Shown here piece after piece: positions 1 through 64,000 of a stretch of DNA of 64,000 nt. Each line of letters starts with the position of its first letter. Positions within the stretch are counted from its first letter, which is position 1. The notes under the pieces are model-generated. The model was not told the DNA's origin. It saw nothing but the letters and a program-made list of their open reading frames with translations, and ran no database searches. Both the position numbers and the translations under genes were made by a program. The DNA lies in the NCBI GenBank assembly GCA_965116495.1, contig OZ220696.1, positions 128,001-192,000 on the forward strand. Direction: 5' to 3'. This DNA is from Gammaproteobacteria bacterium (GTDB taxonomy: Bacteria; Pseudomonadota; Gammaproteobacteria; Eutrophobiales; Eutrophobiaceae).

Positions 1-257
1 GACACGATAGCGTTAAAGACAGGATTGATGTTCTCGATATGAGCCAGGTAGGCTGACATCACTTCTTTACAGGAAAGCGCCCTTGTGCCGATTGCCTGGG
101 AGAGTTCCAGCGCAGTCAAACTCACGATACCGGTAGTATCGGCAGGACCTGCGCGAAGCAGAGGACCGGGTAAACTTGTTAATACGGCGGCAGATGCAAG
201 ACCTGAAGCTGCCCGCTGGACAAAGTCACGCCGGGATAACCCGGGTCGATTACACAT
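1..257 (-). CDS. Amidase-family protein with Tat signal peptide, 5' part only (runs off the window start)
   Basis: Not in the ORF track. Manual translation from ATG at 257 gives MCNRPGLSRRDFVQRAASGLASAAVLTSLPG...IVSLTALELSQAIGTRALSCKEVMSAYLAHIENINPVFNAIV: an SRRDF twin-arginine motif followed by the typical amidase N-terminus. Confidence 0.8.
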   Translation of the reverse strand, partial: MCNRPGLSRRDFVQRAASGLASAAVLTSLPGPLLRAGPADTTGIVSLTALELSQAIGTRALSCKEVMSAYLAHIENINPVFNAIV

Positions 258-344
258 ACTTTTGTTATTCACGATCTTGCACCCATGGTGTCAGGTGATC
301 CAGCGCTGAAGCAGTCGGGTAGATCGGTTTTCCGGCGTACTCAT

Positions 345-367
345 GGGGACGGATTTGAATCCGTGCC
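345..367. repeat. REP-like palindrome, family A (GGGACRGATTTRAATCYGTCCC)
   Basis: ggggacggatttgaatccgtgcc; related copies at 2828, 39815 and 62452. Confidence 0.7.
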
Positions 368-395
368 TGATGGTCCCCGTCATCGATAGTACGGT

Positions 396-941
396 TCAGC
401 GCCGGTAATTCTTCAGCAACACGTAAATGGCCCCGGTGCCGCCGTCAACCTGTCGTGCCGAGCAGTAAGCCAGCACTTCCTGCCGCTGTTGCAGCCATTT
501 GCCGATCAGGCTCTTGATGGTCGGCCTGCCTTGTTTTGAGCGCAGGCCCTTGCCGTGGATGATCCGCACGCAGCGTTGGTTACGGTTTATACATAGTTTG
601 AGAAAGTCGGAGAGGTTGTCTTTGGCATCCTGTACCCTGTACCCATGCAGGTCCAGTTCCGCGGCGATGGCGAATTGCCCCCGGCGCAGTTTCCTGAACA
701 CCTTGTCCTGGATACCCGGCCTTTTGTACAGGAGCTCATCTCCGGTTTCCGCCGCCTCGGTATCAAAAAAGCCGTCCGCCATCTCCTTGACGACTGCCTG
801 CTCATCCGCCAGTCTCTGCACCGCTTCAGGCGCGGGTTTGTCAGGTTGTTGCTCTACCTTGTCGTACCTGACCGGCGTGACGTCGCCAACCGCGCGCCGG
901 AACAGCTCAAGCTCACTGTGTTCAGGTTTAGGATGTCTCAT
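396..941 (-). CDS. Smr/MutS2 C-terminal domain endonuclease (SmrA/SmrB-like)
   Basis: LFRRAVGDVTP, LRRGQF..AELDLHG, CVRIIHGKG and GGTGAIYVLL motifs. Start taken at MRHPKP; the ORF extends to 1004. Confidence 0.9.
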   Translation of the reverse strand: MRHPKPEHSELELFRRAVGDVTPVRYDKVEQQPDKPAPEAVQRLADEQAVVKEMADGFFDTEAAETGDELLYKRPGIQDKVFRKLRRGQFAIAAELDLHGYRVQDAKDNLSDFLKLCINRNQRCVRIIHGKGLRSKQGRPTIKSLIGKWLQQRQEVLAYCSARQVDGGTGAIYVLLKNYRR

Positions 942-1072
942 CCGCCGGGGAAGTTGTACGAAGTCCGTTGCAATCAATTGATCGGAAACTATCAGCCGAT
1001 GCATTAGCTTACCACAATTCCTTCATCCGGTTCGGACTTGCACCGGCACGGCACCGGGAAGAGCCTGAACGG

Positions 1073-1678
1073 TTATGGATGCCTTATTGCAAAATTTCTT
1101 TTCCGGTCCGGCTTCAGCCTGGGCGAGCGCAGGGCGAGTAACACAAACAGGATGAGGCCGTATATGAGCGGGGGCAGGATATCCGCCTTGACCAGCCACA
1201 GGTAGTGGAGGATGACCAGGATGGCAATGGGATAGATTAATTTATGGAGTCTGCGCCAGTTGTTTCCCAGGCGCTGTACCATCTTGTTCGTGGACGTGGC
1301 CGCCAGTGGGATCAGCAACACGAAAGCAGTGAAACCGACGGTAATATAAGGTCGCTTCGCCACGTCGCGGACAATTTCGTCCCAGTCGAAAAACTGGTCC
1401 AGCACCAGGTAGGTGGAGAAGTGCAGGCAGGCGTAAAAAAACGCAAACAGGCCCAGCATCCGGCGGAAGCGGACCAGTGAATTCTTGCGGGTTATGTTCC
1501 GCAACGGGGTGATGGACAGGGTGATGAGCAGGAACTTCAGTGCCCAGCCACCGGTAAAATGCGTGATCTCCTTGATCGGGTTGGCAGTCAGGTTGCCGGT
1601 AAAGCCGTCGTAGACCAGTACGCAGAACGGAAGCGAACAGAGCAGGAACAGTGCGGGCTTGTGCCAGCGTAGGTTCAT
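1073..1678 (-). CDS. msrQ: Methionine sulfoxide reductase heme-binding membrane subunit MsrQ
   Basis: HFTGGWAL, RRMLGLFAFFYACLH, KRPYITVG, WRRLHKLIY; directly downstream of msrP. Confidence 0.95.
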   Translation of the reverse strand: MNLRWHKPALFLLCSLPFCVLVYDGFTGNLTANPIKEITHFTGGWALKFLLITLSITPLRNITRKNSLVRFRRMLGLFAFFYACLHFSTYLVLDQFFDWDEIVRDVAKRPYITVGFTAFVLLIPLAATSTNKMVQRLGNNWRRLHKLIYPIAILVILHYLWLVKADILPPLIYGLILFVLLALRSPRLKPDRKRNFAIRHP

Positions 1679-1810
1679 AGCCCGGATTCCTTACCAAGCG
1701 AGGGCGCATCAAGCGATGTTTGATTCGCTGACATCGTTGCAATGTTAACGTAACTCATTGGCAGCAAACAAGTATCCAATAGCAACAAGCGACCTGGTGG
1801 GGAATCCGGG

Positions 1811-2758
1811 CTAGTAATTTTTCCGCAAGTCCATACCGTTGTAGAGCGCCGCCACCTGCTCGCCGTAACCGTTGAACATCAGGGTGTCGCTCTTGAAAAA
1901 ATCACCGATACGGCGTTCCTTGCGCTGGCTCCAGCGCGGGTGATCCACTTCCGGATTGACGTTGGAATAAAACCCGTATTCCTGCGGGGCCGACATATTC
2001 CAGGAAGTGTCCGGCCGCTTGCTGGTAAACTCGATCCTGACAATGGATTTAACACTCTTGAAGCCGTATTTCCAGGGCACGATCAGGCGTATGGGTGCAC
2101 CGTTCTGGTTCGGCAGCACCTCACCGTACAGACCTACGGTCAGCAGGGTCAGCGGATGCATGGCTTCGTCAATGCGCAACCCCTCGCGGTAGGGCCAGTC
2201 CAGTACCTTGCGCCTGAGACCGGGCATCTCTTCCGGACGCATGACAGTGGTAAAGGCCACGTATTTCGCCTTTGATGTAGGCTCAAACCGTTTCAGCACG
2301 TCTGCCAGCGGGATGCCCACCCAGGGGATCACCATGGACCAGGCTTCGACGCAGCGTAAACGGTAGATGCGCTCCTCCAACTGGTGCGGCCGGATGATGT
2401 CTTCATAGGGATACGTGCCAGGTTTCATGCACTCGCCGTCTATGACAACCGACCAGGGTTGCGGCTTGAATTTGCCGGAGTTTTCGGACGGGTCGCTTTT
2501 ATGGGTGCCGAATTCATAAAAGTTGTTGTAGCTGGTGACCGCGTCATAAGGCGTCAATTCCTCATCCGTTGACAACTCGGTGTTCCTGACTGTGGATAAT
2601 TTTGTGCCCGCCAGTGCGCCGGTTACGGATACGGTATTGAGCAGGGCGCCGGCAACGCCGAATTTCGCACTGTTGCTGATAAATTTACGCCTGTTCAGGT
2701 ACAGATGCCTGTCCGTGATCTCGGAAGGTTTGATCGGGTCCGGTATCTTTATCAGCAT
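1811..2758 (-). CDS. msrP: Methionine sulfoxide reductase catalytic molybdo-subunit MsrP
   Basis: PSEIT..LNRRKFI Tat leader, [35 protein letters not shown]. Start at MLIKIP. Confidence 0.97.
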
Positions 2759-2827
2759 GGTAGTCGCCTCGTAATCAGTCAGTGTTTCCACTAATGGACT
2801 GTAAATCGTGTCAAAAGTTCTGGTCAA

Positions 2828-2854
2828 CGGGGACAGATTTGAAATCTGTCCCCG
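2828..2854. repeat. REP-like palindrome, family A
   Basis: cggggacagattt-g-aaatctgtccccg, a perfect inverted repeat between purL and msrP. Confidence 0.8.
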
Positions 2855-2863
2855 GTCGCAGGG

Positions 2864-5800
2864 TTAATCCAGCCATCTTCTTGCATTATAGAACATCTGC
2901 ATCCACGGGCTATCGGTACCAGGCTGGTCCGTAGCAATCCAGGATAATTGTTGTGTCAGGAACACCCTTTCCGGGTGCGGCATCAGTATGGTAAAACGCC
3001 CGTCTGTACTGGTGAATCCAGTCAGGCCCCGGCTTGAGCCGTTGGGATTGGCCGGGTAGGTTTCCGTCACCTCTCCCCGGTTATCGACGTATCTCATGAC
3101 TGTCCCGGGCATGACTGTGGAAGCGTTTTGCCGGTCCCCGTTAAACACCGCCCGTCCTTCCCCGTGGGCAACCACGATGGGCATTTTTGATCCGGCCATG
3201 CCCTGGAAAAACAGGGAAGGGGAGTCGATGATCTCGACCATGACCACCCGGGATTCGAACTGCTCGGACCGGTTGCGCTCAAAGTCCGGCCAGTGGCCGG
3301 CGCCGGGTATGATACTGCGCAGGCGGGACAGCATCTGGCAGCCGTTACAGACGCCCAGGCCGAAGCTGCCGGTGCGCTTGAAGAAACGCTCGAATTCGTC
3401 CCTGAGGCGGTCGTTGTAGAGTATGGATTTTGCCCAGCCGCCGCCGGCGCCGAGGACGTCGCCGTAGGAAAAACCGCCGCAGGCCACCAGGCCGGTCAGC
3501 TTGTCCAGCGACGCAGACCGGGTTATCAGGTCATTCATATTGATATCGATGCAGTCAAATCCAGCACGATCAAACGCTGCGGCCATCTCGACGTGGCCGT
3601 TGACGCCCTGTTCCCGCAAAATACCCACGCAGGGCCTGGCAGTATTTATTCCCGTCACTATGTCGGGCTTGCCGGTACTGTTCGCGTTCGCCTTTCCGGG
3701 CTTGACCCGGAATCCAGTAGATAAGCCATCCATATTAGAGGAAGGTCGCTTTACTGGCTTCCCGCTTGCGCGGGAATGGTAAGGTGGACGTGTGGTCGGA
3801 GTGGAACTGACCTGATAAGTGGGCATGATTGACAAGCCTGGATCGGTGTCGTCCTGCAGACAGGCAAACTCCTCTTCAGCGCAGGCAGGATTATCCCGTA
3901 ATGCCTGTATATGGTACGAAGTCAGCGACCAGAGCCGGTGCAGTTGATTTATCCCGGCTGTGTAGACCACCTTGTCCCGGTGCCTGATGCGTATTTCGTT
4001 TTCCCCGTTCGGACTGGCGACTACCGACAGGCAGGCCTCGGGAAGGCCGGATTGTAGCAGTGTCTCCCGCGCCGTCTGTACGTGTTCCTTATGGACCTGC
4101 AGCACGATGCCGGGTTCTTCGTTGAACAGGAATGCCTGCAGGCCGGCGCTGCCGGTATGGATGTCCAGGCCGCAACGGCCGGCAAACGCCATTTCGCACA
4201 GGGTCGCGAACAAGCCCCCGTCCGAGCGATCATGGTACGCCAGGATATAGCCGGTTTCGTTCAGCAACTGGACCCCGTTGAAACAAGCTGTTAACAGGGC
4301 CGGGTCGTCCAGGTCGGGCGTGGCCAGGCCGGTCTGCCGGGTCACCTGCGCCAGGGCCGACCCCCCCAGGCGGTTCTTGCCCATGCCCAGGTCTATCAGC
4401 AACAGGGCGGTGTCATCCAATCTCCGGAGCCGGGGCGTCAGGGTCTTGCGGGTATCCGCAACGGGGGCATACGCGGTGACGTTCAGGGACACCGGCGCCG
4501 TCACCTGTTTGTTGCGGCCGTTTTGTGACCACGCCATGCTCATCGACATTGAATCCTTGCCTACCGGGATGGCTATGTGTAACTGCTGTGCCAGCGTCGA
4601 TACGGCCTCCACGGTGGCGTACAGGGCTGACTGCTGTGCCGGTTCGGCGCCGGCCGCCATCCAGTTTGCGGACAGGGCCACGTCCTCGAGGCGCAGGATG
4701 CGGCTGGAACAGATGTTGGTCAGGGCCTCCGCCACGGCCAGCCGTCCGGACGCCGGCGCATTACTGACTGCGACGGGCGGGCGTTCTCCCAGGGCCATGG
4801 CCTCGCCGGTAACGGCGCCGAACGAGGACGCACTGACTGCACAGTCCGCAACCGGGGTCTGCCACGGTCCCACCATCTGGTCACGCACCACCAGGCCGGA
4901 TACACTGCGGTCGCCGATGGTTATCAGGAAGCGTTTGTCGGATACGGCCGGTAGTTGCAGTACGCCGGAGATGGCCTCGGCCAGTGGAATGTCATGCAGC
5001 CTGCCGTTTCCCTGCGCGCCCGGGTATGCCTTTACCCGGAAGGACAGTCCCGGCGTTTTACCGAGTATCGTATCCAGGGGTACGTCGACGGGGTTTGCGC
5101 TGGACTGGTTATCGGTGACGACCAGCCGTCCGCTGTTATTCGTCTCGCCGATGATTGCATACGGGGCACGTTCCCGGTCGCACAGGGCGCCGAACAGCCC
5201 CACATTCTTTGCGGCGATGGCCAGGACGTATCTCTCCTGGGATTCATTGCACCATAATTCCATGGGTGACATACCCTGGTCTGCGCTATGGACTGCGCGC
5301 AGGTCAAACACGGCGCCCGTGTCGCGCTGGTGAACCAGTTCCGGCAGTGCATTGGACAGGCCGCCTGCGCCCACGTCATGGATCGACAGGATCGGGTTCG
5401 CCTCGCCCAGCGCCCAGCATTGATCAATGACTTCCTGGCAACGGCGCTGCATTTCCGCGTTATCTCTTTGCACGGACGCAAAGTCCAGTTCCTGCTTGCC
5501 GGCGCCGGCGGCCACGGAGGAAGCGGCGCCGCCGCCGAGGCCGATCAGCATGGCCGGGCCGCCCAGGGCGACGATCTTGCTACCCGCCGGCAGTGTATTT
5601 TTGTCGACATGGCCGGGGCGGATGACACCGTAGCCTCCGGCCAACATGATGGGTTTGTGGTAACCCCAGGCGGCGCCGGATGGGTTGCCGGCCTGTTCGA
5701 ACGTGCGGAAATAGCCGGCCAGGGCAGGGCGCCCGAATTCATTATTGTACGCCGCAGCGCCGATGGGTCCTTCCAGCATGATATCCAGGGGAGAGGCAAT

Positions 5801-6880
5801 GTGGTCGGGCTTGTCCGGGGGGCGCTCCCAGGGTTGCGGCAACGCAGGAATATTCAGGTTGGAGACGGTAAAGCCCGTCAGGCCGGCCTTCGGCTTGGAA
5901 CCGCATCCGGTTGCAGCCTCATCGCGAATCTCGCCGCCGGACCCGGTGGCAGCGCCCGGAAACGGGGAGATCGCCGTGGGGTGGTTGTGAGTCTCCACTT
6001 TCATGAGTATATGTACATCTTCCTGTTCATAACGGTAGGCATGATCCAGGGGCGAGGCAAAGAAGCGCGCGGCCTGGTGGCCGCGCATGACGGCTGAATT
6101 ATCGGAATAGGCGGACAACACCCGGCCCGGATGCGCCGCATGGGTGTCCCGGATCAGGTCAAACAGGCTTTTTGTCCTTGTTTCACCGTCAATAGTCCAC
6201 TCCGCATTAAAGATTTTATGGCGGCAATGCTCCGAGTTCACCTGGGCGAACGTCATCAGTTCCACGTCCGTCGGGTCCCGCCCCATGCCGTTGAACGCTT
6301 CATACAGGTATTCTGTTTCCTGGCCGGATAAAGCCAGCCCCAATACCTCGTTGGCTTCCTGTAACGCGGCCCTGCCGTCAGCAACCAGGTGGATATGCGC
6401 CAGTCTGCCGGCTTCCCGGACGGCAAAAAGACATTCTGCCTCATTCACATCCTCGATAACGGTCTGGGTCATCCTGTCGTGCAGGTGAGGCTTAATCCTG
6501 TCCAGTTCCATGTGCTCCGGTGGGTGTCCGTTTCCGCATTCCAGATACCAGCAGGTCCCGCGTTCTATCCGTTTCAGGTCCGCCAGACCGCAGTGACGCA
6601 GGATGTCCGTCGCCTTGCTCGACCAGGGAGAAATCATTCCCGGCCTGGGTATCACAATGCAGGCGGGTTGCATGGCAACAGTGTCATGTGCCGGTTGCCC
6701 ATAAGCGAGCAATTCGATCAGCCGTTCCTCCTGCACGGGGGTCAAGGGGGAATCAACATCCAGGAAATGGATAAATTCTGCCCGTAGATTGCGGATGCCG
6801 GGTAAAATTCGTGCCAGCGAGGCCAGCTTTTTCTCTATCCGGAATTGTGAGAAGGCGGTGGGGCCGCGAATGATTCGCAT
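2864..6880 (-). CDS. purL: Phosphoribosylformylglycinamidine synthase (large PurL), with an in-frame repeat insertion
   Basis: NSEHCRHKIFNA, KVETHNHPTAISPFPGAATGSGGEIRDE, GVCNGCQM, MPHPER; 1338 aa. Confidence 0.98.
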   Translation of the reverse strand: MRIIRGPTAFSQFRIEKKLASLARILPGIRNLRAEFIHFLDVDSPLTPVQEERLIELLAYGQPAHDTVAMQPACIVIPRPGMISPWSSKATDILRHCGLADLKRIERGTCWYLECGNGHPPEHMELDRIKPHLHDRMTQTVIEDVNEAECLFAVREAGRLAHIHLVADGRAALQEANEVLGLALSGQETEYLYEAFNGMGRDPTDVELMTFAQVNSEHCRHKIFNAEWTIDGETRTKSLFDLIRDTHAAHPGRVLSAYSDNSAVMRGHQAARFFASPLDHAYRYEQEDVHILMKVETHNHPTAISPFPGAATGSGGEIRDEAATGCGSKPKAGLTGFTVSNLNIPALPQPWERPPDKPDHIASPLDIMLEGPIGAAAYNNEFGRPALAGYFRTFEQAGNPSGAAWGYHKPIMLAGGYGVIRPGHVDKNTLPAGSKIVALGGPAMLIGLGGGAASSVAAGAGKQELDFASVQRDNAEMQRRCQEVIDQCWALGEANPILSIHDVGAGGLSNALPELVHQRDTGAVFDLRAVHSADQGMSPMELWCNESQERYVLAIAAKNVGLFGALCDRERAPYAIIGETNNSGRLVVTDNQSSANPVDVPLDTILGKTPGLSFRVKAYPGAQGNGRLHDIPLAEAISGVLQLPAVSDKRFLITIGDRSVSGLVVRDQMVGPWQTPVADCAVSASSFGAVTGEAMALGERPPVAVSNAPASGRLAVAEALTNICSSRILRLEDVALSANWMAAGAEPAQQSALYATVEAVSTLAQQLHIAIPVGKDSMSMSMAWSQNGRNKQVTAPVSLNVTAYAPVADTRKTLTPRLRRLDDTALLLIDLGMGKNRLGGSALAQVTRQTGLATPDLDDPALLTACFNGVQLLNETGYILAYHDRSDGGLFATLCEMAFAGRCGLDIHTGSAGLQAFLFNEEPGIVLQVHKEHVQTARETLLQSGLPEACLSVVASPNGENEIRIRHRDKVVYTAGINQLHRLWSLTSYHIQALRDNPACAEEEFACLQDDTDPGLSIMPTYQVSSTPTTRPPYHSRASGKPVKRPSSNMDGLSTGFRVKPGKANANSTGKPDIVTGINTARPCVGILREQGVNGHVEMAAAFDRAGFDCIDINMNDLITRSASLDKLTGLVACGGFSYGDVLGAGGGWAKSILYNDRLRDEFERFFKRTGSFGLGVCNGCQMLSRLRSIIPGAGHWPDFERNRSEQFESRVVMVEIIDSPSLFFQGMAGSKMPIVVAHGEGRAVFNGDRQNASTVMPGTVMRYVDNRGEVTETYPANPNGSSRGLTGFTSTDGRFTILMPHPERVFLTQQLSWIATDQPGTDSPWMQMFYNARRWLD
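3693..3779. repeat. Palindromic element, family C (dRS3/RPE-like), inside the purL coding sequence
   Basis: Hairpin ttccggg-cttga-cccggaa, inner inverted repeat ccagta...tactgg, hairpin ttcccgc-ttgc-gcgggaa; same architecture as the intergenic copy at 14341. Confidence 0.8.
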
Positions 6881-7815
6881 CAGGGGTTTATGTCAAGGTT
6901 CTCCAGAAACTCAACCATCAGCGCGGCGCACTCCTGGGGTTTCTCCAGCATAAGGAGATGCGATGTTTCGGGTATGAAGTCATAGTCAGCGTGAATAATG
7001 TTACTGAGGTTTGTGCCCGGGATAAACGAATATCGTTCTGTCGGGTCGCCCCCGATTACCTTTAACGGGCAGGCAAGATTCTCTATCTCCGAGTACTCGA
7101 CCCAGGTGGAAAAAAACTCCCAGGCCCGGGCCTCATGCTCGACCGGACAGCACAACTCGTACCCGGCGCCATCCGCGGCCGGGCGCAGCACTGTCCGGGC
7201 GAACAGGTCCGGCACGCCGGGTTGCATGCGGGCGAAAGCCGGTTTGCCCCGAAGTTGCCCGGCAAACTCTTCCCGGGTTTTGAACCTGGACTGGCGTTTC
7301 AGGGTGGAGCTGCTCATCTTGTACTCCATATTCACCAGGTCTTCATACGTGCCCCAGGGTAGTTTAAGCGGCGGATCGAACAGGACAAGGGCTGAGAATG
7401 CGCTGTCCCCGTTGCCCTTAAAGGCAGTGAATACGCTATCCTGTTGCCCTTGAAGGATCGCGATCAGGGCCGACATGGAATGGTACACACCGACCTTCGG
7501 TTTCTCACCGAAATGCCGGTCGATAGCCTGGTACACAGTCATGTTATCGTTGACAAAGGTCCAGAAGTTATGTGCCCGGAGGTCGCTGACCGGGTTCCAA
7601 CCGTGGCAGCGGATATCATGGATGACCACATCGAAACGGTCGGTCAACAGGGACCAGAAGGGATAGTACAGGTCGGCCGAGAAACCGTTACCGTGACTCA
7701 AAACGATCCGTGGTCCTTGCGGGTTGCCGTGGCGGCGGATGATTATCAGCGCACCGTCGTCCATGCGCGCCTCGACCGTAGCCAGGGGCGCCGGCAACTC
7801 CCAACTATCAATCAT
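6880..7815 (-). CDS. Alpha/beta-fold hydrolase
   Basis: LSHGNG oxyanion motif, DIRCHG, YHSMS nucleophile elbow, TSHLLMLEKP catalytic His; its stop overlaps the purL start. Confidence 0.85.
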   Translation of the reverse strand: MIDSWELPAPLATVEARMDDGALIIIRRHGNPQGPRIVLSHGNGFSADLYYPFWSLLTDRFDVVIHDIRCHGWNPVSDLRAHNFWTFVNDNMTVYQAIDRHFGEKPKVGVYHSMSALIAILQGQQDSVFTAFKGNGDSAFSALVLFDPPLKLPWGTYEDLVNMEYKMSSSTLKRQSRFKTREEFAGQLRGKPAFARMQPGVPDLFARTVLRPAADGAGYELCCPVEHEARAWEFFSTWVEYSEIENLACPLKVIGGDPTERYSFIPGTNLSNIIHADYDFIPETSHLLMLEKPQECAALMVEFLENLDINP

Positions 7816-7840
7816 TCATCTCCCCTTGCCATTTGCAAAC

Positions 7841-7968
7841 GACCGTCATTTGCGAAGCTTGTCCCTGCGAAAGCAGGGAGCAGGAATCCACTGGATACCG
7901 GCCTGCGCCGGTACGACAACCGTCATGCCTGCGGACGACCGTCATTCCTGCGCAAGCAGGAATCCAGA
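7841..7968. repeat. Cluster of family C palindromic repeats
   Basis: gtcatttgcgaag...caggaatccactggataccggcctgcgccggtacgac and gtcattcctgcgcaagcaggaatccag. Confidence 0.8.
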
Positions 7969-8019
7969 ACGCAGCAGTGTAGAATAATCCAGGAGCATGA
8001 CGAGACGCCGAACTCATGG

Positions 8020-9426
8020 TTATCTGCCAGGCTTCTGCCCCTTTCCCCCGGATATGATTTGCTCTGTCTGTTGTACGGCGTTGCCAATGTAGTCCTTGGG
8101 AGAGAGTTTGGCCAACGCGGCTTTATCCTGTGCGGGGATGTCAAGTCCGGCAATGAATTCCCGTAATATTGCCAGGGTGACGCGCTGTCCGCGGGTCAGT
8201 TCCTTGAGCTTTTCGTAGGGTTCCTCGATACCGTGCCGGCGCATCACCGTTTGTATGGCCTCTGCCAGCACTTCGGGGTTGTCTTCCAGGTCGGCATTGA
8301 TCCTTTCCGTATTCGCTTCAAGCTTGTTCAGCCCCTTCAGGCAGGACCGGTAGGCGATGATGCAATGGGCTATCGCTGTCCCCATGTTCCTGGTGACGGT
8401 GGAATCGGTGAGGTCCCGCTGCCAGCGCGATACCGGCAGTTTTTCCGCCATGAAAGTAAGCAGGGCATTGGCAACCCCCAGGTTGCCTTCTGCGTTCTCG
8501 AAGTCGATGGGATTGACCTTGTGGGGCATGGTTGATGACCCGACCTCGCCCTCGACCGGTTTCAACTGGAAGTAATCCAGGGCAATATAACCCCAGATAT
8601 CCCGGCATAAATCGACCAGGACCGTATTGATCCGGTCGAGCGCATGGCAGTATCCGGCCAGGTAATCACGGGATTCGATCTGGGTAGTATGCGGGTTGTG
8701 TTCGAGTCCGAGGCTCTCCTCCACGAATACGCGTGAGAACTCCATCCAGTTAACCCCGGGATAAGCCGCCAGGTGCGCATTGAAATTCCCCACCGCACCG
8801 TTCATCTTACCCAGTATTCCAACCTGGTTGAACAGGGTTTGCTGGCGCCGCAGCCGGTGCGCGAAGACGGCCAGTTCTTTCCCCAGGGTGGTCGGGGAGG
8901 CGGGCTGGCCATGGGTTCTTGCCAGCATGGGTTGTGTGGCCCAGCGTCCAGCCAAGCTACAGAGAACATCAATCAGCTTGTCCAGGTCCGGGTCTAAATG
9001 TTGTTCCCGCGCCTCTGCCAGCATCAGGCCCTGGCTGAGATTGTTGATATCTTCCGAAGTGCAGGCAAAATGAACGAACCCGGAGGCCGAGCGCAATTCC
9101 CCGTTATCCCGGATCTTTTCCCGGATGAAATATTCCACCGCCTTCACGTCGTGGTTGGTGGTTTTTTCGATCTCCTTGATCCTGCCGGCATCAGCCGTGC
9201 AGAAATCACGGATAATCGTTTCAAGTTCCCGGTTAGCCGCCGGACTTAATTCAGACAGTCCGGTAATACCGGGGTGCTTTGCCAGGGCTTGCAACCAGCG
9301 GATCTCAACCTGCACCCGCCTGTGGAACAGGCCGTACTCACTGAAAACAGTACGCAATGCCGCCGTCCGGGGTCCGTAGCGGCCGTCTACAGGTGATATA
9401 GCAGTGAGATCGCTTAATTCCATCAT
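8020..9426 (-). CDS. purB: Adenylosuccinate lyase
   Basis: AISPVDGRY, TNHDVKAVEY, GSSTMPHKVNPIDFENAEGN, SRWQRDLTDS. Confidence 0.98.
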   Translation of the reverse strand: MMELSDLTAISPVDGRYGPRTAALRTVFSEYGLFHRRVQVEIRWLQALAKHPGITGLSELSPAANRELETIIRDFCTADAGRIKEIEKTTNHDVKAVEYFIREKIRDNGELRSASGFVHFACTSEDINNLSQGLMLAEAREQHLDPDLDKLIDVLCSLAGRWATQPMLARTHGQPASPTTLGKELAVFAHRLRRQQTLFNQVGILGKMNGAVGNFNAHLAAYPGVNWMEFSRVFVEESLGLEHNPHTTQIESRDYLAGYCHALDRINTVLVDLCRDIWGYIALDYFQLKPVEGEVGSSTMPHKVNPIDFENAEGNLGVANALLTFMAEKLPVSRWQRDLTDSTVTRNMGTAIAHCIIAYRSCLKGLNKLEANTERINADLEDNPEVLAEAIQTVMRRHGIEEPYEKLKELTRGQRVTLAILREFIAGLDIPAQDKAALAKLSPKDYIGNAVQQTEQIISGGKGQKPGR

Positions 9427-9429
9427 ATT

Positions 9430-9508
9430 TTTGGGGCCAGAGTAAAAATACAATCAGTTTGGTAAATGCATCAGGCTTATTATCACGCATTTTTACTCTG
9501 ACCCCAAA
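9430..9508. repeat. MITE-like inverted-repeat element, family B (GGGGTCAGAGTAAAA...TTTTACTCTGACCCC)
   Basis: tttggggccagagtaaaaat...atttttactctgaccccaaa; copies at 38857 and 63594. Confidence 0.8.
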
Positions 9509-9523
9509 CCTTTACTCCGACCC

Positions 9524-9821
9524 CACAAATCCGCCGGGAGCGAATTTACAAAGTACATCCTGTACTTTGCCCCTTCGGGGCCAGTCTTGCTTTGCTCGAC
9601 TGTTCAAATCTGTTCCATACAGATTTGTGGACGTCCGCAGGACGCCCGCAGGGTGTGTACCAGGGAAGGCGCACATCACAAATCCGCCGGGAGCGAATTT
9701 GGACGTCCGGAGGACGCCCGTAGGGTGTGTGCCAGGGAAGGCGCACATCACAAATCCGCCGGGAGCGAATTTGGACGTCCGGAGGACGCCCGTAGGGTGT
9801 GTGCCAGGGAAGGCGCACATC
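9524..9821. repeat. Tandem array of a 72-bp structured element (about 3 copies) plus one inverted divergent copy
   Basis: cacaaatccgccgggagcgaattt recurs at 9524, 9677 and 9749; ggacgtccgnaggacgcccgnagggtgtgtnccagggaaggcgcacat recurs at ~9628, 9701 and 9773. Confidence 0.9.
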
Positions 9822-9840
9822 AAATTTGTGCCTGCCCTGT

Positions 9841-10884
9841 TTATGGACTGGGATTGGGTTGCGATCTATGGATTTCATCGATCCGTTTCAACAGGCGTTT
9901 GTCCAGTTCCAGCTCAACGCTGGCGATGTTCGCGGCAAGCTGTGCCAGCGTGGTTGCGCCGATGATCGTGCTGGTGATGAAAGGGCGCTGGTTGACGAAC
10001 GCCAGGGCCAACTGTGCCGGGTCCATGCCGTGTTCAGCAGCGAGGGCGGTGTATTGCCGGGTACATTCATTGGCCGTTTTGCTGTTATAGCGTTTGTATA
10101 GAGTACCGAACAGGGACAGGCGCGCCCCTTCGGGTTGGTTCCCGTTTAAGTATTTCCCTGATAATACGCCAAAACCCAGCGGAGAATAAGCCAGCAACCC
10201 GATTTTTTCCCGGTGAGCGAATTCTGCAAGACCGATTTCAAAGCTCCTGTTCAGCAGACTGTACGGATTCTGGATCGAGACAATACGCGGCAGGTTTAAT
10301 TCCCGGGCTGTCCTGAGGTACTCGCTGATACCCCAGGGCGTTTCGTTGGAAACGCCGGTATAACGAATCTTGCCTGCCTGTACCAGGTCATCCAGGGCGC
10401 TGAGCGTTTCCTCTATGGGTACGCCGTCCTTGTGCGGGGCATGGTAGTAGTCGAGGCGGCCGAAATAATTCGTGTCCCGTTCCGGCCAGTGAATCTGGTA
10501 TAGATCGATATAATCCGTCTGCATGCGTTTCAGGCTGGCGTCAACGGCCAGTTGCATGTTTTTTTTATTCAGCCGGTTGTTTCCGCCACGCATATACTTG
10601 AGATGGTCTGCATCCGGGCACATCTTGGTGGCGATGATCAGGTTTTGCCGGTCCGGGCGCTGTTTCAGCCAACTGCCCAGGTATTCCTCCGTCCGGCCCT
10701 GGGTCTCGGCCCGTATCGGACTGGGATAGAGTTCCGCGGTGTCAATGAAATTAATGCCTTTGCCCACGGCATAGTCAAGCTGCTGATGGGCTTGCGCCTG
10801 CGTATTCTGTTCTCCCCAGGTCATGCTGCCCAGGCAGATCAGGCTGACGTCGATATCGGTATGTCCCAGTTTCCTGTATTGCAT
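9841..10884 (-). CDS. tas: NADP(H)-dependent aldo/keto reductase, Tas family
   Basis: LGSMTWGEQN, GINFIDTAELYP, DYIDLYQIHWP, SIQNPYSLLNR, LAYSPLGFGVLSGKY. Confidence 0.92.
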   Translation of the reverse strand: MQYRKLGHTDIDVSLICLGSMTWGEQNTQAQAHQQLDYAVGKGINFIDTAELYPSPIRAETQGRTEEYLGSWLKQRPDRQNLIIATKMCPDADHLKYMRGGNNRLNKKNMQLAVDASLKRMQTDYIDLYQIHWPERDTNYFGRLDYYHAPHKDGVPIEETLSALDDLVQAGKIRYTGVSNETPWGISEYLRTARELNLPRIVSIQNPYSLLNRSFEIGLAEFAHREKIGLLAYSPLGFGVLSGKYLNGNQPEGARLSLFGTLYKRYNSKTANECTRQYTALAAEHGMDPAQLALAFVNQRPFITSTIIGATTLAQLAANIASVELELDKRLLKRIDEIHRSQPNPSP

Positions 10885-11010
10885 GCAGTCGAATCAATGA
10901 AAAGTTGAATAACTAACAGCCGTTCCCCGTAGCCGGACAGCGCCGGAAAAATCAGCACAAGATGTACTGCCTCGTTGCCGCGATATAATACCCTGCGTGT
11001 GGTTATGGTG

Positions 11011-12438
11011 TCATCCCTCCCGTTGCGATAATGCCTCGATCCCGAACTGTTCGACCGCCTCCAGTGTCTCGCGCACGTCATCCCAGTTCGTATTGTGGTT
11101 GATGATGCAGAGCCGAAGCGAAAACTTCCCCTGGAGTGACGTCGATGAGATGAATGCGGGGTCTTCCCAGAACACGCGGGCCAGAATGTTCCTGTTGAGC
11201 TGTTCCAGGGTGCTTTCATCCAGACCAGGGCTGCCGGGGTTGAAGCGGAAGCAAACGACTCCCAGCGACGCCGGGTTCAACATCTCCAGGACCGGTCTTT
11301 CCCGGACATGCTCCTCGGCCCTAACCGCCAGGTCCATCCCCTTTGACACTGCACGCCGGAACGCGGCCATTCCGAAGGTCTGAACCGACATCCACACCTT
11401 CAATGCCCGGAACGAACGGCTCAGTTGCAGGCCGCGATCCGAAAAGTTCGGGTGGTCCGCTCCCCATACCGTATCCTGCAGGACATCATGATGAACCCCG
11501 AATGCATGCTCGAGGGTGCGCGCGTCCTTTACCAGGAGGCAGCCTGCCTCGTAAGGCTGGAAGAACCATTTGTGTGCGTCCAGTCCGACCGAATCGGCCC
11601 GCTCTATCCCGCCCAGAAGTTTTTTCCCCTTCCCGGTGATGGTTGCGAAGCCGCCGTATGCAGCGTCGACGTGCAACCAGATACCTTCCGCCGCACAGTA
11701 ATCCGCCATGGTTTCAAGCGGGTCGATAGCCCCGGTACTGGTTGCCCCGGCATTGGCGCATATCGCAACGGGATTGAACCCTGCACTGCGGTCTTCAGCT
11801 ACGGCCTGCACGAGTGACGCCATATCCAGGCGGAACCGATCATCGCTTGAAATCATGCGTATACACTCCGGCCGGATGCCGACAATCCCGGCTGCGCGGA
11901 TATGTGCGCTATGGCTCTGGTCGCTCATGTAAACGGTCGCGCGTTCCGGGTGGCCCGCGCTTTCCCGCGCCGCGACAAAGGCGTCGACACTGGCCGCCGA
12001 GCCCCCGCTGGTCAGCAGTCCGCCGGCGCTGTCCGGATAGCCCAGCCAGCGTCGAAACCAGTCGATGACCACCAGTTCGACCTGGCTCGGACCGCTTGCG
12101 ACCAGCCAGGTACAGGCATTGACGTTATACCCGGCGCTCATGAAATCAGCCAGTACCCCGGGCCAGGTGGGCGACGACGGGATGAACCCGAAACAACGCG
12201 GGTGATCCAGCCGGGTCGTGAACGGGAGGATATCCCGTGCGGCCTGTTCAATTACCTCCATTGCCGGGCGTCCGTGCTCAGGCGGAGCCTGCATCAGTTG
12301 ATCTGCGAGAATCTGCCGGAATTCGCCGTCCCAGGCATTTTCTTCGGGCAGTTTCCCGGTCCGTTCCACTACAAGCTCCGCCGTCCTGCGTGCAAGCTCG
12401 AGCATAGCCTCGGGCATCATCTGCAGGTCACCACGCAT
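11011..12438 (-). CDS. PLP-dependent group II decarboxylase (aromatic L-amino-acid decarboxylase-like)
   Basis: HPRCFGFIP, TSGGSAA, WLHVDAAYGG, DAHKW (PLP lysine), LSRSFRALKVW. Confidence 0.9.
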   Translation of the reverse strand: MRGDLQMMPEAMLELARRTAELVVERTGKLPEENAWDGEFRQILADQLMQAPPEHGRPAMEVIEQAARDILPFTTRLDHPRCFGFIPSSPTWPGVLADFMSAGYNVNACTWLVASGPSQVELVVIDWFRRWLGYPDSAGGLLTSGGSAASVDAFVAARESAGHPERATVYMSDQSHSAHIRAAGIVGIRPECIRMISSDDRFRLDMASLVQAVAEDRSAGFNPVAICANAGATSTGAIDPLETMADYCAAEGIWLHVDAAYGGFATITGKGKKLLGGIERADSVGLDAHKWFFQPYEAGCLLVKDARTLEHAFGVHHDVLQDTVWGADHPNFSDRGLQLSRSFRALKVWMSVQTFGMAAFRRAVSKGMDLAVRAEEHVRERPVLEMLNPASLGVVCFRFNPGSPGLDESTLEQLNRNILARVFWEDPAFISSTSLQGKFSLRLCIINHNTNWDDVRETLEAVEQFGIEALSQREG

Positions 12439-12599
12439 TTACCCACCCCGCGATCATTATAGTCATAAACTGTTTCCTGTCTTATACAGGATTATTCCGG
12501 TTGTCACAAAATCATTAACATTTTTTAGTTTCCAGTTGTTGAATTTTGGTTGATACTACTGTCTCCCGGTAACCAGAACTGACTTTGGAAGAGCAACTG

Positions 12600-13643
12600 A
12601 TGGATACAATTACCCTGCTGAAGCCGGATGATTTTCATCTGCACCTGCGCGACGGGGAGGAATTGTCCAGTATTGTGGGTGACAGCGCCCGGCGTTTCGC
12701 CAGGGCTGTCATTATGCCGAACCTGGCGCCACCGGTGGTGTCCGTCCGGCAGGCCCTGGAATACCGGCAGAGGATCCTTGCCTGCTTGCCCGAAAACACG
12801 GGATTTAATCCATTGATGACCCTGTACCTGACCGATGGCACCGGCGCGGACGAAGTGGATCGCGTTGCAGATAATGAGGAGGTGTGTGCATTCAAGTACT
12901 ACCCGGCGGGCGCCACGACCAATTCCGCATCCGGTGTCACGGCTATTGACAAGGTGATACCGTTACTGGAGCATATGGCGCAAAGAGACGTTCCACTGCT
13001 GGTACATGGTGAAGTGACCGATGCCGGTGTTGACGTGTTCGACCGGGAAAAAATGTTTATCGAACGGGTATTGGCGCCACTGGCAGAGAATATCAGTGCA
13101 TTACGGATTGTTTTTGAGCATATCACCACCCGCGATGCGGTACAGTTCGTCAGCGCTGCGTCGGAGAAGGTTGCGGCAACGATTACCCCGCATCACCTGA
13201 TGCTGGACCGGAATGCCATATTTTCCGGTGGAATTAATCCACACCATTACTGCCTGCCCCTCCTGAAAAGGGAAGAACACAGGCAGGCCCTGGTAGCGGC
13301 AGCGGTCAGCGGCAACACGAAATTTTTCCTCGGCAGTGACAGCGCCCCCCACAGCCGGCAGGCAAAAGAAAAGCCGCCGGGCTGTGCGGGCATCTATAAT
13401 GCTTATGCAGGTATTGAATATTATGCTTCCGTATTCGATGCTATGAACAGTCTGGGTACACTGGAACAATTCTCAAGCAGGAATGGTGCGCGTTTTTATG
13501 GATTACCGTTAAATACGGAAAAGATTACACTGCGCCGGGAAGACTGGCGCATACCTCACACGATCACCTTTGCGGGTACCCTGCTGGTGCCGTTCATGGC
13601 GGGTAATGCCTGTCAGTGGAAATTAGTGCAATCTCCGGGTTAA
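12600..13643 (+). CDS. pyrC: Dihydroorotase
   Basis: PDDFHLHLRDG, KYYPAGATTNS, VFEHITT, FFLGSDSAPH. Confidence 0.97.
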   Translation: MDTITLLKPDDFHLHLRDGEELSSIVGDSARRFARAVIMPNLAPPVVSVRQALEYRQRILACLPENTGFNPLMTLYLTDGTGADEVDRVADNEEVCAFKYYPAGATTNSASGVTAIDKVIPLLEHMAQRDVPLLVHGEVTDAGVDVFDREKMFIERVLAPLAENISALRIVFEHITTRDAVQFVSAASEKVAATITPHHLMLDRNAIFSGGINPHHYCLPLLKREEHRQALVAAAVSGNTKFFLGSDSAPHSRQAKEKPPGCAGIYNAYAGIEYYASVFDAMNSLGTLEQFSSRNGARFYGLPLNTEKITLRREDWRIPHTITFAGTLLVPFMAGNACQWKLVQSPG

Positions 13644-14260
13644 TGCACACTGACAAGAACAGTCTGATTGCGGGACGCTTCCGGGGTTATTACCCAGTGG
13701 TCGTGGACGTGGAAACGGCAGGGTTCAATCCCGTCAAGGATGCCCTGCTCGAGGCCGCAGTGGTGTTTCTGCATGTCGAACCTGACGGTTTGTGGCACCC
13801 CCAGGAGACCATATCAAAACATATCCAGCCGTTTCCCGGCGCCAACCTGGACAAGGCGGCGCTGGATTTTACCGGTATCGACCCTGATCATCCTTTCCGC
13901 AAGGAGATCGCCGTGTCCGAGAAAGAGGCATTACGCGATATTTTCCAGGCCGTCAAGAGGATGATGAAGCAACACGGGTGCAGTCGCGCCATCCTGGTGG
14001 GACACAATCCCTCCTTTGACCTGAGTTTCATCAACGCCGCAGCCAACCGCTGCGGTATCACCCGCAATCCCTTTCACCCATTCAGTACGTTTGACACGGC
14101 CACCCTGGGCGGCCTGGCATACGGCCAGACCGTATTGTCCCGCGCAGTTCAGGCTGCGGGGCTGGACTGGGAAGAGGAAGAAGCGCATTCGGCCCTGTAC
14201 GACGCTGAACGCACGGCCGAACTGTTCTGCAATATCGTCAATCTCTGGCGTTTGCATTAG
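13643..14260 (+). CDS. rnt: Ribonuclease T
   Basis: RFRGYYPVVVDVETAGF, RNPFHPFSTFDTATLGGLAYGQTVL, AHSALYD. Confidence 0.97.
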   Translation: MHTDKNSLIAGRFRGYYPVVVDVETAGFNPVKDALLEAAVVFLHVEPDGLWHPQETISKHIQPFPGANLDKAALDFTGIDPDHPFRKEIAVSEKEALRDIFQAVKRMMKQHGCSRAILVGHNPSFDLSFINAAANRCGITRNPFHPFSTFDTATLGGLAYGQTVLSRAVQAAGLDWEEEEAHSALYDAERTAELFCNIVNLWRLH

Positions 14261-14340
14261 CGCTCCACGTCTCCCGACGGCCATTCCGGGCCCGCCCCGG
14301 ATTCCGCTATACACAACGACATAAATGATGCCACATCATG

Positions 14341-14462
14341 GTTCTGTCATTCCTGCGAATGTTTATCCCTGCGCGGGCAGGGACCGGAATCCAGTGAAAA
14401 AACATTCCTTATAAGGAGTTTTGTTGTCTACTGGATTCCTGCATTTGCAGGAATGACAGAAC
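14341..14462. repeat. Full family C palindromic element
   Basis: gttctgtcattcctgcgaat...ggaatccagt...actggattcctgcatttgcaggaatgacagaac, with terminal inverted repeats. Confidence 0.85.
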
Positions 14463-14604
14463 AGGATTTTTACTGGATTTTACTTGGGCAAAACACTACC
14501 GTAAACGGCATGGTTGTGGTAGAATTCCCTGCTTAAGTCAAACTCCATTTCAACTGCAATAAATTGCATGGAGCAACCCTGTTTTTGCCTGATTAGAGAA
14601 AACT

Positions 14605-17175
14605 ATGCCTGACGAGATTGCCCGGTCTGTTTTGCCGGTAAATATTGAAGATGAAATGCGTCAATCCTACATGGATTACGCGATGAGCGTCATCGTCGGC
14701 AGGGCCTTGCCGGACGTCCGTGACGGACTGAAACCTGTCCACAGGCGGGTGCTGTTCGCCATGAATGAAATGGGCAATGATTATAACAAGCCGTACAAGA
14801 AGTCCGCCCGTGTCGTGGGTGATGTCATCGGTAAATATCACCCTCACGGCGATTCCGCCGTTTACGACACCATTGTGCGGATGGCCCAGAAATTTTCCCT
14901 GCGTTACGTACTGGTAGACGGGCAGGGCAATTTCGGATCGGTGGACGGCGATGCCCCGGCTGCGATGCGCTATACCGAAGTGCGCATGGCCAGGATCGCG
15001 CATGAGTTACTGGAGGACATAGACAAGGAAACCGTCGATTACATACCAAACTATGACGGCGCCGAACATGAGCCCGTGGTTTTGCCGACACGCCTGCCCA
15101 ACCTCCTGGTCAACGGTTCCAGCGGCATTGCCGTCGGCATGGCGACTAATATTCCACCGCATAATTTAACTGAAGTGGCCAATGCCTGTATTGCGCTGCT
15201 GGAGGACGAAAACCTCAGCATAGAGCAATTGATCGAGTATATACCGGGACCGGACTTTCCTACTGCCGGTATCATTAACGGTTCCCAGGGCATTCACGAA
15301 GCCTACCGCACCGGTCGCGGACGCATTTACATGCGCGCCCGGTCGCATATCGAATCCGATGAAAAATCCGCACAGGACACCATTGTCATTACCGAGCTGC
15401 CCTACCAGGTGAACAAGGCCCGGCTGCAGGAAAAGATTGCGGAACTGGTGAAAGACAAAAAGCTGACCGGTATTCGCGAATTACGCGATGAATCCGATAA
15501 GGACGGTATGCGGCTGGTTATCGAGTTGCGCCGCGGCGAAGTGCCGGAAGTCATCCTTAATAACCTGTACCAGTTCACCGCAATCCAGAGTGTTTTCGGA
15601 ATCAACCTGGTCGCGTTGGATGACGGTCAACCCCGCCTGATGACCCTGAAGGACATGCTGGATGCATTTATCAGGCACCGGCGCGAGGTGGTAATCCGGC
15701 GTACCCTGTTCGAGTTGCGTAAAGCCAGGGCCCGTGCGCACATCCTGGAGGGACTGGCGGCTGCACTGGCCAACATCGACCCGATGATCGAACTGATCAA
15801 GAACTCCGCCACGCCGGCCGAGGCTAAACGCGGCCTGCTGTCGGCGCCATGGCAGCCCGGGGCGGTCGTTGCGCTGCTGGAACGGGTCAGCACGGATATT
15901 TCCAGACCCGATGACCTGCCGGAAGGGTTGGGCCTGGGCGCAGACGGGTATCGCCTGTCGGAGGTCCAGGCCCAGGCCATATTGGAACTGCGCCTGCAAA
16001 AACTGACCGGACTGGAGCAGGAAAAGATTATCAGTGAATACGAGGAGTTGCTGGACCGGATAGGTGACCTGCTTGACGTGTTGGCGCGCCCACAGCGGCT
16101 GCTGGAGGTAATCAGGACGGAACTGGAACAGGTCAGGGAGCAATATGGCGATGAACGGCGCACTGAGATCATCGAAGACCAGCAGGCCCTGACCCTGGAA
16201 GACCTGATCACCGAACAGGATGTGGTGGTGACCTTGTCCCATGCGGGTTACGCAAAAACGCAACCCCTTGATGTTTACCGATCACAGCGGCGCGGCGGCA
16301 GGGGCAAGTCGGCCACTGTTGTGAAAGACGAAGATTTTATCGACAAGCTGTTCATTGCCAGCACGCACGATACCCTGCTGTGTTTCTCCAGCCTGGGCAG
16401 GTTGTACTGGCTGAAGGTGTATGAATTGCCCAAGGCCAGTCGCTCCGCCAAGGGTAAACCTATCGTCAACCTGTTACCCTTGAGTGAGGGTGAGCGCATC
16501 AATGCAGTGTTGCCTATACGGGAATTCAGTGACGATCTTTTCGTTTTCATGGCAACCCGGGACGGTACGGCCAAGAAGACGGCGCTGAAGAGCTTTTCCA
16601 GGGCAAGGCCGAGCGGTATCAGGGCGATTGAACTGGTCGAGGGCAATCAACTGGTGGGTGTCGAACTGACGGACGGTAATGATGACGTTATGTTGTTCAG
16701 CGACGCGGGCAAGGTGATTCGCTTCAGGGAAGCCGATGTGCGCCCCATGGGCAGAACGGCGAGGGGGGTCAGGGGTATCCGCCTGGGTCCGGATGACAAG
16801 GTCATTTCCCTGAACATAGTCAAGGAGGGCAAAGCGGTATTGACCGCCACCGAACATGGCTACGGCAAACGCACCCCGATCGAGGATTACCCGCTGCGGG
16901 GCCGCGGCGGTCAGGGTGTGATTTCCATCCGCACCGACGCGCGCAACGGCAAGGTGGTGGGGGCTGATATGGTCGATAAGGACGATGAGATTATGCTGAT
17001 AAGCGACCAGGGTACCTTGATCCGGATGTCGGCAGGCGAAGTATCGGTTGTCGGCCGTAATACCATGGGGGTAAAACTGGTCAACCTGAATGAAGGGGAG
17101 CGCCTTGCCGGACTTGAACGGGTTATTGAGTACGGAGAAGACAACAACGGTAACGATGTCCCGTCCCCGGCGTGA
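14605..17175 (+). CDS. gyrA: DNA gyrase subunit A
   Basis: [19 protein letters not shown], GyrA box QRRGGRG, C-terminal beta-pinwheel repeats. Confidence 0.99.
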
Positions 17176-17197
17176 TTTTCCGGCGTCAGGGTAAACC

Positions 17198-18298
17198 ATG
17201 CCGGTAAACCCCGTCTATAATTTCAGCGCCGGACCGGCGCTGCTGCCCCGGGACGTGATGGCGAAGGTTCAGGAAGAATTTCTTGACTGGCATGGTCTCG
17301 GCATCTCCATTGCTGAAATGAGCCACAGGAGCCGGGCATTCAAGGGCGTGGCCGAGCAGTCCGTCCGGGATTTAACCGGGTTGCTTGGGGTCCCGGAAAA
17401 TTACCGGATACTGTTCCTGCAAGGGGGCGCTACACACGTGATGAGTATGGCGCCGTTGAACCTGTGCGGCAAATCCGACGGCGCCGATTACGTGGTTACG
17501 GGCGCCTGGTCGGATAAGGCGGCCAGGGAGGCCGGTCGCCTCACAAACGTGAATATTGCCGCCACGTCCGCAGCCTCGAATTTCACCGCTATCCCCGGCC
17601 AGGACGACTGGCGTCTCAGCGAGCGGTCTGCATACCTGTATTATTGCGATAATGAAACGATCGCGGGAGTTGAGTTTCAGTCTGTGCCGGTATTGCCCGA
17701 CGCCAACGAAGATACCGTGCTGGTCTGCGATATGACGTCCAATTTTTTATCCCGTCCCGTGCCGGTGGACCGTTTTGGGCTGATATTTGCAGGCGCGCAA
17801 AAGAATTTCGCCCCGGCCGGTTTGACCGTCGCCCTGGTGCGGGAGGACTTGCTTGGCCGGGCGCGCCCGGACATTCCGGTTTTATACGATTTCAAGGTGC
17901 TGGCGGAACATGATTCCATGTTCAACACACCGCCTGTGTTCAACTGGTACATGGCGGGTCTGACGTTTGTCTGGATCAGGGAGCAGGGAGGCGTGGAACA
18001 GATGCACGAGAACGCGCTGCGTCGTTCAGGCAAGCTGTACGATTTCATCGACAGTCATGATTTCTACAACAACCCCATCGCCGGATCCTGCCGGTCGAGG
18101 ATGAACGTACCGTTCATGCTGGCGGATGCGGACCTTGACGGCGCTTTTCTCGCTGCGGCAGGGGACAACGGGTTGGTTGAATTGAAAGGTCATCGCAGCG
18201 TGGGCGGAATGCGGGCAAGCATGTACAATGGGATGCCTGAAGCCGGAGTGGATACGCTGATTGAATTCATGGCTGATTTTGCCGCCCGCTATGGGTGA
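17198..18298 (+). CDS. serC: Phosphoserine aminotransferase
   Basis: YNFSAGPA, EMSHRS, FAGAQKN, GHRSVGGMRAS. Confidence 0.98.
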   Translation: MPVNPVYNFSAGPALLPRDVMAKVQEEFLDWHGLGISIAEMSHRSRAFKGVAEQSVRDLTGLLGVPENYRILFLQGGATHVMSMAPLNLCGKSDGADYVVTGAWSDKAAREAGRLTNVNIAATSAASNFTAIPGQDDWRLSERSAYLYYCDNETIAGVEFQSVPVLPDANEDTVLVCDMTSNFLSRPVPVDRFGLIFAGAQKNFAPAGLTVALVREDLLGRARPDIPVLYDFKVLAEHDSMFNTPPVFNWYMAGLTFVWIREQGGVEQMHENALRRSGKLYDFIDSHDFYNNPIAGSCRSRMNVPFMLADADLDGAFLAAAGDNGLVELKGHRSVGGMRASMYNGMPEAGVDTLIEFMADFAARYG

Positions 18299-18342
18299 GC
18301 AGGAAAGTTGCGCCAGGGATGGCTTGTACAATATGTAAATTC

Positions 18343-19419
18343 ATGAAAAATTCACAGCTGGAACAATTAAGGAGTGAAATTGATGTCCTGGACGAGCAGT
18401 TGATCGAACTGCTTAACCGGCGCGCGCGCCTGGCGCTGGAAATAGCCGAAGTAAAAAAACAGGTAAATGATACGTTGCCGTTGTACCGGCCTGAACGTGA
18501 AGCGCGGGTCTTGGACCGGGTGAAGAACCTGAATACGGGACCCTTGCCGGATGACGAGGTCGTCAGGCTGGTGCGGGAGGTCATGTCTGCTTGCCTGGCA
18601 CTGGAGGCGCCGCTCAGTATCGCCTGCCTGGGGCCGGAAGGGACATTTACCGAAGCAGCCGCGATAAAACAGTTCGGACAATCGGTTAAACTGTCGCTGC
18701 TGGGCAGTATCGACCAGGTATTCCGGGAAGTCGAAGCAGACGTATGCCAATACGGAGTGGTTCCTGTCGAGAACTCGATTGAGGGCGCGGTCAACCATAC
18801 CCTGGACATGTTGCTGGTTTCCGACCTGAAACTCTGTGGTGAAGTGGAACTGCGCATCCACCAGCATTTACTCAGCCGTTCGGAAAACCTGGAGGATATT
18901 GAAACCGTGTATTCCCACGAACAGTCATTGGCGCAGTGCCGCCACTGGCTCGACACAAACATGGCGGATGTCCGTCGCGTTCCCGTGCCGAGTAATGCGG
19001 AAGCGGCGTTAAATGCCGGTAGTAACGAGAACAGCGCAGCCGTGGCAGGTGAGCGTGCGGCACTGGTTTACGAATTACCCATTCTCAGGAAAAACATTGA
19101 GGATAATCCTGCCAATACCACGCGTTTCCTGGTGATCGGCAAGGAGTCGCTACCGGTCAGCGCTAATGACAAGACCTCGGTATTGTTTGCCATGCCAAGC
19201 AAACCCGGCGCACTGTTGAACATGCTGGCATGTTTCGCGGGGCATAACGTGAATATGACGAGGATAGAATCGAGGCCGTCGCGCCAGGAAATGTGGGAAT
19301 ACGTGTTTTTCGTGGATATCGCCGGTCATGCAGACGATGAACAGGTAGCGCAGGCCCTGGCCGAGTTGCGTGACAGGGCAGCCATGATGAAGCTGCTGGG
19401 GTCCTATCCCGCGGCATAA
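18343..19419 (+). CDS. pheA: Chorismate mutase/prephenate dehydratase (P-protein)
   Basis: LRSEIDVLD..LLNRRA chorismate mutase domain; LGPEGTF, PVENSIEG, NTTRF and IESRPS. Confidence 0.97.
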   Translation: MKNSQLEQLRSEIDVLDEQLIELLNRRARLALEIAEVKKQVNDTLPLYRPEREARVLDRVKNLNTGPLPDDEVVRLVREVMSACLALEAPLSIACLGPEGTFTEAAAIKQFGQSVKLSLLGSIDQVFREVEADVCQYGVVPVENSIEGAVNHTLDMLLVSDLKLCGEVELRIHQHLLSRSENLEDIETVYSHEQSLAQCRHWLDTNMADVRRVPVPSNAEAALNAGSNENSAAVAGERAALVYELPILRKNIEDNPANTTRFLVIGKESLPVSANDKTSVLFAMPSKPGALLNMLACFAGHNVNMTRIESRPSRQEMWEYVFFVDIAGHADDEQVAQALAELRDRAAMMKLLGSYPAA

Positions 19420-19427
19420 CTGGTTCA

Positions 19428-19519
19428 GTAAATGGGGTCAGGTCGCACAATGCACACTATGGTTGAAGTGGCGAAGTATTTCGGAGTCAGTGTGCATTGT
19501 GCGACCTGACCCCATTTAC
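19428..19519. mobile_element. MITE-like element with a perfect 31-bp inverted repeat and flanking 10-bp direct repeats
   Basis: gtaaatggggtcaggtcgcacaatgcacact / agtgtgcattgtgcgacctgaccccatttac; TAACTGGTTC at 19417-19426 and 19522-19531. Confidence 0.75.
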
Positions 19520-19589
19520 CCTAACTGGTTCCGGTTTCAAGCTGAAACCAGGCCGTCATCAACAAAATAATTGACAGGTACAAGACACC

Positions 19590-20693
19590 ATGACTATTGA
19601 TATCGCCGGATTAGCGACGCCGGGAATTGCCGCATTACCGCCGTACCGGCCCGGCAAATCGGCTGACGACGTGCAGCGTGAGCTCGGTTTGACTGATGTG
19701 ATCAAGCTGGCGTCCAATGAAAATTCCCTGGGTCCCAGTAAAAAAGTACAGGAGGCGCTGAGCGCGGGCGGGTTTGACCTGAACCGTTATCCGGATGGTT
19801 CCGGGTCTTCCCTGAAACGCGCCATAGCGGATTTCCACGGCGTCAGCCCGGAACAGATTACCCTGGGCAACGGTTCCAACGATGTGCTGGAACTGGCGGC
19901 CCGCAGTATTGTGACCAGCGCGCATGAGGTAATCTATTCCGAAAATGCTTTCATTGTTTATCACCTGGCGACCCATGCTATCGGCGCTACTCCCGTCGTC
20001 ATACCCACCCGGGACTACACGCATGACCTGGCGGCGATGCTGGATGCAATCAGCGCGCGCACCCGGCTGATCTTTATCGATAACCCGAATAATCCGACCG
20101 GAAGCTGGATCGGCAGGGACGAGTTACGGTCGTTTCTTGCTTCCGTGCCCGAAGACGTGATGGTGGTGATCGATGAGGCCTATTATGATTATGCCGCTTC
20201 CCTGTGTGATGATTATCCGAATTCAATAGACCTGTTGCCGGAATTTCCCAACGTGGTCACTGCCCGTACTTTTTCCAAAGCCTACGGCCTGGCCGGGCTC
20301 CGGGTCGGTTACGCGATCAGCCATCCGGACATGGCTGATATAATGAACCGGGTAAGGCAGCCTTTCAATGTGAATACCCCGGCCCTGCTCGCCGCGGAAG
20401 TCGCATTGAAGGACCAGGAACACCTGCGCCGCTGTGTCGCAGTCAACGATCTGGGGATGCAGACGCTGACTTCGGGTTTTGCCGATTTGGGGATAGAATG
20501 GATAGACTCCATAGCCAATTTCATCAGTTTTGGCCTGAAACGGCCGGCTGATCCTGTCTACCAGGCCATGATGCATGACGGTATTATCGTCCGCCCCATA
20601 GTTGAATACGGGTTACCCAACCACCTGCGGGTGACTATCGGCCTGGAACAGGAAAACGCCGCATTCCTGAAAGCCCTGGCGCGGGCCTGCTAG
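19590..20693 (+). CDS. hisC: Histidinol-phosphate aminotransferase
   Basis: IKLASNEN, NPNNPTG, DEAY, RTFSKAYGLAGLRVG. Confidence 0.95.
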   Translation: MTIDIAGLATPGIAALPPYRPGKSADDVQRELGLTDVIKLASNENSLGPSKKVQEALSAGGFDLNRYPDGSGSSLKRAIADFHGVSPEQITLGNGSNDVLELAARSIVTSAHEVIYSENAFIVYHLATHAIGATPVVIPTRDYTHDLAAMLDAISARTRLIFIDNPNNPTGSWIGRDELRSFLASVPEDVMVVIDEAYYDYAASLCDDYPNSIDLLPEFPNVVTARTFSKAYGLAGLRVGYAISHPDMADIMNRVRQPFNVNTPALLAAEVALKDQEHLRRCVAVNDLGMQTLTSGFADLGIEWIDSIANFISFGLKRPADPVYQAMMHDGIIVRPIVEYGLPNHLRVTIGLEQENAAFLKALARAC

Positions 20694-20736
20694 ATATCGG
20701 TTCGTTACCCGGCCTTAAAATTGACCTGGTAGAAGC

Positions 20737-21609
20737 ATGCTGTTTGAAAACATAAGCATTATCGGATTGGGCCTGATCGGGGGTTCGCTGGCGCGGGACC
20801 TGAAGCGATTCTCCCTGTGCGGGACGGTCACCGGTTTTGGCCGGCGTGAGGCAGCCCTGCAACAGGCCGTTGAAGATGGGGTCATCGATCGGTACAGCCT
20901 TGACATCCGGGAGGCAGTCGGCGGCGCTGATGTTGTCGTTCTGGCTACGCCGCTTTCCACCACTGAGACCTTGTTGAAAGAAATGTCGGATGAGTTAAAG
21001 CAGGGGTGTATTATCACCGACGTCGGCAGCGCCAAGGGCGTGGTAGTTGCGGCGGCGAGAAAAATCATAGCTGATCGACTCCCGTATTTTGTCCCGGCGC
21101 ATCCCGTTGCCGGCACTGAGAAAAGTGGCGTCGAGGCATCTTTTGCCGGATTGTTTGAAAAGCACGTCGTGATCATTACACCCCTTGCCGAGACGGACCC
21201 CGGCGCCAGGGAGGCCGTTGCCGCAATGTGGCGGGGGGTGGGCGCCACCGTTGTCGACCTGGAGGTCGGCCACCATGACGAGGTGCTGGCGGCAACCAGC
21301 CACCTGCCCCATGTGCTGGTTTATACCCTGATTGATTGCCTGGCGCGTATGCAGGACAAGGAAGAGATTTTTGCTTACGCAGCGGGTGGTTTCGCAGACT
21401 TCACCCGGGTGGCATCGAGCAGTCCCGAGATGTGGCGTGATATCTGCCTGGCCAACGGGACGGCATTACTGGCCGTTCTGGACGGGTTCGAGCAGCGCTT
21501 GCACGGGGTGAGGCAGGCGATTGCACGGGGAGACGGTGAGTGCTTGATGGAAATTTTCTCCCGGGCCAAACAGGCCAGGGACACCTTTGCCGAAGCCAAA
21601 GGGCGTTAG
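20737..21609 (+). CDS. tyrA: Prephenate/arogenate dehydrogenase
   Basis: IIGLGLIGGS, TDVGSAK, HPVAGTEKSG, HDEVLAATSHLPH. Confidence 0.93.
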   Translation: MLFENISIIGLGLIGGSLARDLKRFSLCGTVTGFGRREAALQQAVEDGVIDRYSLDIREAVGGADVVVLATPLSTTETLLKEMSDELKQGCIITDVGSAKGVVVAAARKIIADRLPYFVPAHPVAGTEKSGVEASFAGLFEKHVVIITPLAETDPGAREAVAAMWRGVGATVVDLEVGHHDEVLAATSHLPHVLVYTLIDCLARMQDKEEIFAYAAGGFADFTRVASSSPEMWRDICLANGTALLAVLDGFEQRLHGVRQAIARGDGECLMEIFSRAKQARDTFAEAKGR

Positions 21610-21637
21610 CACGCATGTCTCACGGGGTAGCGTGCCG

Positions 21638-22993
21638 ATGACTGACATTTCCAGGATGGGGGAAAGTGGCGCCGGGGCCAGGATTGATTACCTCGTTAAT
21701 CCGGTGAGTGCCGCTTTATCGGGGAAGATACGCGTTCCCGGGGATAAATCCATCTCACACAGGGCAGTGATACTGGCATCGCTGGCGCAAGGAGTCAGTG
21801 ATTGCAGCGGTTTCCTGGACAGCGCCGATACCCGGGCAACCATTACCGCCTTCCGCCAGATGGGGGTGCGCATCACACAAGAAGATGAGTTCCTGACCGT
21901 TGACGGGGCAGGGCTGCACGGTCTGTCGGCGCCGCCGGGTATCCTGGACCTGGGCAATTCCGGCACTTCGGCGCGCCTGTTGCTGGGTATCCTGGCCGGG
22001 CAACGGTTTGCCTCCACTTTATCCGGCGATGAATCACTGTTGCGCAGGCCGATGCGGCGCGTGGCAGACCCGCTCAATATGATGAACGCCGATGTACGCA
22101 CCACTCCCGGCGGGACCCTGCCCGCGCAGGTAACGGGCAACAGGCGCCTGCGCGCGATTGAATATGAGCTGCCTGTTGCCAGCGCCCAACTGAAGTCGGC
22201 GTTGTTGCTGGCAGGTTTGTACGCCGAGGGTAAGACCGTGATTATCGAACCGGCGCCGACGCGTGATCACACGGAAAGATTGCTGGCGCATTTTGCCCAC
22301 CCGGTCACGCGCGCCGGTAACCGGCTGGCCATTGAGCGCGGCGTATTGCAGGCAGGCCGCCTGCGTATTCCCGGTGATATTTCATCTGCCGCTTTTTTCC
22401 TTGCCGCGGGTTGTGTCGTTCCCGGTTCGGACCTGGTCATCGAGGGAGTCGGGATCAACCCCACCCGGCGCGCGGTAGTGGACATTCTCAATATGATGGG
22501 GGGTGATATCAGCATCACCAATGTTATTGATGGAGCAACCGAACCCCTGGCGGACCTGCGGGTGAAATACCGGCCCCTGCGCGGTATCACCATCCCCGGC
22601 GCGCTGGTGCCGGTCGCCATCGACGAGTTTCCGGCAATCATGGCGGCAGCCTGTTATGCCAGCGGCGAAACCGTACTCACGGATGCGCGTGAATTGCGTG
22701 TAAAAGAGAGCGACCGTATCCAGGCCCTGGCGGACGGCCTTGCCGGAATTGGCATCGCCGTGGAGACCCGGCCTGACGGATTGTGTGTGACCGGCGGGCG
22801 TCCCCGTGGCGGCGCAGTGGACAGCCGCGGCGACCACCGTATCGCCATGGCCTTCTCCCTGGCCGGCCTGGCCGCGCAGGGACCGATCACCGTCAGGGAC
22901 TGTGACAATGTAGCGACGTCGTTTCCCGGATTTATCGATTGCGCCCGGCAGGTCGGCTGGGAAATACGTGAAGAAGCAGTAATTACGAATTAG
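21638..22993 (+). CDS. aroA: 3-phosphoshikimate 1-carboxyvinyltransferase (class II EPSP synthase)
   Basis: PGDKSISHR, LGNSGT, ASAQLKS, RDHTE, LRVKESDR, DHRIAM. Confidence 0.97.
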   Translation: MTDISRMGESGAGARIDYLVNPVSAALSGKIRVPGDKSISHRAVILASLAQGVSDCSGFLDSADTRATITAFRQMGVRITQEDEFLTVDGAGLHGLSAPPGILDLGNSGTSARLLLGILAGQRFASTLSGDESLLRRPMRRVADPLNMMNADVRTTPGGTLPAQVTGNRRLRAIEYELPVASAQLKSALLLAGLYAEGKTVIIEPAPTRDHTERLLAHFAHPVTRAGNRLAIERGVLQAGRLRIPGDISSAAFFLAAGCVVPGSDLVIEGVGINPTRRAVVDILNMMGGDISITNVIDGATEPLADLRVKYRPLRGITIPGALVPVAIDEFPAIMAAACYASGETVLTDARELRVKESDRIQALADGLAGIGIAVETRPDGLCVTGGRPRGGAVDSRGDHRIAMAFSLAGLAAQGPITVRDCDNVATSFPGFIDCARQVGWEIREEAVITN

Positions 22994-23143
22994 GAATTAC
23001 GAATTACGAATTACGAATTAAGTGATTTACCTGTGACAGTGAACTCATAAAAGTAACAGCGTTAATAACTTGTATAATGGAAATATGCATCGATTCCTAA
23101 TTCCTAATTCGTAATTCCTAATTCCTAATTCCTAATTCGTAAT
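22981..23143. repeat. Two inverted heptamer tandem arrays, (AATTASG)n and (CSTAATT)n, around a ~70-bp AT-rich spacer
   Basis: Five full aattacg/aattagg units at 22981-23015; about seven cctaatt/cgtaatt units at 23096-23143. Confidence 0.9.
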
Positions 23144-23840
23144 GATAATCCCCCCGGTCATAACCGTAGATGGTCCAAGTGGCACCGGCAAGGGTACGCT
23201 GTGCAGCCGTATCAGCCGCTGGTTGAACTGGAACCTGCTGGACAGCGGCGCGCTGTATCGTATCCTGGCCCTGTTGGCGCAAAGGAAAAATATCGCCGTT
23301 TCCGATGCCGCAGGGGTCGCCGCGCTGGCACAGGGGATCGATGTTCAATTCATATCCGTTGACGGAGACGAACCGGTACAGGTCATTCTGAATGGAGAGG
23401 ATGTCGGTGCCCGGATACGCCCGGAAGATTGTGGCAATGCGGCTTCAACCCTGGCTGCGCACGGCCTGGTACGCGAGGAAATTCTGGGCTGGCAAAGGGA
23501 TTTCCAGCGCCCCCCGGGTCTTGTAGCAGACGGGCGCGATATGGGCACCGTGGTTTTCCCGGATGCCGAATTAAAGGTATTTTTGACGGCGAATCCGCTG
23601 GAGCGGGCAAAAAGACGATATAAACAGTTGAATGCAAAAGGGATTAATGTTAGATTCTCGCAACTTGAGGGGTCTATCGCCGAACGGGACAAGCGTGATA
23701 AGCAACGCATTCTCTCTCCTTTGAAGCCGGCGGATGATGCTGTTGTAATTGATACGTCCGATAAAGGGCGGGATGACGTATTTGCACAGGTAGTGGAGAT
23801 TATAGGAGATCGCTTTGATATATCAGCTATACGGACATAA
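23142..23840 (+). CDS. cmk: Cytidylate kinase
   Basis: ITVDGPSGTGKGT, LDSGALYR, LVADGRDMGTVVFPDA. Confidence 0.98.
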   Translation: MIIPPVITVDGPSGTGKGTLCSRISRWLNWNLLDSGALYRILALLAQRKNIAVSDAAGVAALAQGIDVQFISVDGDEPVQVILNGEDVGARIRPEDCGNAASTLAAHGLVREEILGWQRDFQRPPGLVADGRDMGTVVFPDAELKVFLTANPLERAKRRYKQLNAKGINVRFSQLEGSIAERDKRDKQRILSPLKPADDAVVIDTSDKGRDDVFAQVVEIIGDRFDISAIRT

Positions 23841-23874
23841 TGTTATACATTAAATTTAAGAGATAACTTTTTAT

Positions 23875-25557
23875 ATGACTGAGAGTTTTGCGGAATTATT
23901 CGAACAAAGCAAGGTAGAGGCAAAAATGCGTCTTGGTTCCATTTTGAACGGGACAGTTGTTGATGTTTACCAGGACAACGTAATAGTCAGTGCCGGCTTG
24001 AAATCTGAGTCATGGATACCCATAGACCAGTTTTTCGACGAAAAAGGAGAACTCGAGGTTTCCATAGGTGACGAGGTCGAAGTGGCCCTGGACGCCATAG
24101 AAGATGGCTACGGCGAGACCCGGTTATCGAGAGAGAAGGCAAAACGACTCCTGGCATGGAATAACCTGGAGCAGGCCCACGACTCTGATGAAACTGTCAC
24201 AGGTGTGATTACGGAGCGGGTGAAAGGTGGTTTTACCGTTGACGTTGAAGGCATCAGGGCATTTTTGCCGGGGTCGCTTGTAGACGTCCGGCCTGTCAAG
24301 GATACGGTTTACCTGGAAGGTAAGCCGCTTGACTTCAAGGTAATCAAGATCGACCAGAAACGGAGTAACGTGGTGGTGTCGCGCAGGGCTGTGGTGGAGA
24401 GTGAAAACATTGCAGAGCGGCAATCCCTGATTGAGAAACTCAAGGAAGGTATCACCGTAAAAGGCGTGGTTAAGAATCTCACGGATTATGGCGCATTCCT
24501 GGACCTTGGCGGCATCGATGGCCTGCTGCATATCACCGACATGGCCTGGAAACGGGTAAAAGACCCGGCTGATATCGTCAATATCGGTGATGAGATCGAA
24601 GTCAAGGTTTTGAAGTTTGACCGTGAACGCAACCGGGTATCCCTGGGATTGAAACAAATGGGGGATGATCCCTGGGGTGATTTGACCAAACGCTTCCCGG
24701 AAGGTTCGCGCTTGCACGGGTCGGTGACCAACCTGGCCGATTACGGTTGTTTCGTCGAACTGGAAGAGGGTGTCGAAGGATTGGTACATGTCTCTGAAAT
24801 GGATTGGACGAATAAGAATATTCATCCTTCGAAACTGGTGCAGACGGGCGATGAGGTAGACGTCATCGTATTGGATATCGACCAGGAACGCCGGCGCATC
24901 TCACTGGGAATGAAACAATGCCAGCCGAATCCCTGGGAAGAGTTTGCCGCCCTGCATAACAAGGGAGACAGGGTCCGGGGTCAAATCAAGTCCATCACCG
25001 ACTTCGGCATCTTTATCGGCTTACCTGGCGGAATAGACGGGTTGGTGCATTTATCCGACGTATCCTGGGTTGACGAGGGTGAAGATGCGCTGCGAAATTA
25101 TAAAAAAGGAACACAGCTTGAAACGGTCGTGCTCGCCGTTGATACCGAGAGAGAGCGTATTTCCCTGGGGATTAAACAACTGGAAAGAGATCCGTTCACC
25201 GCTTATGTGGCTGAGAATCCCAAGGGTGCAGTGGTCAGCAGCAGGATTCTGGCCGTCGAGACAAGGAATATTATCGTTGAACTGGCCCAGGGAGTTGAAG
25301 GGCAGTTAAAAATATCTGAGCTGTCAGGGGATAAGAAGGCCAGGGATGCAAAAAACAGTGGGCTGAAGGAAGATGATGAAATAGAAGTGAAAATCACCGC
25401 GGTAGACAGGAAAAAGCGTACCATTTCCGTGTCGGTGAAGGCTAAAGAATCGGATGAAGAATCAGCTGCAATCAAGGAATATACTCCTGACTCTTCATCT
25501 GGAGCAAAATTGGGCGACTTGCTGAAGAAGCACTTGGATAGTGGGGGCAGTGATTGA
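23875..25557 (+). CDS. rpsA: 30S ribosomal protein S1
   Basis: [10 protein letters not shown], repeated S1 domains ([27 protein letters not shown]). Confidence 0.99.
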
Positions 25558-25588
25558 GCCTTCGCACAAACAATGCGAGACTAGGGCA

Positions 25589-25870
25589 ATGACCAAATCT
25601 GAACTGATTGAAGCTTTAAGCAGGCGACAGCCGCAGTTTACATCTAAAGACGTAGAATCAGCAGTAAAAACAATCCTCGAGTCCATGGCCCAGAGTCTTG
25701 CAAGTGGGGACAGGATTGAGATTCGGGGATTCGGCAGCTTTTCATTACACTATCGGCCACCCCGGGTCGGTAGAAACCCCAAGTCCGGCGAAGCTGTTTC
25801 CCTGGCGGCCAAGTATGTCCCTTATTTCAAACCGGGAAAGCAAATGCGGGAGCGGGTGGATCAGGATTAA
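25589..25870 (+). CDS. ihfB: Integration host factor beta
   Basis: [34 protein letters not shown]. Confidence 0.98.
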
Positions 25871-25903
25871 GCCGTTTTTCCACGACGTGCCATAATCCAT
25901 TTG

Positions 25904-26185
25904 ATGTCCATTATTAAATACGCGCTGATCCTGCTTGTTGTCCTGGCTGGATTGGCGTTCCATGTCCGCAACGGGCAACAGGTCGTGGTCGATTTCTACC
26001 TGGGAAGTTTTGATCTGCCGTTATCAATGGCGCTTGCCGTCGCTCTGCTGTGCGGGGCGATACTGGGTGTTTTGTCCGGTTTGCCGGCATGGTTAAAACT
26101 GAAGCGCGACAAACTAAAACTCAACAGGCAGCTCAAGGCATATCAACCGGACTCGCAGACCCCAGAAGAACAATCCACAGATTAA
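25904..26185 (+). CDS. lapA: Lipopolysaccharide assembly protein A family
   Basis: Two hydrophobic helices, N.Q.V.VDFYLG..DLPLS motif, conserved position after ihfB. Confidence 0.8.
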   Translation: MSIIKYALILLVVLAGLAFHVRNGQQVVVDFYLGSFDLPLSMALAVALLCGAILGVLSGLPAWLKLKRDKLKLNRQLKAYQPDSQTPEEQSTD

Positions 26186-26292
26186 CGCAGATAATATAAG
26201 AATTCTTTGCTCCAAGGGTTGGTGTTATCGTAATCAGAAAACCTCTGAAGATTTATGTTTTGTATCTGCGTACATCTGCGTTATCTGCGGAT
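26173..26292. repeat. Inverted short-repeat pair (RCAGAT.. / ATCTGCG..) around an AT-rich spacer
   Basis: atccacagattaacgcagataa ... tatctgcgtacatctgcgttatctgcggat. Confidence 0.75.
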
Positions 26293-26308
26293 GAAATAAA
26301 CAACCGGT

Positions 26309-29300
26309 ATGCACGCGAGTCCTCTGCAGCCTGAAGTTCCCGCGGGCAAGGGACAGCCGGTAGTGTGGGAGCGGCTGCACGGAAGCGGCAAAGCATTGGC
26401 AATCGCGTCCGCTGCAAAGGAAAATACAGCGCTGTTTATCGTCATCACTGCGGACCAGTCCGGTACTCACCGGCTCATGGAAGAACTGGCATTTTTCAAC
26501 CCTCCCCGGAGCGGACAGAGATTGCTGTCGTTCCCGGACTGGGAGACCCTGCCGTATGACAGGTTTTCCCCTTACCAGGATATTGTTTCGGACCGGCTGG
26601 CGACACTGGTGGAATTGCGTAATATTCGCACAGGCATCCTGGTCGTCCCAGTTTCCACCTTGATGCACCGGCTGCTGCCCGCTGATTACCTGCTGCCGCA
26701 TAGCCTGTTTTTACGGACCGGGCAGACCCTGGAAACGGATGTCTTCAGACAGGAACTGGTCAATAACGGTTATCGCAACGTATCCCAGGTGATGGAGCAC
26801 GGGGACGTTGCGGCAAGAGGTTCGATACTTGATGTCTATCCTATGGGTTCCGATGTGCCTTACCGGCTGGACCTGTTCGATGACGAAATCGACAGTATCC
26901 GGATGTTTGACATCGAAACCCAGCGGTCCCTGGAAAAAACGCAGGAAATCAGGATATTGCCTGCCAGGGAAGTGCCTTTAACCACTTCAGCCATAGAGAA
27001 CTTCCGGAGTAACTGGCGCTTGAGGTTTGAGGGAAACCCCGCTCTCTGCCCGATTTATACCGACGTCAGCAACGGGATTGCCCCGGCAGGAATCGAATAT
27101 TACCTGCCCCTGTTTTATTCGCATTCCGGTAGCCTGGTCGATTATTTCCCGGCAAACCCGACAGTCATGCTGGATGAGGGTGTGTATCACGCGGCGCTGG
27201 ATTTCCGGGATATGGCAGAGACCCGTTATGAACAGGGAAAACACGACGCTGAACGGCCCCTGCTGTCACCGGATGAAGTATTTTATCCCACCGATGAGGT
27301 GTTCGGCCTGCTGGCGGCATACCCGCAGATTCATATCGGTAATACCGGCATTGATGCCGGCGGGAGCAAAACGGTTACCTTCAATACCGGGGTTCCAAAA
27401 AAACTCCCCGTTAACGTGCGCGCACAAGCTCCCCTGGCTGTTTTTCACCGTTTCATGGACGAATTTGCGGGACGCATGCTGATTGTGGCGGAATCGGTCG
27501 GCCGCCGGGAAACTATTATGGAATTATTCCGCGCTGAAAAAACCAGGCCGGTCCTGTGCAGGGACTGGAATGAGTTCATGGCGCAGGAAGTGCGCTTCGG
27601 TTTGACCGTAGGGCCGCTGGAACGGGGTGCGGTGCTGGAACAACCCAGTCTTGCCGTGCTGAGCGAATCCCAGTTGTTCGGCGAGCGGGCGCAGCAGCGC
27701 CGCCTGCGCAAGAAACGCCGGCAACTTACCGATTCGATCGTCAGTAATCTAACGGAACTGGCGCTTGGCGCACCGGTTGTCCATGAAGAACATGGGGTGG
27801 GCCGTTACCGCGGGTTGCTGACCCTGACGGTGAATGATATTGAAGCCGAGTTTATCTGCCTGGAATATGACCAGGGGGACAAGTTATACGTACCGGTGGC
27901 CGCGCTGGACCAGGTCAGCCGGTTCGTCGGTGTGGATGCGGAACACGCACCGTTGCACCGCCTGGGCAGCGGCCAGTGGCAGAAGACGAAACGCAAGGCC
28001 CTGACCAGGGTTTATGACGTGGCTGCGGAATTGCTGGAACTGCACGCCCGCAGGGCGGCGCTCAACGGTAATGTGTTCAGCGTCGACAATAATACCTACC
28101 AGGCATTTGCCCAGGACTTCCCTTTTGAGGAGACCCCGGGCCAGGCGGAGGCAATTGCCGGGGTGCTTGATGATATGCGCGCTGCCGTCCCCATGGACCG
28201 GCTCGTTTGCGGTGATTCCGGATTCGGCAAAACGGAAGTGGCGATGCGCGCCGCATTTGTTGCGGTGGAAAACCACAAGCAGGTCGTCATGCTGGCGCCT
28301 ACCACCCTGCTGGCTCAACAGCATTACCAGAATTTCAGGGACCGGTTCGCGGACTGGCCCGTACGGATAGAAGTGCTGTCCAGGTTTGTCTCCAGAAAAG
28401 ATCAGGCCGTGATCGGGGACGACCTGCGCAGCGGCAAAGTCGACATCATCATCGGCACGCATAAACTGCTGCAGGACAGTATTGCCTACAGCAATCTCGG
28501 CCTTGTCATCATTGACGAAGAGCACCGTTTCGGTGTGCGGCAGAAGGAAAAACTGAAGTCGATACGGGCGCAGGTGGACGTATTGACGCTGACTGCGACC
28601 CCGATCCCGCGCACGCTTAACCTGGCGTTATCGGATTTGCGTTCCCTGTCCATCATTGCGACGCCGCCGTCAAAACGGCTGCCGATAAAAATCTTTATCC
28701 GGGAGTGGGATGAGATCTGGCTTATCGAAGCAATATTACGGGAGATCAAGCGGGGAGGGCAGGTTTATTTTGTCCATAACGAAATAAACACCATTGACAA
28801 AACAGCGGCTGAAATTGCCAGGCTGGTGCCGGAGGTCAAGCTCAGGATAGCGCACGGGCAGATGCCGGAAAAGCAGCTGGAGCAGGTGATGTTGGACTTT
28901 TACCATATCAGGTTTAACGTGCTGGTGTGCACGACGATCATCGAGACCGGCATCGACGTGCCCAGCGCCAACACCATCATCATTAACAGGGCAGACAAAT
29001 TCGGCCTGGCTCAACTGTATCAACTGCGCGGCCGGGTCGGGCGTTCGCATCACCGGGCCTACGCCTACCTGGTTACGCCGGATCGACGGGCCGTCAGCGC
29101 CGGCGCGGCAAAACGCTTTGAAGCGATCGAGGCACTTGAGGAACTGGGCATGGGCTTTACCCTGGCTACGCATGATATGGAAATCCGCGGAGTGGGAGAA
29201 ATCCTGGGCGATGAGCAGAGCGGGCAGATCCAGGAGATCGGGTTCGGCCTGTATATGAGTTTGCTGGAACGGGCGGTTTCCTCATTGAAGGACGGGCGCC

Positions 29301-29764
29301 AACCAGACCTGGACCGGCCCCTGGAGCATGGTACCGAGATAGACCTGCATATTCCCGCATTGATTCCGGCTGATTATCTGCCCGATGTTCACGCACGGTT
29401 GATCATGTACAAGCGCATAGCAGGGGCGCAACAGGACGCCGCGTTATGGGACTTGCAGGAGGAGTGTATAGACCGGTTCGGCCTGTTGCCGGAACCCCTG
29501 AAGAACCTGTTTCGCCTGGCCGGGATAAAACAGAGAACACAGCACCTGGGAATACGCAAGATAGACCTGGGAGAGAAGGGCGGCAGGATCCATTTTCGTG
29601 AGAATGCTGATGTGGACAGGGGGAAGCTGATAAACCTGCTCCAGGTAAACCCCCGGTTATATAAACTTGAAGGGGGAGATAAACTGAGGATAAACAACGA
29701 GTTCTCTGATGCACAGACGCGCTTCCAATTCCTCGACGATCTCCTGGACAACCTGGCTTCATAG
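26309..29764 (+). CDS. mfd: Transcription-repair coupling factor
   Basis: FPDWETLPYDRFSP, CGDSGFGKTEVAMRAAF, DEEHRFG, TATPIPRTL, QLRGRVGRS. Confidence 0.98.
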   Translation: MHASPLQPEVPAGKGQPVVWERLHGSGKALAIASAAKENTALFIVITADQSGTHRLMEELAFFNPPRSGQRLLSFPDWETLPYDRFSPYQDIVSDRLATLVELRNIRTGILVVPVSTLMHRLLPADYLLPHSLFLRTGQTLETDVFRQELVNNGYRNVSQVMEHGDVAARGSILDVYPMGSDVPYRLDLFDDEIDSIRMFDIETQRSLEKTQEIRILPAREVPLTTSAIENFRSNWRLRFEGNPALCPIYTDVSNGIAPAGIEYYLPLFYSHSGSLVDYFPANPTVMLDEGVYHAALDFRDMAETRYEQGKHDAERPLLSPDEVFYPTDEVFGLLAAYPQIHIGNTGIDAGGSKTVTFNTGVPKKLPVNVRAQAPLAVFHRFMDEFAGRMLIVAESVGRRETIMELFRAEKTRPVLCRDWNEFMAQEVRFGLTVGPLERGAVLEQPSLAVLSESQLFGERAQQRRLRKKRRQLTDSIVSNLTELALGAPVVHEEHGVGRYRGLLTLTVNDIEAEFICLEYDQGDKLYVPVAALDQVSRFVGVDAEHAPLHRLGSGQWQKTKRKALTRVYDVAAELLELHARRAALNGNVFSVDNNTYQAFAQDFPFEETPGQAEAIAGVLDDMRAAVPMDRLVCGDSGFGKTEVAMRAAFVAVENHKQVVMLAPTTLLAQQHYQNFRDRFADWPVRIEVLSRFVSRKDQAVIGDDLRSGKVDIIIGTHKLLQDSIAYSNLGLVIIDEEHRFGVRQKEKLKSIRAQVDVLTLTATPIPRTLNLALSDLRSLSIIATPPSKRLPIKIFIREWDEIWLIEAILREIKRGGQVYFVHNEINTIDKTAAEIARLVPEVKLRIAHGQMPEKQLEQVMLDFYHIRFNVLVCTTIIETGIDVPSANTIIINRADKFGLAQLYQLRGRVGRSHHRAYAYLVTPDRRAVSAGAAKRFEAIEALEELGMGFTLATHDMEIRGVGEILGDEQSGQIQEIGFGLYMSLLERAVSSLKDGRQPDLDRPLEHGTEIDLHIPALIPADYLPDVHARLIMYKRIAGAQQDAALWDLQEECIDRFGLLPEPLKNLFRLAGIKQRTQHLGIRKIDLGEKGGRIHFRENADVDRGKLINLLQVNPRLYKLEGGDKLRINNEFSDAQTRFQFLDDLLDNLAS

Positions 29765-29800
29765 TGTCATGGGATATCTGCGGGTGCGCCTGGATCCAGG

Positions 29801-31090
29801 CTAAGTGCGTCCCGGCAGAATGAGATTCATGATAATAGCGGTCAGGATTGCAGGGACCAGCCCTGTCTCCATTATGATACGCAATTGTTCGGGGATGCGT
29901 TCGAGAAATCCGGTCTGTTCCGGCAGCCCGATGCCGATGGCGAGGGCCAGGCCGATGATCATCATATTCCGTTGATTGAACTTGGCCAGTCCAATCATCT
30001 TCAGACCCGCTGCAACCACGGAACCGAATAACAGGATCGATACTCCGCCCAGAACCGCGGTCGGCATAGCCCCGATAATTGCTGCCAGTTTGGGAAACAG
30101 GCCGGCTATGATCAGGAAGACGCCGGCCAGGGATACCACATGACGGCTTACTACTCCGGTCAGGGCTATCAGCCCGACATTCTGGCTGTACGTTACCAGC
30201 GGCAGACAGCCGGATAACGACGCCAGGGTGGTGGCACAACCGTCAGCCATCACCCCGCCGGAGATTTCCCTGTCCGTGGGTTCCCTGTTGACACCTGCGA
30301 TAGTCGTGCCGGATATATCGCCGATGGTTTCGGTGATAGCCACCAGTGAAATCAGCACAAAACTGAACACCGCGGCAAATTCGAAGCTCATGCCGAAGGG
30401 GACCGCGACGGGAGTGGCTACCCAGCCGGCGTGGTCCAATGCGCCCAGGTCGATGAATCCCATGAACCAGGCAATGAGGTAACCGGCAATCATGGCGATG
30501 ATGATCGAAACCAGGGAGAGGAATCCCTTGCCGAACTGGTGAATGACGACAGCCGTGACAAGCACTGCTCCGGCAAGCAGCGCATGCCTTGGGGCGCCGA
30601 AGTCGGCGGCATCGGCGCCGCCGAAGGCCATGCTGAAGGCCAGCGGCAGGAGGTTGATGCCGATGAGCAGGATACACAGGCCGGTGATAAGCGGGGGAAA
30701 CAGAAACCGCAGGTGCTTGATGACATACCCGGCAAAGACCAGGAACAGGCCGGCCGCCAGTGCGCCGCCGAAAACGGCGCTCAATCCGATTTTTCCGCCT
30801 ATGGTCACGGCAATACCGATGAAGGCGAAATTGGTGCCGAGGACCAACGGCAGCCTGGCGCCCACCGGGCCTATACCGGCGGATTGCAGCAGGGTTCCCA
30901 GGCCCGACATGAATAACGTTGCCTGGATGATGAGGATTTTGTCTGACGGGCCCAGTCCCAGCGCCTCGGCGACAACGAGCGGCGCGGCAACGGTGCCGGC
31001 AAAGATCGCCAGCATATGCTGGAGTCCCAGTGGTAATGCCTGTAGCGGCGGTAATTTGCCGTGTATGGCTTGTTCTTTGGTGTTATCCAT
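29801..31090 (-). CDS. NCS2/NAT nucleobase:cation symporter (xanthine/uracil permease family)
   Basis: LGLQHMLA, ETIGD, TYSQNVGLIALTGV NAT signature; many transmembrane helices. Confidence 0.92.
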   Translation of the reverse strand: MDNTKEQAIHGKLPPLQALPLGLQHMLAIFAGTVAAPLVVAEALGLGPSDKILIIQATLFMSGLGTLLQSAGIGPVGARLPLVLGTNFAFIGIAVTIGGKIGLSAVFGGALAAGLFLVFAGYVIKHLRFLFPPLITGLCILLIGINLLPLAFSMAFGGADAADFGAPRHALLAGAVLVTAVVIHQFGKGFLSLVSIIIAMIAGYLIAWFMGFIDLGALDHAGWVATPVAVPFGMSFEFAAVFSFVLISLVAITETIGDISGTTIAGVNREPTDREISGGVMADGCATTLASLSGCLPLVTYSQNVGLIALTGVVSRHVVSLAGVFLIIAGLFPKLAAIIGAMPTAVLGGVSILLFGSVVAAGLKMIGLAKFNQRNMMIIGLALAIGIGLPEQTGFLERIPEQLRIIMETGLVPAILTAIIMNLILPGRT

Positions 31091-31097
31091 GATGATG

Positions 31098-32516
31098 TTA
31101 ATGCAAACCGGGTTCCACCCAGTCCGTAACCAGGTCGCGTAATCCCGCGCGATCGATAAGGTGTCTCGATGCCTGTACGGCATCGGCAATAATCTTGTCC
31201 TGGTCCACCTTGGTAGAGTGACCGTTTTCTACGATGATCTCCCCGTCCACTACAACGTGTCTGACGTCCGAACCGCGGGTGGATAAGGTGAGATTGCATA
31301 CCGGCCTGTGGTTGGGTTGATGGTGTATGCCGTTCATGTCAACGACGATAAAGTCAGCCAATGCGCCCGGTGTCAATGACCCGACATTTTTCCTGAGCAT
31401 CCTGCCGCCGTTCCTGGTTGCCATACATAGCATCAGTTCCGAACTGCTTGCGGCAGGATCCAGTTCCCGCATACGCTGCAGCAATTGCGCGGACTTCATG
31501 GCTTCGAACATATTCTCACCGGCAATGGCTACACCGTCCGAACCTAACGTGATGTTGGCGCCAGCGCTCATTAACGGCCCGAGTTTGATGATGCCCGAAG
31601 CCAGGTACTGGTTGCTGACAGGGTTATGGACGATACTGGCGTTTGCGCCACCCAGCAGTGCTATCTCTTCTTCATCGAACCAGATACCGTGGGCCAGCGT
31701 GATCCGGTCATTGAGAATGCCCTGTTCATGCAACCACCTGGCGGGCCTCACGTTGTATATGGAGGTAAAAATCTCCACTTCAAACCGGGATTCACTGCAG
31801 TGTGAATGCCAGGAAACATCAAGATCCGTTGCCAGTTCGTGGCAGGCAAGCATGAGTTCCGGGTCGACATAAACCACGTTTTCCGGCGCAGGCCAGACCT
31901 CCACCAGTGAGCCGGCGGGTTTTTCCCGGATGCAGTTACGGGTGATTTCGAGTTCTTCGGCACTGGTGTAGCGGAACAGGCGCGGGTCGCTGTTCATGCG
32001 CCGGCCGCCTTCCACCATCGGGCCGTAGATACCGCGCGCGACCACGCCGCGCACACCTGTCTGTTCCAGTGCATCTGCCACGCCGATAATGGTTGTTTCA
32101 TCCACCGGCGCGTAATGATTGTCGACTATGGCCGTGGTGCCGCACAGGACGCTGTTCAGCGCGCCCAGGTGCACCGCATGAATGGCGTCTTCCCGGCTGA
32201 TCTCCGCCGCCAGCGGCATCATGAAGTTCGTCAGCCAGGGCAACAGGGACAGCCCGTCCCCCAGGGTTTTGCCCAGGTGCTGGAACAAATGGTTATGCCC
32301 GTCGATCAAACCGGGCATCATGGTCAGTCCGGAAAAATCCACGCTACGCAGCGCTCCGGCGAATTGTGTCTCCAGCGCGGATGCGGGTCCTGTGGCGATA
32401 ATTTCCTTACCGGCAACAGCTATTGCGCCATTGCGGATGCAGGGATTATCTTCATCCAGTGTGATGATGTCACCACCCTTGAAGAGAATATCTGCCACCT
32501 GCTCGTCAGTTTTCAT
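31098..32516 (-). CDS. Metal-dependent amidohydrolase/deaminase (MtaD/AtzA/guanine deaminase-like)
   Basis: PGLIDGHNH, HSHCSE, LAHGIW, HNPVSN, LGSDG. Confidence 0.9.
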   Translation of the reverse strand: MKTDEQVADILFKGGDIITLDEDNPCIRNGAIAVAGKEIIATGPASALETQFAGALRSVDFSGLTMMPGLIDGHNHLFQHLGKTLGDGLSLLPWLTNFMMPLAAEISREDAIHAVHLGALNSVLCGTTAIVDNHYAPVDETTIIGVADALEQTGVRGVVARGIYGPMVEGGRRMNSDPRLFRYTSAEELEITRNCIREKPAGSLVEVWPAPENVVYVDPELMLACHELATDLDVSWHSHCSESRFEVEIFTSIYNVRPARWLHEQGILNDRITLAHGIWFDEEEIALLGGANASIVHNPVSNQYLASGIIKLGPLMSAGANITLGSDGVAIAGENMFEAMKSAQLLQRMRELDPAASSSELMLCMATRNGGRMLRKNVGSLTPGALADFIVVDMNGIHHQPNHRPVCNLTLSTRGSDVRHVVVDGEIIVENGHSTKVDQDKIIADAVQASRHLIDRAGLRDLVTDWVEPGLH

Positions 32517-32666
32517 CAAAGTTTACGGAGTTGTATGGCGTTAACGGGCCAGTTACTCAAGCTTAACATTATAAGGGATATTATTGTTTGCAGGGCAACG
32601 CAGGATTTCGGGTTGTGCTACGATAATTGGAAATTCGCGAGGATGGCTGACACATTATCTTGGCTT

Positions 32667-33485
32667 ATGCTGAACAGGATTAATCTTGCGGGGTTTTCAG
32701 GTATCGGGCCCAGGCTGCCGGTTGCCTTGTTTTATTGTGCGCTGGCGTGCTTCAGTACACCTGCATTTGCCGACTGGTACCAGGTGGAGGTGATCCTGTT
32801 TGATTACATCAAGCCTGATGCTGATAATGAATGGTCGTATGAGAACCCGGGATTACCCGGACGCGATCAAACCATTGAATTGATCATGGGCACGGCAGAT
32901 CCGGTGGCGGGAGAAACGGTTAATCCCATCGACGAAGCGGATTTAATGCCGTACCTGGCCTTGTCAAAAGACCGTTACCGCCTCGCCGGCGTCAACAGGG
33001 TGCTGGAGTTGTCAAGGGAATATCGGCCTCTGCTGCATGTCGCATGGCAGCAACCCGGACTTGACAGCCGCAACATCAGGGCCATCCACCTGGACAATAC
33101 CCAGTTTGATGAAGAGCCCGCAGGGCAGGCAGAACCGGAGCCGGGAGAGGAATGGGTCCGGCCGGAATACACGCCGCCGGTAAAGGTCTATGACGGCATT
33201 CTACGATTGCGGAAATCGCGCTTCCTGCACGTTGATATTGATTTTGCCTATTTCCCTGGTTCCATGGAACAGCCGATCCAGGGTTTGGCGGCGGGAACCG
33301 ATGACAATGAACTGTCCTCTGCAGACTACGTAAGACTGACGCAGAGCAGAAGGATCAGACTGGAGGAATTACACTATTTTGACCATCCTCTGTTTGGCCT
33401 GATTGTCCAGGTCAGCCGGATTGAAATCAGTGAGGACCCCGACAATCATCGGGATAGAGCAAACTCAGCCACTCCCAGCCAGTAA
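32667..33485 (+). CDS. CsiV-family peptidoglycan-binding protein (exported)
   Basis: Signal peptide ending PAFA, then WYQVEVILF, LLHVAWQQP, QSRRIRLEELHYFDHPLFGLIVQV. Start uncertain (32643 or 32667). Confidence 0.85.
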   Translation: MLNRINLAGFSGIGPRLPVALFYCALACFSTPAFADWYQVEVILFDYIKPDADNEWSYENPGLPGRDQTIELIMGTADPVAGETVNPIDEADLMPYLALSKDRYRLAGVNRVLELSREYRPLLHVAWQQPGLDSRNIRAIHLDNTQFDEEPAGQAEPEPGEEWVRPEYTPPVKVYDGILRLRKSRFLHVDIDFAYFPGSMEQPIQGLAAGTDDNELSSADYVRLTQSRRIRLEELHYFDHPLFGLIVQVSRIEISEDPDNHRDRANSATPSQ

Positions 33486-34331
33486 GGTCTTGCCGGCCCA
33501 GTTCCGGGCGAACTGGGCGGCGCTTCTGCCGCTACGCGTGCCTTTTTCCAGCGCCCACTGCAACGCGGCCTCACGTACCTGCTCGGGGTCGTCGATTTTC
33601 AACCCCGTCCTGGCCAGCCAGTGCAATGCAATCTGCAGGTATTGCTCCTGGTTGAACGGGTGGAACGATAACCAGATGCCGAAACGTTCCGACAATGAGA
33701 GCTTCTCTTCCACGGCTTCGCTATGGTGTATTTCGCCGTCAATCACTTTTGCCTCCAGGTTCTCCGACCTGAACTCCGGTATCAGGTGACGGCGGTTCGA
33801 GGTGGCGTAGATCAGGATGTTGTCGGGGATATCACTCACCGAACCGTCCAGCATGACCTTGAGAGACTTGTAACCGGGATCATTCGCATCGAAAGACAAG
33901 TCGTCACAATAGATGATGAATTTGCCCGCATAGCGATTCAGTTCATCACAGACGTCGTTTAAATCGGCCAGGTGGTCCCGCGCCAATTCCACCAGGCTCA
34001 GCCCCCGGTCCTGGTACTCAGTGAAAATGGCTTTGACCAGGGATGATTTACCGGTACCCCGCGGTCCCCACAACAGGACATTGTTTGCGGGATAACTGCT
34101 GATGAACTGTTCGGTGTTCGATCGAAGCGCGGTTTTTTGCCTTTCTATGCAAAGCAGGTCATCCAACCTGATTTCCCTGGAATATCCGATAGCCTCCAGG
34201 TGGGAGGACGTACCTTTACTGCGCCAGCGCATAAGCGGGGCAGCCTGTCTCGGTCGCGGAAATGGTGAAATAAGTTTCAGCCTGCCCAGCAGAGAACCGA
34301 ACCGGGCCTCCGTTTTATGTGTATTTGTCAT
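33465..34331 (-). CDS. DUF815-family AAA+ ATPase
   Basis: ANNVLLWGPRGTGKSSLVKA, YCDDLSF, YATSNRRHL, EEKLSLSERFG. Confidence 0.92.
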   Translation of the reverse strand: MTNTHKTEARFGSLLGRLKLISPFPRPRQAAPLMRWRSKGTSSHLEAIGYSREIRLDDLLCIERQKTALRSNTEQFISSYPANNVLLWGPRGTGKSSLVKAIFTEYQDRGLSLVELARDHLADLNDVCDELNRYAGKFIIYCDDLSFDANDPGYKSLKVMLDGSVSDIPDNILIYATSNRRHLIPEFRSENLEAKVIDGEIHHSEAVEEKLSLSERFGIWLSFHPFNQEQYLQIALHWLARTGLKIDDPEQVREAALQWALEKGTRSGRSAAQFARNWAGKTLLAGSG

Positions 34332-34488
34332 TCTATGATTATATTATTGATTAATATGCCATTATACGCTTATATACGGCGCTTCCGGCAATTTTGCAAA
34401 ATCCGGATGTAAATATGCAGTTTCCCTGTGTAAATGTATAAGTCAGCTTTATAATAACGATTTAACTTTGGAAACAGGAAGGTGATGT

Positions 34489-35742
34489 ATGTTCAGCAGA
34501 GACATGACAATTGCAGGGTACGATGACGTACTCTACCGGGCCATGCAGGGGGAGAAGTCAAGGCAGGAAGAACACATAGAGTTGATCGCATCGGAAAACA
34601 ACGTCAGCCCCAGGGTGCTGGAGGCGCAGGGTTCCGTGCTGACCAATAAATATGCCGAAGGCTATCCGCGTAAACGGTATTATGGTGGCTGTGAATATGT
34701 AGACGTCGTTGAACAGCTTGCCATCGATCGTGCGAAACAACTGTTCGGTGCGGATTACGCCAACGTACAGCCCCATTCCGGTTCCCAGGCAAACGGCGCA
34801 GTTTATCTCGCGCTGTGCCAACCGGGCGACACCATCATGGGAATGAGTCTTGCTCATGGCGGGCACCTGACCCACGGAGCATCGGTCAGCGTTTCGGGAA
34901 GATTATATAACGCGGTGCAGTACGGGCTCGATGTGAATACCGGTGAGATTGATTATGACGCTGCGGAACAACTTGCCCTGGAACATAAACCACGGCTGAT
35001 TATGACCGGCTTTTCCGCGTACTCACGCAGGCTGGACTGGCAGAGGTTCAGGGATATCGCAGATAAAACAGGCGCCTGCCTGGTAGCCGACATAGCCCAC
35101 GTGGCCGGATTGATCGCCGCCGGACTGTATCCCAGCCCAGTCAACATCGCGGACGTGACGACGACCACGACTCACAAGACCTTGCGCGGACCCCGTTCCG
35201 GCCTGATCCTGGCCAAAGCCAACCCGGAAATTGAAAAGAAGCTGAATTTTACGGTTTTTCCATCCTACCAGGGTGGGCCATTGATGCATGTGATTGCCGC
35301 AAAAGCCGTTGCGTTCAAGGAAGCCATGGAGCCGGAATTCAAGGCCTACCAGCAACAGGTTATAGATAATGCGCGCGCTATGGCGGAGGTCTTTATCCAA
35401 CGGGGTATAGACGTCGTTTCCGGCGGGACCGACAACCACCTGTTCCTGGTCAGCCTGGTCAGCAAGGGCATAACGGGTAAGGACCTGGACGCGGCCCTGG
35501 ACCGGGCCAACATCACGGTGAATAAAAACGCGGTACCCAATGACCCGCAATCACCTTTCGTCACCAGCGGTATCCGTATCGGCAGCCCGTCCATCACTAC
35601 CCGCGGCTTCAGGGAAGCCGAGTCCACGCAGGTCGCCTCGTGGATTTGTGACATCATCGGCAACATGGGGGATGAGACGCTGATTGAGAAGATAAAGGGA
35701 GAAGTGAAGGCATTGTGCAAACGTTTTCCCATGTATGCCTGA
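34489..35742 (+). CDS. glyA: Serine hydroxymethyltransferase
   Basis: [26 protein letters not shown]. Confidence 0.99.
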
Positions 35743-35751
35743 ATATGTGTT

Positions 35752-36258
35752 ATGCGTTGCCCGTTCTGTTCATTTGAGGATACCAGGGTCATAGACTCCA
35801 GGATGGCCGCCGAGGGCGACCTGGTCAGGCGCCGGCGTGAATGCATGGAATGCAGGGAACGCTTTACCACCTATGAGGCGGCTGAGTTCAATTACCCCAG
35901 GGTTATCAAATCCGACGGCCGGCGCGAACAGTTCATCGAGGACAAACTGCGTTCCGGTATTTTACGTTCCCTGGAGAAACGGCCGGTTGCGATGGAGAAG
36001 GTGGAAATTGCCATTGCCCGTATCAAACACAAGCTGCGCTCACTGGGCGAGAGGGAAGTAAAGTCGAGAAAAGTAGGGGACTGGGTCATGGAAGAATTAA
36101 AGTCTGTGGACCAGGTGGCATACCTTCGCTTTGCTTCCGTGTATCAGAGTTTTGCCGATGTCAGGGCATTTCTGGATGAGATTGAAAAGCTGGAAGACGA
36201 AATGCCCCCGGAATTGAAAAAATCCCAATTGGACCTGCTCAACGAGCGTGATAACTGA
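35752..36258 (+). CDS. nrdR: Transcriptional repressor NrdR
   Basis: [34 protein letters not shown]. Confidence 0.98.
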
Positions 36259-37357
36259 AGTGATCTGGACCGCAGCCGATACCTCTTGCATGGCCCGCGC
36301 CCTGGAACTGGCGGAGAAGGGCCGGTTCAGCACCCATCCCAATCCCCGGGTAGGGTGCGTCATAGCCCGGAATGGCAAGGCGCTCAGCGCCGGCTGGCAT
36401 CGCAAGGCCGGTGAGCCACATGCCGAGATCAACGCGCTGCATGATGCTTCCTGCAATTTGCAGGGCGCTACGGCCTACGTCTCGCTTGAGCCCTGTTCCC
36501 ATCACGGGCGCACGCCGCCTTGTACCGAAGCCCTTATCAGGTCCGGTATAAGCCGGGTCGTGATAGCCGCGTCAGACCCGAACCCGCAGGTGTCCGGCGC
36601 AGGCATACAGGCATTAAGGGGCGCCGGTATTGCCGTTGAAACCGGCTTGATGGCGGAAGCGGCAAACGAACTGAATAAAGGGTTCATTTCCAGGATGACG
36701 CGGGGACGGCCCCACGTGCGTTGTAAATCAGCCGTCAGTCTTGACGGGAAAACAGCACTGGCCGGGGGGGCAAGCCGGTGGATCACCGGCCCGACTGCCC
36801 GGCAGGACGTGCAGGAACTCAGGGCGGCAAGCTCAGCCGTCATGACCGGTATCAATACCGTATTGGCCGATGACCCGCGCCTGGACGTGCGCGCCGTGGA
36901 CACCGGGGGCAGGCAACCCCTGAGGGTAGTGCTTGACAGGGAGTTGAGGTTTCCCCCCGGCGCGCAAATGCTTGGTCTGGACGGGACGACCATCCTGTTC
37001 ACCAGGAATGGGGACGAACAGCTTCACGGGAGCCTGGAACGCGCCGGGGCCCGTGTCCGGTTTATCGACGGCAGTGAGGACGATTTCCCGGACACCGTAG
37101 TGCGGGAACTGGCGCTGACTTACGAAGTGAACGACCTGTTGCTGGAGGCGGGGGCGAAGCTGTCTGGAACCATGCTGGCCCGGGGCCTGATCGATGAACT
37201 GGTGGTCTACCAGGCGCCGATCATATTGGGTGCTGCTGCTGTCGATATGATGGAGACGCCCGTCGTCACGGATATGAATGATCGGTATGAGATGGAATTG
37301 GTGGATTACCGCCGGTTTGATGAGGACTGGCGTTTTGTATTCAAGCCGGGCCATTAA
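36248..37357 (+). CDS. ribD: Riboflavin biosynthesis deaminase/reductase RibD
   Basis: [36 protein letters not shown]. Confidence 0.96.
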
Positions 37358-37372
37358 AACATCTATGCGCAG

Positions 37373-37828
37373 ATGACGCAGATGAAAGCGGATAAAAACG
37401 GCCGGTCCATAAGTGCGCGGGTAAGGGCCAGGCGCTCTGCCGTGCAGGCCCTGTACCAGTGGTTTTTAACCGAACAGCCGATGATTGACATCATCACTGA
37501 ATTTGAGCTCGAAAGAGTGGAATTGAAGAAAGCCGATGAGGATTATTTCCGGGATATTCTGGGTGGCAGCGCCAGGAATTCGGCGGCGATAAATGACGCC
37601 CTGGCGCCCTTCCTGGATCGGCCCCTGCATGAACTGGACCCGGTCACCAGGGCCGTACTGCACCTGGGCATGTATGAACTCAAATACCAGCCGTCATTGC
37701 CGTGGCGCGTGGTACTGAATGAATCCATAGAACTGGCAAGGGTTTTCGGAGCAGAGGATTCCTACAAATACATCAACGGGGTACTGGACCAGGCCGTGCG
37801 CAAGCTTCGCCTGGACGTCGCTGAGTAA
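37373..37828 (+). CDS. nusB: Transcription antitermination factor NusB
   Basis: ARRSAVQALYQW, VVLNESIELARVFG, YINGVLD. Confidence 0.96.
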   Translation: MTQMKADKNGRSISARVRARRSAVQALYQWFLTEQPMIDIITEFELERVELKKADEDYFRDILGGSARNSAAINDALAPFLDRPLHELDPVTRAVLHLGMYELKYQPSLPWRVVLNESIELARVFGAEDSYKYINGVLDQAVRKLRLDVAE

Positions 37829-37851
37829 ACCGTATTCAGGACAATACCTGA

Positions 37852-38799
37852 ATGTCACTGACTGAATTCAGCGCCATCAAAAAGTATTTTGCCGGATTGA
37901 CCCCCGGGGGGCGCGGCGTCATGCTCGGTGTGGGTGATGATGCAGCTATCCTGGCCGTTGATACGGACTCTCACATCGTGGTCACGACCGACAGCCTGGT
38001 CTCCGGCGTCCATTTTTTCCCTGATGCGGATCCCGCCGACATCGGCTACAAGGCGCTGGCCGTCAACCTCAGCGATATGGCCGCCATGGCTGCCGAACCG
38101 CGCTGGATTACCCTGGCGCTGACCCTGTCGGAGGACCGGATGACCCATGCCTGGCTGGACGGGTTCGCCCGCGGCCTGGTGCAACTGGCCGGACAATACG
38201 AGGTTCCACTTGTCGGCGGGGATCTCTGTAAAGGACCCACTGCAGTGACAATCCAGGTCATCGGGGAGTGCCTCAAGGACCGGGAAGTGCGGCGCGACGG
38301 CGCCAACGCAGGTGACTTGATCTATGTCAGCGGACCCACAGGCAGCGCGGCTTTTGCATTGGCGCTGCTCAAGTCCGGCCGGACTCCCCAGGCTGATTGT
38401 TACAGGCGCCTGCTCAGGCCCACCCCGCGGGTGGAGTTGGGGGTCTCCCTGCGCGGGATCGCAAGCGCTATGATCGACATTTCGGATGGACTGCTTGCAG
38501 ACCTGCGCCACCTGCTTGAAGCCGGTGGCGCAGGCGCCCTGGTTAATATTGATTCAATTCCGGTCGACCCATACCTGGATAACGGGTGTACGCCTGCAGA
38601 AAAGTGGCGCCACGTACTCAGCGGCGGCGATGATTACGAATTGTGTTTTACCGTGCCCCCGGCAAGACAGCAGGCATTGGAACAAACCGGCCATCCGGTA
38701 TACCGTATCGGCACGATCACGGCGGGGAAGGGACTGCGCTGTATAAGAAATGACGGCTCCGAACATTTCCCTGAGGGCGCGGGATATTCACATTTCTAA
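37852..38799 (+). CDS. thiL: Thiamine-monophosphate kinase
   Basis: GVGDDAA, KALAVNLSDMAAM, IDISDGL, GGDDYELCFT. Confidence 0.96.
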   Translation: MSLTEFSAIKKYFAGLTPGGRGVMLGVGDDAAILAVDTDSHIVVTTDSLVSGVHFFPDADPADIGYKALAVNLSDMAAMAAEPRWITLALTLSEDRMTHAWLDGFARGLVQLAGQYEVPLVGGDLCKGPTAVTIQVIGECLKDREVRRDGANAGDLIYVSGPTGSAAFALALLKSGRTPQADCYRRLLRPTPRVELGVSLRGIASAMIDISDGLLADLRHLLEAGGAGALVNIDSIPVDPYLDNGCTPAEKWRHVLSGGDDYELCFTVPPARQQALEQTGHPVYRIGTITAGKGLRCIRNDGSEHFPEGAGYSHF

Positions 38800-38856
38800 G
38801 TGCTTGACGGCCAGCGATGACCGGGCCGGCAGTTCCCTAACTCCTGCCTGAAACCA

Positions 38857-38927
38857 GGGGTCAGAGTAAAAATACGGTCAATCCGGTGGATTGTATTGCT
38901 GTGCTATCAAGTATTTTTACTCTGACC
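38857..38927. repeat. MITE-like inverted-repeat element, family B
   Basis: ggggtcagagtaaaaatac...gtatttttactctgacc. Confidence 0.8.
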
Positions 38928-39042
38928 TTGAATATCACGGCATAACAGCGGGCGTCGCCGTGAGCGGGTGTTTTTCCTTGACTGGCGGCACAGGGAGGCG
39001 CTAAAGTTAACAGGTTGATAATGCATTGTAGCGGAAATCATC

Positions 39043-39789
39043 ATGACCTACTGCGTAGCTGTAACGACTGAGAAAGGCTTGGTCTTCGTATCGGACTCCC
39101 GCACCAACGCGGGGGTCGATAACGTCAGTTCGTACAGCAAGATGCACAGGTTTGAAACCGGTGCTGACCGCCGCTTCGTGTTATTGTCGTCCGGCAATCT
39201 CGCTACCACCCAGGGGTTGGTTCAGCAGTTGGACAAGGATATACAGCAGTGCTCGCCATGGAACCTGATGACGGTCGCCAGTATGACTGACGCGGCGGAG
39301 TATATCGGCAATGCCAGTGTCCTCCAGCAAGGAAAACACAACAATACGGGCATTAATTTTGAGGCCAGTTTTATTATCGGCGGCCAGATCACCGGTTCGA
39401 GGCCCGAAATCTACCTGGTTTATCCGCAGGGCAATTACATTACGACGTCGGTATATACTCCCTACCTGCAGATAGGTGAGGGCAAATACGGCAAGACTAT
39501 TCTGGACCGGATACTGACCCCGGAACTGAGCCTGGAAACGGCTGTGTTATGCACCATGGTGTCAATGGATTCCACCATGCACAGCAACGTGACGGTGGGC
39601 CCTCCCATTGAAGTAGCCATCTATCCCGCGGATAGTTTTTCCCTGGACAGCTATTACTGTCTCGAAGAACACAGCGAATACCTGAGAGAACTGAGAAGAA
39701 GCTGGGACAGGAACCTGAAAGAAGCCTTTAACAATCTGCCGCCAATTGCCTGGGCCACCAACTGGGACGAGAAACAGAATAAGCGCTAG
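39043..39789 (+). CDS. Anbu proteasome-type Ntn protease
   Basis: MTYCV (N-terminal Thr nucleophile), SDSRTNAGVD, GNLATTQ, YPQGNYI, QIGEGKYGK, SMDSTMHSNVTVGPP. Confidence 0.93.
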   Translation: MTYCVAVTTEKGLVFVSDSRTNAGVDNVSSYSKMHRFETGADRRFVLLSSGNLATTQGLVQQLDKDIQQCSPWNLMTVASMTDAAEYIGNASVLQQGKHNNTGINFEASFIIGGQITGSRPEIYLVYPQGNYITTSVYTPYLQIGEGKYGKTILDRILTPELSLETAVLCTMVSMDSTMHSNVTVGPPIEVAIYPADSFSLDSYYCLEEHSEYLRELRRSWDRNLKEAFNNLPPIAWATNWDEKQNKR

Positions 39790-39814
39790 CGTCGTAGCGG
39801 CAGGGGCGTCGGCA

Positions 39815-39840
39815 GGGCGCGGATTTGAAATCCGTCCCCG
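39815..39840. repeat. REP-like palindrome, family A
   Basis: gggcgcggatttgaaatccgtccccg between convergent genes. Confidence 0.7.
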
Positions 39841-39870
39841 GTTGGTTCCCCGGTCACTACACAACTGCGG

Positions 39871-40806
39871 CTAATGCCTGAACCACGCATGTTCCACTTG
39901 TGCATGGATCTCACCCAGGCCAAGCTGTATTTTATCTACACATTCATGTAACACGCTCTGTTCCATCATGCCGATGGTGTCGGCCTCCCGCACCATGTCC
40001 CGGATAAGTACAAGTGTTTGCAGGGGCTGCTCATTTCCGGGCAGGCGCACCAGGTGGGTGTGGATTTCTTCCAGGCAATGAGAAACACTGCGCGGCGCAT
40101 CGACGTATTTCAGCAGAAAATCAACCACGTCTTCGCCATTGGGACGTACCTTGACGTGTTGCCGGTAGATCTGGTAGCTGCTTAAGGAGTTCAGGACGTT
40201 CAACCATAACAATTCGGCAAAGGCTGCGGCAGTATCGCCTTCGGCGGGCAGGAGATTGACGCAGCCCACGTCGATGATACGGGTGCTCATATCGGCCCGT
40301 TCCAGGTTTCTGCCGATGCGCACAAAGCTGTAGGCGCTGCCGCGGCTCATGCCGCTGAACAGCATTCCCATTATCTGTCTGCAATAGCGGATAACGCTGT
40401 TAAGGTACTTATGACGCTCTCCGGGCCTCATGCCTGCTGCCGAATTTTTTTTAACGTACAGGTAAAACTCATTAATGGTTTCCCAGGCTTCTACAGGGAG
40501 TATTTCCCGGGAGCTGCGCGCGTTTTCACGGGCCCCGCGCACGCAACAGGCCATTGAAGAAGGGTTGGTTTCATCGCTCAGCATAAACTGCAGGACGTTT
40601 TTCTCGTCGGCTTTCCCATAGGCGCGATAAAACGCATCATTACTCCCTGTTATGTCAATCATGTTAGCCCAGGTCTGTTTGAAAGGACGGGGCAAATCCA
40701 TGATCAGGTTGGCATTGACATTGACGAGGCGTGCGGTATTCTCCGCCCGCTCAACGTGGCGCCCGTACCAGTATAATTGCTCCGCGACCCGGGACAGCAT
40801 GGTCAT
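39871..40806 (-). CDS. Alpha-E domain protein
   Basis: MLSRVAEQLYWYGRHVERAENTAR, ARENAR, GRNLERADM. Confidence 0.93.
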   Translation of the reverse strand: MTMLSRVAEQLYWYGRHVERAENTARLVNVNANLIMDLPRPFKQTWANMIDITGSNDAFYRAYGKADEKNVLQFMLSDETNPSSMACCVRGARENARSSREILPVEAWETINEFYLYVKKNSAAGMRPGERHKYLNSVIRYCRQIMGMLFSGMSRGSAYSFVRIGRNLERADMSTRIIDVGCVNLLPAEGDTAAAFAELLWLNVLNSLSSYQIYRQHVKVRPNGEDVVDFLLKYVDAPRSVSHCLEEIHTHLVRLPGNEQPLQTLVLIRDMVREADTIGMMEQSVLHECVDKIQLGLGEIHAQVEHAWFRH

Positions 40807-42248
40807 TCCTTGTTCCTGGCGATTATCCAGGTATCCTTGCTGCCGCCTCCCTGTGATGAGTTCACTATCAGTGAATCTCGTACCAGGGCGACCCGTGTAA
40901 GCCCGCCTGCCGTCACGTATGAATGATCACCCTGCAGGACAAACGGCCTGAGGTCCACGTGGCGGGGCTCGATGCGCTTGCCGCACAAGGTGGGTACGGT
41001 GGATAAGTTGACGACCGGCTGGGCGATATAGTTACGGGGGTCGTTCCTGACCCGGCCCGCGGCCTGCGCCAGTTCGTGCTTGCTCGCCTGCGCTCCGATG
41101 ACAATGCCGTAGCCGCCGGATTCATTGACCGGTTTGATGACCAGCCGCTCCAGGTTGGCGAGGACGTAGCGCCGCTGTTTGTCATCATCACAGCGGTAGC
41201 TGGGAACGTTGGGCAGCAGCGGTTCTTCATCCAGGTAATAACGGATCATGTCGGGGACATAAGTATAGACCAGCTTGTCGTCCGCTACGCCGGCGCCGGG
41301 GGCATTGGCGATGGCTACCTTGCCTTTTTGCCAAGCGCGCATGATGCCGGGCACTCCCAGCAGCGAGTCTTTGCGGAATACCTCGGGATCCAGAAACAGG
41401 TCGTCGACGCGGCGATAAACGACATCGGCCCGTACCAGGCCGGCAATGGTCTTCATGTACACGCAGTCATCTTCGCCAACCACCAGGTCAGACCCCTCAA
41501 CCAGTTCTGCGCCCAGTTGGTGCGCCAGAAAGGAGTGCTCGAAATAAGCAGAATTATAGACACCCGGTGTCAGTACCACGACTTCCGGATAATCCTGCGG
41601 GCGCGGCGAGATGGAATTCAGCATGTCGAACAGCTGCATGGTGTAGCCGTCCAGGTGCCTGATGGAATACTCCTCGAACAGTTCCGGAAAGGTGAGCTTG
41701 GTCAACCTCCGGTTTTCCAGCATGTAAGAAACGCCCGAGGGAACCCGCAGGTTGTCTTCCAGCACGTACATGACACCATCACTGTCACGCACCAGGTCGG
41801 TGCCGCAGATATGTGCCCAGACCCCCATCAGCGGCTTCATGCCGATGCATTCACTGCGGAAATTTTTAGATGTATTGAGGATATATTCCGGGAATATCCG
41901 GTCCCTGATAATCTTCCGTTCGTTGTAGACGTCGGAAATAAACAGGTTGAGCGCGGTCAAGCGCTGGATCAGGCCTTTCTCAATCCGTTTCCATTCGTTA
42001 TGCAGGATGATCCGGGGGATAACGTCATAGGGCCACTCCCTGTCGATATTGCCCGCTTCACTGTAGACGGTAAAGGTGATGCCCATGGTTGAAATGGACT
42101 GCTCGGCATCCCGCCTGCGCGCGGCCAGTTCCCTGTAACTCAGCCGCTTCAGCGTATCCAGCAAACGGCCCAGACCGGCCCGTGCCTGTAATCGCGGCGT
42201 CAGTAATTCATCGTATAACCCTTCTATCGGATAATGGTCCAGTTTCAT
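40803..42248 (-). CDS. Circularly permuted ATP-grasp type 2 ligase
   Basis: VLEDNLRVPSGVSYMLENR, NSAYFEH, GGLTRVAL, VNSSQGGGSKDTW. Start at MKLDHY. Confidence 0.93.
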   Translation of the reverse strand: MKLDHYPIEGLYDELLTPRLQARAGLGRLLDTLKRLSYRELAARRRDAEQSISTMGITFTVYSEAGNIDREWPYDVIPRIILHNEWKRIEKGLIQRLTALNLFISDVYNERKIIRDRIFPEYILNTSKNFRSECIGMKPLMGVWAHICGTDLVRDSDGVMYVLEDNLRVPSGVSYMLENRRLTKLTFPELFEEYSIRHLDGYTMQLFDMLNSISPRPQDYPEVVVLTPGVYNSAYFEHSFLAHQLGAELVEGSDLVVGEDDCVYMKTIAGLVRADVVYRRVDDLFLDPEVFRKDSLLGVPGIMRAWQKGKVAIANAPGAGVADDKLVYTYVPDMIRYYLDEEPLLPNVPSYRCDDDKQRRYVLANLERLVIKPVNESGGYGIVIGAQASKHELAQAAGRVRNDPRNYIAQPVVNLSTVPTLCGKRIEPRHVDLRPFVLQGDHSYVTAGGLTRVALVRDSLIVNSSQGGGSKDTWIIARNKE

Positions 42249-42285
42249 TAATCTTGTTCGGTGACAGGTAGCCGGATACCCCTTT

Positions 42286-42915
42286 TCAGCCTTTGACGGC
42301 AGCCGCCTCCCTGGCCCTGGCTCGTTGCAGTGCCGCCCTGCCCAGTACCGAAGCGGCATAGTCTTTTACGTTCTGAAATTCAACGGGTTGTTTTGCGGTA
42401 CGGGCCCAGGACAAGGTGTGGCCGACCAGGATATCCGCGGCGCTGAAAATGTCTCCAAGGATAAATTTATTTCCATCCAGCCCCTGGCTGAGTATCTTCA
42501 ATGCCTTTTGAAATTCCCATTCGGCAGTTTCGAATACCGCTGGCACGCGTTTGTCCGCAGGCAGTACAAATTTGTGTTTTCCCTTGGTCCACAGGGGTTG
42601 TTCAAGTTCCGACAATACAAAGTAACACCACTGGTCGTGTTTTGCGCGTGCGGCTGTACCAGCGGGAGGGACCAGTTTTTTCTCCGGGAATTTATCGCCA
42701 AGGTAGGTCACTATGGCTGCCGATTCGGTCAGAACCAGGTCCCCGTCACGGATTGCCGGGACTTTTCCGGCCGGGTTGATCTTTAAATATTCCTTGTAGG
42801 CAACCTCGTTGCTGCCCAATGGAACCAGGGTGAATTCATAGTCCTCCTCAAGCTCTTCCAGCATCCAGGTGACCCTGAGACTGCGCGAATTGGGATAGTT
42901 GAATAATTGAATCAT
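42286..42915 (-). CDS. Glutathione S-transferase family protein
   Basis: SRSLRVTWMLEEL, INPAGKVP, LTESAAIVTYL, FSAADI. Start at MIQLF. Confidence 0.92.
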   Translation of the reverse strand: MIQLFNYPNSRSLRVTWMLEELEEDYEFTLVPLGSNEVAYKEYLKINPAGKVPAIRDGDLVLTESAAIVTYLGDKFPEKKLVPPAGTAARAKHDQWCYFVLSELEQPLWTKGKHKFVLPADKRVPAVFETAEWEFQKALKILSQGLDGNKFILGDIFSAADILVGHTLSWARTAKQPVEFQNVKDYAASVLGRAALQRARAREAAAVKG

Positions 42916-43030
42916 GTATCGCCTCTCATGTTGTTTATATCCGTACGTCAAGTATATCAATAATACGCAAACCCTGGCAGCAGTCACCAGCAAAACCCTC
43001 TTTCCATTACAGACGATCCAAAAAGTAACC

Positions 43031-43095
43031 GGGGACAGACCCCTGCATGCCTGCCCTGGCCCCCGAGGCAGGGTCGTAAGCAGGGGTCTGTCCCC
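43031..43095. repeat. Inverted-repeat element (GGGGACAGACCCCTG...CAGGGGTCTGTCCCC)
   Basis: 15-bp perfect inverted repeat in the divergent GST/PPTase intergenic region. Confidence 0.8.
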
Positions 43096-43143
43096 ATTCA
43101 TTTCACGCCCATATTACCTGAAAAAGAGATAGAATCCGGCTGG

Positions 43144-43893
43144 ATGAATGATATGTGGCAAATAGCGCCGGATGATCTTGAGATATCCCCGCATCACGTG
43201 GATATCTGGATGACATCAACGGACCCGGGGGAGGGACAGGTTCAGGCATTCAGGCAATCCTTGACTCAGGCGGAGCTGGCGCGCGCACAAAAGTTCAAGC
43301 CGGTTTCCAGCTACAGGGAATATACTGTGACCCGCGGGCTGCTCAGGCAGTCCCTATCCAGGGTGCCCGGATTGGACATGGCCGGGGTTGACTTTGATTA
43401 TGGTGAGCACGGCAAGCCCTGCCTGGGTACCGGTGTACCCGGAGAAACCATCGCGTTTAACGTATCCCATTCCCATGGCCTGGCCCTGGTGGCGCTCACC
43501 CTGGGGGGCAGACTGGGAGTGGACCTGGAAAAAATCAGGACCAAGGTTGAATGGCGCTCCCTGGCGCAGCAATATTTTTCCGGCGCCGAAGCCCGGGCCC
43601 TGGACGGGTATCCCGGCGAGACCGGTCTGAACGCATTTTTTACTTGCTGGACCCGCAAGGAGGCCTATGTCAAGGCGCTGGGCGGTGGGATTTCCTACGG
43701 TCTGAAGGGGTTTGACGTCAGCATCGACCCGGATGAAACCCATGCGGCATTGACCATACGCTCGAAGGAAGAAGATGCCGACCGCTGGCTGATAAAAAAA
43801 CTCCCTGTACCGGCAACACACGTCGCTGCCCTGGCCCTGGACCGGCCTGCCTGTAATTTCCGGCTCTGGTGCGCTAATGCGTCATTCCGCTGA
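43144..43893 (+). CDS. Sfp-type 4'-phosphopantetheinyl transferase
   Basis: GEHGKP, FNVSHS, LGVDLE, WTRKEAYVKALG. Confidence 0.93.
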   Translation: MNDMWQIAPDDLEISPHHVDIWMTSTDPGEGQVQAFRQSLTQAELARAQKFKPVSSYREYTVTRGLLRQSLSRVPGLDMAGVDFDYGEHGKPCLGTGVPGETIAFNVSHSHGLALVALTLGGRLGVDLEKIRTKVEWRSLAQQYFSGAEARALDGYPGETGLNAFFTCWTRKEAYVKALGGGISYGLKGFDVSIDPDETHAALTIRSKEEDADRWLIKKLPVPATHVAALALDRPACNFRLWCANASFR

Positions 43894-43957
43894 TTCGTCA
43901 TTTGCGCAAGCGGGAATGCATGGATTAGGTTCCTGCTTGCGCAGGAACGACGAATCC
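43883..43957. repeat. Degenerate family C palindromic element
   Basis: gattcgtcatttgcgcaagcgggaat...ttcctgcttgcgcaggaacgacgaatc. Confidence 0.7.
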
Positions 43958-43982
43958 GGATGCACTGACGACAGCTGTGTGG

Positions 43983-45437
43983 CTAAAGACTGTGGACCCA
44001 GGCAACCAGGGCGTTCATCAATTCCTTGCCGTGCCCCTTGTGCGCCTGCTTCCGGTTCAACATGCCTGCAACAATATACTCCCGTCCGGACCTGGCATGG
44101 ACATATCCTGCTATGGCGGATACGTCATCTATCGTACCGGTCTTGATATGCGCATAACCCGAAGCCGGTTTGTATTTCAACCGGTTTCTTGCCGTGCCGT
44201 CTACGCCGGTTATGGATAACGAAGATATGAACTCCGGCCGGTTGGGTATGGTCCAGGCATGATCCAGGATATCCACCAGCAATCTTGCCGAGGCGCGCGC
44301 CTCTCTTGACAGTCCGGCGCCGTTATCGATTTTCAGGGTTTGCGTGTCCAGGCCCAGGTCCGTGAGATACCCGTCAATAACCCGGGCACCCTTTTCAGTT
44401 GTGCCGGGTGCTTCCTGTAGTTCAGCCCCAAGGGTCAGCATCAGTTGCCGGCTCATGACGTTATTGCTGAACTTGTTGATGAGTTTGATGACCTCGGACA
44501 AGGACTTCGAATGCCGGACCAGGAACGGTTCGTCCGTGGCCGGCGCCGTGGCTGTCCTGACCTGCCCGGCGATGTTTCCACCCAGTTGTTGCCATATTGA
44601 CTTGAATAATCCGAATGCATAGGTTTCATGGGTCAGCACTGTCCGGGACAGGATGTAATGATTACAGCGATTGGGGAATCTTCCCGAAAAAATGATGCTG
44701 TCAGCCGTTTCCCGGCCAGGAATTGTCACGGCTATACCCCTCTGGAAACCACCACAATAGCGTTTTCGCAGGCGCAACCGGTTGTCAATCTTCAGTCCGG
44801 CCAGCACCGGTTCGGGATGAACCGTGACGTTCCTGCCGTTCGCTGCAGGGTAGAAATGAAAATGAACCGCCTTGAAATTAACCAGAAACGCGTGCGGCAG
44901 GACGTTATAGGTACGGTACGGCTTATTGTCAAACGCGCCGGGGTTTTCGTACGGAATATTAAAATGAGAGCGGTCGATCAATAGATCGCCTGTTATTTCC
45001 CTGAGTCCGCGCCGCCTGAGTTCCTCCAGTATCTTGCGAAATTCTTCCGTGACGAGATGCGGGTCGCCGTACCCCTTGAACAGGATATCGCCGTGCAGCA
45101 CCCCGTCCCTGATACTGCCCAGGGTGTAAACCTCGGTTTTCCAGCGATAGCCCGGGCCCAGCAATTCCAGGGCGGCGAGCGTGGGGATGATCTTCATGAC
45201 GGATGCGGGGTTGAACGGGAGTTCCCCGTTGACCGCCAGCACCGGCTCCTGACTGCCGACTTCCCTGACGTAAAGACTGTAGGCGGCGGACGGGATTTTA
45301 TGACCGTTGGTAACGATCCCGATGGGGCGGGGCAACTGCGCTGCGCCGGCCCAGGCATACCATCCCGTGATGAAAAACAACACGATTATCCTGAATAATG
45401 GGGTCAGGTCGCACATTGCACATTGGGATGGTTTCAT
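43983..45437 (-). CDS. dacB: D-alanyl-D-alanine carboxypeptidase/endopeptidase PBP4
   Basis: PASVMK (SxxK), KFSNN (SxN), NGAGLSR, KTGT. Start uncertain because it lies within a repeat. Confidence 0.93.
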   Translation of the reverse strand: MKPSQCAMCDLTPLFRIIVLFFITGWYAWAGAAQLPRPIGIVTNGHKIPSAAYSLYVREVGSQEPVLAVNGELPFNPASVMKIIPTLAALELLGPGYRWKTEVYTLGSIRDGVLHGDILFKGYGDPHLVTEEFRKILEELRRRGLREITGDLLIDRSHFNIPYENPGAFDNKPYRTYNVLPHAFLVNFKAVHFHFYPAANGRNVTVHPEPVLAGLKIDNRLRLRKRYCGGFQRGIAVTIPGRETADSIIFSGRFPNRCNHYILSRTVLTHETYAFGLFKSIWQQLGGNIAGQVRTATAPATDEPFLVRHSKSLSEVIKLINKFSNNVMSRQLMLTLGAELQEAPGTTEKGARVIDGYLTDLGLDTQTLKIDNGAGLSREARASARLLVDILDHAWTIPNRPEFISSLSITGVDGTARNRLKYKPASGYAHIKTGTIDDVSAIAGYVHARSGREYIVAGMLNRKQAHKGHGKELMNALVAWVHSL

Positions 45438-45490
45438 AACTTCACACTCATTTCTTCATATGTGCAATGTGCGACCTGACCCTATTATTC
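45393..45490. mobile_element. MITE-like element, same family as 19428
   Basis: gaataatggggtcaggtcgcacattgcacat / atgtgcaatgtgcgacctgaccctattattc. Confidence 0.75.
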
Positions 45491-46231
45491 TCCGCCGCGG
45501 CAGGCTGCGCCGAAGACTTCCCATATTTTTGCGTTCAGGGGATGTGAGCGCCAGTCCCACTCGGGATGCCATTGCACGCCGGCCGCGAATGTCTTGCTGT
45601 TACGGACCCGGACCGCTTCTATGATCCCGTCCGGGGAGCGGGCTTCAACGGACAGGTCGCCGGCGAGGCGGTCTATGCCCTGTTCATGCACGCTGTTTAC
45701 TCTGGTTGTTCTGGCTACGGCCAATTTCCCCAGTTCGCTGTCCGGTTCAAAGATAATGTCGTGGTAGTGGGCGAAGCGCTGTTCGATGCTCCAGTCTTCA
45801 GGCGGGAAGTGGTTCAACTTACCCGGCAGGTTGGGTACATCCTGGTGCAGGGTGCCCCCCAGGGCTACGTTGAGCTCCTGGATACCGCGACAGATACACA
45901 ACATGGGAATGCCGGCGTCGATTACTTTCGGAATCAGGGGGAGGGTCGTCGCATCCCGGTGCGGGTCCTGCACGGTATTTTCCGGCGCAATTTTACCCTG
46001 GTAGCGCTGTGGTTGAATATTGGATCGCGCGCCGGTAAAGATGATGCCATCCACCCTGTCGAGCAGGGCATCGATGTCCAGGAATTCCGCAACAGGCGGT
46101 ACTATCCAGGGCAGGGCGCCGGCCGCGTGAATGACGGCATCAGTATAAACGCCGTATGCGACCGCAGCCGGCATGATATCTCTTATCATGATGTTATCAG
46201 CTGTAATTGCAATTACGGGTTTGCGACTCAT
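45485..46231 (-). CDS. Gamma-glutamyl-gamma-aminobutyrate hydrolase family (peptidase C26, PuuD-like)
   Basis: TGARSNIQP, CICRGIQELNVALGGTLHQ, VNSVHEQG, VQWHPE. Confidence 0.9.
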   Translation of the reverse strand: MSRKPVIAITADNIMIRDIMPAAVAYGVYTDAVIHAAGALPWIVPPVAEFLDIDALLDRVDGIIFTGARSNIQPQRYQGKIAPENTVQDPHRDATTLPLIPKVIDAGIPMLCICRGIQELNVALGGTLHQDVPNLPGKLNHFPPEDWSIEQRFAHYHDIIFEPDSELGKLAVARTTRVNSVHEQGIDRLAGDLSVEARSPDGIIEAVRVRNSKTFAAGVQWHPEWDWRSHPLNAKIWEVFGAACRGGE

Positions 46232-46324
46232 GGTTCTTTAAAGAAGGATCGATCGAAAAAATAATTATGAATTAAGTGTATCAAGGAAAGAGGTCATTAT
46301 CATGAACAATGAAGCATTTTTCGA

Positions 46325-46353
46325 CTGGTTTCCGGCCTGCGCCGGAATGACGG
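46325..46353. repeat. Family C palindromic half-element
   Basis: ctggtttccggcctgcgccggaatgacgg; a second half-element gtcattcccggg lies near 46399. Confidence 0.65.
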
Positions 46354-46539
46354 GGTCAGGCGTCAGCGCCCATAATTTTCAGTGTGGTATAATCGGCAGT
46401 CATTCCCGGGGAGTCGGAACCATAGGGTTTTAATCTGATGAAACTTGAAATTGTCAGGCCAACTGCCAGTTCGCGGGTCAGCGAGATTCCACTCAGAATC
46501 GCAGTAGGCGTCTTGACATTTGTGCCAATTCCGCAAAGA

Positions 46540-48108
46540 TTGATTAAACATCCTCGCCGGCGCAGCGTCCTGAAATTACTATTTCCCGTCATCACCTGCT
46601 GCATCATCTCCGCCTGTGCCCCGAAGATGAAGCTGGTCAATCTGGTCCCCGAGGCTGACGAAACGGTTGCGGAGTTACCCGACGAGTTTAGCGGGAGCGG
46701 GGACCCCGGTTCCTATGAGCCCCTGGAGTGGTGGAAATCGTTCGCAGACCCGGTTCTTGACAGGATAATCGAAGCGGCGCTGGAGTCGAACTTCGACCTG
46801 GCCGAAGCGGTGGCCCGGGTCGAACAGGCCAGGGCGCGGGAACGCATCGTCAAGGCCCCGGCATTTCCGCTTATCCAACCTTCGCTGGATATTACCGGCA
46901 CGGATATACCCACTAATGCAGGTATCGCCGCGCAACTGGATGAAGTCGGGCTGGGCTCCGACGTATACAGTGACTTTGGCATCGAGTTGCCCGACCGGCT
47001 TGACTTGACTACCTATACGTTAAACGCTGAATTCTCTTATGAACTCGATTTCTGGGGACGCAACCGCAACGATACGCTGGCCGCCGGGGCGCAGCGGTCG
47101 GCTTCCGAGGCGGATTACCTGACCGCCCGCATGGGGGTGCTGTCCGAAACCGTGCGCACCTACCTGGAGATTGTCGACCTGCGCCGGCAACACAAGCTGG
47201 TGGATGAAAACGTGGAAATATTCCGGCAGCGCGAGTCACTGGCCGGGTTTCGTTATGGCCGCGGCCGCATCGACACGCTCGCGCTTTACGCTGCGCGCCA
47301 GAACCTGCGCAATGCAGAGGCGGAGTTGCCGCAGATCGAAGCGCTGCTGGCGGATGCTGAAGGCCGGCTCTGGGTAATGCTGGGCGGTTACCGCTCGGAC
47401 CTGGAGGAATTACTGCCCGATACCCCGACGCCCGCCACTGCGCTCGAACCGATTCCGGCCGGCATTCCGGCAGATCTCCTGGCACAGCGGCCGGACGTCA
47501 GTGCGGCAAGGCAGCGCATGGAGGCGGCCCGGTACACGGTCGGCGCCCGGCGCGCGGACATGTTTCCGAGCCTGTCCCTATACGGTTCCATCGGGCTGCA
47601 GAGTACCGAGGGAGGAGAGTGGTTCGACCCGGATCAATGGTTTCGCAACCTGAGCTTCAACCTGCTGGGCCCGGTATTCCAGGGTTCACGGTTGCGCAGC
47701 AACGTCGACCTTGCCGAGGCCAGGTTGAATGAGGCGGCTGCCGCTTACGGACGCAGTGTCGTCACCGCGGTCAAGGAGGTTGAGGCTGCCCTGGCGCGGC
47801 TTGAGGCCAGCCGTCGCCGCCATTCCCTGCTGGCATCCCTCGCCGATGAGGCGCAGGCCGAAAATGCGTTGCAGGAACAGCGCTATGTCTCCGGTGTGGG
47901 TAACTATGAGGATTACCTGACCGCATCGCAAAATCTCCTGGGAGCGCAATCCGGACTGGCAGCAGCTGAGCGTGACCTGGGTTATGCGCGTCTCGCACTG
48001 CACCGTGCGTTGGGAGGCGCGTGGACCGTCCAGGACAGGGAAGCAATCAATCACAGTAACGCAACCTCTGCAGAGCAGGCGCGTTACCTGGCGAACTCCA
48101 CGGAGTAA
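46540..48108 (+). CDS. RND outer-membrane factor lipoprotein (TolC/NodT family)
   Basis: Lipobox IISAC, WWKSFADPVL, SYELDFWG, PADLLAQRPDV, ALHRALGGAW. Start uncertain (TTG 46540 or ATG 46438). Confidence 0.92.
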   Translation: MIKHPRRRSVLKLLFPVITCCIISACAPKMKLVNLVPEADETVAELPDEFSGSGDPGSYEPLEWWKSFADPVLDRIIEAALESNFDLAEAVARVEQARARERIVKAPAFPLIQPSLDITGTDIPTNAGIAAQLDEVGLGSDVYSDFGIELPDRLDLTTYTLNAEFSYELDFWGRNRNDTLAAGAQRSASEADYLTARMGVLSETVRTYLEIVDLRRQHKLVDENVEIFRQRESLAGFRYGRGRIDTLALYAARQNLRNAEAELPQIEALLADAEGRLWVMLGGYRSDLEELLPDTPTPATALEPIPAGIPADLLAQRPDVSAARQRMEAARYTVGARRADMFPSLSLYGSIGLQSTEGGEWFDPDQWFRNLSFNLLGPVFQGSRLRSNVDLAEARLNEAAAAYGRSVVTAVKEVEAALARLEASRRRHSLLASLADEAQAENALQEQRYVSGVGNYEDYLTASQNLLGAQSGLAAAERDLGYARLALHRALGGAWTVQDREAINHSNATSAEQARYLANSTE

Positions 48109-48114
48109 AACGAC

Positions 48115-49320
48115 ATGTCCCGCATTTCCAGTTTCCTCGTTGTTGTAATCATTATCGGCGCTTCCGTGGCATTGGCGTCTTTCCTGGTTTCAAGGGCGCC
48201 GGAGCCGGAGCGCGTCGAATCTCCCCCGCAAATCCCTTACGCGCAGACCGATACGGTAATTGCCGGGTTTGGCGCCATACCCGTGTACGGAGCGGGAACG
48301 GTCAGACCAGGTGCAGAGGTCGATATCGCGCCGCAAATCGGCGGCAGGATTGTCTGGGTTGATGCGGGCTTCCAGAGTGGCGGACGGATACAGGCGGGGC
48401 AGACGGTTTTCCGTATAGAAGAAGCGGACTACCTGTACCGGGTGCAGGAAGCAGAGGCCAATCTCGCTGCCCGCCGCGTGGCCTTGCTCGAGGAACAGGA
48501 ACAGGCGGCTATCGCCCGCGCCGAGTATGAACGTTACTCCAACCGGCAGGGGGACACGGCTGTACAGGCCGGCGTCAGTCCTCTTACGCTCAGGGAACCC
48601 CAACTGGAAGCGGCACGGGCCGAATTGAAACGTGCTGAGGCTCTGCTCGCAGACGCCAGGCTGGCGCTGGCCAGGACCCGGGTAACTGCGCCCTTCGACG
48701 GTCATGTGCGTGAAGAGTCGGTGGATGTGGGACAGATCGTGGGCGCCGGCCAGACCGTGGGACGGTTTTTTGCATCCGCTGCCGTGGAAGTAGTCGTACC
48801 CTTGTCCGATACCGAGGCTGCCTTGATCCCGGGCTTGTGGGAACTTAAGGCGGGCGACGGGGAGCAAGGTGTTCGGGCGCTCGTGGTCGCCCGCTACGGC
48901 GAAGGAAAATATGCCTGGAAAGGCTACGTGGACCGGGGCGAAACTTCCGTTGACGAACTGACGCGCACTATCGACGTGGTCGTGCGCGTGCCTGACCCGT
49001 TCAGTGCAGGAATTCCGCTGGGCCCATCCGCTGTTGCCGGCGCCGGTCCGCCCTTGCTGCTCGGTGAGTTCGTGGAGGTGGAGATCACGGGGCTTGCGCC
49101 GGAGGTTTATTTCCGTGTGCCGAGAGCAGCCCTGCAACCGGGCAATGAAGTCTGGGTCGTGAACCCCGGCGGCAGGGTGGGCATCGTTCCGGTTCAGGTG
49201 CTGCAGCGCGCCGATGACGAGGTATTCGTGACCGGCGACCTGGACCGCGGCCAGGCCGTGATTACCGGTGGAATACAGTATGCCACGGAAGGTATGCGCG
49301 TGCGTACGGGAACTGATTAG
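48115..49320 (+). CDS. RND periplasmic adaptor (membrane fusion protein)
   Basis: N-terminal transmembrane helix, IAPQIGGRI, TRVTAPFDG, VPRAAL. Confidence 0.92.
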   Translation: MSRISSFLVVVIIIGASVALASFLVSRAPEPERVESPPQIPYAQTDTVIAGFGAIPVYGAGTVRPGAEVDIAPQIGGRIVWVDAGFQSGGRIQAGQTVFRIEEADYLYRVQEAEANLAARRVALLEEQEQAAIARAEYERYSNRQGDTAVQAGVSPLTLREPQLEAARAELKRAEALLADARLALARTRVTAPFDGHVREESVDVGQIVGAGQTVGRFFASAAVEVVVPLSDTEAALIPGLWELKAGDGEQGVRALVVARYGEGKYAWKGYVDRGETSVDELTRTIDVVVRVPDPFSAGIPLGPSAVAGAGPPLLLGEFVEVEITGLAPEVYFRVPRAALQPGNEVWVVNPGGRVGIVPVQVLQRADDEVFVTGDLDRGQAVITGGIQYATEGMRVRTGTD

Positions 49321-49325
49321 TCACT

Positions 49326-52300
49326 ATGAGTTCAATCGATCCCGGTCACGGAGAACGCCCCGGCCCCATCGCCTACATGGCGGGCAACGGCATCAGCGCC
49401 AACCTGCTGATGTTTGCCATCATCGCCGCAGGACTTGTGTCGTTGACCGGACTCGAGCGGGAAGCATGGCCCACCGTGCCGTTTAACCATGTCGAGGTCT
49501 CCATGCCCTACCCCGGTGCAACCCCGGAGGAAGTGGAAGAGTCCATCGTCGTCAAGATCGAGGATGAGGTCAGCGGCCTGGAAGATGTCAAGGCGGTGAA
49601 GTCTGTGGCGGCCCCCGGGATGGCTTCGGTCAGGATCGAAGTGAAATCGGGCGCGGATATGAGCGATGCCATGGACGAGATCGAATCCGCGGTCAGCCGC
49701 GTCCAGACCTTTCCCGCCGGCGCGGAACGCGCCGAGTTCAGGGAAATGACCAATCGCCAGAGCATGATCCGCCTGATTGTCTATGGCGACGTCCCGGAAC
49801 GTTCGCTGAAGGAACTGGCGTACCGCATAGAAGATGAACTGGCTTCGCTGCCCGCCGTGTCCCTGGTCGACACCAGCGGCATGCGTGAATACGAAATTTC
49901 CATCGAGGTGCCGCTGCATCGCCTGCGCGCGCTCGGACTCACACTTGACGATATTGCAGATACGGTCCGGCGCAGTTCCCTGGACCTGTCCGCGGGAAGT
50001 ATTGATACCCGGGAATCCCAGGTACGCGTGCGCACCCTGGGTCAGCGCTACGATCAGCAGGATTTTGAGGATATCGTAGTACTCAGCCGTAGCGACGGAA
50101 CGGTGGTGCGCCTGGGTGATATCGCCGGTGTGCGGGACGGCTTCCAGGACCTCGACCTGATTATCCGGCACCAGGATAAACCCGGGGTTTTCGTGGAGGT
50201 ATCCCGGGCCGAGGGCGAGCAGGTGATGAAGGTGGCGACGGCGGTACAGGAGCACATTACCAACGCGGTGATCCCGTCCCTTCCCGATGGCGTCGACATC
50301 ACCATCTGGAATGATGAATCCCAGAGCTATTCGGAGCGCGTCGACCTGCTGGTCAAGAACGGCCTCCTGGGCCTGATGCTGGTGTTGATCGCACTGGCCC
50401 TGTTCCTGGAGATCCGGCTCGCTATCTGGGTCGCCGTGGGTCTTGCCATTTCCGGTATCGGCGCCCTGGCCGTCATGCTGGTCATGGACCTGGCGATCAA
50501 CACCATATCGCTGTTCTCATTCGTGCTTGCCATCGGGATCATCGTCGATGATGCAATAGTTGTAGCGGAGCATATCCATTATGAGCGCAAGCGGGGCACG
50601 CCCGGTGTCGTTGCGGCCATCCGCGGGGCGCGCCGCATCAAGATGCCGTTGGCCTTCGCGGTGCTTACTTCAATCGCTGCATTCATCCCCCTGCTGTTCA
50701 TTCCCGGCGGCATCGGCGAAATATGGTCCGCCTTGCCGATAATCATCATCGCCATGCTGTCGATTTCCCTGGTGGAATCGCTGTTTGTCCTGCCGAACCA
50801 CCTGTCTCACTTGCACGGCCCGGATTGGGCGCCGACCAGCGCGGTCGACCGCTTCTTTGCCGGGACCCAGGGCTTCGTCGATCGCGCTCTGAACAGGTTC
50901 CTTAACGGTCCCCTGGAACGGGCGCTGCGCTTTGCAACGAACCAGCCGGGGATAACCATCGCCGGCGCCATCGGGTTGTTCATCCTCAGCGTGTCCCTGG
51001 TGCCGGCAGGTATCGTGGCCACGACTTTTGCCGACGTGGTGGAGGGCGACTTCGTGACGGCTAACCTGGAAATGCCCGACGGTACCACTGCGCAGCGGAC
51101 CCACGAGGTGGCGCGGGAACTGCAGGATGCCGGAGAGCGGGTCATTGAACGTCTGGACAGGACCCGGCCTGAAGGCGCGCCTTCCCTGTTGTCCGGCGTT
51201 ATCGTAACCGTGGGGCAACGCCCCCGTGTCGAGGGCGGCGGACTCGACCCGGCGCCGAAGTTGAATCCGGAGGCCAATATCGCCACCATCGAGTTCAAGT
51301 TGCTGAGCGCGCAGCAGCGGCAGATCACTACCCGGCAGGTGGTGCAGGCATGGCGGGAAGAGGTGGGTATTCTGCCCTACGTACGCGGCATTGCCTTCAG
51401 CGGGCAAGTCATTGACCTCGGCAACCCCATCGAGGCCGTGCTGTCGCACCCGGACCCGGAACGCTTGGCGCAAATCGCCGACTCGGTAGTAAACGGCCTG
51501 CGCGGCATTGCGGGGGTGTTCGACGTGCGCTCGGACCACACGCCCGGTATCAAGGAGATCCAGCTCGAATTACGGCCGGAAGCGCGTACGCTGGGGCTCA
51601 CGCTTGAAGACATGGCCGGACAGACGCGCGCTGCTTTCTTCGGCGCCGAAGCGCTGCGGGTGCAGCGGGGCAGGGAGGAAGTCAAGGTCTATGTGCGCCT
51701 GCCCGGGGATGAACGCGATGCCATTACCGATATCGAGGGATATCTTATCCGTACGCCGAACGGCGCCGAAATCCCCTTGAGCCAGGTGGCCGTAGTAAAA
51801 TCAGGCACTTCACCCCCGGTGGTGCGGCGCCGGGACGGGCAGCGCGTCGTCATTGTCACGGGGGATGTGAATAAGACCGTGATCTCCGGCGGAGAGGCGA
51901 ACAGTATCCTGGCCGATTCGATCCTGGCAGGGCTGTCCGCCAAAAACCCGGAACTGACCTACCGGTTCGGGGGGGAACAGCAGCAACAACTCGATTCACT
52001 GGGCGCCCTGTACCGGGGTTTTGTGATTGCAATGCTGATGATTTTTGCGCTGCTGGCCATTCCCCTGCGCTCCTATACCAAGCCGTTCATCATCATGGCC
52101 GTCGTCCCGTTTGGGCTCATCGGCGCCATCCTCGGTCACTGGATCCTGGGTGTCGCGCTCAGCGCGGCTTCTTTCATGGGTATCTTCGGCCTCAGCGGCG
52201 TGGTAGTGAACGATTCCCTGGTCATGATCGATTTCATCGACCAGAAACTCAGGGAGGGAGTACCCGTGAGGACTGCGATCATCAACGGCGCCAAGGGGCG

Positions 52301-52547
52301 TTTTCGTCCCATATTGCTGACCTCGGTGACTACCTTTCTCGGTTTCACGCCGCTTATTCTCGAGACCTCAATCCAGGCACAGTTCCTTGTTCCTTTTGCG
52401 GCTTCGCTCGGGTTCGGGATCATGATTACCACTGCCATACTCATGGTGCTCATACCCGCGCTGTATACCCTCTATTTACGCCTGATTCCCCCGCGTACGG
52501 AACGCGCCGTTCCCGCTGCTGAATTACAGACCCGGACTGTGGGTTAG
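49326..52547 (+). CDS. RND inner-membrane permease (AcrB/AcrD/AcrF family)
   Basis: YPGATPEEVE, GIIVDDAIVVAE, GVVVNDSLVMID, RFRPILLTSVTT. Confidence 0.95.
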   Translation: MSSIDPGHGERPGPIAYMAGNGISANLLMFAIIAAGLVSLTGLEREAWPTVPFNHVEVSMPYPGATPEEVEESIVVKIEDEVSGLEDVKAVKSVAAPGMASVRIEVKSGADMSDAMDEIESAVSRVQTFPAGAERAEFREMTNRQSMIRLIVYGDVPERSLKELAYRIEDELASLPAVSLVDTSGMREYEISIEVPLHRLRALGLTLDDIADTVRRSSLDLSAGSIDTRESQVRVRTLGQRYDQQDFEDIVVLSRSDGTVVRLGDIAGVRDGFQDLDLIIRHQDKPGVFVEVSRAEGEQVMKVATAVQEHITNAVIPSLPDGVDITIWNDESQSYSERVDLLVKNGLLGLMLVLIALALFLEIRLAIWVAVGLAISGIGALAVMLVMDLAINTISLFSFVLAIGIIVDDAIVVAEHIHYERKRGTPGVVAAIRGARRIKMPLAFAVLTSIAAFIPLLFIPGGIGEIWSALPIIIIAMLSISLVESLFVLPNHLSHLHGPDWAPTSAVDRFFAGTQGFVDRALNRFLNGPLERALRFATNQPGITIAGAIGLFILSVSLVPAGIVATTFADVVEGDFVTANLEMPDGTTAQRTHEVARELQDAGERVIERLDRTRPEGAPSLLSGVIVTVGQRPRVEGGGLDPAPKLNPEANIATIEFKLLSAQQRQITTRQVVQAWREEVGILPYVRGIAFSGQVIDLGNPIEAVLSHPDPERLAQIADSVVNGLRGIAGVFDVRSDHTPGIKEIQLELRPEARTLGLTLEDMAGQTRAAFFGAEALRVQRGREEVKVYVRLPGDERDAITDIEGYLIRTPNGAEIPLSQVAVVKSGTSPPVVRRRDGQRVVIVTGDVNKTVISGGEANSILADSILAGLSAKNPELTYRFGGEQQQQLDSLGALYRGFVIAMLMIFALLAIPLRSYTKPFIIMAVVPFGLIGAILGHWILGVALSAASFMGIFGLSGVVVNDSLVMIDFIDQKLREGVPVRTAIINGAKGRFRPILLTSVTTFLGFTPLILETSIQAQFLVPFAASLGFGIMITTAILMVLIPALYTLYLRLIPPRTERAVPAAELQTRTVG

Positions 52548-52555
52548 CGGCGGAC

Positions 52556-54586
52556 CTACGCAGCCGGCTCGACAGGGTGCCGGTAACCGGTCACCCGGAA
52601 CTTGAACCTCTTGTCAGGACTGGTCTTGGGTAGCGGACTCAGTCTCAGTTTATAGTTCTTCGGCACCATTTCCAGTTCCAGGTGGCGGGCGAGCAGCAGC
52701 ACGTTGGCCGCCAATTGCAATTCGGTCCAGCGCGCCCCGCCACAGACGTGAGTGCCGACGCCGAATGGGGCATAGGCATTGGCCCCGGCGTGTTTATGCT
52801 CTTCACGGGGTTCCTTGTAGCGTGTGATATCGAACTTCTCAGGGTCCGGAAAGTGTTTTTCCATATAATGCATTGCCGGAAATACGACCATGATGTTGGA
52901 GTAGGAGGGTATGTGGTAACCCTCTACCTCAAAGGCGTTCATGGCAGTGCGCAAGTGCATCGGTATGATCGGATACAACCTCAACACCTCCATGATAAAA
53001 CGGTGGGTTACATCGATATTGCGCAGGGTGAAATCCGCGCCCGCCGGATCGCCATCGGCGAACAACGCATCCGCCTCGGCAACAATCTGCTCCCGGCAAT
53101 CCGGGTTGTTGAGCAGTTCGTAGATCGAAAAAGCCATTGCGCTGCCGGTGTAATGGCCGGCGATAATCGGTGCGATGAATGCGAAGCCCAGGTCCGTCTC
53201 CGGCAGGAACGCGGGGTCGGAATGGTGCAGTTCCATCAGGTCGTCCACCAGGTCGCGCCGTTTGCCTTCTCGTTGCGCGGGTGTGTGCGTGGCGTGGATC
53301 AGGTCATACAATTCGAGAACACGATTGCGGTAACGCTTCATCCTTGGCGTGTGCAGGGTGAGCTTCGGCAGAATGCGCATCACGTGGACCAGTAACGCTC
53401 GGTATTCGAACTTGAGCAGGTCGTCGAGGATTTCGGAGGCATCGATGCTCACGCTGAGCTGGGCAACCTGGTCGCCGATCATCCGCTGGCAGGCCATCTC
53501 GCCCGTTACCACCTGGCCGATTCCCCATTGTCCGTATGAACGCCGGGCAAGCGCTATCAGTTCATCCATCCGGTCTTCAACGACTTTACGGGAATTTCCT
53601 GCACGCATCGCCTTGCGCATGCGAAAATGTTCGGCTCCGCCCATGCTGGCGATGGAGCGGGCCGTTCCCCACTCGGATAGAAATTCCTCCAGGTAATCCC
53701 GGGTGCGCAGGAAATTACGGCCGTTTCTGCCGACCCACTGGTTCATCTCGGCGCTGGCCAGTACTACCATTTCCCGGCCCGGGATCTTGATTTTGAAAAC
53801 CGGCCCCAACTCCCCGGCTTTTTCCGCGATGAACTTGGGTATGTTTTTTTCCCAGAAGGCCCTCGATGAGAACATGTCCCGGATTCCGACTACCGGCAGG
53901 GTGCGGCCTGTGACCGCGCGCATGCTTTCCGGAGGCCGATAAGAACTGCGTACTGCATGTCCGATGGTCCTGCCGATCAGGTCCATGCCGCTGAACAGTT
54001 CGATGCGCTCCTCGGCGAGTTCAAACTCCTCGGGTTCCAGCATCGCGCGGAAACCGCCGCAGTTGTGCGTCAGGCCGATGATGCACATGTCGCGGGGATC
54101 GGGAATCTCGTCATCAAACAGGACGCGTATGATCCGGCCCTTGATTTCTTCACCGGTCCTGCCGTGCACCATGGGGTAGCGGCCGGAACGGGACACCTTG
54201 CCGGACAGGGTCCAGAAACCGCCGGCATCGGCTTCAAAAATGTTTTTTTGTACCAGGCGGTTAATTGCCGTTTCGTTAATCTTGTCGGCGTGCCTGGCGA
54301 TGCGTTCAACCCAGTGCTGTGGAGATTGCGTCTTTTCCTCCCGGGCGATTTCCTCAAGCGCGGGGTCCAACAACTCATCCTCGGTGGGAGTTGCATCGAC
54401 CAGGGTAAGCGTCTCCAAATCGGTGTCGATACGGTTATCCAGGGCGAGGTCCATGAGGACGCTACCGGCGAGCGCGCAGGACATTTTCCACTCCGGGATA
54501 GGAATGAAATAGCCGGAATCGTCACTGTGCAACAACAGGAGCAGTTCTTCAGCAAATCTCATGTCCGTTTTCTCTGATCGGGACAT
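52556..54586 (-). CDS. Fusion protein: N-terminal GPP34 (GOLPH3/Vps74-like) domain plus C-terminal cytochrome P450
   Basis: N-terminal ~210 aa: FAEELLLLL.D..G, ALAGSVLMDLALDNRI, DATPTEDELLDPAL, RLVQKNI, RYP, PDPRD. C-terminal: AGHYT I-helix, EVLR (ExxR), PEKFD, FGVGTHVCGG heme Cys. Single ORF with no internal stop. Confidence 0.85.
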   Translation of the reverse strand: MSRSEKTDMRFAEELLLLLHSDDSGYFIPIPEWKMSCALAGSVLMDLALDNRIDTDLETLTLVDATPTEDELLDPALEEIAREEKTQSPQHWVERIARHADKINETAINRLVQKNIFEADAGGFWTLSGKVSRSGRYPMVHGRTGEEIKGRIIRVLFDDEIPDPRDMCIIGLTHNCGGFRAMLEPEEFELAEERIELFSGMDLIGRTIGHAVRSSYRPPESMRAVTGRTLPVVGIRDMFSSRAFWEKNIPKFIAEKAGELGPVFKIKIPGREMVVLASAEMNQWVGRNGRNFLRTRDYLEEFLSEWGTARSIASMGGAEHFRMRKAMRAGNSRKVVEDRMDELIALARRSYGQWGIGQVVTGEMACQRMIGDQVAQLSVSIDASEILDDLLKFEYRALLVHVMRILPKLTLHTPRMKRYRNRVLELYDLIHATHTPAQREGKRRDLVDDLMELHHSDPAFLPETDLGFAFIAPIIAGHYTGSAMAFSIYELLNNPDCREQIVAEADALFADGDPAGADFTLRNIDVTHRFIMEVLRLYPIIPMHLRTAMNAFEVEGYHIPSYSNIMVVFPAMHYMEKHFPDPEKFDITRYKEPREEHKHAGANAYAPFGVGTHVCGGARWTELQLAANVLLLARHLELEMVPKNYKLRLSPLPKTSPDKRFKFRVTGYRHPVEPAA

Positions 54587-54630
54587 TCCGGTATTTTCTC
54601 AAACGACCCCAGGTATTGGCGACATGCGAA

Positions 54631-54795
54631 TTAGCCTGTGACGGAACTCAACCGGAGATCGTCCCCGCCCGTCTCCGGATAAATTTCAGGGTAGAACTGG
54701 CGGCAATAGCGGCGGGTGGATTTTCGGTCAGAAATGAAATACCACCCCTCGGGGAACGGGGGCAGTTTATCTGTGCTGTCCATCAAGTTGATCAT
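54631..54795 (-). pseudogene. Internally deleted Rieske oxygenase remnant (KshA/Neverland-like N- and C-termini joined)
   Basis: Manual translation MINLMDSTDKLPPFPEGWYFISDRKSTRRYCRQFYPEIYPETGGDDLRLSSVTG*; no CxH/CxxH Rieske ligands remain. Confidence 0.65.
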
Positions 54796-54821
54796 TCAGA
54801 ATTCCCATGATTACGCGATAA

Positions 54822-54847
54822 TATCACATGTTATAAAACATGTTAAA
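54822..54847. promoter_or_regulatory. Putative tandem palindromic operator upstream of the Rieske remnant/P450
   Basis: ACATGTT-ATAA-AACATGT inverted repeat; overlapping 14-mers TATCACATGTTATA and TAAAACATGTTAAA. Confidence 0.4.
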
Positions 54848-54960
54848 TGTATTATATAACCCGTTAATCTCCAGTGGTATTTGTTCAGGCAATTATCTCC
54901 CAGGATTGAAGATTCCGGCGTTTGGGGGGAATTTGACTATGGTCCTTGCGCCATTACGGC

Positions 54961-56151
54961 TCACATCGGTGATGCCTTGTTGCATATATATTGTCCGATA
55001 GGAATGGCAGACGTAGCTGCTGGAGAAGGTGCATTACAAACATGCAAGCTGCGCGAACTTTCAGCAAAAAGGAAATCATGTACCAGAGTGCCATCATTCA
55101 TTACAGCCTGAGCTCGAACACCGGCAGGATAGGGTAGCAGGTCATTTGATTTTAGTTGAGGACAATATTTTTGTACTTGTCGTAAATAGCCCGCTTTCCA
55201 AATTGAATTCCTGAATTCGTTCAGGCCTGATATCCAATTCCTGGATGCCAGTTTCCAAAATCCAGGGAATGAAAATGTATCTTTTATATCCTGAAGGTCA
55301 AAATTATATTTTCCATATCCTTCTCGTTCCCAGCCTAACACTGCGTTTGGCCCAACGACGACACCTCCATTAACAATGCGGGTGAGGTGGACTCCAAGGA
55401 AGGGTAGTGTCGGATCGGGTATCGGGTATATTAAACGCTCAATAAGATCATTTTTGTCAGAGGATAATCGATAATACTCACCTCGAAATGGAATAATCCT
55501 GAAATTTATACTCAATCCATGAAGAGTGGCAAGTCGATCCGCATTAAGACCCGCACAACAAATCAGAAAACCCGTCTTAAGTACATCTGAATCAGTGGTC
55601 ACCGTCACGAATTGATCGTTTTCTTCAAGTCCCAACACTCGCGCTGAGAGTCGCATTACCCCACCCAGGGCGCTGAATTGCTCTGCCATACGATTGCATA
55701 TCTGTTTATAATCGACAATGCCGGTTACAGGAACATGTAGCGCGCCAAGCCCGGTTATATTTGGTTCCATTTTCTGGAGGTCCTCTGCAGATACTCTTGT
55801 TGCTGCAATTCCATTTATTGCACAACGCTCGTAGAGAGAGTCCATACGGATTAATTCCTGCTCATCAGTCGCGACCAGCAATTTTCCACATTGTTCGAAA
55901 TCAATATTATTTTCACGACAAAAATCTGTCGTGGCGCTCACACCCTGTCTACAGAAATCAGCCTTGAGACTGCCGGGCTCATAGTAGATGCCGGCATGGA
56001 TTACGCCGCTATTGTGGCCGGTTTGGTGAGCCGCAAGGCGGTCTTCTTTTTCCAGGACGAGAATTTTTTTCCCTGGGTGACGGCTTTGTAATTGCCAGGC
56101 AGTCGATATGCCGATGATTCCGCCGCCAACTATAATATAGTCGTATTGCAT
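54961..56151 (-). CDS. lhgO: L-2-hydroxyglutarate oxidase family FAD oxidoreductase
   Basis: IVGGGIIG, HQTGHNSGVIHAGIYY, PFRGEY, PFLGVHLT, AGVRAQA, NAPSPAATS. Confidence 0.9.
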   Translation of the reverse strand: MQYDYIIVGGGIIGISTAWQLQSRHPGKKILVLEKEDRLAAHQTGHNSGVIHAGIYYEPGSLKADFCRQGVSATTDFCRENNIDFEQCGKLLVATDEQELIRMDSLYERCAINGIAATRVSAEDLQKMEPNITGLGALHVPVTGIVDYKQICNRMAEQFSALGGVMRLSARVLGLEENDQFVTVTTDSDVLKTGFLICCAGLNADRLATLHGLSINFRIIPFRGEYYRLSSDKNDLIERLIYPIPDPTLPFLGVHLTRIVNGGVVVGPNAVLGWEREGYGKYNFDLQDIKDTFSFPGFWKLASRNWISGLNEFRNSIWKAGYLRQVQKYCPQLKSNDLLPYPAGVRAQAVMNDGTLVHDFLFAESSRSLHVCNAPSPAATSAIPIGQYICNKASPM

Positions 56152-56199
56152 GCTAGGTTATTCACAGGAATTTACGTCGACGCTCTGTTTGATCTTCTA

Positions 56200-57450
56200 T
56201 TACTTCTTATCCCATGCCGGAAAAGGGCCCAACTTCAAACATAAAAAAATTGCAATTAATAACATGCCCGTGACGGCGAAAATACCCAGGTTATAATTTC
56301 CGAAAGTATCAAAAATAAATCCCAGGGCCAGGGGTCCCATGCTGGTTCCCACCATGAAAGCTGCGAACAGGTAGCCAAAAATTTCCCCCAGGTGTTTGAG
56401 GCCAAAATATCGGCTGACCAGGTAGGCAAGTAAATCTGTTTCGGCACCAACACCCAGACCAAAGAGAAAGGCGGACATGTAGAGTAGCAGCACGTGTGAA
56501 CTGAAAAACAGGATTACAATACCAAGCGTGGACAATAAGAAAAAAATGGCCGCCACATAAGGGCCAAAAAACCGATCGACAAGAAATCCACAACCAATAC
56601 GACCGACAATTATTGAAAAACCAACTACGGAAAACAAACGTGCAGCTAACAAGGAAGAAAAGCCCTTATCCTGCAGATAGGGTATGAAATGCGTAACAAT
56701 ACTGTGCAGCGCAAATGCAATGAGTAAAAAAATAACAATCAACAGCCAAAAGGTCGAAGTGGATGCTGCTTCCGGAACTGATGACCCTGAGTGGATGTCG
56801 ACCCTGGCGGAGGTCCCATGTTCGTTTGATTTTGCGCCATCGACCACCAGACCCATAGATTCAGGCGTCTCACGATGGACAAGACCGACAAGCAAAAACG
56901 TAACAGCAAATGAAATACAGGCAAGAGCAGGATACGTCAGGCGCCAACCGATTGTATTAACCAGGTACTGACTGAGCAGGGGAATGGTGGCGGCGCCCAC
57001 ACCGGTTCCGGACATGGCAATTCCCAATGTCAGCCCCCTTTGTTTGTTAAACCATGATGAAACTGTGCGGACATAACAAGCGACAACTGGTGAAGTGAAT
57101 ATACCAATGAGTGCGAATATAAGATAAAAGTACCAGATATTTGAGCTTAAAAAATATTGCGACGCGAAAATGAAAGAGAAGGCGCCTATGGTAGACAGTA
57201 AAATCGGGCGCACACCGATTCGATCAATTAACCTGCCTGCATAAGGTGTGCACACCGCAATCATCAGCGTTCCAATGGTGATTGCACCTGATACCTGTGC
57301 ACGGGACCAGTCAAATTCGCCAGTCAATACGCGCATGAAAACACCCAGGGTATAAAATGCGATAACAGCAGGGCTGACAGTCACCCCAATGCAACTCACA
57401 ACGACGATCCACCAGCCATAGAAGATTTTCGGCCCCTGCATCTCGCTCAT
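56200..57450 (-). CDS. MFS transporter (monocarboxylate/OFA-like)
   Basis: FYGWWIV, GRLIDRIG motif A, WFNKQRGLTLG; about 12 transmembrane helices. Confidence 0.92.
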   Translation of the reverse strand: MSEMQGPKIFYGWWIVVVSCIGVTVSPAVIAFYTLGVFMRVLTGEFDWSRAQVSGAITIGTLMIAVCTPYAGRLIDRIGVRPILLSTIGAFSFIFASQYFLSSNIWYFYLIFALIGIFTSPVVACYVRTVSSWFNKQRGLTLGIAMSGTGVGAATIPLLSQYLVNTIGWRLTYPALACISFAVTFLLVGLVHRETPESMGLVVDGAKSNEHGTSARVDIHSGSSVPEAASTSTFWLLIVIFLLIAFALHSIVTHFIPYLQDKGFSSLLAARLFSVVGFSIIVGRIGCGFLVDRFFGPYVAAIFFLLSTLGIVILFFSSHVLLLYMSAFLFGLGVGAETDLLAYLVSRYFGLKHLGEIFGYLFAAFMVGTSMGPLALGFIFDTFGNYNLGIFAVTGMLLIAIFLCLKLGPFPAWDKK

Positions 57451-57763
57451 CTGCGTGACTCCTTATCCAAAAAAGGATGAGTATACTTGATGGCGGGGTC
57501 CATCACTCCGATAACTAATGCAGAATCTCCCTTTATTGCCTGGTTGAGAACCAGTTGCCGTGCATAATACGCAGACTGGCGGATATTCCTGTTTAATTGA
57601 AATCCTGTCTATTTAGTATAAAATGTTTTAAATGAAATGATAGACAATATTATCGAATGAAAATATTTTATAAAGCAGTTCAATAGCCCTGTAAACCTCC
57701 ATGGAGTCTGGCTGGCATATTGAAGATAATGGTTCATAAATAAATAACAACCGGAGATATATC

Positions 57764-58147
57764 ATGAGTAGCAGAACACCCGAACAGGATGCGATTGAGG
57801 CATGTATTCAAAAATACACGGATGGAATCGCACAGCACGACACCGACCTGGTTGCTGAGGCTTTCCATCCACAGGCTATAATGAGTAGTCACAGGGGAGA
57901 TGATTTCTCGATAGTGCCCGCAGCTGAAACTATCGTTAATTACATGAAATCCATCCCGCCCATTTCAGAATCGAGCCCTGACTTTGCCGGGCGGGTAATA
58001 TCAGTTGACCAGAAAGAAACGATGGCGACTGCAATAATAGGTGAGGATGCACTGGAAGGGTTAAATTTTATTACTTATTTTCATTTACACAAGGTGGACG
58101 GCACCTGGTTAATTACCAGTAAGGCGACGTATGGAGAACCAATGTAA
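57764..58147 (+). CDS. NTF2/SnoaL-like (lumazine-binding-type) protein
   Basis: IQKYTDG..AFHPQA..TYFHLHKVDGTWLITSK; GGAG RBS upstream. Confidence 0.8.
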   Translation: MSSRTPEQDAIEACIQKYTDGIAQHDTDLVAEAFHPQAIMSSHRGDDFSIVPAAETIVNYMKSIPPISESSPDFAGRVISVDQKETMATAIIGEDALEGLNFITYFHLHKVDGTWLITSKATYGEPM

Positions 58148-58246
58148 TATTTGGGTAAAGTTCAGAAATTATGACCCCGATGCCAAAGCCCTGGCGCCGC
58201 AGCTTAAGGGACTTGACCCGCTTAATTTTTTTGGAGAGAGATATTA

Positions 58247-58879
58247 ATGGCAATTTTAAGATTATCAAACGGTGAAGTGTATGTAACCTATAAGGACATT
58301 AATAAGATTATAGCCCCTGCAGGGATGACAGTTGGTCGATTCCCGTACCCGGAAGCCCTTGAGGCCAAGGTGGCGGAAATGTCCAAGCCACTGACAAAGG
58401 AATCCTTGGATTTAGTGTTCGGCGAGATGGCATCGAGTGTAGAAGGGATACTGAAGGATGCGAACTATAGTTATGCTGCTTGTCGCGGCGCTGTCTATGT
58501 TCCACCGGAGACGAAAGGCGGTAAATGCGCTTTCTCCATGGCCTTGGCCGGCATGGAGGAACCGATGAATGCTGAGATGAATGAATCCGATACGAGTGAC
58601 TATAAACTCCCACACGTATTGCGTACAGATAATTGGCATTTCGCATTTGCAAGTGCCTTCGTAAAAGGAATGCAACTGGAGGGTGATTTGCAGGCCGTGA
58701 TATATGTGACCGCCGGAGAGTGGCAGCGCCTGGATTCCAATATACTTACCTGGGTTATTTTCACATTCGGTGAACCGGTTGTGGGACTTAGCTACTTTGC
58801 AGATGAACCAAACGCTCAAGGAAAATGGGAAACAGATGTGGCACCTGATCACGTTATCCTGGATACAATGAAGTTTTAG
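58247..58879 (+). CDS. Divergent acireductone-dioxygenase-like cupin
   Basis: MAILRLSNG..DI..IAP N-terminus and V.AGE....W....YF C-terminus resemble ARD-family proteins; metal ligands are degenerate. Confidence 0.55.
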   Translation: MAILRLSNGEVYVTYKDINKIIAPAGMTVGRFPYPEALEAKVAEMSKPLTKESLDLVFGEMASSVEGILKDANYSYAACRGAVYVPPETKGGKCAFSMALAGMEEPMNAEMNESDTSDYKLPHVLRTDNWHFAFASAFVKGMQLEGDLQAVIYVTAGEWQRLDSNILTWVIFTFGEPVVGLSYFADEPNAQGKWETDVAPDHVILDTMKF

Positions 58880-59079
58880 CAATTATTAAATGCGCAACCA
58901 ACTGTATGCTACTGAATTGACCATGATTGCCAATAAACCCGGCCGGCGTTTCTCAGGTGTACAGGGATTTTGCTTTCGCAGGCCCACAGCACATTGCAGA
59001 TTTTATTTCCAGGCCTCGCACCATTGGAGTACACATCGGCTATACCTACTAGAAATTGGCGCTTGCAGGAGAGAACGAT

Positions 59080-60222
59080 ATGACAGACAAGCCTATCGCC
59101 AAGCTGTTCACTGACGAGGAAATTCAGGGTATCCGTGAAGGCATTGACGGTGTCAAACGCGCCATACCCTCACGCTTTTACCACGATGAGGCGATCTATC
59201 ACTACGAAGTTGAACACCTGTTGAGGAAAAACTGGTTATGCGTGGGTCGCTGGGATCGGGTCGAACATCCGGGTGATTACTTCACCGTGAGGATGTGGCA
59301 AGAGTCGATTGTCATCGTTCGGGACAATGAAGGGGCTTTGCATGCCCTGGTTAATGTCTGCCAACATCGCTACACACAGGTGGTAGGAGATGGATGCGGC
59401 AACAGCAAGTTTTTTACCTGCCCTTATCATAGCTGGACCTATAACCTGGATGGTAGTTTACGCGGTGTTGCACTGGCTGAACTGCCAGGTTTTGATAAAA
59501 ATAAGTGCAGTATGCCAAAACTCAGGATTGAACAATGGCAGGGGTTTATTTTTATCAATTTTGACAGTGAGGCTAAACCCCTGGCGCCCCAAGTGGAAGC
59601 GGTCAACCCTCACTTTGAGGAATATAAGGTCTCCGAGTACAGGGAAAGAAACGCCGTCGACTACGAGGCCAACTGGAACTGGAAATTCTCGTTTGAAACC
59701 GGTTATGAAGGTTATCATCATTGTGGTCTTCACCGTGACCGCATTAATAATATCGTGCCGGGTAACAATACCAGGCCGCTGGATTTTGGCAAAGCTTGTG
59801 GATCCTACACGATGTGGATGAAAGACGATCCGGCCTTGAAGGAAAAAATGGAACAGCGCGAAAAAGACGGTTACCTGGGGCGGGATCCGAGCGCAAAATT
59901 CATTGGCATATATCCGAACCTGATTATATTCCTTAATTCTAAACAGGTAACGTATATCATCACCCAGCATCAAAAGGTTGATTTTAGTTATGCATCAACC
60001 CGACAGGCCTTTTCGCCAAAGATTTTAGCCCTGCCAAAAGCGGAAAAGGCCATTGCGGAACAGGATCAAAGCATGAGAGATACACAGGATGAAGACACAT
60101 ATGGATGTACCATGCTGCAAAAGGGAGTTAGTTCCCGGACAAACAGTACAGGGGTCATCCACCCACTGGAGCAACAACTAAATCACTATCATAACTGGTA
60201 CCTGGATCAACTTAACCAGTAA
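59080..60222 (+). CDS. Rieske non-heme iron oxygenase alpha subunit (CntA/choline monooxygenase-like)
   Basis: NVCQHR...CPYHSW [2Fe-2S] ligands, NWK...EGYHHCGLH and DED mononuclear Fe ligands. Confidence 0.92.
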   Translation: MTDKPIAKLFTDEEIQGIREGIDGVKRAIPSRFYHDEAIYHYEVEHLLRKNWLCVGRWDRVEHPGDYFTVRMWQESIVIVRDNEGALHALVNVCQHRYTQVVGDGCGNSKFFTCPYHSWTYNLDGSLRGVALAELPGFDKNKCSMPKLRIEQWQGFIFINFDSEAKPLAPQVEAVNPHFEEYKVSEYRERNAVDYEANWNWKFSFETGYEGYHHCGLHRDRINNIVPGNNTRPLDFGKACGSYTMWMKDDPALKEKMEQREKDGYLGRDPSAKFIGIYPNLIIFLNSKQVTYIITQHQKVDFSYASTRQAFSPKILALPKAEKAIAEQDQSMRDTQDEDTYGCTMLQKGVSSRTNSTGVIHPLEQQLNHYHNWYLDQLNQ

Positions 60223-60248
60223 TTCCACCTGTTAAACTCTAACAAATC

Positions 60249-61019
60249 ATGCAAGTAAAAAATCTAGCTGCAATTGTTACCGGTGGTGGTACCGGGATCG
60301 GTTTTGCGACGGCGAAGTTACTCAGTGATGAAGGAGCCAGGGTAACGATTCTCGGACGTAGGAAAGATGTCATTGAAAAAGCCGGGCAAGAGATCGGCGC
60401 GCTGGGAATATCCTGTGACATCAGTGATGAAAAGAGTACCGAAGCTGCGTTTAATCAGGCGACAGAGGCCCATGGGCCTGTACGGATCCTGGTAAATAGC
60501 GCCGCAGTAAGCCCGCAAAATCGACCCGTTGTCGATGATGCCGGCCCGGTTCCGCTGAACTGGTTTACTGACCTTGTCGCGATTAACCTTTCCGGTATTT
60601 TCAATACAACCCGTTTGGCAGCAGCTGAAATGCGCGACGCAAATGAGCTGGATGATAAGTCGCGAGGCGTCATTATTAATATCTCTTCGGTTTCCGGGCA
60701 CGATGGACCGACGGATAATATCGCTTACGTGGCTTCCAAGGGCGGCATAAACAGCATGACCCTGGCACTGGCTCGTGAATTTGGTCAATTTGCTGTGCGC
60801 GTTGTGACAATATCTCCCGGCCCTGTTGATACACCGTTGTCGAGAGAGAACGTACCACAGGAAATGTGGGATGCGCTTCCGCATGTTATGCCTTTTCCGA
60901 AAAGAGCGGCTGATCCCTCCGAGGTAGCACGAACGGTACTTCATGTCTGTGAACAAACCTATCTTAATGGTGAAATCATCCGCTTTGATGGTGGCTATCG
61001 TGTGCCGTTTATGAATTGA
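60249..61019 (+). CDS. Short-chain dehydrogenase/reductase (HSD10/3-hydroxyacyl-CoA dehydrogenase type 2-like)
   Basis: TGGGTGIG, RGVIINISS, YVASKGG, YLNGEIIRFDGG. Confidence 0.9.
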   Translation: MQVKNLAAIVTGGGTGIGFATAKLLSDEGARVTILGRRKDVIEKAGQEIGALGISCDISDEKSTEAAFNQATEAHGPVRILVNSAAVSPQNRPVVDDAGPVPLNWFTDLVAINLSGIFNTTRLAAAEMRDANELDDKSRGVIINISSVSGHDGPTDNIAYVASKGGINSMTLALAREFGQFAVRVVTISPGPVDTPLSRENVPQEMWDALPHVMPFPKRAADPSEVARTVLHVCEQTYLNGEIIRFDGGYRVPFMN

Positions 61020-61072
61020 GGCTTTGATGATGGGTATGATGTTGGGAAAAAGAATAGAGCAGGCATACTGAT

Positions 61073-62185
61073 ATGATAGATACATCACCGCTCGCTGTGC
61101 GGGATGACCTCAAATCGGCCTTGACCCAGGCCTGGTCGGAAGTGGCACAGACCGGCGCCTGGCTGAGCGGCGAACAACGTCTTGCAATCGCAAACGAAGC
61201 CCGCAACGCATGGCAATGCAAACTCTGCCAACGGCGCAAGGAAGCCCTGTCGCCCTATACCATCGAAGGCGATCATGATCACCTTGGTGCGCTCCCCGAT
61301 GCCTGGATCGAGGCGGTACACCGGATAGTTACCGACTCCGGCCGCATCACTGAGAGTTGGTACGATGCAACCATCGCTGCCGGTATCATTGAAGATGAGT
61401 TCATCGAACTGCTGAGTCTCGTTACAATTGTCACCGGGGCGGACACCTTCATGCGTGCTATCGGGCTCCCACCACTGGTGTTGCCCGCAACAGGGGAACA
61501 AGGCACACCGCCACGAAGGCGACCGGGCGGCGCAAAGACAGGGCCGGGATGGGCGCCAACTATTGCTCCGGAAGACGCCGGCCCCGAACTTGGCGGTTTT
61601 TATGAGACAGGCCCCGCCGCCTATATTCGACGTGCGCTGACCCTGGTTCCCGGCGAAGCAAACCGTTTCTGGCCGCTTTTGAACCAGCTTTACCTGGGTA
61701 ATCCTATGAGAGTTGAGCTCGAGGGTGTCGAGCGCGCAATCTCGCGGGCGCAGATGGAATTCATTGCGACCCGCACCTCGGCCTATCTCGACTGTTTTTA
61801 CTGAACTGCCAGTCATGCAATGCGGCTCAGTTTGAGTGGCGAACATACCGGCGACGAGTACGCGCTTATAGATGCGGTCGGTAAAGGCACAGGGGACAGC
61901 GGCCTGCCCCGGGGAGAGCTTCTCAACGACTTTGTCGAGGCTGTCTGCGCAGGTGATGGCGCGCGCACGGCAGCAGTCCGGCAAAAAATCATCGAAGAGA
62001 TGGGTGAGGCGGCGATAATAGATGCCGCGGCGGTCATCGCAGCATTTAACTGTTACCCGCGCGTTGCCGATGCTACGGGCATCCCCCTGGAGGAAGCCAA
62101 GGCGGCTGCAACCGAAGCCATGCGCGCCGAACTGGGTCTGGATGAGCTTGATGCTCGCAAAAAACCTGGTGAGAAGTGGTCCTGA
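61073..62185 (+). CDS. AhpD/CMD-like protein, probable selenoprotein (Sec at TGA 61802-61804; 370 aa)
   Basis: ORFs 61073-61804 and 61820-62185 are in the same frame. Read-through gives ISRAQMEFIATRTSAYLDCFY-U-TASHAMRL, the AhpD CxxC-xxx-H motif. A hairpin follows the TGA. Confidence 0.8.
61808..61852 (+). promoter_or_regulatory. Putative bacterial SECIS element
   Basis: Lower stem gccagtcatg/cataccggc, upper stem gcggctca/tgagtggc, apical loop GUU with the G 26 nt after the UGA. Confidence 0.65.
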
Positions 62186-62254
62186 TGCCACCCTTCCTTA
62201 TGTTCACCGGATAAATTCACAGGGTACAGATCCTGCCTATTCAAGTCTTATGAA

Positions 62255-62331
62255 TGGTCGGGGTGAGAGGATTTGAACCTCCGGCCCCTGCCTCCCGAAG
62301 GCAGTGCTCTACCAGGCTGAGCTACACCCCG
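62255..62331 (-). tRNA. tRNA-Pro (anticodon CGG)
   Basis: Reverse complement CGGGGTGTAGCTCAGCCTGGTAGAGCACTGCCTTCGGGAGGCAGGGGCCGGAGGTTCAAATCCTCTCACCCCGACCA, 77 nt with encoded CCA. Confidence 0.98.
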
Positions 62332-62451
62332 ATATGGAAATACAGAAAGACCGGCAGACTGGTTAACCCCGTCTGCCGGTTGCAAGTGCGAACTCTACCT
62401 TACAATGGGCTTTGCGTCTACAACCCGATGGGGTCGTACCCTAATCCTGAC

Positions 62452-62476
62452 AGGGACGGATTTAAATCCGTCCCCT
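62452..62476. repeat. REP-like palindrome, family A
   Basis: agggacggatttaaatccgtcccct, downstream of ispB. Confidence 0.75.
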
Positions 62477-62503
62477 ATCTGTGTCATCCACCTGCCGTTC
62501 TAT

Positions 62504-63496
62504 TCAGTAATTCCGCTCGGTAGCAAAGTGGGCCAGCGTGAACAGTGCATTCAGGTATTCGGACCGGGGCAGGCCCTGGAGGGATTGCACGGCTATTTCG
62601 GCCTCCTGGCGGGCACGGTCCCGGGTATAATGGATCGCGCCGGTTGCTGCAATAGCGGCGCAGATTTGTTCCATGTTCTCCAGGCTGCCGCGTTTTATCG
62701 CGTTCCTGATAAGGGTTGCCTGTTCATCCGTACTATGCCAGAGAGCGTATAACAGGGGCAGGGTGGGTTTGCCTTCGGCGAGGTCATCGCCGATATTTTT
62801 GCCCAGGCTCTCACTGGGGGCGCTGTAATCCAGCGCGTCATCGATGAGCTGGTAGGCTATGCCCAGGTGTCTGCCGTAGCTGGACATGGCCTGTTCCGTA
62901 TGCCGGTCCTGCCCGGCGATAACGGCGCCGACCCGGGCTGCAGCCTCAAACAGCTTTGCCGTTTTGTTATGTATGACTTGCAGGTAGCGTAGTTCCGTTG
63001 TTTCCGGATCATGTCGGTTTATGAGTTGCTGTACTTCTCCTTCTGCAATGGTATTGGTGGCGTCGGCCATGATTTCCATGACATGTACGGAACCCACCTC
63101 CACCATCATCTGGAACGCGCGGGAATAGAGAAAATCACCGACCAGGACGCTTGCTTCATTGCCCCAGCGCTGGTTGGCAGTGACCTTGCCCCGGCGCAGC
63201 ATGGAGGCATCGACCACGTCGTCATGCAACAGGGTGGCCGTATGGATAAACTCGATGACTGCAGCAAGCTTGATATGCAGGTTCTCTCTATAGGTAAAAC
63301 AGTTGGCGCTGAGCAATACCAGCGCCGGCCGCAGTCTTTTACCGCCGCTGTTGACGATGTAATGGCCTAATTGGTCGATTAGCCCGATCTCGGAATGCAG
63401 TTTTTCCTGTATCAGCGCGTCCACCTTCTGCATATCGTCCCTGATCAGTGCCTGAAGCGACTCAAGACCGGGTTCCCGTACGGCTACTGCACTCAT
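62504..63496 (-). CDS. ispB: Octaprenyl-diphosphate synthase
   Basis: GGKRLRP, HTATLLHDDVVD, YQLIDDALD, DDLAEGKPTLP; divergent from rplU. Confidence 0.96.
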   Translation of the reverse strand: MSAVAVREPGLESLQALIRDDMQKVDALIQEKLHSEIGLIDQLGHYIVNSGGKRLRPALVLLSANCFTYRENLHIKLAAVIEFIHTATLLHDDVVDASMLRRGKVTANQRWGNEASVLVGDFLYSRAFQMMVEVGSVHVMEIMADATNTIAEGEVQQLINRHDPETTELRYLQVIHNKTAKLFEAAARVGAVIAGQDRHTEQAMSSYGRHLGIAYQLIDDALDYSAPSESLGKNIGDDLAEGKPTLPLLYALWHSTDEQATLIRNAIKRGSLENMEQICAAIAATGAIHYTRDRARQEAEIAVQSLQGLPRSEYLNALFTLAHFATERNY

Positions 63497-63593
63497 GACA
63501 TTTCAATATTCTGCGGAAGCATGAAGCGATAATAGCATGTTGCCGGACCGGCATCGTGCGAATTTAAGTGTGATCCCTCCCGGTAAAAAACTT

Positions 63594-63665
63594 TGGGGTC
63601 AGAGTAAAAACTCATGAGATTCATGGTTAAACTGTACATTCCGCCGGGTTTTTCCTCTGACCCCA
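63594..63665. repeat. MITE-like inverted-repeat element, family B
   Basis: tggggtcagagtaaaaac...gtttttcctctgacccca. Confidence 0.78.
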
Positions 63666-63777
63666 TATATCGCAGTTGCTACTTGTACGGAGTGAAATAG
63701 TTTTATACAATTGCCCGTTTAACGTGTGCGGTAATCCGCACCGGACCGAATCATTATATTATATCTATGGAGTAGTT

Positions 63778-64000
63778 ATGTACGCTGTCATAAAGACCGG
63801 TGGAAAGCAATACAAAGTGCAGGAAGGTGATACCCTCCGGGTAGAGAAGATCAATGCGGAAGAAGGTGGTGAAATTACCCTCGACGATGTCCTGATGGTG
63901 GCTGACGGCGATGATATTTCGGTTGGCTCCCCCATATTGGCCGGTGCGACGGTCGCAGCAACGGTACAGTCCCATGGCCGGGGAGAGAAAATCAAGGTGG
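63778..64000 (+). CDS. rplU: 50S ribosomal protein L21, 5' part (runs off the window end)
   Basis: Manual translation [25 protein letters not shown]...HGRGEKIKV; GGAG RBS upstream. Confidence 0.97.

Follow-up and report, generated by a model that had tools for sequence, protein, structure and literature searches.

A gene that joins an N-terminal GPP34 domain to a C-terminal cytochrome P450 domain was found in the 64-kb stretch of DNA analysed here (the window). The gene is real, intact and widespread, and belongs to a published, uncharacterised GPP34+P450 kind. The favoured reading, held with a little more than even confidence, is that the product is a cytoplasmic, membrane-docked, sterol-tailoring GPP34-P450 that feeds an exporter of the RND type. 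Proteins with the same two domains in the same order were described as GPP34_L by Ferreira et al. 2025 (Microbiome 13:4; PMC11706023), who assigned 656 of 663 long GPP34 proteins to the GPP34+P450 architecture, and reported GPP34_L to be confined to sponge symbionts, to be monophyletic and to be expressed in one sponge metatranscriptome. GPP34_L was proposed, without biochemistry, to be a secreted PI4P-binding effector. A first reading of the DNA, made from the sequence only, knew of no characterised enzyme with this architecture; this holds in the literature searched, although the architecture itself had been published (PMC11706023). The main text of that paper makes no mention of sterol, steroid, CYP51, efflux, RND, MFS, signal peptide or AlphaFold, and the pump linkage, the sterol context, the lost PI4P pocket and the Tyr I-helix clade described below are absent from the text searched. 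No link between the GPP34-P450 fusion and sterols was found in the open literature and in the spreadsheet supplement of PMC11706023; its Fig. S11, on flanking genes, could show one.

Integrity and distribution of the fusion gene

The gene and its parts are as follows.

52556..54586, minus strand: GPP34-P450 fusion open reading frame, 676 aa; probable start at Met9 (54562), giving 668 aa
53978..54553, minus strand: GPP34 (GOLPH3/Vps74-fold) domain, residues 12-203, acidic, with the PI4P residues lost (Pfam, profile, VIA)
54206..54229, minus strand: DAGGFWTL hairpin, residues 120-127, aligned with the membrane-inserting GOLPH3 residues 194-197
53867..53941, minus strand: inter-domain linker, residues 216-240, with a conserved SYRPP start and low model confidence at 220-226
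52649..53866, minus strand: cytochrome P450 domain, residues 241-646 (Pfam, PDB sequence matches, Foldseek)
53141..53161, minus strand: I-helix AGHYTGS, residues 476-482, with invariant Tyr479, no acid, and one residue fewer than AGLDT relatives
52979..52990, minus strand: K-helix ExxR (E533, R536), present in 119/119 best-listed homologues
52736..52765, minus strand: heme loop FGVGTHVCGG with the ligand Cys615

As the sequence-only reading had stated, positions 52556-54586 form one uninterrupted, stop-free frame of 676 codons. It lies on the minus strand; the plus-strand frame of the same segment is interrupted by stops. Pfam places GPP34 (PF05719) at residues 12-203 (116.3 bits against a cut-off of 29.1, E 2.4e-33) and, downstream in the chain, p450 (PF00067) at residues 241-646 (135.7 bits against a cut-off of 22.8, E 2.7e-39). 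The motifs by which the two domains had been recognised are in place, namely AEELLLL, LAG, RYP and PDPRD in the N-terminal part and EVLR (533-536), PEKFD and FGVGTHVCGG (608-617) in the C-terminal part. One further motif differs slightly: it is PTEDELLD in the query, against PTGD in all 119 best-listed close homologues. Pfam gives GPP34 and p450 only, and a fused flavin or Fe-S reductase domain is absent, in contrast to BM3-type redox-partner fusions, which carry a reductase domain. An NCBIfam search of the fusion protein gave nothing above any cut-off, and no transmembrane stretch was detected in the protein (maximal 19-residue hydropathy, 1.32).

PF05719 and PF00067 occur in a single chain in the best 120 of 825 matches (119 besides the protein itself), at 64-100% identity, and, among more distant forms, 42 of 150 matches listed (50%-identity representatives, a few of which are fragments) combine a GPP34 match with the heme motif. 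Full-length loci of this architecture were recovered from Pseudomonadota, Acidobacteriota and Gemmatimonadota. In the alignment, Met is found at position 9 in 107 of the 119 best-listed homologues, and residues 1-8 have no aligned counterpart in at least 112 of them; because 107 of the 119 begin there, Met9 (54562) is taken as the probable true start, giving a protein of 668 aa.

The sequence-only reading had allowed that the fusion might be an artefact joining two separate genes. The 119 further homologues listed all have the two-domain layout, which rules this out, as do two more observations. The inter-domain linker is bridged without gaps by contigs from public runs of three studies (X1, X2, X5, X6), of which X1 and X2 may stem from the window's own source. 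In addition, pairwise dN/dS lay at 0.12-0.20 in the GPP34 part and at 0.13-0.17 in the P450 part, in six of six comparisons; both domains are under purifying selection. No RNA runs were found among the public runs listed for the fusion stretch.

An AlphaFold model of the fusion, built with a 150-row alignment, has a pLDDT of 91.9 and a pTM of 0.88, with residues 220-226 below 50. In this model the GPP34 and P450 domains are predicted to be docked in a fixed arrangement across a disordered linker, a packing read from the pTM only.

GPP34 domain and its relation to membranes

The GPP34 domain is a true GOLPH3/Vps74 fold. A profile match to GOLPH3 (3kn1) was obtained at E 1.6e-9, and comparison of the domain model with GOLPH3/Vps74 by VIA gave a Z of 17.4, the next unrelated match being at 4.0. 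The rmsd was 2.8-3.0 A over 192-193 residues at 22-23% identity, and Foldseek gave TM values of 0.64-0.74. The Pfam scan and fold search proposed earlier for the N-terminal domain thus recovered both GPP34 and the GOLPH3 fold. The GOLPH3 link was seen with the GPP34 domain alone; in a phmmer search of the whole fusion against the PDB, the best 60 matches were all P450s. The GPP34 model also matches winged-helix folds weakly, but at Z 3-4 these matches fall short of the VIA trust level and are not taken as DNA binding.

The domain shares with GOLPH3/Vps74 (3kn1, 9qpq, 2zih) its fold and hydrophobic residues at the hairpin position, and differs from them in being joined to an enzyme, in having a loop before the pocket helix that is about 10 residues shorter, and in its PI4P pocket. 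PI4P is bound in GOLPH3 by W81, R90, R171 and R174 (PMC2806290, PMC13408441), and in a sequence profile alignment (rather than a superposition) these align with P31, A40, D101 and N104; all four are replaced. No Arg was found at the R90-equivalent position in any of 150 alignment rows. The R174-equivalent position is S, N, G or T in 106 close homologues, with no Arg among them; Arg is retained there in 21 of 44 distant rows, which counts against extending the loss of PI4P residues to the whole family. An invariant Trp33 lies two residues away from the W81-equivalent position. Docking of the PI4P type, which the comparison with GOLPH3 in the sequence-only reading had implied, is therefore not supported by the residues at this site. 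The GPP34 domain is also strongly acidic, with a pI of 4.7 and a net charge of -17 (median over the 119 best-listed rows), and simple attachment to anionic bacterial lipids is thereby disfavoured.

A different route to the membrane is suggested by the hairpin. F124-W125-x-L127 aligns with residues 194-197 of GOLPH3, which insert into the membrane (PMC13408441), and AlphaFold models a short hairpin at this position. Among the 119 best-listed homologues, F124 is conserved in 116, W125 in 103 and L127 in 113; the hairpin Trp is found in 5 of 44 distant members. Membrane docking by this hydrophobic hairpin may thus be proposed from the alignment.

These observations bear directly on the published proposal, in which the protein would be secreted, its GPP34 domain would bind host PI4P and block phagosome maturation, and the P450 would be cargo. 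In its favour, the GOLPH3 fold is genuine (Z 17.4), PMC11706023 finds the family in sponge symbionts only and expressed in one sponge metatranscriptome, and Arg is kept at the R174-equivalent position in 21 of 44 distant members. Against it stand the replacement of all four PI4P residues and the R90-position count of 0/150, as R90L GOLPH3 is deficient in PI4P binding (PMC13408441). The N-terminus is, in the AlphaFold model, the first core helix of the GPP34 domain and not a leader. No match to FHIPEP, VipB or CagE_TrbE_VirB (VirB4-type) was found in the 99.5% complete source genome, with the controls positive, so that markers of type III, type VI and VirB-type IV secretion were not found there. 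A search for Dot/Icm gave no match anywhere and speaks neither for nor against such a system. The P450 domain would also depend on cytoplasmic electron donors, which P450 function requires. Taken together, the effector proposal is considered very improbable for this protein. A stand-alone GPP34 protein of Streptomyces affects wall-deficient cells (PMC12402492), so that GPP34 also has roles within bacteria that live free.

P450 domain

C615, E533, R536, H320 and R546 are invariant across the 150 rows, and by the invariant C615/ExxR set the protein is, by all sequence signs, a heme-thiolate protein. The P450 domain has a pI of 8.3. Its closest solved sequence relatives are bacterial CYP51s (7tef, 1x8v, 6mcw; E 4.6e-30), with which it shares a similar heme loop with His two residues before the Cys. 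Foldseek on the P450 part ranks P450 BM3 first, not CYP51. Members of one P450 family share about 40% identity under the nomenclature rule, and the identity to the source genome's own CYP51, which is encoded elsewhere, is 26% over 248 residues; the protein is ruled out as a CYP51 orthologue.

The canonical acid-alcohol pair is absent from the I-helix. Tyr479 is present in all 119 best-listed homologues, and the next position, 480, is T in 70 and L in 44 of them. Compared with the AGQHT/AGHHT of CYP51, the AGHYT of the fusion has a one-residue deletion, and the register of Tyr479 is ambiguous: it falls at the acid position by HMMER/BLAST against CYP51 and at the Thr position by MAFFT. Most relatives outside the Tyr clade have AG[L/I]DT.

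A quick tree was built from 84 P450 domains, with SH-aLRT as its sole support measure and CYP51 set as the outgroup; it leaves out three of the fusion rows and 13 of the 37 stand-alone ones. A long branch parts the fusion P450s from the four rows of CYP51. The Tyr-type I-helix forms make up one 20-row clade with a support of 100; those copies in the tree that are linked to sterol clusters or to a sterol methyltransferase (SMT; L068, L072, L076) fall within it. One copy (L079) has Tyr in its I-helix though it lies outside this clade. An altered oxygen-activation motif in the I-helix is also seen in the CYP710A C-22 desaturases, which are sterol P450s (PMC9368853); the likeness is an analogy only, and the SRS4 consensus given for CYP710A in that source is absent from the fusion I-helix.

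A scan for Cys motifs detected no ferredoxin in the 64-kb window. Its only match, in four related loci, was an Fe-S oxidoreductase lying some 4-5 kb downstream.

Genomic context and proposed function

The fusion gene converges on genes for an RND pump, and a gene remnant lies beyond its other end.

49326..52547, plus strand: AcrB-family inner-membrane transporter of the RND type, converging with the fusion gene across an 8-base gap, co-inherited
48115..49320, plus strand: RND periplasmic adaptor (MFP; Pfam, related loci)
46438..48108, plus strand: RND outer-membrane channel of the OEP/NodT type (Pfam, related loci)
54631..54783, minus strand: remnant of a KshA-like Rieske oxygenase gene, 50 codons in frame (tblastn, translation)

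The remnant consists of the first 25 and the last 26 codons of a gene that encodes 351 aa in relatives, the middle being deleted, and read contigs agree with it without a difference. The intact orthologue combines a KshA_C with a Rieske domain, and its nearest solved relatives are 3-ketosteroid 9-alpha-hydroxylases. As this upstream gene is deleted here, the module functions, or at least persists, in its absence. Beyond the remnant lies a low-GC insert (54880-61053; 0.46 against 0.55) that is absent from four relatives.

Related loci from Pseudomonadota, Acidobacteriota and Gemmatimonadota were compared by tblastn within 6 kb at >=40% identity; one of 26 (L028) was left out as it had no full-length match. 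Part of the RND trio was found in 21 of the 25 full-length fusion loci, a KshA-like Rieske gene in 18, a TonB receptor in 8 and an SMT in 4, where the reference proteins were drawn from the same loci, some contigs are short, and the loci are kin, partly from the same genomes, and not independent. The variable neighbours are repeatedly of steroid type (KshA-like, SMT, SQS, MMPL with a sterol-sensing domain, sterol clusters), and they recur across different gene orders and phyla.

The source genome may belong to a sponge symbiont, at which its symbiont-type sterol cluster and the fact that 26 of 26 related GTDB records are MAGs hint indirectly. Fourteen of 22 congeners have the fusion, and the same 14 have the neighbouring AcrB subfamily, the other eight matching neither; a KshA-like gene was found in 7 of the 22, all within the fusion-bearing 14. 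Oxidosqualene cyclase was found in 10 congeners, 9 of which have the fusion, which is also present in 5 of the 12 without cyclase. As these five fusion-bearing congeners, four of them 97-98% complete, give no cyclase match, the fusion is not strictly tied to de novo sterol synthesis. In a class-wide sample, GPP34 was found in 6 of 400 genomes and cyclase in 7 of 401 (a tally that takes in one unpublished genome), and both occur in the source genome (G000) and in G052.

The source genome has a complete sdmB-sdmA-ERG24-CYP51-SE/OSC-SMT array (C1:1.948-1.958 Mb). An sdmB-sdmA-ERG24-CYP51-cyclase-SMT array is known from Ircinia and Aplysina symbionts (PMC9531527, PMC10070321), and the array in G000 is the same as that of the Ircinia clusters of steroid genes (CSGs; PMC9531527) and of the symbiont SMT clusters (PMC10070321). 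A GPP34-P450 is named in neither paper in the passages searched: PMC9531527 makes no mention of Golgi and PMC10070321 none of P450. The fusion and pump are attached to a CSG-type sterol array in three relatives. In G052, a Tyr-clade copy of the fusion (42% identical) stands immediately after sdmB-sdmA-ERG24-CYP51-SE/OSC-SMT, on the same strand, and is itself followed by the pump. In G405 (81% identical) and G406 (41%), the pump separates the fusion from the sterol cluster. Linkage was thus found in three of the seven genomes with both on one contig, these three having been chosen for fetching by close coordinates. The fusion and the sterol cluster lie far apart on one contig in G000, G411, G420 and G422, by 1.77 Mb in the source genome.

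Since the fusion travels with one RND pump and with sterol genes, it is likely to modify sterols inside the bacterium rather than to bind host lipids, and the sterol and pump context is favoured here over the secreted PI4P effector of the GPP34_L authors (PMC11706023). The substrate would be a sterol, either self-made or taken from the host. The GPP34 domain would pack on the enzyme and likely hold the P450 at the inner membrane without PI4P, its FWxL hairpin taking the place of the membrane anchor that eukaryotic sterol P450s have at the N-terminus. Electrons may come from a ferredoxin system encoded elsewhere. The Tyr-for-acid I-helix would support a non-standard reaction, possibly substrate-assisted or desaturating, in a late tailoring step distinct from 14-demethylation, and the RND trio would export the product. 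The sterol- or lipid-like substrate guessed at in the sequence-only reading has thereby gained support from the genomic context (pump, KshA-like gene, sterol clusters), with the substrate itself still inferred. Against a sterol reading stand the distance of the sterol cluster in G000, the Foldseek ranking of BM3 first and the 26% identity to CYP51. A three-part conduit for bacterial sterols from the inner to the outer membrane has a precedent in BstABC of Methylococcus capsulatus (PMC10942540), beside which the AcrB/MFP/OEP trio can be set by description only.

The same context can be read as detoxification, in which the P450 would oxidise a host or community metabolite, such as a terpenoid or halogenated aromatic, and the pump would expel it, the sterol genes being hitch-hikers in shared lipid-metabolism islands. 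RND trios are classical efflux pumps, and the pump is the sole never-failing neighbour in the genus. The lack of a cyclase match in 5 of 14 fusion-bearing congeners fits this as well, and distant AGLDT-type copies adjoin sulfotransferases or an EcKL kinase. The variable neighbours are, however, of steroid type time after time, in differing gene orders and phyla, and a non-sterol role is regarded as rather unlikely.

A second variant keeps the sterol substrate and makes GPP34 a protein adaptor, whose acidic surface would bind the cytoplasmic face of the RND transporter and pass the product to the pump. The one-to-one co-inheritance of fusion and pump would fit such a partnership, as would the fusion of GPP34 to MFS transporters in G023 and to ABC ATPase in five genomes (PMC11706023). 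The net charge of -17 also recalls GOLPH3, whose acidic groove binds client tails (PMC13408441). The fusion and pump genes are, however, often convergent and not co-transcribed, and the acidic face of GPP34 may do no more than pack against the basic P450 domain. This variant is considered unlikely, slightly more so than detoxification. A bolder form of the favoured sterol-tailoring reading, to which an equally low probability is given, is that the Tyr-clade GPP34-P450s are a new sterol-tailoring class with a Tyr-based active site, possibly desaturating or C-C cleaving, which dock by GPP34 on an RND pump dedicated to them; in this way sponge symbionts would complete sterols and export them to the host.

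The architecture has already been catalogued, and the discovery value of the fusion itself is low. The sole published functional idea, that of a PI4P-binding effector, looks wrong for the Tyr clade, and the gene context offers a concrete and testable functional alternative that contradicts it. Whether the unusual sterols of demosponges originate in host or symbiont bears on the debate over sponge sterane biomarkers (PMC10070321, PMC9531527). If the sterol reading is true, the origin of demosponge sterols would gain one of its missing steps, a symbiont P450 that tailors sterols and has an exporter of its own, and a bacterial GOLPH3-fold domain joined to an enzyme would be given a function for the first time. 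In the bolder reading above, to which a low probability is given, bacterial GPP34 would be an ancient phosphoinositide-independent adaptor that joins lipid enzymes to membrane transporters, and the client binding of GOLPH3 would have arisen from this bacterial role.

Divergence within the fusion gene and its upstream flank

Synonymous divergence between the window's fusion gene and its relatives' copies at loci L008 and L012 was found to be ~0.2 in the GPP34 part (53942-54562) and ~0.8 in the P450 part, and this inequality suggests intragenic recombination. The upstream flank contains the following features:

54631-54783, minus strand: KshA-like Rieske gene remnant, 50 codons, in frame
54880-61053: low-GC insert (GC 0.46)
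61073-62185, plus strand: neighbouring ORF pair, alkylhydroperoxidase-related (seleno)protein (NCBIfam model NF041238)

The middle ~900 bases of the KshA-like gene are deleted, and no intact orthologue was found in the rest of the genome (G000). The insert, missing in four relatives, encodes an L-2-hydroxyglutarate oxidase, an MFS transporter, a lumazine-binding-type protein, an unknown 210-aa protein, a ring-hydroxylating Rieske alpha subunit and an SDR. The single model NF041238 is matched by both ORFs of the pair, one aligning with its N-terminal part and the other with its C-terminal part, and the same split was observed in relatives.

Extra copies and other GPP34 architectures

At three of the loci compared, a second GPP34-P450 paralogue adjoins the first; genome G023 contains two GPP34-MFS transporter fusions and one short GPP34 adjoining a further MFS:

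L025:3789-8013: second paralogue, intact divergent pair
L011:9612-10859: second paralogue, broken or frameshifted
L027:7708-9171: second paralogue, broken or frameshifted
L074:7606-9513: GPP34-MFS fusion, G023
L078:8461-10326: GPP34-MFS fusion, G023

The GPP34-MFS fusion lies outside the four architectures described in PMC11706023. Tandem GPP34 domains were also observed, in P0125 and P0171 (GPP34-GPP34-P450, 872 aa, and GPP34-GPP34, 444 aa). The second GPP34 match of G000 is weak (23.7 bits, under the Pfam cut-off), in a 224-codon frame on the window's contig, C1 (C1:1361442-1361801, L002).

Sterol cluster and neighbouring genes

G000 contains a complete sterol cluster, including a squalene epoxidase-oxidosqualene cyclase fusion of 1150 aa, as well as a squalene-hopene-type cyclase at C1:4.17 Mb. 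In three genomes, an FAD amine-oxidase-family gene (~80% identical across them) adjoins the fusion or the sterol cluster:

L033:5470-14706 (C1:1948470-1957706): complete sterol cluster, G000
L018:6434-8017; L069:18218-19768; L075:10919-12298: recurring FAD amine-oxidase-family gene

This recurring gene possibly encodes a further enzyme of the sterol pathway. The GPP34-P450 copies at L073, L077 and L079, outside the clade with an invariant I-helix Tyr, have as neighbours sulfotransferases, a protein containing APS kinase or a gene resembling ecdysteroid kinases. These neighbours hint at a conjugation step after oxidation.

Follow-up and report, generated by a model that had tools for sequence, protein, structure and literature searches.

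Organization of the locus

Close to the end of the window, the 64,000-nucleotide stretch of gammaproteobacterial DNA analysed here, two reading frames adjoin one another in a way that almost certainly makes them one gene, coding for a single selenoprotein in which UGA is predicted to be read as selenocysteine (Sec; Table 1). The preliminary description had drawn attention to the arrangement, and the sequence bears it out. ORF1 (61073–61804) stops at a TGA immediately after Cys-Phe-Tyr; ORF2, from ATG 61820, is in the same frame (offset 747 nt, or 249 codons); and the codons between the TGA and this ATG, T-A-S-H-A, are free of stops. Judged by eye, the 24 nt preceding ATG 61820 contain no AGGA/GGAG-type ribosome-binding site, again as described, and AGCAGG lies ~9 nt 5' of ATG 61073. 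With the TGA read as Sec, the product has 370 residues and gains the CxxU-x3-H motif that had been foreseen, C241-F-Y-U244-T-A-S-H248. A promoter scan of 60900–62400 returned no sites.

Table 1. Features of the selenoprotein gene, in window coordinates
Feature	Position	Strand	Basis
One gene, from its ATG to the final TGA stop, encoding an AhpD-related selenoprotein of 370 aa (NF041238)	61073..62185	+	427 bits against a cut-off of 175; pLDDT 90, pTM 0.91
C49-x-x-C52 motif of the N-terminal AhpD repeat; H68 and H83 near-invariant	61217..61321	+	Candidate Cys2His2 zinc site; conservation and repeat alignment
Active-site helix pair of the C-terminal AhpD repeat: E229, C241, Y243, U244, H248	61757..61816	+	Relay spacing, as described in PMC3141380, and conservation
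In-frame UGA, predicted Sec244 within C241-F-Y-U244-T-A-S-H248	61802..61804	+	TGA in 38/38 distinct loci; Cys in 27/30 full-length homologues
Predicted bacterial SECIS hairpin	61807..61853	+	Upper stem 61821–61841 conserved; loop G-U 61830–61831; fits published model
True stop codon, TGA in the window copy	62183..62185	+	Locus rows

The TGA is no assembly slip of this copy, since a contig from a public run, possibly the run of the source sample itself, matches 60900–62282 with 0 differences. Contigs from the RNA libraries of two studies span the UGA in relatives of ~91–92% identity (X1, 61747–62104; X3, 61508–62054). We do not count these as support, because they represent other strains, might contain DNA, and reveal neither the strand nor any read-through.

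The genes around the selenoprotein gene are not conserved, and they indicate no partner peroxiredoxin. Between the gene and the usual upstream region sits a block of ~6.2 kb (54880–61053) with a GC content of 43–50%, against 56–63% in the flanks. It carries six genes: an L-2-hydroxyglutarate oxidase (over cut-off), an MFS transporter, a lumazine-binding-like protein, an unknown protein of 210 aa, a Rieske oxygenase alpha subunit, and an SDR. In five relatives (L001–L004 and L010), the counterpart of window position ~54879 comes ~30 nt before the match to 61054–61060, and the block looks like a recent insertion that cut the gene off from the DNA natively preceding it. Because the block is present in none of 12 related loci, the Rieske oxygenase and SDR are uninformative about function, and an operon with them, considered as a functional clue, was rejected.

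Further upstream, at 52556–54586 on the minus strand, is a cytochrome P450-like protein of 676 aa, conserved in relatives, with an N-terminal extension of ~230 residues, the start of which presumably resembles a GPP34/GOLPH3-type domain. In five relatives, the P450 and selenoprotein genes have a Rieske-type gene of ~355 aa between them (in L001 at 3810–4871, minus strand); in the window, ~900 nt of this gene are missing at ~54715. On the other side, 70 nt after the selenoprotein gene, is a tRNA-Pro(CGG) (62255–62331, minus strand). The stretch from gene to tRNA to ispB varies in length among loci L001–L010, and transposase-like ORFs occur near several loci, a pattern that an insertion hot spot would give.

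Family membership

The read-through product belongs to NCBIfam family NF041238, AhpD_rel_CFYUT, the 'alkylhydroperoxidase-related (seleno)protein', which it matches at 427.2 bits (cut-off 175) over model positions 1–355 of 357. ORF1 alone covers positions 1–238 of the model, and positions 240–355 are matched by the frame downstream of the TGA. The C-x-Y-U/C-T active-site motif of the family is present as C241-F-Y-U244-T, and the window protein shares with the family the full-length match, the CFYUT motif, the CxxU, and a single Sec. We see no difference at the family level, other than that the window copy falls in a clade of short proteins (370 aa) without the C-terminal tail of ~25 residues found in the paralogue clades. 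The protein is related to TIGR01926 (peroxidase-related enzyme) but is not a member, scoring 44.8 bits against a cut-off of 81.8.

That CxxU AhpD-like selenoproteins exist, as the preliminary description stated, is correct: NF041238 is a curated family, and a 2026 review (PMC13188914) traces its report as a selenoprotein family to 2005. A table in that review equates NF041238 with 'hypothetical protein 1' of the Sargasso Sea selenoproteome, an equation that rests on the review. As described in the 2005 paper (PMC1088965), hypothetical protein 1 comprised four Sec sequences; it had Cys homologues, a SECIS was predicted for it, and the account given of it there includes no functional evidence. 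The 370-aa form, N-terminal CxxC included, is therefore already a curated family, and the window gene is neither a new recoding event nor a new family but an additional member of NF041238. The length first proposed for the protein stands; the idea that its N-terminal CKLC is 'extra' does not, for the domain is duplicated and CKLC is the AhpD motif of the other copy.

Homologues and the in-frame TGA

TGA occupies the Sec position in all 42 family locus rows, 38 of them distinct; these include the window locus and its paralogue but none of the 13 loci retrieved for their sel genes or as weak matches. At the true stop, 18 of the 42 rows have TAA (11) or TAG (7) and the rest TGA, one row ending with its contig. 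In orthologues, the C-terminal half is conserved like the N-terminal half, at 86–93% vs 89–94%.

Judged by where the proteins end, 96 of the closest 100 database proteins terminate at C-x-Y, two continue with C-F-Y-C, and two are aberrant, so that the misannotation as split or truncated proteins that had been predicted is the usual fate of these genes. Among the best 150 of 1512 distant representatives (E <= 0.001), again going by protein end points, 94 terminate at C-x-[YFW], 30 continue, and 26 end elsewhere. Cys homologues, which the preliminary description suggested looking for, are found among the 30 that continue: 27 have Cys at residue 244, two have Gly and one has Leu, and His248 is present in 29. 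The UGA thus aligns with a Cys of homologues in a frame that is conserved on both sides, as expected of a bacterial selenoprotein. In three full-length homologues (P0106, P0166 and P0243) the Sec is replaced by Gly, Gly or Leu, and in two of them C241 is also replaced by Ser; by their sequences, these are apparently inactive members of the family. In a FastTree tree of 115 rows, Cys forms are interspersed among truncated forms, with 16 changes, four of them forced by starred branches; support is too weak for the tree to give the direction of Sec/Cys change.

Might the locus hold two separate genes instead, one for 243 aa and one for 121 aa, whose translation is coupled, or a pseudogene in which a Cys codon has mutated to a stop? 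ORF2 does possess an in-frame ATG, at 61820, and the 243-aa form does appear in databases. The in-frame Met is not a fixed feature, however, being found at +6 in one clade, at +7 in another, and not at all in a third, and separate genes would cut the motif between its Cys and its His. A stray nonsense mutation accords poorly with a catalytic position that is TGA, and never TAA or TAG, in every one of the distinct loci, down to ~35% protein identity; nor was a change of frame, another sign against read-through that the preliminary description named, seen among them. The downstream frame, moreover, is conserved, and full-length Cys forms are scattered across the tree. We consider two genes, or a pseudogene, extremely improbable, and treat the two frames as one gene.

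The SECIS hairpin

The hairpin placed at 61808–61852 in the preliminary description folds as proposed (RNAfold, 61807–61853, -17.1 kcal/mol), with the apical loop GUU, the G of which, G61830, is the 26th base after the UGA. The bacterial SECIS consensus set out in PMC13188914 comprises a loop of 3–9 nt, G in the first two loop positions, a spacer of 16–37 nt, a stem of 4–16 bp, and a free energy of <= -7.5 kcal/mol, and the window hairpin, with its GUU loop and 25-nt spacer, conforms. Stability alone is not proof of a SECIS, and we reject it as such: the z-score is -1.35, 22 of 200 shuffles fold as well, and the version of the rule used here passes 12% (62/500) of sampled TGA stops of long ORFs in the source genome, along with 54/500 TAA and 69/500 TAG stops. 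Chance could produce such a hairpin, so support for it comes from conservation.

G-U is found in the loop at +26/+27 in 42/42 locus rows (38 distinct). Across 30 distinct rows, 95% of the cells in the upper stem are paired, vs 72% in the lower stem, and RNAalifold recovers the upper stem only. Taken alone the upper stem has a z-score of -3.2, for a stem chosen after the fact. Two of its pairs have changed on both sides, one appearing as A-U, C-G and G-C, and its double-changed cells number 18 vs 7.2 after shuffling, a count reached by none of 500 shuffles and far above that of slid controls. Two of the five covariation measures (pair and pair-type counts) are at shuffle level (352/500 and 358/500), and the compensatory changes represent few events, because they mostly separate a few clades. 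At stem codons of the paralogue clade (15 sequences), synonymous differences fall to 8%, vs 35% elsewhere, with none of 315 windows as low; in the clade of the window protein (10 sequences) they are 8% vs 16%, with 46 of 325 windows as low, which is not significant. No Rfam family matches over the SECIS; tRNA-Sec and a tRNA were the sole matches in the three loci scanned.

Selenium machinery and distribution

The source genome, which is 99.5% complete, has the full set of Sec genes—selA, selB, selC and selD—whose presence had been put forward as a check. SelA (597 bits), selB (273 bits, with in-frame neighbours) and selD (305 bits) all score above cut-off, and tRNA-Sec (selC, 78.5 bits) is directly 3' of selB. 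SelD is a fusion protein with its C-G-G-C-G-S-K motif intact. A selenium cluster (L056; G000:C1:376009–383665) includes the gene for this oxidoreductase-SelD fusion, the selenoneine genes senB (TIGR04348, 417 bits) and senA (NF041186, 483 bits), and selA, and from its gene content the organism likely makes selenoneine besides selenoproteins.

A second TGA-split NF041238 copy is present in the same genome (G000:C1:407601–408659). This paralogue (locus L025; G000:C1:407502–408695, minus strand) is ~35% identical to the window protein and has the stronger SECIS (z -2.64). Copies of the paralogue clade lie <=500 nt from selA in 11 of 18 genomes, the only recurring neighbourhood link that we find; in the source genome the two are 24 kb apart.

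NF041238 occurs in 19 of 61 related genomes, all of one genus, which can have up to three divergent paralogues per genome; each of the 36 matches listed in them has exactly one TGA. Of the 19 genomes with NF041238, 18 have a selA match; of the other 42, none does. The exception, G407, the sole genome with NF041238 but no selA match, is 88% complete and in 760 contigs, and four members of the genus that do not have NF041238 have no selA match either. This co-occurrence is supporting but not independent, because the genomes concerned are kin, all within one genus. A phylum-wide sample of 400 other genomes yielded no match to the family and so gave no independent test of co-occurrence.

Fold, duplication and active site

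The AlphaFold2 model of the full-length protein, built from 108 sequences, is all-helical, with a pLDDT of 90 and pTM of 0.91; a single-sequence fold of the 243-aa fragment has a pLDDT of 41. Foldseek gave no match at E <= 0.001, and the ESM Atlas gave hypothetical-protein clusters with CMD and nothing else. Residues 156–349 of the model, the C-terminal repeat, superpose on AhpD-like proteins (TIGR01926; 6k40, 2prr, 2oyo, 3c1l, 2pfx; PA0269; M. tuberculosis AhpD) at Z 13–13.6 at best: 6k40 scores 13.6, 2prr 13.5, S. pneumoniae AhpD 12.7, Bmp8 12.3, and M. tuberculosis AhpD 9.2. Over the whole chain, the best structural match is human Sestrin2, with a Z of 17.5 and an rmsd of 3.3 over 238 residues at 13% identity; unrelated rows of the comparison extend down to Z 4.

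When the profile of residues 5–140 is aligned with that of residues 183–345, 105 columns match with a probability of 62% and an E of 7.7e-5, against at most 2.6% for 20 column-shuffled controls, and the alignment sets C49-x-x-C52 on C241-x-x-U244. Together with the fold matches, this alignment of the two halves makes the protein a duplicated AhpD unit, two AhpD repeats being predicted in the one chain.

AhpD-like enzymes have a five-residue proton relay, described as E36, C48, Y50, C51 and H55 in PA0269, and as E118, C130, H132, C133 and H137 in M. tuberculosis AhpD (PMC3141380; PMC6300522). The spacing of the relay in the C-terminal repeat of the window protein is identical to both, and the repeat has the E-x11-C-x-Y/H-C-x3-H helix-turn-helix of AhpD-like oxidoreductases. 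The window protein differs from these enzymes in being twice as long, in carrying a second repeat in the chain, and in having Sec for the second Cys.

In AhpD, the second Cys is the attacking one, hence Sec244 would be the nucleophile. The scheme we envisage begins at translation: SelB and Sec-tRNA would bind the hairpin that closely follows the UGA, at its G-U loop, and Sec244 would be inserted. In the folded protein, the E229–H248 relay of the C-terminal repeat would activate the Sec244 selenolate, which would then attack peroxide or a partner's disulfide. Cys241 would resolve the adduct, leaving a C241–U244 selenenylsulfide for a cellular reductant to re-reduce. The N-terminal repeat would stand in for the second subunit of the AhpD dimer, as in sestrins, and having lost the relay residues, might hold a structural or sensing zinc through C49, C52, H68 and H83. 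Peroxide or disulfide reduction of the AhpD type is, we think, the likely chemistry, predicted as it is from fold and active-site residues; that the protein is a selenoprotein and a two-domain AhpD-fold thiol/selenol oxidoreductase of NF041238, we regard as highly probable.

The N-terminal repeat and other possible chemistries

Among ~146 aligned homologues, C49 (139/145), C52 (143/146), H68 (143/145) and H83 (144/147) are 96–99% conserved. The relay Glu, Tyr and His are missing from this repeat, the Glu slot being V/L/I in 129 of 145 sequences and the His slot K/R. Retention of the two cysteines and two histidines and loss of the relay residues suggest a Cys2His2 zinc site, a candidate on which, from conservation, we are evenly divided. 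C49-x-x-C52 could be a second redox centre that passes electrons to C241–U244, as in paired-dithiol enzymes, with no metal site at all. It is near-invariant, after all, and its place in the helix-turn-helix is that of the catalytic CxxU, but the hydrophobic Glu slot and basic His slot do not suit such a relay, and the distant H68 and H83, as invariant as the cysteines, suit a Cys2His2 metal site. We think electron transfer of this kind somewhat unlikely.

The other doubt concerns the C-terminal repeat. Bmp8, a debrominase, has the AhpD fold in common with the window protein (6ohi and 6ohj match the model, Z 12.3) and resembles deiodinases. An AhpD fold with other chemistry, such as reductive dehalogenation of halogenated aromatics, with Sec as in deiodinases, would be in keeping with this, as with the three divergent paralogues that a genome can have, which suggest distinct substrates. 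Bmp8 ranks level with several uncharacterised peroxidase-related proteins, however, and below 6k40; a shared fold is no proof of function, and conserved gene context pointing to halogenated substrates is absent. Bmp8, moreover, is a single domain and uses Cys only, and there is no sign of a common substrate. Dehalogenation is improbable in our view, and reductase chemistry of the AhpD type is the reading that we carry forward.

Resemblance to sestrins

Sestrin2 is described as a duplicated AhpD-like unit (PMC4674687). Other bacterial fused AhpD dimers have been described too (PMC11429811), in passages that do not name NF041238. Like sestrins (5t0n, 5dj4) and these fused dimers, the window protein has two AhpD-like domains per chain, one of them specialised. 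The catalytic motif of Sestrin2 is in the N-terminal repeat, whereas that of the window protein is in the C-terminal repeat, and Sestrin2 has a single Cys where the window protein has the dyad CxxU. Sestrins are reported to have an acidic DDYDY hinge in place of the C-terminal active-site helix (PMC11429811); the C-terminal repeat of the window protein retains its CxxU helix, and neither by sequence nor by the hinge is the protein a sestrin. None of 34 NF041238 members has a Pfam sestrin match. We rate a separate fusion event no less likely than common ancestry.

It is tempting to view NF041238 proteins as sestrin-like AhpD pseudo-dimers in which a Sec redox repeat is joined to a Cys2His2 zinc repeat, as a redox/metal switch on a selenoenzyme. 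We offer this tentatively and think it rather unlikely. We found no link in the literature between sestrins and NF041238 selenoproteins, and NCBI's comment on the family may already note the duplication.

Significance

Reading the TGA as Sec corrects a systematic error of annotation, one that cuts all but four of the 100 closest database homologues at the UGA. It also adds to the family a genus with one to three NF041238 copies per genome, and selA. The interest of the gene is otherwise biochemical, the duplicated fold and candidate zinc site giving concrete residues with which to approach its function. If the switch proposed above is real, NF041238 would parallel the two-function architecture of sestrins in bacteria, and with the use of selenium.
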